Sequence record: DRR723986_5578
Length of the DNA stretch: 36,739 nucleotides
Direction: 5' to 3' (one strand)
Both the position numbers and the translations under genes were made by a program. Every line of letters starts with the position of its first letter. Position 1 is the stretch's first letter. Of this stretch, positions 1 to 36,739 are shown one piece after another. The notes below the pieces were generated by a model. It saw only the letters and a program-made list of their open reading frames with translations. It was not told where the DNA came from and made no database searches.

Positions 1-152
1 GCCTGATCTACTCCTTCCCCTGCCGCTGCAAAGGCGGTGACTGGGAGATCGTTCAAGGCGTTGACGTCAACGATTTCAGCCGTGCGAAAATGCAGGCGAC
101 TGAGCAAGAGTTGGCTGAAGAGCGCGACGGCGTTAAGCACTTGCTGCCCTAA
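1..152 (+). CDS. mdh: Malate dehydrogenase, C-terminal fragment (5' truncated by window)
   Basis: Frame from nt 3 reads [49 protein letters not shown], the typical C-terminus of cytosolic-type (MDH2 family) malate dehydrogenase; TAA at 150-152. Not in the ORF track. Confidence 0.85.
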
Positions 153-175
153 GGCGTCGTGCCAGGCAGTAAAGG

Positions 176-203
176 AAAAGGCGGCCTTCAGGCCGCCTTT
201 TTT
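176..203 (+). terminator. Rho-independent terminator after mdh
   Basis: AAAAGGCGGCC-TTCA-GGCCGCCTTTT perfect stem followed by T-run. Confidence 0.9.
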
Positions 204-245
204 GTAAGCGCGTAAATGGAACCAGCCATCAACGGGGACATATCA

Positions 246-899
246 ATGAATAAAACCGCAGTGGTACTCGGTGGCACAGGCCTGGTTGGCAGTGCATTGC
301 TGGAACTCTTGGTTCACAGCCCAGCATTCTCTAACGTGCGCTGCATCAGTCGCCGGGCTCCCCACCTCGACCATCCCAAATTAACGCATTGTCACGCTGA
401 TTTTGAGCAATTGGAAAATTACGCAGAGGCGTTTCAAGGCGACTGTCTATTTTCCTGCCTGGGGACAACGCGCAAGCAGGCGGGCTCACTGGCCGCTCAG
501 CGTCGCGTCGACGTGGATTATCAGCTTCGCGCCGCTCAAATAGCCGCCCAACAGGGCGTGCCACACTATTTGCTTGTGTCAGCCATGGGCGCGAATGCGG
601 ATAGTCTTAGCGCCTACATGCAAATGAAGGGCGAGTTAGAGGACGCGGTCATTGCGCTTAACTTCGCAAGCACCAGCATATTTCAACCGTCGCTGTTAAC
701 AGGTGCTCGCGACCAACGCCGCTGGGCAGAATCACTCTCCGCCCCGCTTATGGAAGCCGCCTGCCACCTTCCGGGCTTAAAAAACTACCGGCCGATTTCA
801 GGCACACAACTGGCACAAGCGATGCTGGAGCGCAGCCTGGAAAACACTCAAGGCCTCAAGCGCTACCGCCTGGGGGAGTGTTTTCCAAAGTCAGAGTAG
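246..899 (+). CDS. NAD(P)-binding atypical SDR, YraR/TIP30(CC3)-like oxidoreductase
   Basis: GGTGLVG Rossmann motif, CLGTT, VDVDY, VSAMGA, YxxxK (YMQMK), PSLL; ATG at 246 follows a GGGGA RBS (ORF track starts at 216). Confidence 0.8.
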   Translation: MNKTAVVLGGTGLVGSALLELLVHSPAFSNVRCISRRAPHLDHPKLTHCHADFEQLENYAEAFQGDCLFSCLGTTRKQAGSLAAQRRVDVDYQLRAAQIAAQQGVPHYLLVSAMGANADSLSAYMQMKGELEDAVIALNFASTSIFQPSLLTGARDQRRWAESLSAPLMEAACHLPGLKNYRPISGTQLAQAMLERSLENTQGLKRYRLGECFPKSE

Positions 900-904
900 C
901 CCCC

Positions 905-1900
905 TCAGTCGGGCTCGTCGGCAAACAGCGCACTCGCGCTAAGGCCATTGCTTTCAAACATGCCCCGCAGGCTTTTTAAGGCCTCAACCTGGATCTGCCG
1001 AACCCGCTCGCGGGTCAAGCCGATCTCACGCCCGACCTCTTCCAGTGTTGCCGCCTCGTGGCCGCGCAACCCAAATCGCCTTACCACCACTTCTCTTTGC
1101 TTATCGCTCAGCTCATCGAGCCAGTGGTCAATGCTGTCGGAGAGGTCATCATTTTGCAGAATTTGACTGGGGTTTAGCGCGTTGTGGTCGGCGATTGTAT
1201 CCAGCAGCACTTGATCTGAGTCCTGCGCCAGGGGCACATCCACCGACGCCACACGCTCTTTTAGCCCACACAGGCGCTTGGCCTCGGCAACAGGGCGATT
1301 CAACTCCCTTGCCATTTCTTCCGGCGAGGGCATGTGGTCCAGCTTTTGGCTCAGCTCGCGCTCCGCGCGCAAATAACTGTTGAGCTCTTTTACCACGTGT
1401 ATCGGCAAACGAATCGTGCGGGTCTGATTCATAATCGCCCGCTCGATGGTTTGGCGTATCCACCAAGTGGCATAGGTAGAAAAACGAAAGCCGCGCTCAG
1501 GGTCAAACTTCTCAACGGCGCGAATAAGCCCCAAATTTCCCTCTTCCACCAAGTCGAGCAAAGTAAGGCCTCGATTTAGATAGCGGCGGGCAATTTTCAC
1601 CACCAAGCGCAGGTTGCTCTCTATCATGCGCTTGCGACCGGCCTCATCGCCTTTGCGAGCCAGGCGCGAGTAATAGACTTCTTCATCGGCAGTGAGTAAC
1701 GGCGAGTAGCCGATTTCGTTGAGGTATAGCTGAGTAACATCTAACTCAGCGCTGTGGCGCTTACTGCGTTTTAAGCGACTGATGCCTTTTTCAGTTGTGG
1801 ATTCTTGTTGTTTTTCTATATCCGTATCTGCCACGCCCTTAACAGGCCGCGACGCTTTTCCGTTCGATTCATATACCCGCATCGTCGAATCCTTATGCAA
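905..1900 (-). CDS. rpoS: RNA polymerase sigma factor RpoS
   Basis: [52 protein letters not shown], region 4 [13 protein letters not shown]; downstream of nlpD. Start uncertain (TTG 1900 or ATG 1882). Confidence 0.95.
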
Positions 1901-1947
1901 GATTGTTATTGTTTCGACTTGGGTGACGCCCTCTTGCTCCTCCTCTT

Positions 1948-2718
1948 CTACCGCCGCGGAAGCAGCTTCAAGGGATCAACCGGTTTTCCGTCAATTCGAA
2001 CTTCAAAATGCAATTTCGCCGAGTTCGTACCGCTATCGCCAAGTTCAGCGATCGTTTGCCCAGCGTTAACTCTCTCTCCCTCTTTTACCAGCAAGCGCCG
2101 ATTGTGACCGTAGGCACTTAAGTAGCGCTCTGAGTGTTTCAATATAAGCAGGTTGCCGTAACCGACCAGGCCACTGCCTGCATAAACGACAACACCACTC
2201 TTCGATGCCCTTACAGGCTCACCCATTTTACCTTTGATATCAATACCCTTGTGGGCCTGCCCGGTCGCAACAAACCCTCGCGTAAGCGGCCCCTTTACCG
2301 GCCAGCGCCATGACTCCTTCGCGGCGCTACGCGGCGGCGACGGCTTTTTCGCAATGGTCTTTTTTTGAGGCTTTACGGTTGGCGTAGGGGTTTTTACTGA
2401 GGGTGAAGAAACGGATTTCCCCGCGATTTTTTTCGGCGCGGACGGCGCAGCATAACGCTCTTTCAACATGATCGCCTGGCCGGGGAAGATGGTGTACGGC
2501 GCTCGAATGTTGTTAGCGTTCGCTAACCGTTTAACGTCGAAGCCGTAACGCCATGCGATTGAAAAAAGGGTGTCACCACGGCTGACAATATAATAGGGCG
2601 GCGGTTTTTCTGAGGGGTTGTATCGGTCAACTACCGGCGCAGCACGATGGGGAGCACTGCATGCGCCAAGCGCCAACAACAGCACAGCCACAAGCAGCGT
2701 GTATCCTACCCTCTTCAC
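1948..2718 (-). CDS. nlpD: LysM/M23 lipoprotein NlpD (amidase activator)
   Basis: Lipobox LGAC, LysM ([17 protein letters not shown]), M23 domain ([21 protein letters not shown]); GTG at 2718 preferred as start; upstream of rpoS. Confidence 0.9.
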
Positions 2719-2890
2719 TGACGCGGAACCTTCATAGCGAGCTTTCCAGTGGCAATTTGTCATTGGCAACGACTCATTGACCCTAAAGCGAACAAAAGAT
2801 TCTTTTTATCCGCAGCAGGATCAAGCGGGTTTTGATTATTATCAGTGATTTAAACGCCTCGGCTTATGTAAAAATAATCTTAAAAAAGTC

Positions 2891-3796
2891 TCAATTTCTA
2901 CTGGCTACGCGTTCGAGCAAAAGGACAGTCGCGAAACCCACGGCCATCAGCAGCGCACACATCAACCATTGAGGGTCGGCCTGTTCAGCGTACTGCATGG
3001 GCAAGACATTATGCCAATCGACGCTGTGCTCATCGGTTAATAACCGCCCCGCTGAGGAAAGCTTCCACGGCCAGATCACCGCCAATGATCCCAGCAGAAT
3101 CCCCGTCAGCGTAGCCAGCAACGAGCGCCGATGGGTGTGCATCAGGTAGCTAAGCAGGCGCACAAACAACATCAGGCCCGTGGCGCAACCCAACATGAAC
3201 ACCGCGATCATGCCAAGGTCCATCGACTTAATGGCATTGATAATGGGCTCATACATCCCCAGCAACAGCAGGATAAAACTGCCTGAAATTCCCGGCAAGA
3301 TCATCGCGCATATCGCCACCGCACCCGCGCCATAAACGGTCAGCATATTCACCGGCACCTCAGCCGGGCGCAGCGCGGAGATGACCAGCGCGAAAACCAA
3401 GCCCAGTACAACAAAGCCAACAGGCTGACCCCGGCCGGGAATCTGCTGGTAGACAAACAATGCCGACGCGAGAATCAACCCGAAAAAGAAGGCTGCCAGC
3501 AATAGCGGATGAGTAGCCAGAGCCCAGGATATCGCCCGTGCCAGCGACAACACACTAATAGCGATTCCCAGCAATAAACTCAGCAGAAAACCGCCGTTAA
3601 CGTACTGCCATGCCGCCGACGGACCACGCGTGAACAATAACTTGAGTGCCTGCAGGTTGCAGGCTTTCAAACTTTCAATCAGCTGGTCGTAAATACCGGT
3701 GATGAAGGCAACCGTTCCTCCCGAAACTCCCGGTACAATATCAGCAGCACCCATTGCCGCCCCGCGCAGCATCACGCCGGCGCTAAAGCCCTTCAT
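2891..3796 (-). CDS. DUF368 family membrane protein (putative undecaprenyl-phosphate translocase, PopT-like)
   Basis: Twin re-entrant motifs MGAADIVPGVSGGT and AMILPGISGS; many TM helices. Confidence 0.88.
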   Translation of the reverse strand: MKGFSAGVMLRGAAMGAADIVPGVSGGTVAFITGIYDQLIESLKACNLQALKLLFTRGPSAAWQYVNGGFLLSLLLGIAISVLSLARAISWALATHPLLLAAFFFGLILASALFVYQQIPGRGQPVGFVVLGLVFALVISALRPAEVPVNMLTVYGAGAVAICAMILPGISGSFILLLLGMYEPIINAIKSMDLGMIAVFMLGCATGLMLFVRLLSYLMHTHRRSLLATLTGILLGSLAVIWPWKLSSAGRLLTDEHSVDWHNVLPMQYAEQADPQWLMCALLMAVGFATVLLLERVASRN

Positions 3797-3827
3797 ACAT
3801 CTTCCTTAATTGAATTTGGCAACACGT

Positions 3828-4496
3828 TTAGGCGACAACACCACCCACCAGGGGCACGAACAACACCGGCTCAATGCACTGCTCTTCAATGCCGTCTTCG
3901 TGGCGGTCGTAAACATATAGGCTTTGCGGTTTGCCCTGTTCACCGACGGGAATAACCAGCCTGCCGCCCACCGCGAGTTGTTCTAATAACTCAGCTGGCA
4001 CCACCTCTGGCGCCGCCGCCGAGAGTATCGCATCGAAAGGCCCACGCTCAGGCCAGCCCATACCGCCGTCAGCATGGCGCAAATGCACATTGTGCAGGCC
4101 CAAATGGCGAAGGCGCTTACGCGCTTTCTCTTGCAAGGGACGGATACGCTCAACACTGAACACGCGCCCGACGTGTTGCGCCAGGATGGCTGTTTGATAG
4201 CCCGATCCTGTGCCCACTTCCAGCACGCGCTCACGCGGGCCATTGGCCAATAACAGCTCTGTCATACGGGCGACAATATAGGGCTGAGACAGGGTTTGCT
4301 GGAAGCCTATCGGCAGCGAACTGTCCTCATAGGCGCGGTGAGCCAGCGCTTCATCCAGGAAAATATGCCGCGGCGTGGCGCGAATGGTATCCAGGACTTT
4401 TTGATTGCTAATACCCTGCGCTCGCAAACGCTCAATCAGTCGATCCCGGGTACGCTGGGACGTCATCCCAATACCTTGCAAGTTAATACTGCTCAC
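3828..4496 (-). CDS. pcm: Protein-L-isoaspartate O-methyltransferase
   Basis: [43 protein letters not shown]. Confidence 0.95.
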
Positions 4497-4522
4497 CTTT
4501 GCTCTTCTCTGTTTTATGGCCT

Positions 4523-5545
4523 TCAGGCGTTAATAAATTCTCTCACAAGCGCTGTAGCGAAACAGCCACTGGGCAGTGAAAACTGCAACTGCAGCTGATC
4601 ATCACTTAACCACTGCCAGCATAATTCCTTTGGAACAACCCGCAGACTGCGCCGCTCCATTTTCATGCCGTGGCGCAGTAAACCGTCGCACAGCGTTTTA
4701 TGGGCAGCAAACACCGATTGTTCAATGGCGTCCACCTCGGCGGTAACACTGTGGCGCGCCACCTTGCCAAACAAGGGGCCACTGGGGTGAATATCCCCCT
4801 CAGCGATGCGTTTTTCGATATCCTCATCCGGCTCAGCCGCAAAAACACTGCCGCTGTCGCGCAAGCTATATAGCTCACCCTCTAAGGGCGATAGCCACGT
4901 TCCTGCTAGCAATCGTAATGCCAAAACCTCATTAAACAGGTAAGAGCGCGCCGAGGACAGGTAAATACTTCGCTGAAATCGCTGAGGTTTACTCTCCCCC
5001 TCAAACCAAGCGCGGCACTGCTCGATATTCGCACCCTCGTGGCCAAAGCGCTGTTCACCGAAATAGTTGGGGTAGCCGGCGCACAGTATCTTCAGACGGC
5101 GATCGATGTCATCGCGGTCACCAACCACCTCGCGCAGGCGAATCACAAAGCGATTGGCTCGGTGACTGCCAGGGCGCAGTTTCTGCCGGTGCCGCCCCCA
5201 GCGCTGTACCTTCCAAAAACTGTCGCCCGATAGCTCAGCAATATCGTCCCAGTCTCGCCCCTGCTTACCCGGCAGATGAACGCAGAACCATTGCCGAGTT
5301 AAGGCATGTCGGTCTTTCAATCCACTATAGGTAACGGCTTTGAGGGAAACACCGGCTAGGTCAGCGATACGGCGGGCAACATACTCGGTGTTATTGCCAC
5401 GCTTCTCCACCCACAGCCAATCGAATTCACCATCGAGGCTAAATTCAACATCAAACTGTTCTTCGACTTCAAAATCCTCGGGCACGCTGCGCAGGCGTCC
5501 GCGCGCCTGAGGAGCGCCGAGATAGGTGGGCCAGTCAGGCAGCAT
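4523..5545 (-). CDS. truD: tRNA pseudouridine(13) synthase TruD
   Basis: [20 protein letters not shown] (catalytic D), [23 protein letters not shown] at 5545 overlaps ispF end. Confidence 0.93.
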
Positions 5546-6032
5546 TGGTATCGCGCTCAAGCAATACAACAGCGTCAACGGCAATGCCCTCTTCCCGGCC
5601 CACGAAGCCAAGTTTTTCAGTCGTGGTTGCCTTCACGCTAATATCAGCCAGCGCCACATTCAGGACGCTCGCAAGGCGCTGACGCATAACGGGGATATGC
5701 GGGGCGAGCTTTGGCGCCTGAGCGGCGATGGTAATATCGGCATTTCCCAGTACATAGCCTTTCTGCTTTATCAGCGCGTAGCAATGCGATAACAGCTCAG
5801 CACTATCGGCGCCCTTGTATGCCGCATCGCTGTCGGGAAAATGCTGACCGATATCGCCCAGTGCCAAGGCACCGAGCAATGCATCGCAGAGTGCGTGAAT
5901 GGCAACATCACCGTCGGAATGCGCCTTCAGCCCTTGGTGGTGATCGAGCCGAATACCGCACAAAATAATGTGATCCCCGCTGCCAAAGCGATGAACATCG
6001 TAGCCGTGACCAATACGCACACCACTCATCAC
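5535..6032 (-). CDS. ispF: 2-C-methyl-D-erythritol 2,4-cyclodiphosphate synthase
   Basis: [33 protein letters not shown]. Confidence 0.97.
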
Positions 6033-6739
6033 CGCACTCCTTCGCGCGACTGCGCCTGCAAATAGAACTCCGCCAATGCTAAATCCTCGGGATAGGTCAC
6101 TTTGATATTCGCGGCACTACCTGCCACCAGCTGTACGCTGCCGCTACAGTGTTCAATCGCAGACGCTTCGTCGGTTACCGTCAAGCGGTGCTCTCGGCAG
6201 TAGCGCAGCGAGGACACCAGCTCTCCATAGCGAAATACCTGCGGCGTTAGCGCGCGCCACAAACCGCTGCGGTCCAGGGTTTCTTCAACCTCATTGGCTT
6301 GGCCCGCTCGTTTTACGGTATCGACAATCGGCGCCGCCAACAGGCCACCGCGCTGCTGAGAAAGCGTAGCCTGAATCAGCGCCGACAAATCGGCCGACGT
6401 CAGGCAGGGCCGCGCCGCATCGTGCACCAACACCCAATCTGCATCACTGGCCTCACCGCGCAGCGTCAGCAGTGCCATCTCCACAGAGTCTGCTCGTTCA
6501 CTGCCGCCAACGACGGCCCGAACCCGGGGGTGATGGCTTAAGGGTAGAGAGGAAAACTGCTCATCACTGGGGTGAAGAGCAAACAACACGGCTGAGATTT
6601 GAGGTTCAGCCAGCAGGGCTGATGCACTGTGTTCGATAACCGTGCGACCAGCGAGAGGCATGTACTGCTTGGGACGCTCACTGGCAAAGCGGCTGCCTCG
6701 GCCGGCCGCTGGAATAATGGCCCACAAACGCTGTGTCAC
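6029..6739 (-). CDS. ispD: 2-C-methyl-D-erythritol 4-phosphate cytidylyltransferase
   Basis: [38 protein letters not shown]. Confidence 0.96.
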
Positions 6740-7020
6740 GGTGAGTCTTCTATGATGAGATAAAACGTTTCGTCCTCGCGAATCAGCCCCATATCATTCC
6801 GGGCTCTCTCCTCGATGCTGTCGAGGTTATTCTTGAGGCTATGTACCTCGCCCAGCAGCCGATCATTGCGCTGCCGAAGCGCAGTATTGTGTTGCTGCTG
6901 ATCGCCAATTTCCCGCCGCAGACTAACAATCTGCTCCCAACTGCCGCTGCCATTCCACAGGCGCAATTGCAGCGCAAGCAGTAATACCAGTAGCAGTAGC
7001 AGCAATCGGCGGCGGGTCAT
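6736..7020 (-). CDS. ftsB: Cell division protein FtsB
   Basis: N-terminal TM, coiled coil, IEERARNDMGLIREDETFY; between eno and ispD. Confidence 0.92.
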   Translation of the reverse strand: MTRRRLLLLLLVLLLALQLRLWNGSGSWEQIVSLRREIGDQQQHNTALRQRNDRLLGEVHSLKNNLDSIEERARNDMGLIREDETFYLIIEDSP

Positions 7021-7082
7021 TGCTTATCCTTTGTCGGTGCTCAGAGACCACGCTTGCCTATGAGCACACGTACACAGTGCGA

Positions 7083-8381
<1,299 letters not shown>

Positions 8382-8437
8382 CTATAAGTCGTATCGCGAC
8401 GCCGAGCGTCGTTATTGTTTTAAAAAATGAATAGGGT

Positions 8438-9340
<903 letters not shown>

Positions 9341-9361
9341 TTAGGGGCGCGGGCGCGATCA

Positions 9362-11050
<1,689 letters not shown>

Positions 11051-11067
11051 CTATATGATGGGCGCTC

Positions 11068-11096
11068 AGTTTAACAGCATGGATCGACCTAGACAA
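11068..11096 (-). promoter_or_regulatory. Putative sigma70 promoter of the pyrG operon
   Basis: Minus strand TTGTCT-17 bp-TAAACT about 80 bp upstream of pyrG ATG, followed by a GC-rich discriminator (GAGCGCCC). Confidence 0.55.
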
Positions 11097-11128
11097 TGAA
11101 ATTAGGCCTCTGAGCCAGGCGTATGCTC

Positions 11129-11137
11129 TGTTATACT
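11129..11137 (+). promoter_or_regulatory. Extended -10 element upstream of suhB
   Basis: TGTTATACT (TGnTATAcT) about 40 bp before the suhB ATG. Confidence 0.5.
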
Positions 11138-11175
11138 GCCCGGCTAATTGCTTGCACATTCAAGGTCTTAGTTCT

Positions 11176-11979
11176 ATGCAACCCATGTTGAATATCGCCC
11201 TGCGCGCCGCGCGCAAGGCCGGTGATCTGGTCGCCCGCGCCGCCGAGCAGATTGACCGCCTGAAAATTGAATCAAAGGGCGAGAATGATTTTGTTACCGA
11301 AATCGACCGCAAGGCCGAACAGGAAATCATCTACCACCTCCAAAAAGCCTACCCCGAGCACCGCTTTCTCGGTGAAGAGAGCGGCGAAACCGGTAACCCC
11401 GACAGCGATTACTTGTGGATTATCGACCCCATCGATGGCACCACGAATTTCGTACGCGGCATCCCGCACTACTGCATCTCGATCGCCTGCCTTCATCAAG
11501 GGCAGATTGAGCACGCCGTTGTCCTGGACCCGATCCGCCGCGAAGAATTTACCGCCAGCCGTGGCCGCGGCGCCCAGTTAAATGGTCGTCGAGTCCGCGT
11601 GACAATGGCCGCCAGCCTGGAAGGCACCCTGATCGGTACCGGCATTCCATTTAAGTCGCGCAGTGAACAGCATATCGCTGCTTACATGAAGAGCCTGGAA
11701 GCCGTCGCGCGCGAAACCGCGGGAATCCGCCGCGCGGGTTCAGCTGCCCTCGACCTGGCCTATGTTGCTGCGGGTCGCCTGGATGGCTTCTGGGAAATCG
11801 GCCTGAGCAAGTGGGATATTGCTGCTGGCGTGCTGTTGGTTCGCGAGGCCGGTGGTCTGATTAGTGACTTCCAAGGCGGCGGCAACTACCTGGAGAGCGG
11901 CAACATCGTGGCCGCCAATCCGAAGTGCTTAAAGGGCTTGCTGCAGGCAGTGAAACCGCCGCTTGAGCACATTCGTTAG
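11176..11979 (+). CDS. suhB: Inositol-1-monophosphatase / Nus factor SuhB
   Basis: MQPMLNIALRAARKAG, WIIDPIDGTTNF, RRAGSAALDLAYVAAGR, WDIAAG. Confidence 0.95.
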   Translation: MQPMLNIALRAARKAGDLVARAAEQIDRLKIESKGENDFVTEIDRKAEQEIIYHLQKAYPEHRFLGEESGETGNPDSDYLWIIDPIDGTTNFVRGIPHYCISIACLHQGQIEHAVVLDPIRREEFTASRGRGAQLNGRRVRVTMAASLEGTLIGTGIPFKSRSEQHIAAYMKSLEAVARETAGIRRAGSAALDLAYVAAGRLDGFWEIGLSKWDIAAGVLLVREAGGLISDFQGGGNYLESGNIVAANPKCLKGLLQAVKPPLEHIR

Positions 11980-12003
11980 TCGCCACCAGCTAATTATAAA
12001 AAC

Positions 12004-12032
12004 CAAAAAGGGCGCTACATGCGCCCTTTTTG
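12004..12032. terminator. Bidirectional intrinsic terminator between suhB and secF
   Basis: CAAAAAGGGCGC-TACAT-GCGCCCTTTTTG between convergent genes. Confidence 0.88.
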
Positions 12033-12056
12033 TTTGCCGTAAAAACCGCAATATTG

Positions 12057-12980
12057 CTACGGCAGTTCGTCCAGCTCGGCGCCCTCTTTCTCCGGCACCA
12101 TCAAATCCTCTGGACTGATCTTCATTGCCACCAACAAGCTCGCAACAATAAATACCGATGAATAGGTACCCACACCCACACCGACCAGCAATGCCAGTGC
12201 AAAGCTATGGATCATTTCACCCCCCACCAGCGCCAGAGCCACCAGTACCATCAAGGTGGTACCCGAGGTCACCAACGTACGGCCAAGCGTATCGGTAAGC
12301 GAGATATTGACGATATCCACCGGGGAGTATCCGCGCATACCGCGCAGGTTCTCGCGAATCCGGTCGGCAACAACAATGGAGTCATTCAAGGAATAACCAA
12401 TAACCGCCAGTACGGCCGCCAAGACCGTTAAGTCGAAATCCCAACCGACCAGCGAAAACACGCCCAAGGTGATGACCACATCGTGCGCCAACGCCAATAC
12501 GGCGCCAAAGGCAAACTTCATCTGGAAGCGCATTGCCACGTAAATCAGCACCACAATCAGCGCCAGCAATACTGCCAGACCACCTTGTTCACGCAGCTCC
12601 TCACCGACCTGTGGGCCAACAAACTCAATACGGCGAAGCTCTACGTCGTAGGGGCTGTCCGCGCGCAGCGCCGACAACACTTGCTCGCCCAGCGTGGGGC
12701 TCAAGCCCTGGGGCAGTCGCACAAGCACATCGGTGTCTGAGCCAAAATTGACAACAATGGCACTCTCAAAGCCATTGGTTTCCAGCGTATTGCGCACCTC
12801 TTGCAGGGGCACGGATTCTTCGTAGATCACTTCGATCAATGTGCCACCGGTGAAGTCCAAACCGAAGTTCAGCCCCTTCACGGCAATCAACAATATGGAG
12901 GCAAGCACTGCCGCCAACGAGAATGCCGCCGCCACTTTGCGGGCACTCATAAAACGGATAAATTTCTTTTCCTCTGACAT
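12057..12980 (-). CDS. secF: Protein translocase subunit SecF
   Basis: GLNFGLDFTGGT, VGPQVGEEL, IGYSLNDSIVVADRIRE; ATG 12980 after AAGGAAG RBS. Confidence 0.96.
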   Translation of the reverse strand: MSEEKKFIRFMSARKVAAAFSLAAVLASILLIAVKGLNFGLDFTGGTLIEVIYEESVPLQEVRNTLETNGFESAIVVNFGSDTDVLVRLPQGLSPTLGEQVLSALRADSPYDVELRRIEFVGPQVGEELREQGGLAVLLALIVVLIYVAMRFQMKFAFGAVLALAHDVVITLGVFSLVGWDFDLTVLAAVLAVIGYSLNDSIVVADRIRENLRGMRGYSPVDIVNISLTDTLGRTLVTSGTTLMVLVALALVGGEMIHSFALALLVGVGVGTYSSVFIVASLLVAMKISPEDLMVPEKEGAELDELP

Positions 12981-12990
12981 GGGCCCTTCC

Positions 12991-14865
12991 TTATATTGCC
13001 AGTTTGCTGACACGGCGGCGGCCGTAGATCAGATTCACAATTGCACGCGTTCCCATGATCGCCGTGAACATCGACGTCACAATGCCCAGTGACAGGGTTA
13101 CAGCAAAGCCGCGCACTGGGCCAGTGCCCACCGCATAGAGGATCACTGCTACCAGCAGGGTGGTAATATTGGCGTCCATGATTGTGACAAAGGCTCGGCC
13201 ATAGCCCGCATTAATGGCGTGCTGCGGCGACGCCCCTTCGGCAATTTCCTCGCGTATTCGCGAGAAGATCAACACATTGGCATCCACCGCCATACCCACG
13301 GTAAGGACGATACCCGCAATACCCGGCAAGGTTAGCGTTGCGCCCAGCAGTGACATGGCGCCAACAAGCAACACGATATTAAAGGCCAGCGCCACCACGG
13401 CGATAATGCCGAACACGCGGTAGTAAACCAGCATGAACAGCGCTACCGCAGCGAGACCGATCTGCACCGATAACAGGCCTTTGGAGATATTCTCTGCCCC
13501 GAGTGATGGACCTACCGTTCGCTCTTCAACAAAATCGATCGGTGCGGCCAGGGCGCCTGCGCGGAGTAACAGCGCCAATTCAGTAGCCTCACCGGGTGCA
13601 TCGAGGCCAGTAATACGGAACTGGACGCCCAGCGCATCGCGAATGGTTGCCAGAGAAATGATTTTTTTCTCGTCGTAGGGAACACGAACAACCTGCTCTT
13701 CCCCAGCGGCATTGGTTTCATAACGCGTGCGGCTCTTGCGCTCAATAAACAGCACACCCAAACGGCGGTTGATATTGTGGCGGGTAACACGGTGCATCAA
13801 TGCGCCGCCCTCGCTGTCCAGGGTAATGCTTACCTGAGGCATGCCGTTTTCGTCGAAGCTGGCTTGGGCGTTGGCAACACGCTCACCGGTGATCACCACT
13901 TCGCGCTCCAACCAGGCATTGGGCTCACCGCGACCGGGGTTGCGGAAATTAAATTGTTCCCGGTCAGAGGGCTCGGCGTCGTAGCGCGCCTCAAGCCGGA
14001 ACTCCAGATTCGCCGTTTTACCCAAAATTCGCTTGGCCTCTGCGGTATCCTGAATGCCGGGTAATTCCACAACAATGCGGTTGCGCCCCTGGCGCTGAAC
14101 CAAGGGCTCTGATACACCCAATTCATTGACGCGGTTGCGCAGAGTGGTCAGGTTTTGACCCACGGCGTAGTCTTCAATCTCTTTGCGTTTGGTTTCAGAA
14201 AGCAGCGCCTCGAGATAAAACGCCTCCTCCCCTTCCGGGGCTGAAACGCGCTGGGCGGTAAGCTCGGTATATTCCTTGCGAATCACACTTAAGGCTTTGT
14301 CGCGATTCTCTTCACTGCTGAATTTACCGCGAATAATGCCCTGCTCACCCAAACGCACAAAGCCGCGAATACGCTCTTCACGCAGCTTCTTTTTAATGCC
14401 AGTACTGTAGTGCTCCAGGCGGGTAGCAATGGCCGCGTCGGTGTCGACTTCAAGCAAAAAGTGCACACCACCACTGAGATCAAGCCCCAGTTTCATCGCG
14501 CCGGCCCCAAGTCCGCTCAGCCAGTCAGGGGTGTTTGAGGCCATATTGAGGGCGACCACATAACCATCACCCAAGGCGCGCTGAATTAATTTCTGCGCGT
14601 GGAGCTGGTCGTCAGCATGGCGGAGCCGCACCAAACCACTTTTGCCAGTGGTGTCCGCTTCAGCACCGAAATGGTCGATATCGGCCGCCGTCAACGCCGC
14701 CGTGATTTTATCGATTTCCCGGGCAGAAATTTGCGTACCGCTGCTTTCACCAGAGATCTGTACCGCAGGGTCTGGCCGGTACAAATTCGGCGAGGCATAC
14801 AGCAAACCAATCCCCAGAACCGCCACGATAAGCAGGTTCTTCCACAGGGGGTATTTATTGAGCAT
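12991..14865 (-). CDS. secD: Protein translocase subunit SecD
   Basis: MLNKYPLWK, KLGLDLSGGVHFLL, RNRVNELGVSEP, VGPSLG, GMAVDANVLIFSRIREE. Confidence 0.96.
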   Translation of the reverse strand: MLNKYPLWKNLLIVAVLGIGLLYASPNLYRPDPAVQISGESSGTQISAREIDKITAALTAADIDHFGAEADTTGKSGLVRLRHADDQLHAQKLIQRALGDGYVVALNMASNTPDWLSGLGAGAMKLGLDLSGGVHFLLEVDTDAAIATRLEHYSTGIKKKLREERIRGFVRLGEQGIIRGKFSSEENRDKALSVIRKEYTELTAQRVSAPEGEEAFYLEALLSETKRKEIEDYAVGQNLTTLRNRVNELGVSEPLVQRQGRNRIVVELPGIQDTAEAKRILGKTANLEFRLEARYDAEPSDREQFNFRNPGRGEPNAWLEREVVITGERVANAQASFDENGMPQVSITLDSEGGALMHRVTRHNINRRLGVLFIERKSRTRYETNAAGEEQVVRVPYDEKKIISLATIRDALGVQFRITGLDAPGEATELALLLRAGALAAPIDFVEERTVGPSLGAENISKGLLSVQIGLAAVALFMLVYYRVFGIIAVVALAFNIVLLVGAMSLLGATLTLPGIAGIVLTVGMAVDANVLIFSRIREEIAEGASPQHAINAGYGRAFVTIMDANITTLLVAVILYAVGTGPVRGFAVTLSLGIVTSMFTAIMGTRAIVNLIYGRRRVSKLAI

Positions 14866-14923
14866 TGTTATCCACCAAAACCACCGCAACGGCGGTATCC
14901 ATTTTTATAAATTTGATCGCCGG

Positions 14924-17900
14924 CTAGTCAACCCACACCCGCGCATTGCGGAACATACGCATCCAACCGCTATCTTCACCCTGATCTGCAGGTGCCCAGC
15001 TGTTGGTAACGCTGCGGAATACGCGCTCCGGATGCGGCATCATGATGGTGACACGGCCGTCATTGGAGCTCACGCCGGTAATACCCTGGGGCGAACCATT
15101 GGGATTCGCCGGATACTGCTCGGTAAGCTCACCAGCATTATTCACATAGCGCAGTGCGACATTCCCCGACGCCGCCATCGCCTGAAGCTGCTCAGCTTTC
15201 GCAAACTCAGCACGGCCCTCGCCGTGCGCCACCGCTACCGGCAGGCGCGAACCGGCCATACCGCTTAACAATATGGAGGGCGATTCGGGAATTTCAACCA
15301 TCGCCACCCGCGCCTCAAACTGTTCTGAGCGGTTGCGCACAAAATGCGGCCAGTGCTCGGCACCGGGAATCAGCGAGTGCAAATTCGACATCATCTGACA
15401 GCCGTTACACACGCCCAGCGCGAAGCTGTCTTGGCGGTTGAAAAACTGCTGGAACACATCCCGCGCGCGGGCATTAAACAAAATGCTCTTCGCCCAGCCT
15501 TCGCCCGCACCCAGCACATCGCCGTAGGAGAAGCCGCCACAGGCAGCCAAGCCTTTAAACTCGGCAAGGTCGAGGCGACCGCTGAGAATGTCACTCATGT
15601 GAACATCGACGGCGGCAAAGCCTGCGCGGTCAAAGGCCGCGGCCATTTCCATTTGGCCATTGACGCCCTGCTCACGCAGCACTGCCAGCTTGGGCCGCTC
15701 ACCTCGCTGAATATAGGGCGCGGCGATGTCTTGCTGAGGATCGAAACTCAGATCGACAAATAAGCCGGTGTCGTCCTCGCGCAAGGCGTCAAATTCCTGC
15801 TCGGCGCACTCGGGGTTATCGCGCAGGGCCTGCATACGGTAGCTCAACTCTGCCCAGCGACGGTGCAGCGCCAACCGGTCTGCCAGCAGAATCTCGTCGC
15901 CGTTCAGCGACACCTTAATCTGGCTGCCCAGAACAGGCACACCAATATCCTGAACCAAATCACTGAGGCCGTAATCGGCAAACAGCGCCATCACCGCCGC
16001 CAAATCACTGCGGCGCACCTGAATCACGGCGCCCGCTTCTTCGGCAAACAGCTCAGCTTGCGGCGTCGCAGAACCTTGCAACGCAATATCCAAACCGCAG
16101 TGTCCAGCGAAGGCCATTTCCAACAGGGTAATCAGCAAACCGCCATCAGAGCGATCGTGGTAAGCCAGAATATGGCCTGATTCTAACAAGGCCTGGGTGG
16201 CATTGAAGAAGGCTTTCAACAGTGCGGGATCATCGATATCTGGCGCATCATTGCCCAGCTCGCCGCAAACTTGCGCCAGGCAAGACCCGGCCATGCGGCG
16301 TTGCCCGGCGCCCAGATCAATGGCCAGCAGCAAGCTGTCCTGCGTGGCATCCAGGACCGGCGTCACGGTTTTGCGCACGTCGACCACCGGCGCAAAAGCG
16401 GAAATTACCAGCGACATCGGCGCGGTAACGGCCTTGTCTTCACCGTCGTCCTGCCATGCGGTGCGCATCGACATACTGTCTTTACCCACGGGGATAGTCA
16501 GCCCCAAGGCTGGGCAAAACTCCATACCAACCGCTTGCACTGTGTCGTACAGGCGCGCGTCCTCGTCGCCGTGACCCGCTGCGCACATCCAGTTTGCTGA
16601 CAGCTTGATATCCGACAACTGGGCAATGCGCGTCGCCGCAATATTGGTGATCGCTTCCGCCACCGCCATGCGACCCGATGCCGGCGCATTCACCAGGGCC
16701 AACGGCGTGCGCTCGCCCATCGACATCGCCTCACCCGCGGTGCTGTCGTAACTCACCGTGGTCACCGCGCAGTCGGCCACAGGCACCTGCCAGGGGCCAA
16801 CCATTTGGTCTCGATGAACCATGCCAGTAACCGAGCGGTCACCGATGGTGATCAGGAAGTTCTTGCTGGCAATCGCTGGCAAGCACAGCAGGCGATCCAG
16901 CGACTCTTCAACACTCAGCGCACAGTCGAATGCGGGCTGAACCACGTCACTGCGCTGCGCTTCTCGGTGCATTTTCGGGGGTTTGCCGAACAGTACCGAC
17001 ATCGGCAAATCAACGGGATTGTTATCAAAGTGACGGTCGCCGACACGCAGTGTTTTCTCTTCGGTCGATTCGCCCACTACCGCATACGGGGCGCGCTCGC
17101 GCTCGCAAATGCTTTCGAAGGTCGCCAGGTTTTCCGGCGCAATGGCAATAACATAGCGCTCCTGAGATTCGTTACACCAAATCTCCAATGGCGACATACC
17201 CGGCTCGTCATTGGGGACTTCGCGCAGCTCAAAATTACCGCCGCAGCCACCGTCTTTCACCAGCTCGGGGAAAGCGTTGGACAGGCCGCCAGCGCCCACA
17301 TCGTGAATAAAGGCAATGGGGTTGTTCTCGCCAAGCGCCCAGCAGCGGTCGATCACCTCTTGGCAACGACGCTCTATTTCGGGGTTTTGACGCTGCACGG
17401 AAGCGAAGTCTAGGTCGGCACTGGATGAGCCAGAACTCATCGACGAGGCCGCACCACCACCCAGGCCAATCAACATTGCCGGGCCACCCAGGGCGATCAG
17501 CTTGTAACCGGCTGGGAATTCGTCTTTGACAACATGCTCGGCCTTAATATTGCCGTATCCGCCCGCCAACATAATCGGCTTGTGGTAGCCGCGACGCTCT
17601 TCGCCCTCCGCAGTAACAATATTCTGCTCGTAACTGCGGAAATAGCCGCACAAGTTAGGGCGGCCAAATTCATTGTTGAATGCCGCGCCACCAATTGGGC
17701 CCTCAATCATAATATCCAGGGCCGAGACAATGCGCTCTGGCTTGCCGTAATCCTGCTCCCACGCCTGCTCAAAGCCGGGCACCTGCAAGTTAGACACGGT
17801 AAAACCAGTCAGGCCGACTTTGGGCTTGGAGCCACGACCCACCGCGCCCTCATCGCGAATCTCGCCGCCCGCACCGGTGCCGGCACCGGAGAACGGTGCA

Positions 17901-18811
17901 ATCGCCGTGGGGTGATTGTGCGTCTCCACCTTCATTAGCAGGTGAATATCTTCGTGGTGGAATTGGTACTCCGCCGTTACCGGGTCGGGATAAAAACGCC
18001 CACCGGGGCTACCCACCACAACCGCGGCATTATCCGAATAGGCACTGAGTACATTCTCGCCGCCCAATTCGTTGGTGTTTTTGATCATGGCGAATAGCGA
18101 CTTGTCTTGCGGCTTACCGTCAATGGTCCAACTCGCGTTGAAAATTTTGTGACGGCAGTGCTCAGAGTTGGCCTGCGCGAACATCATCAGTTCAACATCG
18201 CTGGGGTTGCGCTGCAGTTCTTTGAAGCTATCGACCAAGTAGTCAATCTCATCCTCGGCCAGCGCCAGGCCCAGCTCGGCATTCGCCGCCACCAGAGCCT
18301 CGCGCCCACCGGCAAGCACGTCTACGCGCTGCATCGGTTTGGGGGAATGCTGACTAAACAATTGCGCGGCGGCGGGCACCGAGTCTAAAACCACTTCCAC
18401 CATCCGGTCGTGAATAGCCGCCGCCACTGCCGCGCGCTGACTTTCACTAAGCGGTTGCTCACTTTCCAGCCGGTAAAGAACACCTCGCTCCAGGCGGCGT
18501 AGCGTCGTCAAGCCGCTGATATGGGCAATATCACTGGCCTTGCTCGACCAGGGCGATATCGTGCCCGGGCGCGGCACAACAAAAAACTCACTGCCGCTTA
18601 ATTCAGCCGGCGCCGCACCTGAGCCGGGCCCATACTGCAGCAATTGCTCGAGTATTGTCTGCTGTTCATGACTGAGTTCACCCTCCACGTCGGCCAAGTG
18701 CACAAACTGCGCACTGAGTGCCTGTAGCTCCGGAATCGCGGTGCGCAGGGTGGTCAGCAGTTTTTCAATACGGAATTCAGAAAGCGCCGCAGCGCCGGGA
18801 ACGATCAGCAT
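14924..18811 (-). CDS. purL: Phosphoribosylformylglycinamidine synthase (large PurL)
   Basis: [51 protein letters not shown]; 1295 aa. Confidence 0.98.
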
Positions 18812-18942
18812 GCAGGTCTAGAACCTCGGTCGACGGGAATAAAGGCCGACATTGTACAGGAATCGCAAGGGAAAATTCAGGCTTATGGTGTGAACTCTGC
18901 AAGCCCGATACAATGATTAAATAATTCTGCGGAGCACAGCGA

Positions 18943-20394
18943 TTGAGGAACACAAAAAACAGTCATTCGTGGCCCTTTCGACGCCTGGGCGTCTGGCTAC
19001 TACTGCTGTTTTGCGGCGCGTGCTCTCCCCCGCAAGATGCCCTGGACACCATCCGCGAGGAAGGCGTTTTGCGCGTATTGACCCGCAACGGCCCAACCAC
19101 CTACTACGAAAGCCAGGGCAACCCCAGCGGTTTTGAATACCATTTGGTTAAAGATTTCGCCGACTACCTGAATGTCGAGCTGGAAATGATCCCAGTGGTC
19201 AGCCTGGACGAGCTATTTGAAAACCTCCACGAAGGTCGCGCCAACCTTGCCGCGGCTGGACTCAGCATTACCCCGGAGCGCAGCGCCGCACTGCAATTCG
19301 GCCCCAGCTACATGAGCGTAAAGCAGCTATTTATCTACAACCGCACGCTTACCGACAAGCCCGCCGATTACGCCGCCCTGCCCGACTTGCGCATTCGTGT
19401 GCTCGGCAACAGCTCACACGCCGAAGTGCTGCGGGAATTGCGCGAGCAGTACCCGTCATTAACGTGGAGCGAAAGCCGCGACCAGGAAACCATCGACCTA
19501 CTTGAGCAACTGCAGCAAGGTGAGATTGATATCACCATGGTCGATGCCAACGAATTTCACGCAAACCGGGCCTTCTATCCAGACTTCCGAATCGCCATGA
19601 GCGCGGGCAAACCGGGCAAACTGGCCTGGGCACTTAGCAAGAATGCAGACAACACCGCCCTCCAGCAGGCGCTTGAAACATTCTTTGAAGAGATCAAGGC
19701 AAACGGCGAGCTGGACCGGCTGATCGATCGCTTTTTTACCTTTAATGAGCGCCAGTCGTTTATTCGCACACAGACCTTTCTCAAGATGAAAGAGCAGCGC
19801 CTACCCAGCTATAAAGGCCTGATCGAGCAGGTCGCCATAGAATACGATATGGACTGGCGCTTTCTCGCCGCCATCAGCTACCAGGAATCCTTCTGGAATC
19901 CCAAAGCAAAATCCCCAACCGGGGTGAGGGGCATGATGATGCTCACCCGCCCCACGGCCAAAGAGTTGGGCGTGGACAACCGCCTGGACCCTCTACAGAG
20001 CCTGCGCGGCGGCGCGCGCTACTACAAGAAACTATATACCCGTCTGCCCAGCGGCATCGAGCCGCCGGACCGCAGCTGGTTTGCGCTGGCAGCCTACAAC
20101 ATTGGACTGGGGCACCTGGAAGATGCCCGCATTCTCACCGAAAAAGGCGGCGGCAACCCGAACCTGTGGAGCGATGTTAAAGAAACCCTGCCGCTACTGC
20201 GACAGCGAAAGTGGTACAAACAAACCCGCTATGGCTATGCCCGGGGCGATGAGCCAGTGCGTTATGTGGAGAATATACGCCGCTATTATTCACTGCTGAC
20301 CTGGGACGAACTGAATCGCTACCGCGTGCCGCCGCCACGTATTGTCTCCGACTATTTACCGGAATCGCTGAACCGGGGTTTGGACGCGCTCTGA
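18943..20394 (+). CDS. mltF: Membrane-bound lytic murein transglycosylase F
   Basis: N-terminal SBP domain plus SLT domain (AAISYQESFW, GVRGMMMLT, ALAAYNIG, YGYARGDEPV); divergent from purL as in many gammaproteobacteria; TTG start uncertain. Confidence 0.92.
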   Translation: MRNTKNSHSWPFRRLGVWLLLLFCGACSPPQDALDTIREEGVLRVLTRNGPTTYYESQGNPSGFEYHLVKDFADYLNVELEMIPVVSLDELFENLHEGRANLAAAGLSITPERSAALQFGPSYMSVKQLFIYNRTLTDKPADYAALPDLRIRVLGNSSHAEVLRELREQYPSLTWSESRDQETIDLLEQLQQGEIDITMVDANEFHANRAFYPDFRIAMSAGKPGKLAWALSKNADNTALQQALETFFEEIKANGELDRLIDRFFTFNERQSFIRTQTFLKMKEQRLPSYKGLIEQVAIEYDMDWRFLAAISYQESFWNPKAKSPTGVRGMMMLTRPTAKELGVDNRLDPLQSLRGGARYYKKLYTRLPSGIEPPDRSWFALAAYNIGLGHLEDARILTEKGGGNPNLWSDVKETLPLLRQRKWYKQTRYGYARGDEPVRYVENIRRYYSLLTWDELNRYRVPPPRIVSDYLPESLNRGLDAL

Positions 20395-20438
20395 GCCGTA
20401 GCGATCAGGCTCGCCCCTGAAGAAAAAACGCTCACACA

Positions 20439-20464
20439 AAAAAGCCGGCATACGCCGGCTTTTT
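20439..20464. terminator. Bidirectional intrinsic terminator between mltF and the crotonase operon
   Basis: AAAAAGCCGGC-ATAC-GCCGGCTTTTT. Confidence 0.88.
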
Positions 20465-20489
20465 ATCGAACGAGATTGACGCGCGTCGA

Positions 20490-21254
20490 CTAGCAACCCT
20501 TCCACTGCGGAGGACGCTTTTCGGCGAAGGCAGTCGCGCCTTCAATAGCATCCTTGCTGGCAAAGACCGGCAAGGCAATATCATTTTGTTTTTTGAACAT
20601 GTCTTCCGATGACCACTCTTCCGACTCGTTCATAATCTGTTTGCTGGCCAATACCGCCATCGGCCCGTTGGCAGCAATTTTATCGGCCAGCTCACGCGCT
20701 GCAGCCAGCGCCGTTCCCGCCTCCACCACGCGGTTTATCAGGCCAAGGTCATAGGCTCGCTGAGCGTCGATGGCATCGCCGGTCAGGGCCAACTCCATCG
20801 CTACCCGGCGAGGAATTTGCCGTGGCAGCTTTAACAAGCCACCCGCCCCGGCAACCAGACCGCGCTTCACCTCGGGAATACCAAACTTGGCGTTACCGGC
20901 GCTCACGATCATGTCGCAGCTAATCGCCAGCTCAAAACCGCCCGCCAACGCGAAGCCCTCGACGGCGGCAATAAGCGGCTTGCGCGGCGGCGCTTCAACA
21001 AGCCCGGCAAAACCGCGGCCTTCAATAATGGGCAGCTCGCCGGTGACGAAGGCTTTCAGGTCCATACCGGAACAAAAGGTTCCCTCCGCGCCGGTGAGTA
21101 TCGCAGCGCGAATCTCATCATTGCTGTCCAGCTCTTCCATTGCGGCGGCAATCCCTTTGGCAACGGCCAAATTGACCGAGTTTTTTGCCTCCGGGCGATT
21201 GATAGTGATCAGCATCACCCCATCTTCAACCGCAACGATAACTTCATTGGCCAT
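20490..21254 (-). CDS. Enoyl-CoA hydratase (crotonase family)
   Basis: FCSGMDLK, AGGFELA and PEVKRG (both catalytic Glu); ATG 21254 after GGGAG RBS. Confidence 0.9.
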   Translation of the reverse strand: MANEVIVAVEDGVMLITINRPEAKNSVNLAVAKGIAAAMEELDSNDEIRAAILTGAEGTFCSGMDLKAFVTGELPIIEGRGFAGLVEAPPRKPLIAAVEGFALAGGFELAISCDMIVSAGNAKFGIPEVKRGLVAGAGGLLKLPRQIPRRVAMELALTGDAIDAQRAYDLGLINRVVEAGTALAAARELADKIAANGPMAVLASKQIMNESEEWSSEDMFKKQNDIALPVFASKDAIEGATAFAEKRPPQWKGC

Positions 21255-21301
21255 AATCCACTCCCTTTCTATCGTTATTATGTGCACGCATGCCGTGCTT
21301 G

Positions 21302-22084
21302 CTACTTACCTTTGAATACCGGCTGGCGCTTTTCCAAAAAGGCGCCGATGGCCTCCGCCGCATCTTCGCTGCCAAGGCAGGTGTTTTGCGAGCGCGCTTC
21401 CGACATAAAGGTTTGCTGAAAACTCTGCGCCGCCGCGCCGCGCAACAGCGCCTTGGTCTCGCGCAGTGCAATCGGCGCTCGCTCGGCCAGCGCTGCCGCC
21501 CACGACTGAGCGTCGCTCAAAACCTTGTCGGCGGCCGCCAGCTTGTTCACCAAACCGAGCTCCAGGCACTGGGCCGCATCCAATCGCCCACCTTCAGCAA
21601 TAAAGGCAAAGGCGCGTTGATAGCCCATGCCACGCAATAAATTCCAGCTGGCACCGCCGTCGGGCACCAGGCCAATATTGGTAAATGCCATCACCATGCT
21701 GCCGCTGTCGGCCATCACCGACAGGTCGCAGTGCATGGCCAGCGCCGCGCCAATGCCAGCCATTACGCCGGGCACTGCCGCAATAACGGTCTGCTCCATT
21801 GAGGCGATCATGGTGAAAATAGGCAGGTACTCATCGAGCAGTTGCCGCTCGACACTCTGACCAGGGCCCGGGCCTTGAGACAAGTCTGCACCGGAGGAAA
21901 ACCCGCGCCCTTGAGCGCCAAGTACCACCACGCGTATAGCGCTGTTCTGGCTGACTTCTTGTAACACTGCCAGCAAGTCACTGCGCATTTCACGGGTGAA
22001 GGCATTGAGCGAGTCGGGGCGATTTAGAAGGATGGTGGCTACCGCCCCCTCGCTACTCAACATTACGGTTTGTCGGTCTGTCAT
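21302..22084 (-). CDS. Enoyl-CoA hydratase/isomerase, PaaG-like
   Basis: LNRPDSLNA, FSSGADL, AGIGAALA, GLVPDGG; lacks the two hydratase Glu, has the PD Asp. Confidence 0.85.
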   Translation of the reverse strand: MTDRQTVMLSSEGAVATILLNRPDSLNAFTREMRSDLLAVLQEVSQNSAIRVVVLGAQGRGFSSGADLSQGPGPGQSVERQLLDEYLPIFTMIASMEQTVIAAVPGVMAGIGAALAMHCDLSVMADSGSMVMAFTNIGLVPDGGASWNLLRGMGYQRAFAFIAEGGRLDAAQCLELGLVNKLAAADKVLSDAQSWAAALAERAPIALRETKALLRGAAAQSFQQTFMSEARSQNTCLGSEDAAEAIGAFLEKRQPVFKGK

Positions 22085-22133
22085 GAATCTCTCCTGATAG
22101 GGCTGGGGTCGCCATCGTCGCGACCCACGGCAC

Positions 22134-23159
22134 TCACGCTCCCTGCTCTACCACCTGAACGCCCATTTGCGCCAGGGGGGCAGTCATACCACCCAGCTGT
22201 TTTGCCTTGTCGTTGGAGGCATTGCCGTCGAGGGCGCGTTTATAAACACCCTGCAAAATGGCACTGAGGCGAAAGAATGAAAAGGCCAGGTAGAATACCC
22301 AATCATCAATGGCACTGATACCGCGGCGCTCACAGTAACGGCGCACATAGTCTTTTTCGCTGGGAATACCCAGTGCTTCGCGGTCCACATCCCCCAAGCC
22401 GGGAATTGCGGCACTGCCAGGCAGGCGCCACTGCATGCACTGGTAGGCGAGGTCTGCATAGGGGTGGCCCAGGGTCGATAGCTCCCAATCCAGCAGCGCG
22501 ATAATATCGGTGCCGCCCTTGGCGAACATCATATTGTCCAGCCGGAAATCGCCGTGCACCAAACACACCTGGCCGTCATCCTCGGGCAAATTCGCCTCCA
22601 GATAACTGATGAGTGTTTCCACCGGCTCCAGGCGCTGGGTTTCACTGGCCCGATACTGCTTGGTCCAGCGGTCCAGCTGCCGGGCGAAATAGTTGCCGGG
22701 CTTGCCGTAGCCGGATAACCCCACAGCCTCGACATCGACATTGTGCAAATCGGCAAGGAGCTGATTCATATTGTCGTACATCGCACTGCGGCGCTCAGGG
22801 TCGAGCTCCGGCAGCGCGGCGTTCCAGTATATGTCGCCGTCGAGGTAGTCCATCAAATAAAACATGGAGCCAATCACCTGCTCATCCTCGCAGAGAATGC
22901 GCATGGTCGGCACAGGCACCTTGCTGCCGGCCAGCGCCGACATCACGGTAAACTCGCGATCCACGGCGTGTGCAGATTTAAGCAGCTTCCCCGGCGGCTT
23001 GCGGCGCAACACATAGGCACCACTTGCCGCATCAATGCGGTAGGTGGGGTTGGACTGCCCACCGGGAAATTTTTCTGCGGTAAGTGGCCCGGAAAACCCA
23101 TCGATGGATGTTTCCAGATAGGCGCATAGCGCGTCGGTATCGAGATCAAAAGCTGCCAT
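22134..23159 (-). CDS. APH-family phosphotransferase (ACAD10/11 kinase domain / LvaA-like)
   Basis: GGQSNPTY, LRRKPPGKLLKSAHAVDRE, HGDFRLDN, LDWELSTLGHP. Confidence 0.9.
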   Translation of the reverse strand: MAAFDLDTDALCAYLETSIDGFSGPLTAEKFPGGQSNPTYRIDAASGAYVLRRKPPGKLLKSAHAVDREFTVMSALAGSKVPVPTMRILCEDEQVIGSMFYLMDYLDGDIYWNAALPELDPERRSAMYDNMNQLLADLHNVDVEAVGLSGYGKPGNYFARQLDRWTKQYRASETQRLEPVETLISYLEANLPEDDGQVCLVHGDFRLDNMMFAKGGTDIIALLDWELSTLGHPYADLAYQCMQWRLPGSAAIPGLGDVDREALGIPSEKDYVRRYCERRGISAIDDWVFYLAFSFFRLSAILQGVYKRALDGNASNDKAKQLGGMTAPLAQMGVQVVEQGA

Positions 23160-23171
23160 ATTCCCTCCTTT

Positions 23172-24404
23172 TTATGCCTCACCGCTAAAGCGGTTGATAA
23201 TCTGCTTGCCCAGCGCCATTTGGTGCACCTGATCCGGGCCGTCGGCCTGGCGGCACCAGCGCGCATAGTTAAAGGCCTCTGCCATCATATAGTCTTCGGT
23301 AAAGCCGCCCGCACCGTGCAATTGCATGCAGCGATCGATCACCGTTTGCACCAGCAAGGGCACCGTGGTTTTCGTTGCGGCAATCATATCCACCGTTGCC
23401 ATGGGGCCCTGCTCGTCGATCAGTTTGCAGGTTTTTAAAATTAGCAGGCGCGCCATTTCTATTTCAGAGAAGCTGCGCGAAATATCCTCGCGAACCGACT
23501 GATGACGGCTCAGCGTGCGGCCAAAGGTGGTTCGCGATACCGCGCGCTGGCAAGCCAGCTCCAGGGAGCGCTGGGCGGCGCCGATCAACCGCATACAGTG
23601 GTGCATACGCCCGGGTGCTAGACGCCCCTGGGCAATTTCAAAGCCGCGACCCTCACCCAGCAACACATTCTCCAGGGGCACGCGCACATCAGTAAAGCGC
23701 ATCTCGGCGTGGCCAACCGGCGCATCATCGTAACCAAAGGTTGTCAGCGGGCGAATAATCTCCATACCCGGCGTCCCTTTGGGCACCAGCACTTGTGTCT
23801 GCTGCTTGTGCCGGCTGGGGTTATCGGGGTCAGATTTACCCATCACAATAAAAATTTGGGTACGCTCGTTCATCGCCCCGGTAATAAACCACTTGCGACC
23901 ATTAAGCACCCATTCGTCGCCATCTTTTTCAATGCGCAGCTCAATATTGGTCGCATCACTGGACGCCACCTGCGGCTCCGTCATGGCGTAGGACGAACGA
24001 ATATCCCCTGCCAACAGCGGCGTTAACCAGCGCTCGCGCTGCGCATCCGTGGCGTATTTCATCAACACTTCCATATTGCCGGTGTCCGGCGCGCTGCAAT
24101 TAAAGACTTCTGCCGCCCACAGCACTCGCCCCATTTCCTCACACAGGGGGGCGTAGTCCAAAAAACTCAGGCCGCCGCACTCACTGTATTGGCCGTACTC
24201 TTCCGGCACAAACAAATTCCACAGCCCGGCCGCCTTGGCCTTGGCTTTTAGCTCGTCCATCAGTGGCATCGGCGCATAGCGATTACTGGCCTCGGCCAGC
24301 TGCTCGGCGTAGGCCTTCTCATTCGGGTAGATATGCGCGTCCATAAAGTCTTTTAAACGCGCCAGCAGATCTTGCGCTTTAGCAGAGGGTCGTAAATCCA
24401 TCAT
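23172..24404 (-). CDS. Acyl-CoA dehydrogenase (ACAD10/11-like)
   Basis: FNCSAPDTGNMEVL, AMTEPQVASSDATN, GRKWFITG, AQGRLAPGRMHH, ADGPDQVH. Confidence 0.92.
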   Translation of the reverse strand: MMDLRPSAKAQDLLARLKDFMDAHIYPNEKAYAEQLAEASNRYAPMPLMDELKAKAKAAGLWNLFVPEEYGQYSECGGLSFLDYAPLCEEMGRVLWAAEVFNCSAPDTGNMEVLMKYATDAQRERWLTPLLAGDIRSSYAMTEPQVASSDATNIELRIEKDGDEWVLNGRKWFITGAMNERTQIFIVMGKSDPDNPSRHKQQTQVLVPKGTPGMEIIRPLTTFGYDDAPVGHAEMRFTDVRVPLENVLLGEGRGFEIAQGRLAPGRMHHCMRLIGAAQRSLELACQRAVSRTTFGRTLSRHQSVREDISRSFSEIEMARLLILKTCKLIDEQGPMATVDMIAATKTTVPLLVQTVIDRCMQLHGAGGFTEDYMMAEAFNYARWCRQADGPDQVHQMALGKQIINRFSGEA

Positions 24405-24446
24405 ATTCTCCTTGGGCCGCAGCCCTGGCCAATGCGGCGTAGGTAA

Positions 24447-25106
24447 TTAGGTATAGGTAATTAAGTGGCGGTCCTGCGGGCGCTCCAAATGGGGAACGCC
24501 ATTGAAGCTGTTTAACTGGTAGCTGCCCGCCTTGCAGAAGTACTGACTGATGCCGGTATTTTTAGCCTGCAAATTCAACTGGATCATGGTGTTTACATCC
24601 AAGGTGAGCACCTCACGCAATATCGCACTGCTCGCCCCACCGGAAGTCACCACCAATACGCGGCCGCGCTGGCTGCCAATTTCCGTCATGGTGTCTCGCA
24701 CCCGCTGTTCAAACTGTTGCCAGCTTTCGCTCACGCCCGCTATTTCATCCCGGCTCCATGCCAGCAGTGCGCGGCGCAGTAAGCGGTAAAAATCGCGGGC
24801 GTCCTTCAGGTCAATGTCTTCGTCGAGGCTGGGTAAATACGCATCAACCAAGGAGTGGAAGTCATATTCGTTTAACCCCGGTAATACGGTGGCCTCGGGT
24901 GTCGTGGCCAACACATCCTTCACGCCAGCCAGCGTTTCGCGGTGGCGGCGCATACTGCCGGTATAGACCGCGTCAAAATGCAGGTCGCGGCCGTGGCAGT
25001 ATTCACCCAGCAAACGCGACTGCTCCCAGCCAACTTCGGTTAAGCGGTCGTAGTCATCGGTGCCAAAGGCTGCCTGACCATGCCGCACGACATACACTTC
25101 GCTCAT
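24447..25106 (-). CDS. Histidine phosphatase (phosphoglycerate mutase-like) family protein
   Basis: VVRHGQA, LNEYD, C-terminal VVTSGG, FNGVPHL. Confidence 0.88.
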   Translation of the reverse strand: MSEVYVVRHGQAAFGTDDYDRLTEVGWEQSRLLGEYCHGRDLHFDAVYTGSMRRHRETLAGVKDVLATTPEATVLPGLNEYDFHSLVDAYLPSLDEDIDLKDARDFYRLLRRALLAWSRDEIAGVSESWQQFEQRVRDTMTEIGSQRGRVLVVTSGGASSAILREVLTLDVNTMIQLNLQAKNTGISQYFCKAGSYQLNSFNGVPHLERPQDRHLITYT

Positions 25107-25141
25107 ATCGCCTCCTGAACATCTAAACGGAGTCTACCCAG

Positions 25142-25197
25142 CCGATAATAATTAAAGAAATTTATTTTTCTTATCGGTTATCATCACCGAAACTTAT
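25142..25197. promoter_or_regulatory. Divergent promoter region with probable LysR operator
   Basis: AT-rich; inverted repeat CCGATAA(25142-48)...TTATCGG(25171-77) and a T-N11-A box ATCACCGAAACTTAT (25183-97). Confidence 0.5.
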
Positions 25198-25212
25198 AGC
25201 AAGGTGAGCGAT

Positions 25213-26148
25213 ATGAACCTCTCTCGCATCGACCTAAACTTATTTATCGTCTTTGATGCCATCTACACCCACCACAGCCTCACGCGTGCAGCGGGTGTTT
25301 TACATGTCACCCAGCCCGCCGTTAGCAATGCACTCACGCGGCTGCGCAACACCCTCGACGACCCATTGTTCGTGCGCAGCCCGCAGGGCATGAGCCCGAC
25401 GCCGCTGGCCCGGCAGTTGATCACGCCGATCCGCGACGCCTTGCAGGGTCTGGAACAGTGCGTACAAACCCGCCAGCAATTCGATGCCGCAACAGCAAAA
25501 CAAACGCTGCGCCTGCATACCACCGAGCAGGCCGAAATCTTCTTACTCCCTCGCCTGTTGGAGCGGCTGGCCAAACACGCGCCCGGCATCAACCTGGAAG
25601 TGGAATTTATGCGCCGACGGGAAATCCCACTGGCACTGGCGGCAGGCGAGCTGCAGCTCGCGATTGACGCGCCGCTGATCAACCACAGCGAACTGGTATC
25701 GAAACCCCTTCGCCGCGACCACTACGTTTGCGTGATGCGGCGCGACCATCCGCTGGCCAAACGCGAGCTGAGTCTGGAGGACTTTCTGGCCGCGCGTCAT
25801 ATTCACATATCCAGTCGCAGCCGCGGCTCCGGACATATCGATCTGGCGCTGCGCAGCCTTGGCCACCAACGGCGTATCGCCCTGCGCCTGCAACACTACT
25901 CCAGCCTGCCATCCCTGCTGGCGCGCAGCGATGACCTTACCGCCATTCCCCAGAGCCTGGCCCAACTCGGCCCCTGGCACAGCAAGCCCCTGCCCTTCGA
26001 CTGCGCCGCCTTGGAATTGCATATGTTCTGGCACAAAAATGCCGACCACGAACCCAGCATTAACTGGCTGCGGGAACAGCTTGTGCAGTGTTGCGAAGAA
26101 TTAGAGAAAGAGCTGCCGGAGAACGCCGGCAGCTCATCGTCGGCTTAG
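25213..26148 (+). CDS. LysR-family transcriptional regulator
   Basis: MNLSRIDLNLFIVFDAIY, TQPAVSNALTRLR, DPLFVR; divergent from the ACAD operon. Confidence 0.93.
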   Translation: MNLSRIDLNLFIVFDAIYTHHSLTRAAGVLHVTQPAVSNALTRLRNTLDDPLFVRSPQGMSPTPLARQLITPIRDALQGLEQCVQTRQQFDAATAKQTLRLHTTEQAEIFLLPRLLERLAKHAPGINLEVEFMRRREIPLALAAGELQLAIDAPLINHSELVSKPLRRDHYVCVMRRDHPLAKRELSLEDFLAARHIHISSRSRGSGHIDLALRSLGHQRRIALRLQHYSSLPSLLARSDDLTAIPQSLAQLGPWHSKPLPFDCAALELHMFWHKNADHEPSINWLREQLVQCCEELEKELPENAGSSSSA

Positions 26149-28292
26149 GCGAAGGTCTCGCCTTTCTCAGCCTTGTCGAGCAGGACTTGCGGTGCAGCGA
26201 AGCGCTCGCCGTAGCGGCTTTCCAGCTCGGCCAAACGCGTGGCAAAGGCTTTCAAGCCGTAGGTGTTCACGTACTGCAAAACACCCCCGGTGTGAGGCGG
26301 GAAACCAATGCCCATAATCGAGCCGATATTGGCATCCGCCACTTGGTTCACTACATTTTCTTCGTAGCAGCGCAGCGACTCGACAATCTGCCTAAACAGC
26401 AAACGGTCTTTAATATCGTCTACGGGCAGGTCCACCTCGGGCTTGTGGTACAGCGAGTAAAGCTCCGACCACAACTGCTTTTCGCCACCCTCTGGGTAGT
26501 CGTAGTAACCGCCGCCATGGGCGCGGCCGCCGCGGCCGTATTCATTCAGCATTTTGCTGGCAATGCGGTAGCTGGCCGTTTCCCCGGCAAACTTGTCGCC
26601 GAGGCGCTCGTCCAGTTCGCGATTCGTTTCGCTCACCTTCACCGCCAATTGCTGGCTCACTTCGTCTTGCACGGCGAGCGGGCCAACCGGCATACCCACA
26701 GCGCGCCCCAGGTTTTCGATCAATACCGGATCGACACCTTCTTCAATGAGTTGCGCCCCTTCCTCGATATAGGTAGCGAATACGCGCGAGGTAAAGAAGC
26801 CACGCGAGTCGTTGACCACAATCGGCGTTTTGCGAATCTGCTGAGCGTAGTCAAACGCGCGCGCCAGGGTTTCATCAGAGGTCTGCTCACCGGTAATAAT
26901 TTCCACCAGCGGCATCTTGTCGACGGGCGAGAAAAAGTGAATACCGATGAAGTTCTCGGGGCGTTTTGCCGGCTCTGCCAGCAGGGTAATAGGCAGGGTT
27001 GAGGTGTTTGAGCCCCACACGCCATTTTCAGCCAGCTTGCCCTGCAGCTCTTCCGTGATCTTATGTTTGAGGTCAACGTTTTCAAACACCGCCTCAATAA
27101 TCAGGTCGCAGCCTTCGAGCAGGTCGGCATTATCAGTAGGGGTAATCAAGCCCAGCACTGATGCTTTTTTCTCTTCGGTCATGCGTCCACGGGCAACACG
27201 CTTGGTCAGCAGTGTATCGCTGTAGGCCTTACCCTTATCCGCTGCATCCTGGCTGATATCTTTAAGGATGACTTCAATGCCAGCCATCGCCGACACATAG
27301 GCGATCCCCTGCCCCATCATACCGGCGCCGAGAATACCGACTTTCTTCACAGCGGTTTTCTCAATGCCTGCCGGACGACTGCCGCCGCCGTTCACCTGAT
27401 TCATTTGCAGGAAGAAGCTCATCAGGTTCTTGGCAACTGGCGTGGTCACCAAGCCGACAAAAACCCGCGCCTCAATTTCCATTGCGGTGTCGAAGTCTAC
27501 ACGCAAGGTGTCGGCAACCACGTCCAAAATCTTAACGGGCGCTGGCACCAAGCCCCGCGTTTTTTGGAACAGCATGGGGTTGGCACCCTGCAACATTTGG
27601 GTGATCTTGGGGTTCTTGGCGTTGCCACCAGGAATTTTAAAGCCCTTCACATCCCAGGGGTTCATCGCCTCTGGGTTGGCTTTGATCCACGCCTTGGCTT
27701 TGCTGATCATGCTTGGCACATCGTCAGCCAGCTCTTCAACCAAACCGGCTTCCAGTGCTTTCTTGGCATTAAAGCGGGTGCCTTCCAGCAGCGGCATAAT
27801 GGCGCGTTCAACACCGAATTTATTCACCATGCGTACAATACCGCCACCGCCAGGCAGCAGACCCAGGCTCACTTCCGGCAGGCCCACTTGCACGGCCTTG
27901 CTGTCGAGTGCAACGCGATGGTGACAGGCCAGGCAAATCTCGTAACCGCCGCCGAGCGCCGCGCCGTTAATGGCCGCAACCACTGGGCGGCCCAGTTTCT
28001 CCATGCGGCGCAGCATGCCTTTGATCTTGAGGTTCATCTCAAACATTTCTGCCTCGCCCTCACCAGGCGTCAGGCTGAGCATGCTTTTGATATCACCGCC
28101 AGCAAAGAAACTGCTTTTTGCAGATGTGAGCACCACACCGGCAATGGATTCGCGCTCCGCTTCCAGGCGGTCAATGGTCTCGCCCATCAGCGCTACATAT
28201 TCGTCGTTCATCGCATTGACCGGACCGCTCATGTCCATAGTCACCGTTACGATGTTGTCGCTATCTTTTTCGTAGTTGAATGTTCCAGTCAT
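26145..28292 (-). CDS. Fatty acid oxidation complex alpha subunit (enoyl-CoA hydratase + 3-hydroxyacyl-CoA dehydrogenase), FadB/FadJ-like
   Basis: ALGGGYEICLACH, GLPEVSLGLLPGGGG, GILGAGMMG, IIEAVFE, SNTSTLPI, HFFSPV. Confidence 0.93.
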   Translation of the reverse strand: MTGTFNYEKDSDNIVTVTMDMSGPVNAMNDEYVALMGETIDRLEAERESIAGVVLTSAKSSFFAGGDIKSMLSLTPGEGEAEMFEMNLKIKGMLRRMEKLGRPVVAAINGAALGGGYEICLACHHRVALDSKAVQVGLPEVSLGLLPGGGGIVRMVNKFGVERAIMPLLEGTRFNAKKALEAGLVEELADDVPSMISKAKAWIKANPEAMNPWDVKGFKIPGGNAKNPKITQMLQGANPMLFQKTRGLVPAPVKILDVVADTLRVDFDTAMEIEARVFVGLVTTPVAKNLMSFFLQMNQVNGGGSRPAGIEKTAVKKVGILGAGMMGQGIAYVSAMAGIEVILKDISQDAADKGKAYSDTLLTKRVARGRMTEEKKASVLGLITPTDNADLLEGCDLIIEAVFENVDLKHKITEELQGKLAENGVWGSNTSTLPITLLAEPAKRPENFIGIHFFSPVDKMPLVEIITGEQTSDETLARAFDYAQQIRKTPIVVNDSRGFFTSRVFATYIEEGAQLIEEGVDPVLIENLGRAVGMPVGPLAVQDEVSQQLAVKVSETNRELDERLGDKFAGETASYRIASKMLNEYGRGGRAHGGGYYDYPEGGEKQLWSELYSLYHKPEVDLPVDDIKDRLLFRQIVESLRCYEENVVNQVADANIGSIMGIGFPPHTGGVLQYVNTYGLKAFATRLAELESRYGERFAAPQVLLDKAEKGETFA

Positions 28293-28338
28293 CGGACTTA
28301 CCTATTCTGTTAAATCTGAAAAATGCAGGGCTGCGCGC

Positions 28339-29547
28339 TTACACTCGCTCAACAATCGTTGCGATACCCATACCGCCGCCCACACACAAGGTCACCAAGC
28401 CAAAGCGTTGTTGGCGACGCTCCAGTTCATCCAGCACTGTGCTGATCAGCATGGCACCGGTCGCGCCCAGGGGGTGACCCATTGCAATGGCGCCACCGTT
28501 TACATTGATCTTTTCCCAGGGGGCTTGCGTGTCTTTTTGGAAACGCATCGCCACTGACGCAAACGCTTCGTTGATTTCAAACAGGTCGATCTGATCGATC
28601 GTCATACCGGCTTTTTCCAGTACCTTAAATGTGGCGGGGCCAGGGCCCGTCAACATAATGGTAGGCTCGGTTCCGGTAACCGCTGTCGCCACTACGCGGC
28701 CGCGGGGTTTCAGCCCCAGTTTGGCGCCCGCCGCTTCGCTGCCGATCAATACCGCGGCTGCGCCGTCGACAATACCTGAGGAGTTGCCCGCGTGGTGAAC
28801 GTGATTAATACGCGCAACGTGGGGGTATTTGCTCAAGGCAATATCGTCAAAACCCATGCCGCCAAGCATCTCAAAGGAGGGCTTCAGCTTACTCAGGCTT
28901 TCTACGGTGGTGCCCGGCTTAATAAAGTCGTCGCGCTGCAAGATGACCATGCCGTTGCCGTCTTTCACCGGAATTACCGAGCCGTCAAAGTAACCGGCCT
29001 CGCGGGCCGCCGCTGCGCGCTCTTGTGAGCGAACCGCAAAAGCGTCAACGTCTTCGCGGCTAAAGCCTTCCATTGTTGCAATCAAATCTGCGCCCACACC
29101 CTGGGGAACAAACGCGGTATCTGATGCGGTTTGCGGGTCTTCACCCCAGGCGCCGCCGTTGGCACCCATGGGCACGCGCGACATGCTTTCCACGCCACCG
29201 GCAACCACCAGTTCTTCCCAGCCAGAGGCAATCTTCATCGCCGCCAGGTTTACGGCCTCAAGGCCAGATGCGCAGAAGCGGTCCAGCTGAACACCGGCCA
29301 CTGACTCATCCCAGCCCGCCTTCATCACCGCAGTTTTCGCAATACAGGAACCCTGCTCACCCACTGGCGTTACACAGCCCATGACTACGTCATCCACCAG
29401 GGCGGTATCTAAACCGTGGCGGTCACGCAGGCCGTTTAGCAGGCCAGCAAGAAGATCGACGGGCTTCACCTGACTCAGGGGCGAACCCATTTTGCCTTTG
29501 GCACGCGGTGTTCTTACCGCGTCGTAGATAAAAGCACTGTTGCTCAT
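28339..29547 (-). CDS. Acetyl-CoA C-acyltransferase (thiolase)
   Basis: [36 protein letters not shown]; true start ATG 29547 (ORF-track extension to 29886 overlaps araC). Confidence 0.93.
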
Positions 29548-29701
29548 GATGGTTCTCTCACTTTGCATGAAAATCGTGCACCAAAGATTGGACGCGGGGG
29601 GCCGCCTGAACAATGATCTGCTGTGACAGACGATAGACATTTTCTTACAGGTCGACGTAGACTGGCGCGCCAAGACAAAAGAATGACGGAGCGCCACAGT
29701 A

Positions 29702-30745
29702 GTGAGTGTCAGTGACCACCGCACGATTTCTGCCGCCTTTGTGCGGGCCATCGGAGCGCGCCAGCCCCTGTCGGCAAACCAACAATCGGCGCTGCTCGCC
29801 GAGTGCGACATTCCTGAAAGCGTGCTCACCAGCGACCGCGCCCGCATACGCCCGGCCCAGTTCGCACGCCTCATTGAGGCCGTCACCGAGCTGAGTGGCG
29901 ACGAGTCACTCGGCTACAACAAACACCCTCAAAAACCGGGTACGCTGTTGGCGCTAATGCGCTATGCCCACAACAGCGAAGACCTGCTTCAGGCATTTGA
30001 AAGACATATCGAACTGTTCAACCTCTTCGACTTTGGTTACAAGGTCAGCCTGCAACAGCGTGACGACTACGCCTTTTATCGACTGAGCCCGGAGCCGGGC
30101 TTTGAATTAACATCGTGGACCTGCGAGCAGCATATGTTGATGCACCACCGCTATTTTTGCTGGTTGTGTGGCACGCGGCTGCCCCTGCTTCGGGTCAACC
30201 TTCACTACCCCGTACCTCGCCACCGCGATGAATACCACTACCTGTTTCATACAGAAACGCGCTTCGCCCAAGCCCACACAGACTTTGTGTTTGCTCGCCG
30301 CTTGCTCAGCCTGCCGATAGTACGCAGCGCCGCCGAGCTGGAAGAGTTCCTGCCTCGGGTTCCCTATGAACTCATGCATATGCCCGACCAAGACGGCAGC
30401 TATACCGAGCAGATCAGGCGCTATTTAAAGAAGTCGCTGCCGCAGCTCCCCAACTACGAACACATTGCCGAGGCACTTGGCATCGGCGCGCAAACACTGC
30501 GGCGACGGCTCGCCCAGGAAGGCTGCGACTACCGCCAGCTCAAGCACGAATTACTGCGCGACCTCGCCATCGACTTACTCGCCGACCCGGAGCTGGATAT
30601 CAAAAGTATTTCTTATCAACTCGGCTTTTCTGAGCCCAGTGCTTTTATCCGCTCTTTCAAAAAATGGACCGGCAGCAGCCCCGGCGAGTATCGGCGCAAC
30701 AACACAATTAGCGCCGAGCAAGACACAGTCAAACCACTGCCATAA
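29702..30745 (+). CDS. AraC-family regulator (OruR/arabinose-binding-like N-domain)
   Basis: C-terminal HTH pair [10 protein letters not shown]...[29 protein letters not shown]. Confidence 0.9.
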
Positions 30746-30827
30746 CAGGCTGGCAAAACGCGCTGAGGCGTTTTACATTGATAGCCGCGAGCAAATAATA
30801 CCGATAACACGCCAAGGAGCTCCGGCT

Positions 30828-32378
30828 ATGAAGATTCACCAGTTCGTCGACTATCACGCGCGGGTGCGTGCTAGCAGCGACTGCATCATTTACCAAGACA
30901 CTGTCCTCAGCTACGGCGACATTACCGAGCAATCTCACCGTATTGCTGCAGGGTTACTGGCGCGGGGCATTCAACCCGGCGACCGCATCGCCATCATGTG
31001 TCAAAACTGCCCGGACTTTCTCACCGTGCTGCTGGCCTGCAGCCGCATTGGCGCGGTGTTGTGTGCGGTAAATTACCGCCTTGCCCCCGAAGAAATTCGC
31101 TACGTTGTGCAAGACAGCGAAGCAAAATTATTGATTGTTGCCGACGAGGAACTGGCCACCTTGAGCGACGCTGTGCAACAGGCCCAGCCCGAGCTGAACA
31201 TTCTGGCCAGCCACAACCAAAGCTGGACCGATTGGCTGTCTTCGCTGAGTGATGCTGGCGAGGTCGACAACAGCAGTGACAGCTCGGCAGCGCTACTCCA
31301 GCTCTACACCAGCGGCACCACCGGCCGCCCCAAAGGGGTGGTGCTCAGCCAGCGAAACATCCTGTCGCTGTACTGCATGACCAGCGCGTCCTGGGAGGTG
31401 AAATCGGGGCCTGGCGGCCGCGATCTCGTTAGCGCGCCCAACTTCCATATCGGCGGTGCCGGCACACTGATCCTGCCGGTGTTATCCGGCGCCAGCGTGG
31501 TACTGCACAAGACCTTCGACCCCTTTAAAATCGCAGAAGATCTTGAGCGTTATAAAATTGAAAACACCTTTATGGTTCCGGCGATGATCATGGCGCTGAT
31601 CCATATGGTGCCCGACCTGCGCCAACGCGACTTCAGCCACCTGCGGCAAATTGTGTACGGCGCCTCCCCCATCAACAGCGCACTACTACAAGCGGCAATG
31701 GACGTATTCGACTGCGACTTCTATCAGGTATACGGCATGACCGAGACCTGCGGGGCTGTCGTGTCACTCTCGGCAGACGATCACCGCCGCGCAGCGAACG
31801 ACGCCCCCGAACTGCTCGCCTCCTGCGGCCGACCCCAAGCGGGCGTTGACGTGAAAGTGGTCGACCGTGACGGCAATCCACTACCCAATGGCGAAACCGG
31901 CGAACTGCTCATCCGCTGCGACGCCAACATGATGGAATACTACAACCGCCCCGACGCAACCGCCGAAACCCTGGCCGGCGGCTGGGTGCACACCGGCGAC
32001 TCAGCAGTGATCGACGAGCACGGTTATATTTTCCTGCGAGACCGCATTAAAGACATGATTATTAGCGGCGGCGAAAATATCTATCCTATCGAGATCGAAA
32101 ACGCCCTCAGCCAACACCCGGCCGTGGCAGATGTTGCCGTGGTGGGCATTCCCTGTAAAAACTTTGGCGAAACGCCACTGGCCTGCGTGGTGCTGGCCGA
32201 GGGCAAGCAGCTAAACGAGGCGGAGATGATCGAGTTCTTACGCAATGACCTGGCAGGCTACAAAATTCCTCGCCAGCTCAAAGTGTTTGCCGAACTGCCG
32301 AGAAACCCAACCGGGAAAATTCTGAAAAAAGTGCTGCGCGAGCCCTACTGGGAAAATCAGGAACGGGCGATTAATTAA
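30828..32378 (+). CDS. Long-chain fatty-acid--CoA ligase (AMP-binding)
   Basis: YTSGTTGRPKGV, YGMTETCG, HTGD, DRIKDMIISGGENIYP, PRNPTGKILK; ATG 30828 after AAGGAG. Confidence 0.92.
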   Translation: MKIHQFVDYHARVRASSDCIIYQDTVLSYGDITEQSHRIAAGLLARGIQPGDRIAIMCQNCPDFLTVLLACSRIGAVLCAVNYRLAPEEIRYVVQDSEAKLLIVADEELATLSDAVQQAQPELNILASHNQSWTDWLSSLSDAGEVDNSSDSSAALLQLYTSGTTGRPKGVVLSQRNILSLYCMTSASWEVKSGPGGRDLVSAPNFHIGGAGTLILPVLSGASVVLHKTFDPFKIAEDLERYKIENTFMVPAMIMALIHMVPDLRQRDFSHLRQIVYGASPINSALLQAAMDVFDCDFYQVYGMTETCGAVVSLSADDHRRAANDAPELLASCGRPQAGVDVKVVDRDGNPLPNGETGELLIRCDANMMEYYNRPDATAETLAGGWVHTGDSAVIDEHGYIFLRDRIKDMIISGGENIYPIEIENALSQHPAVADVAVVGIPCKNFGETPLACVVLAEGKQLNEAEMIEFLRNDLAGYKIPRQLKVFAELPRNPTGKILKKVLREPYWENQERAIN

Positions 32379-32394
32379 AGCGAGGCTTGAAATT

Positions 32395-32436
32395 AAGGTG
32401 AGCTGACGCAGTTACCCACCGCGACAGCTCAGCCTT
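32395..32436. terminator. Imperfect hairpin between convergent ligase and YtoQ genes
   Basis: AAGGTGAGCTG...CAGCTCAGCCTT inverted repeat; no clear U-tract. Confidence 0.35.
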
Positions 32437-32458
32437 CACCCCTCAAAACACGAACAAA

Positions 32459-32896
32459 CTACGACTGAGCAACAATGTAGGTCAGCATCTCCACTACCTG
32501 CTCTGGTGTCGTCGCCCAGGCATAAGCGGCGGCATCCACCTCTTTCAATGGGTGAACAATCTCCTCACCATGCAGCGTAATATAGGGCTTACCCTTCGCC
32601 GCGCAATACCCCGCATCAAAGGCCGCGTTCCACTGCTTATATTTATCGCCAAAGCGGATTACCGCAATATCGCAATGCTCGATCAGTGTGGATATCCGCA
32701 TCGCATTCACCTTTGCCGACTTGTGATCGCGCCAAAAACTGTTCTCCTCCGCGCCCAACACATCACCCGCGGCATCACTGGCCTCATGATTCGTCACCGC
32801 CGATGAAAACGTAATACCACTGCCTTTGCAGCCAGCAATAATTTGCTCCCGCCAGTCTGTATGGATTTCGCCGGAAAGATAGACATTCAATTTCAT
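32459..32896 (-). CDS. YtoQ family protein (nucleoside 2-deoxyribosyltransferase-like)
   Basis: VYLSGEIHTDWRE, HEASD, RFGDKYKQWNAAFDAGY, HPLKEVDA; ATG 32896. Confidence 0.85.
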   Translation of the reverse strand: MKLNVYLSGEIHTDWREQIIAGCKGSGITFSSAVTNHEASDAAGDVLGAEENSFWRDHKSAKVNAMRISTLIEHCDIAVIRFGDKYKQWNAAFDAGYCAAKGKPYITLHGEEIVHPLKEVDAAAYAWATTPEQVVEMLTYIVAQS

Positions 32897-33015
32897 GTTA
32901 AAAGCCCTGGAGATCGATTTAGAAAAACGAATTGATACGCAAAAGAACAGCGAATGGTATCGGAATCTGGGCTGACCAGCCAAGCGTCATCAACAAACCA
33001 CTGGCCGCCCTGCGC

Positions 33016-33591
33016 TTATTTCGGCTTTTCCTCGTTTGCCAGCATGGTTAGGTATTTGGCAAAACGCCGCTGCCGCGTCTCCGGTTTTTTCGCACTGATC
33101 AAACCGTAGGCAATCACAAAACGACTCGCTTTATTCAGCGTATCAAAAAACGACTTCGCCTTCGGTTCAATTTCAAGCGCCGCTAGAAAATCCTCTGGCA
33201 CCACCATCTCACTCACCGCATACGCGTTTTCCCAACGTCCATCTGCCTGCGCCGCGCGAACATGCACCAGGCCCGGCTCCTGCATTCGACCCTCGTCAAT
33301 CAAACGCTCCACATGTGCCCGGTTCCGCTTCGACCAACTGCTGCGCGCCTTGCGCGGCGTAATCCGCTGCAGATACGCCTGCTCATCGAGCAACTTCTTT
33401 ACCCCGTCGATCCACCCCCAGCACAAGGCCTCAATCACCACCTCATCCCAGATCACACTAATCACCGCCGACTGCTTCTTAAAAATCTTCACCCACAACT
33501 CACTCTCACTGGCATGATTTACCTCAAGCCAGGCAGCAAGTTGCTTTGGTGTTGGGAACGCTATGATTCGAGATGGGTCGACGTCTGGCAT
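33016..33591 (-). CDS. YdeI/OmpD-associated (bacteriocin-protection) family protein, terminal cassette
   Basis: WLEVNH, EALCWGWIDG, TPRKARSSWSKRN, VPEDFLAAL, AKKPETRQRR. Confidence 0.88.
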   Translation of the reverse strand: MPDVDPSRIIAFPTPKQLAAWLEVNHASESELWVKIFKKQSAVISVIWDEVVIEALCWGWIDGVKKLLDEQAYLQRITPRKARSSWSKRNRAHVERLIDEGRMQEPGLVHVRAAQADGRWENAYAVSEMVVPEDFLAALEIEPKAKSFFDTLNKASRFVIAYGLISAKKPETRQRRFAKYLTMLANEEKPK

Positions 33592-33603
33592 TTAATGACG
33601 TTC

Positions 33604-33721
33604 TCTTAACGCCTAAAACAGCGGCAGATAAAATGGAGCGCGTTTTTGTGCAAAAATGAACACAGCGAATGCACAAAAAGGCGCGGAGTTTTGGCTCTCC
33701 GACTCCCGGTATTTGTTAGGC
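33604..33721 (-). repeat. attC site (118 bp) of the GNAT cassette
   Basis: Minus strand R'' GCCTAAC (contains GNAT stop) ... long stem TTTTTGTGCA/TGCACAAAAA ... R' GTTAAGA; L boxes poorly paired. Confidence 0.8.
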
Positions 33722-34297
33722 AAGTTTGTGTTCAAGATTTTGTTTAACTCCGGGCCATTCATTTGCAATTATGCTAAACAGGACGGAGTCTCTTATCCGC
33801 CCATCTGGCATGACCATATGATTACGCAATATACCTTCCTGCTTTGCGCCAAGCCGCAATATAGCATTGCGAGAATTAGAGTTAAGATAGTCAGTTAGCA
33901 GCTCTACACGATTTAAACCGAGAGTCTCGAAGGCATGTGTGAGCATGAGCAATTTAGCTTCAGTATTTATTTTCGTCCTTTGAAAGGATTTTCCAAGGAA
34001 CGTGAAGCCAATTTCGACGCGCTTGTTTGGGAGATTGGCCTTCATGAACCGTGTAGAACCTGCAATTTGGTTGGTGGCTTCATCAATGGTGGCAAATGCC
34101 AAGCCATCGCCGAACTCATGCGCGCTAAATGCATTTTGAAGAAATTTGTCGATGTCACTTATGTGAGGAACTAATGTGAAAAACAAGTTCCATAACTCAC
34201 CATCTGAAATAGCGCGACACAACCCGTCCTTGTGCCTTTCAGATAAAGGCTCTAAGCGGACATTTTTTCCTTGTAATACTACGGGTTCGAATATCAT
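33716..34297 (-). CDS. GNAT family N-acetyltransferase (RimJ/RimL-like), cassette
   Basis: VRLEPL, GSTRF, VEIGFTFL, INTEAKLLML, RVEL, NSRNAILRLGAKQEGILRNH, RDSVLFSI. Confidence 0.9.
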   Translation of the reverse strand: MIFEPVVLQGKNVRLEPLSERHKDGLCRAISDGELWNLFFTLVPHISDIDKFLQNAFSAHEFGDGLAFATIDEATNQIAGSTRFMKANLPNKRVEIGFTFLGKSFQRTKINTEAKLLMLTHAFETLGLNRVELLTDYLNSNSRNAILRLGAKQEGILRNHMVMPDGRIRDSVLFSIIANEWPGVKQNLEHKLA

Positions 34298-34319
34298 GAC
34301 TTTCCTTGATCGAGAGATT

Positions 34320-34418
34320 TCCTAACGCCTGAGTTCACCGGCATTTGAGGCGATGCCTGTTTTTGCGGTAGCAAAAATGGGCAGCGGGTCAAATGTCCGG
34401 TGCAACGATTTGTTAGGT
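34320..34418 (-). repeat. attC site (99 bp) of the CBASS cassette
   Basis: Minus strand ACCTAAC-AAATC-GTTGCACC-GGAC...GCC-GGTGAAC-TCAGGC-GTTAGGA: canonical R''/L''/L'/R' with both extrahelical bases. Confidence 0.93.
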
Positions 34419-34430
34419 GCGCGCGGCACC

Positions 34431-35534
34431 TCAGAGCACTTTCGAGGTAATAGCACTGGAGTCGTAAACCGACGATAGCGGACGCAATTCCTTGAATATT
34501 GAGTAAGCCAAGTCCTCTATTTCTTTGGCCAGAATCCCCAAAGCCTCTGTTTTTGAGTCTGAATCGAAAATTTTTCGCGTATCATCCGGCACCAACAATC
34601 CATTCCTTTGGGCTGGGTAGTCGCGAAGGGTGCAAAGATAATTTCTGGTTGCCTCAACCAGACCCAACGACATGTAGGCTGGCATGCTCAATCTGCCTTC
34701 CATGTGGTAAGCGATCCCCGCAAGATCATAGCTAGTTAGCGCCTTGGCCTTTGCTTTCTTGTAGTCAGGCATGTCGGCAACCAAATTCTTCAAAAGCCTA
34801 ATTACTCTTTTTAAGTTTCCAGAATATTGCCCATCTCGTTCATTCACGCGATGGATATGCTTGAAAGGAAAATTGGCCAGTAAAGAGTGTTGCTTTTTGT
34901 CGTAAATCTTCACGCCAGCATCTTTTTCTTGGAAACTCCTCTGATAATCATGTGTGTGCCACCAGCAACTTGGTACGATGTCGATTTTGCGCTTCAAACT
35001 TCCGCCCATCAGCGATATAGATTTTCCGTTTGAGCAATCTACAGTTGCCTCGTAGTACCTAGAGGTCAGTTTGGATTCCGATTTTTGACGCAGCTCTGCA
35101 ACTATATCGACCATAGGGCGATTGTCAGGCGCATAGCAAGCAGTTCCATCTAACTTGGGCGTTTGGACCAAGACCGTATCTTCACAGAGGATCAGCATGT
35201 CCACATCAGAATGCCCCTCAATGTGCACGTTCAAAGCCACCGAACCCTGCATGCGTTTTGCTGCACCAATGCCCTCCGTCTTCAACATCCCAATTAGCGT
35301 GTCAGATACACGGTTCCCTTCATCAACCGACACTTGTGTGGATTGAGGATTAACCTGTGCCATTGCACCAACCGCATACCTGACACCGGAGCCCTCTTGA
35401 AGGTACTCATAATCCTCCCTGGTGCGGTAGTCCCCTGGATCCCAAGAATTCAGGCCTTTCTCTAGAAGGACTATCTCTCTACTACCTTGGCGCCGATCCT
35501 TGAGCCTTTTCAATCTTTGATCAAAATCAATCAT
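34431..35534 (-). CDS. CBASS cyclic oligonucleotide synthase (CD-NTase, CdnE-like)
   Basis: Pol-beta NTase motif QGSV-x9-SDVD, third Asp in KIDIVP, NFP lid motif, LKRVIRLLKNL helix; 8-bp overlap with upstream Cap15-type gene. Confidence 0.85.
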   Translation of the reverse strand: MIDFDQRLKRLKDRRQGSREIVLLEKGLNSWDPGDYRTREDYEYLQEGSGVRYAVGAMAQVNPQSTQVSVDEGNRVSDTLIGMLKTEGIGAAKRMQGSVALNVHIEGHSDVDMLILCEDTVLVQTPKLDGTACYAPDNRPMVDIVAELRQKSESKLTSRYYEATVDCSNGKSISLMGGSLKRKIDIVPSCWWHTHDYQRSFQEKDAGVKIYDKKQHSLLANFPFKHIHRVNERDGQYSGNLKRVIRLLKNLVADMPDYKKAKAKALTSYDLAGIAYHMEGRLSMPAYMSLGLVEATRNYLCTLRDYPAQRNGLLVPDDTRKIFDSDSKTEALGILAKEIEDLAYSIFKELRPLSSVYDSSAITSKVL

Positions 35535-36129
35535 CTTTATCTCGCTTTAGCGTCATCAAGCCATACGATTTTCTTCCACCACTATTGAAGTAGGCCCCTT
35601 CAGCGAAACCCAAATTCTTATCGAACTCAATCTCGCAGTAACCTTTGTGCGGGCTGAGTTCATGAATCTTGTCTAGGTTCGGCTCATTCTTGTAGCTGTA
35701 ACTCAATATCCAACCGCCTCTAACCCCATGCCTTTTAAGTAGTGTTGCCGTGTAGCTGGCGCTCCGACTATCGGCGGTTTTGACATTGATTGATATCTTC
35801 TTCCAGTTCTGCTCGATGTCGAGCGCTGCGGACCATTCATATTTCGCTCCGCCGTTTTCATCTAAGGTGGTCCCGGATACGTTCCAAGCGCCATTTAAGT
35901 CCGGTATCGAAAATAGAGGAACTTTCCATGCCCATCGATTAAAGATGTAATGCAAGCCAAAATATACGACGCCCGCAGTCACCGAACCTTTCGTAAATGC
36001 CTCCCAACCGCTGATGCTTGAAAGCCAGGAAAGCAGTTGAGCAACGCCGCCAGCTATGAGAATCGCAGCAACACCTAGCCAGCGCCCAACTCCGGCACGA
36101 TCGTGTCCAAAAATCGCATACTCATGCAT
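35527..36129 (-). CDS. cap15: CBASS effector Cap15 (2TM + beta-barrel, SMODS-associated)
   Basis: Two N-terminal TM segments, PDLNGAW, YSYKNEP, HKG, GAYFN-GGR; ATG 36129 after GGAGG RBS (ORF-track start 36198 lies inside attC). Confidence 0.83.
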   Translation of the reverse strand: MHEYAIFGHDRAGVGRWLGVAAILIAGGVAQLLSWLSSISGWEAFTKGSVTAGVVYFGLHYIFNRWAWKVPLFSIPDLNGAWNVSGTTLDENGGAKYEWSAALDIEQNWKKISINVKTADSRSASYTATLLKRHGVRGGWILSYSYKNEPNLDKIHELSPHKGYCEIEFDKNLGFAEGAYFNSGGRKSYGLMTLKRDKDD

Positions 36130-36170
36130 ACCTGCCTCCGATTCTCGGGTCGCGCATAGGTTTCTCGCGC

Positions 36171-36260
36171 ACCTAACGCCCGCCTTTGGGGCAGACAAAA
36201 TAAGCGCAGCGCTTTTGGCTGTCCCAGCCCCGCAGGGGCGACAACAGGCGTTTGTTATAT
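36171..36260 (-). repeat. attC site (90 bp, branched) of the Trypco2-like cassette
   Basis: Minus strand ATATAAC-AAAC-GCCTGTTG...CAAAGGC-GGGC-GTTAGGT with internal side hairpin GCCCC-TGC-GGGGC. Confidence 0.85.
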
Positions 36261-36261
36261 T

Positions 36262-36684
36262 TCATTTTATTGGCTTAGCTGGATTTGGAATTTTGGCTGC
36301 TTCGCGATTGACCGTTCTAGCAGCTGGATCGTTGATTTCTTCAGCTGGAAATAAAACTGGCACTGTGAACTGAATACGGCTTGCGAGTACATTTTTTGAG
36401 CCTTTTTCACCGCCAAAATCTCCGCCGAACAAACCAGACAACACTTTTACTTTTGCGCCACCTTGAGCTGTATCCTCCGCCGTAATTGCCACATCGAACG
36501 AAACTGGTTGAGCAAAATTGTTGTTGCGGTTATCCCAAGTGGCATTTTGACTTACGGCATCTGTTTTTCGCATAAGCCCGCCTGGATTGATCGATGCACC
36601 TAAAGCCTGGGACTTTGCTTGCGCGTCTTTTATTCCACCCACGATTGAAACCAATGTTTCAGATACGAAGTCTTTTAGATCCAC
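36262..36684 (-). CDS. Trypco2-like small protein, cassette
   Basis: MDLKDFVSETL helix, FDVAITAE, Gly-rich hairpin GGAKVKVLSGLFGGDFGG, SRIQFTVP; GTG start after GGAG. Confidence 0.65.
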   Translation of the reverse strand: MDLKDFVSETLVSIVGGIKDAQAKSQALGASINPGGLMRKTDAVSQNATWDNRNNNFAQPVSFDVAITAEDTAQGGAKVKVLSGLFGGDFGGEKGSKNVLASRIQFTVPVLFPAEEINDPAARTVNREAAKIPNPAKPIK

Positions 36685-36699
36685 TTGACTCTCCCGAAA

Positions 36700-36739
36700 A
36701 TATAACGCCGCATTCAGCGGCTTGTCCGCTGCAATGCTT
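36700..36739 (-). repeat. attC site, very short, R'' cut by window end
   Basis: Minus strand AAGC-ATTGCAGC-GGAC-AA-GCC-GCTGAAT-GCGGC-GTTATAT; R' complements R'' (ATATAAC) of the next attC. Confidence 0.8.

What the first reader, a model, noticed from the sequence alone, without database searches (positions are those of the whole stretch)
34326..36176. Complete two-gene CBASS anti-phage system packaged as a single integron cassette
Seen: a Cap15-type gene (2TM + beta-barrel) overlaps a CD-NTase gene by 8 bp (ATGATTGA). The pair is bounded by R' GTTAGGT (36177-36171) and a canonical attC starting ACCTAAC (34418-34412), giving a 1851-bp unit. Established: effector plus CD-NTase without Cap2/3 or Cap6/7 is type I (short) CBASS, and Cap15 kills infected cells by membrane disruption. 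Inference: IntI can excise, shuffle and transfer this immune module as one piece. Multi-gene signalling systems in one cassette are less common than single-gene cassettes.
Basis: partly seen in the sequence, partly recalled or inferred. Interest (0 to 1): 0.85.

Follow-up and report, generated by a model that had tools for sequence, protein, structure and literature searches.

The report
CBASS defence pair in integron cassette
A two-gene anti-phage suicide system (a membrane-damaging Cap15 receptor plus the enzyme that makes its cyclic-nucleotide signal) sits as a single mobile gene cassette in a chromosomal integron; this is a clean example of a kind of packaging already described in 2024-2025.

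Summary
On the minus strand, cap15 (36129..35527, 200 aa) overlaps a CD-NTase gene (35534..34431, 367 aa) by 8 bp. Both match their families strongly: PADLOC 2.7e-73 and 6.6e-132, Pfam Cap15 domains, and PDB Cap15 and CdnE.

The pair is bounded by GTTAGGT (36177-36171) and a 99-nt attC (34418-34320). That attC folds as a bulged hairpin (z -6.4, 0 of 200 shuffles). The unit is 1851 bp and is the second-to-last cassette of a co-oriented array.

Both cassette boundaries coincide with synteny breakpoints in public assemblies. The array end coincides to the base with the end of homology to the nearest held genome, which carries an intact integron integrase.

All 16 related loci fetched keep cap15 directly upstream of the cyclase. 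Six of them show attC flanks. Three genera share a 96-98% identical copy confined to the cassette.

Integron cassettes encoding defence systems, including a two-ORF CBASS type I-like cassette (brc135), are in print. This scan also found CBASS cassettes before on other DNA.

Not shown here: expression, anti-phage activity, and an integrase in this genome.

The parts
36171..36260 (-). attC of the preceding cassette. It starts right after that cassette's TGA stop (36264-36262), with R''-like ATATAAC at 36260-36254 and R' GTTAGGT at 36177-36171. The CBASS cassette begins at T36176.
   Evidence: Sequence read. With the R box constrained to pair, the bottom-strand energy is -21.7 kcal/mol; my scan used the register 36256-36171. 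Unconstrained z is -2.8. It aligns with the terminal attC of G001 and with the attCs of the L028/L029 CBASS cassettes, sharing TAACAAA...GCGGGCGTTA. X1 and X2 contigs leave the window at 36180.
34326..36176 (-). The cassette itself: 1851 bp from TT of the upstream R' to G of its own R'. It holds cap15, the CD-NTase gene and the attC.
   Evidence: for the coordinates. GC is 0.44-0.53 against 0.55-0.63 in the chromosomal part of the window. X1 and X2 hold about 97% identical contigs between 34430 and 36180.
35527..36129 (-). cap15: a 200-aa effector with two N-terminal TM helices (residues 14-69) and a C-terminal beta-barrel cyclic-dinucleotide receptor (residues 74-196). GGAGG lies at 36139-36135.
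   Evidence: Pfam PF23471 at 7.3e-11 and PF18153 at 4.9e-35. PADLOC PDLC00686 at 2.7e-73; all 16 matched families are '2TM effector'. PDB 7n34 Cap15 at 8.7e-24.
34431..35534 (-). CD-NTase gene: a 367-aa protein, clade-E-like, with G97-S98, D110, D112 and D185. No AGS-C or other extra domain was detected.
   Evidence: PADLOC PDLC00772 at 6.6e-132; all 11 matched families are 'oligonucleotide-cyclase'. PDB hits: 6wt9 at 2.9e-21, 6wt8 (CdnE c-di-GMP synthase) at 1.5e-14, 7x4c (EfCdnE) at 3.5e-9. Pfam gives only NTP_transf_2 below its cut-off. NCBIfam CBASS cyclase hits are below cut-off.
35527..35534 (-). 8-bp overlap ATGATTGA between the cap15 stop and the CD-NTase start, consistent with translational coupling.
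34320..34418 (-). attC of the CBASS cassette, 99 nt. R'' is ACCTAAC (34418-34412) and R' is GTTAGGA (34326-34320). The recombination point is G34326|T34325.
   Evidence: The bottom (+) strand forms a hairpin at -31.4 kcal/mol, z -6.36, 0 of 200 shuffles. It has a 6-7 bp R box, a 4-5 nt unpaired spacer, and single-base bulges (T and C) 6 bp apart on the 3' arm. It is 88% identical to an attC of G001:C10. The X8 contig leaves the window at 34329.
33610..34325 (-). Context: the next and last cassette, 716 bp. It holds a GNAT acetyltransferase gene (34297..33716) and the last attC (33721-33604, R' GTTAAGA at 33610-33604).
   Evidence: Pfam PF13302 at 2e-17. Sequence read. G001 homology (95%) covers window 32000-33609 and stops at the TT of this R'.
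36262..36738 (-). Context: the ORF of the preceding cassette, at least 158 aa and open at the window end. Its function is unknown.
   Evidence: No Pfam hit and no PADLOC hit.

Best explanation
This is a minimal type I CBASS (Cap15 effector followed by a clade-E-like CD-NTase) carried as one 1851-bp gene cassette. It is the second-to-last cassette of a sedentary chromosomal integron array in a marine-type gammaproteobacterium.

The mechanism is inferred from the families. On phage infection the CD-NTase makes a cyclic dinucleotide; which one cannot be told from sequence. The signal binds the C-terminal beta-barrel of Cap15. Cap15's two TM helices then disrupt the inner membrane and kill the cell before phage release (abortive infection).

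The 8-bp gene overlap couples translation of effector and cyclase.

As a cassette, the pair can be excised and reinserted as a unit. An integron integrase would act on the folded bottom strand of the two flanking attC sites, at G36177|T36176 and G34326|T34325. Because no promoter of its own is evident, expression probably depends on read-through from upstream cassettes or on relocation towards attI/Pc.

Shown here: gene identities, catalytic motif, attC structure, cassette boundaries as natural breakpoints, and movement of related cassettes between genera. Inferred: the trigger, the nucleotide made, anti-phage activity, present-day excision and the level of expression.
For: Gene identities:
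- Cap15 and CD-NTase match their families strongly.
- The catalytic GS...DxD...D motif aligns to 6wt9.
- The cassette holds only these two ORFs, and the neighbours have no defence hits.

attC and array:
- The 3' attC forms a hairpin with z -6.36 and bulges on the expected arm of the bottom strand.
- It belongs to the host lineage's attC family, at 88% identity to an attC of G001.
- All cassette ORFs are co-oriented.
- Cassette GC is lower than that of the chromosome.
- The array end matches the end of G001 homology at T33609. G001 has different cassettes there and IntI at 433.5 bits against a cut-off of 265.
- 19 of 28 genomes of that genus have an integron integrase over the cut-off.
- 0 of 28 have this CD-NTase. 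The positive control for that search gave 2 of 2.

Natural breakpoints and relatives:
- X1 and X2 contigs carry the CBASS genes at about 97% identity and diverge at 36180. The X8 contig carries the GNAT cassette at about 98% and diverges at 34329.
- 16 of 16 relatives keep cap15 directly upstream of the cyclase.
- 6 of 16 have attC flanks. 6 of 8 tested flank sites fold with 0 of 200 shuffles as good.
- L017, L018 and L019 come from three genera and share 96-98% identity over about 1.8 kb, starting about 10 nt before GTTATGAG.

Literature:
- Cap15 membrane disruption and CdnE+Cap15 two-gene systems are described in passages of PMC10686824 and 10.64898/2026.10.06.757031.
Against: - No intI, attI or Pc lies in the window, and the window's own assembly is not held. 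An integrase in this genome is therefore assumed from G001.
- G001's intI is on a different contig from its array pieces.
- No promoter-like site lies in front of cap15, and the count in the region equals chance (4 found, 3.8 expected). The pair may be silent where it sits.
- The bulged base nearer the R box is C, not the usual G. The identity of the usual base is recalled, not checked here.
- The last base of R' is A, so GTTAGGA misses the strict GTTRRRY consensus.
- Among four genomes with cassette-borne relatives, only 1 of 4 has an integron integrase over the cut-off. The 3' attC is truncated in L017 and L019. Such cassettes therefore often end up immobile.
- NCBIfam CBASS cyclase models score below their cut-offs.
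- 10 of 16 related pairs show no attC flanks. The module is not integron-specific.
Confidence: 0.85

Rival explanations
1. The cassette is a stored, silent copy. It is promoterless and far from Pc, so it is not expressed at this position and gives no immunity until IntI moves it to attI. This is the 'biobank' model of sedentary integrons. It overlaps with the best explanation and differs only on the cassette's present activity.
For: No promoter-like site lies between 36176 and 36129, and none in the region exceeds chance. The cassette is second to last in the array. Darracq et al. (bioRxiv 10.1101/2024.07.02.601686, passages seen) and passages of a review (PMC13434031) report that relocating distal cassettes to first position switches on protection.
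Against: The scan used is a crude sigma-70 consensus. Read-through from the co-oriented upstream cassette is possible. No RNA data were available; the look-up of sequencing runs listed no RNA holder, and that says nothing either way. The length of the array upstream is unknown because the window ends at 36739.
Confidence: 0.4
2. The pair is a fixed relic. The attC sites are no longer recombined, either because this genome has no working IntI or because the sites are decayed. The pair then behaves as an ordinary chromosomal defence locus.
For: There is no intI in the window. Only 1 of 4 genomes with related cassettes has an intact integron integrase. The attC is truncated in L017 and L019. R' GTTAGGA and the C bulge deviate from the strict consensus.
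Against: The 3' attC is intact and strongly structured. The nearest genome has a full-length intI with no stops. Cassette content differs between the window and G001, X1/X2 and X8 exactly at the R' junctions, which points to recent recombination. 0 of 28 genus genomes have the gene.
Confidence: 0.15
3. The pair does not serve phage defence here. Instead it acts as an addiction or stabilising module of the array, like the toxin-antitoxin cassettes of sedentary integrons, or as a signalling pair with another role.
For: Cap15 is a lethal membrane effector. TA cassettes that stabilise arrays are common in sedentary integrons (Darracq et al., section 5, read).
Against: There is no antitoxin-like logic, because the cyclase activates the effector rather than neutralising it. 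Homologous CdnE+Cap15 pairs protect against phage in experiments (passages). The same pair also occurs outside integrons in 10 of 16 loci.
Confidence: 0.04
4. The flanking 'attC' sites are chance palindromes or another repeat family (REP-like), and the two genes are not a cassette.
For: The core 9-mer alone is not enriched. Rfam gives no hit in the window at gathering thresholds; I did not check whether Rfam holds an attC family. The upstream site folds only moderately well (z -2.8).
Against: Three sites lie directly after stop codons of co-oriented ORFs, with RYYYAAC-like and GTTRRR ends. The CBASS site has z -6.36. The same repeat families occur in G001, which has IntI. Synteny breaks within 3 nt of G|TT at three junctions.
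Confidence: 0.02

Closest known systems
Type I CBASS with CdnE + Cap15: Staphylococcus schleiferi Ssc-CdnE03/Cap15; Escherichia albertii DancE/Cap15; Yersinia aleksiciae Cap15 (structures 7n34/7n35)
   Same: It is a two-gene operon of a CD-NTase and a 2TM + beta-barrel effector. The beta-barrel matches 7n34 at 8.7e-24. The cyclase's nearest solved relatives are CdnE enzymes. Membrane disruption without accessory Cap genes is described in passages of PMC10686824 and 10.64898/2026.10.06.757031.
   Different: Identity to the solved proteins is low; I estimated roughly 30% by eye from the printed alignment for the cyclase. No AGS-C domain was detected, whereas DancE has one. The effector gene comes first and overlaps the cyclase gene by 8 bp. 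The nucleotide product and the trigger are unknown. The genomic vehicle is an integron cassette. The original Cap15 paper (Duncan-Lowey et al. 2021) is recalled, not read here.
brc135, a two-ORF CBASS type I-like cassette of mobile integrons (Kieffer et al., bioRxiv 10.1101/2024.07.02.601719; Science 2025 per the reference list seen)
   Same: It is a single integron cassette holding a nucleotidyl-transfer protein and a membrane protein, described as structurally similar to type I CBASS (passage seen).
   Different: brc135 comes from a mobile (INTEGRALL) integron. This cassette sits in a chromosomal array with lineage-specific attC sites. I could not obtain the brc135 sequence, so its relatedness is untested. 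The closest plasmid homologues of this cyclase are below 60% identical, and the one I looked at (a Klebsiella plasmid) is not in an integron.
Defence cassettes of sedentary chromosomal integrons (Darracq et al., bioRxiv 10.1101/2024.07.02.601686; Science 2025 per the reference list seen)
   Same: These are chromosomal arrays as stores of small defence systems of at most two components. The paper reports 783 complete systems in cassettes and proposes the 'biobank' model of silent distal cassettes (section 5 read whole; passages).
   Different: The text I read names PfiAT, Shedu, AbiV and PD-T7-4 as the common types and does not name CBASS among cassette systems. The list of types is in Table S4 and Fig. 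1D, which I could not see because supplements are closed.
Earlier finds of this scan: e1-4668824, e1-1954925, e1-2499696 (CBASS pairs in integron or integron-like cassettes on other DNA)
   Same: They describe a Cap15-like effector plus a CdnE-type cyclase as a 1.7-2 kb cassette.
   Different: They come from other genomes. A look-up by this cyclase's sequence found no look-alike window. These are AI notes and I did not check them.

Membership tests
CBASS, type I (CD-NTase + effector only) | CD-NTase with the GS...[DE]x[DE]...[DE] active site | tested here: met
   PADLOC cyclase PDLC00772 at 6.6e-132 over 3-361 of 367 residues. G97-S98, D110, D112 and D185 align to QGS...SDID...DVDIV of 6wt9. 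The motif definition is recalled.
CBASS, type I (CD-NTase + effector only) | Adjacent effector with a cyclic-nucleotide receptor domain | tested here: met
   Cap15_CD_rec PF18153 at 4.9e-35, 120.9 bits against a cut-off of 31.2. The genes overlap by 8 bp.
CBASS, type I (CD-NTase + effector only) | No Cap2/Cap3 (type II), no HORMA/TRIP13 Cap6-8 (type III), no type IV accessory genes | tested here: met
   The cassette holds only two ORFs of 60 aa or more on the coding strand. The four neighbouring ORFs have no PADLOC hit; they are GNAT, OmdA, YtoQ and one unknown. The rest of the genome could not be searched because no assembly is held.
CBASS, type I (CD-NTase + effector only) | Phage-triggered nucleotide synthesis and abortive infection | not testable with these tools
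   This needs expression, plaque assays and LC-MS.
Cap15 effector family | Two N-terminal TM helices plus a C-terminal minimal beta-barrel | tested here: met
   PF23471 at 7.3e-11 (residues 14-69) and PF18153 (residues 74-196). 7n34 at 8.7e-24 over residues 73-196. No structure was predicted here.
CD-NTase clade E (CdnE) | Placement within clade E in a CD-NTase phylogeny | tested here: inconclusive
   The three best PDB hits are CdnE enzymes: 6wt9, 6wt8 and 7x4c. No tree was built, so 'clade-E-like' rests on nearest neighbours only.
Integron gene cassette | 3' attC: an imperfect palindrome R''-L''...L'-R' with bulged bases on the bottom strand, about 55-140 nt | tested here: met
   The site at 34418-34320 is 99 nt, with ACCTAAC...GTTAGGA. 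The bottom-strand hairpin has z -6.36 and T and C bulges 6 bp apart on the 3' arm. The last R' base (A) and the C bulge depart from the strict consensus. IntegronFinder's model was not available.
Integron gene cassette | 5' boundary at G|TT of the preceding attC, within a co-oriented array | tested here: met
   GTTAGGT lies at 36177-36171, 47 nt before the cap15 ATG. There are three attCs and at least three co-oriented cassettes. X1 and X2 contigs diverge at 36180, and the X8 contig at 34329.
Integron gene cassette | Array attached to an intI/attI/Pc platform | tested here: inconclusive
   None lies in the window, and the array runs off its right end. The nearest held genome G001 shares the array's distal junction and has IntI (TIGR02249, 433.5 bits against 265), but on another contig. 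19 of 28 genus genomes have IntI.
Integron gene cassette | IntI-dependent excision and integration as a circle | not testable with these tools
   Only indirect evidence exists: 96-98% identical relatives in three genera bounded at the R' junction, and different neighbours in public contigs. Read laying reported no joints, but all four runs were contigs, which cannot show rare circles.

The most novel reading that the evidence does not exclude
The same cap15-cdn module is found with at least three unrelated attC types:
- the window's, which is 88% identical to an attC of an unrelated cassette in the sister genome;
- the CTCATAAC... type of L016-L019;
- the CCCTAACAAACGC... type of L028/L029.

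It also occurs without any attC in 10 of 16 loci. If these reflect independent captures of one operon into cassettes, each fitted with a host-lineage attC, the family would be a natural series for testing how integron cassettes are made. Cassette genesis is, as far as I recall, still an open question in integron biology.
Probability: 0.2. Interest if true: 0.55.

Novelty: new member of a known kind. Interest (0 to 1): 0.3.

Why it matters
The find adds a well-delimited natural example of a whole cyclic-nucleotide immune pathway travelling as one integron cassette. It comes with unusually direct comparative evidence: cassette boundaries that coincide with breakpoints in independent assemblies, and 96-98% identical relatives in three genera. 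It supports the published view of chromosomal integrons as stores of small defence systems and extends it to non-Vibrio marine gammaproteobacteria. It does not open a new question. Its practical value is as a compact (1.85 kb) CBASS unit for cloning, and as one member of a cassette family useful for studying cassette spread and attC decay.

Tried and rejected
- The window's own genome is not held. I could not run an array-wide analysis or look for intI in this strain, so I used the nearest genome, G001, instead.
- Rfam at gathering thresholds gave no hit in the window.
- The 9-mer core count was not above chance.
- Generic direct-repeat search found no attC family, because the sites are too divergent.
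- My own attC heuristic is noisy. In the 16 related loci it flagged only 2 flank sites next to the pair (L028 upstream, L029 downstream). The other flank sites were found by reading the flanks and then folded. 6 of 8 had 0 of 200 shuffles as good; L018 upstream and L019 upstream were weak, at z -1.25 and -0.69.
- Plasmid search gave 52 records, all below 60% identity. The Klebsiella example lies between IS elements, not in an integron. I looked at no other record.
- I tried to place the array relative to intI in closed genomes of the genus. The flank is conserved only in G001, and in G002 the flank gene and intI are about 1.5 Mb apart, so nothing was learned.
- Sequencing runs: no RNA holder was listed, and no run held half of the words. 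Read laying showed no joints, but all four runs were contigs, so neither excision nor expression could be seen.
- I predicted no structure or complex, because family assignments were already decisive.
- Streamlining: cassette-borne and non-cassette relatives have the same sizes, 197-206 aa and 364-376 aa by the ORF tables. I saw no miniaturisation.
- Supplementary tables of Darracq et al. and Kieffer et al. could not be opened. I therefore do not know whether CBASS is listed among their cassette systems, or what the brc135 sequence is.
Full report
**What is in the sequence.** Two overlapping genes lie on the minus strand. The first runs 36129..35527 and encodes 200 aa. The second runs 35534..34431 and encodes 367 aa. 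They share the 8 bases ATGATTGA.

The ORF listing offers a longer first ORF starting at TTG 36198, but that start lies inside the upstream recombination site. ATG 36129 has GGAGG five bases upstream. Family profiles and all 16 relatives align from its first residue.

The matching GTTAGGA lies at 34326-34320. From T36176 to G34326 is 1851 bp.

**Gene identities.**
- The first protein is a Cap15. It matches Pfam Cap15_TM (7.3e-11, residues 14-69) and Cap15_CD_rec (4.9e-35, residues 74-196), both above their curated cut-offs.
- All 16 PADLOC families it matches are '2TM effector'; the best is 2.7e-73 over the full length.
- Its only solved relative is the Cap15 beta-barrel 7n34, at 8.7e-24.
- The second protein matches 11 PADLOC families, all 'oligonucleotide-cyclase'; the best is 6.6e-132 over residues 3-361.
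- Its best solved relatives are CdnE enzymes: 6wt9 at 2.9e-21, 6wt8 at 1.5e-14 and 7x4c at 3.5e-9.
- In the printed alignment, G97-S98, D110, D112 and D185 sit on the catalytic motif of 6wt9.
- Pfam gives only a sub-threshold NTP_transf_2 hit and no extra domain. NCBIfam CBASS models score below their cut-offs.
- I call it 'clade-E-like' on nearest neighbours only; no tree was built.

**Type of CBASS.** The cassette has no other ORF. The four neighbouring ORFs are an unknown 158-aa protein, a GNAT acetyltransferase, an OmdA/YdeI protein and a YtoQ protein, and none has a PADLOC hit. An effector plus a cyclase alone is type I.

**The recombination sites.** The site after the cyclase gene (34418-34320, 99 nt) folds as a long imperfect hairpin.
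- On the + strand, which is the bottom strand of the cassette, the energy is -31.4 kcal/mol, z -6.36, and 0 of 200 shuffles fold as well.
- It has a 6-7 bp R box, a short unpaired spacer, and two single-base bulges (T and C) 6 bp apart on the 3' arm. That is the arm where attC sites carry their extrahelical bases. The canonical layout is recalled, not checked here.
- My own scan of the whole window for AAC...GTT-closed hairpins gave this site -31.4. The best hit outside the integron part scored -21.7.
- The site is 88% identical to a site in the nearest held genome, G001.
- Two departures from the strict consensus: the last base of R' is A, and the R-box-proximal bulge is C.

The upstream site (36260-36171) is less well folded (z -2.8). 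It begins right after the stop codon of the preceding ORF and aligns with G001's terminal attC and with the attCs of two related CBASS cassettes. A third site (33721-33604) follows the GNAT gene.

**The array and its host lineage.**
- All cassette ORFs are co-oriented.
- Cassette GC is 0.43-0.53, against 0.55-0.63 in the chromosome.
- The window's own assembly is not held.
- G001 is 95% identical to window 32000-33609. That homology stops at T33609, the TT side of the last G|TT. Beyond it, G001 carries different cassettes with the same kind of attC.
- G001 has a full-length integron integrase at 433.5 bits against a cut-off of 265, with no stops. It sits at a contig end away from the array pieces.
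- In that genus, 19 of 28 species genomes have such an integrase. 0 of 28 have this cyclase. The same search gave 2 of 2 in genomes known to hold a relative.
- The CBASS cassette is therefore the second-to-last unit of a variable chromosomal array. It is a rare accessory in its genus.

**Natural evidence that the unit moves as one piece.** Public contigs were laid on window 33900-36600.
- In two metagenome runs from two studies (X1, X2), contigs about 97% identical cover the CBASS genes between 34430 and 36180. They then continue into unlike sequence, with the same loose end in both runs. So this is one alternative context, seen twice.
- In X8, a 13.3-kb contig carries the GNAT cassette at about 98% identity. 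It leaves the window at 34329 and runs into a different attC-like sequence.
- Both departures lie 3 nt beyond the G of the R' core. The three shared bases are the conserved GGC.
- The 3' boundary of the CBASS copy in X1 and X2 was not covered.
- No joints were reported, but all four runs were contigs, which cannot show rare circles.

**Relatives.** A scan of species genomes returned 16 loci at 51-77% protein identity to the cyclase.
- All 16 have a cap15 homologue directly upstream, at 47-76% identity and aligned from residue 1.
- Reading the flanks, 6 of 16 show attC sites or R' junctions next to the pair: L016 Bowmanella, L017 Marinobacter, L018 Pseudohongiella, L019 an Oceanospirillum MAG, L028 Vreelandella and L029 Glaciecola. 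In 10 of 16 I saw none.
- Of 8 flank sites folded, 6 had 0 of 200 shuffles as good and 2 were weak.
- L017, L018 and L019 share 96-98% nucleotide identity over about 1.8 kb. The shared stretch begins about 10 nt before GTTATGAG and ends inside the attC, with unrelated DNA outside. This is recent transfer of the whole two-gene cassette between genera.
- In L017 and L019 the 3' attC is cut short.
- L028 and L029 share 90% identity over 1818 bp.
- The window's copy is 69-70% identical to L016-L019, essentially over coding sequence only.
- Only 1 of 4 of these hosts has an integron integrase over the cut-off. Many such cassettes therefore sit in integrase-less arrays.

**How it most likely works.** This follows from the families involved (passages of PMC10686824 and 10.64898/2026.10.06.757031; the original Cap15 study is recalled, not read).
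- Infection activates the cyclase.
- Its cyclic dinucleotide binds the Cap15 barrel.
- The TM helices disrupt the inner membrane, and the infected cell dies before phage release.

Known Cap15 partners make different signals: cGAMP in S. schleiferi and c-di-AMP in E. albertii. The product here is therefore open.

No promoter-like site precedes cap15; the region has 4 sites against 3.8 expected. Expression by read-through, or after relocation to attI, is an inference.

**What is known already.**
- Darracq et al. report 783 complete defence systems in cassettes, never more than two components, mostly in chromosomal arrays (section 5 read whole; passages).
- A 2026 review summarises both papers (passages).
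I cannot say whether CBASS or this family is listed there.
- This scan also noted CBASS cassettes on other DNA. Those are unchecked AI notes, and none matches this sequence.

**Verdict.** This is a new member of a known kind. The most novel reading left open is that the same operon has been captured into cassettes more than once, with lineage-specific attC sites. I rate that at about 0.2.

Noticed in passing
window 33604-33721 and 33016-33591: The array ends here. The last attC (R' GTTAAGA at 33610-33604) is followed by an OmdA/YdeI-family gene that has no attC after it. G001 keeps the same junction at 95% identity, with homology ending exactly at T33609. The OmdA gene could be flanking chromosome or a fossil terminal cassette.
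   Followed up: partly
window 36262-36738 (minus strand): The ORF of the preceding cassette is at least 158 aa and open at the window end. It has no Pfam or PADLOC hit. Given its neighbour, it is an untested defence candidate.
   Followed up: partly
L017 3345-5157, L018 1197-3001, L019 3345-5110: A cap15-cdn cassette is 96-98% identical across a Marinobacter, a Pseudohongiella and an Oceanospirillum MAG. Its 3' attC is intact only in L018 (61 nt, z -3.8). It is cut short in L017 and L019, which should leave the cassette unable to excise there.
   Followed up: partly
L019 about 5096-5160: Directly after the truncated attC there is a tandem-like repeat of an approximately 20-nt unit. It may be the end of an inserted element that cut the attC.
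   Followed up: no
genomes G029-G032 (hosts of L017, L018, L016, L028): Only 1 of 4 has an integron integrase over the TIGR02249 cut-off, and there it lies on a different contig from the CBASS cassette. G030 and G032 show only short N-terminal IntI fragments. These look like integrase-less attC clusters or decayed integrons.
   Followed up: partly
window 33900-34415, seen in runs X3 and X8: The GNAT cassette occurs at 94-98% identity in a marine metagenome and in an isolate-type run. In both it has a different cassette upstream.
   Followed up: partly
L016 about 3290-3340: A masked stretch (run of N) lies just upstream of the Bowmanella cap15, so its 5' cassette boundary could not be read.
   Followed up: no
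window 1-32400: The rest of the window is ordinary, higher-GC chromosome with long ORFs, for example one of 1295 aa at 14924-18811 on the minus strand. I did not examine it.
   Followed up: no
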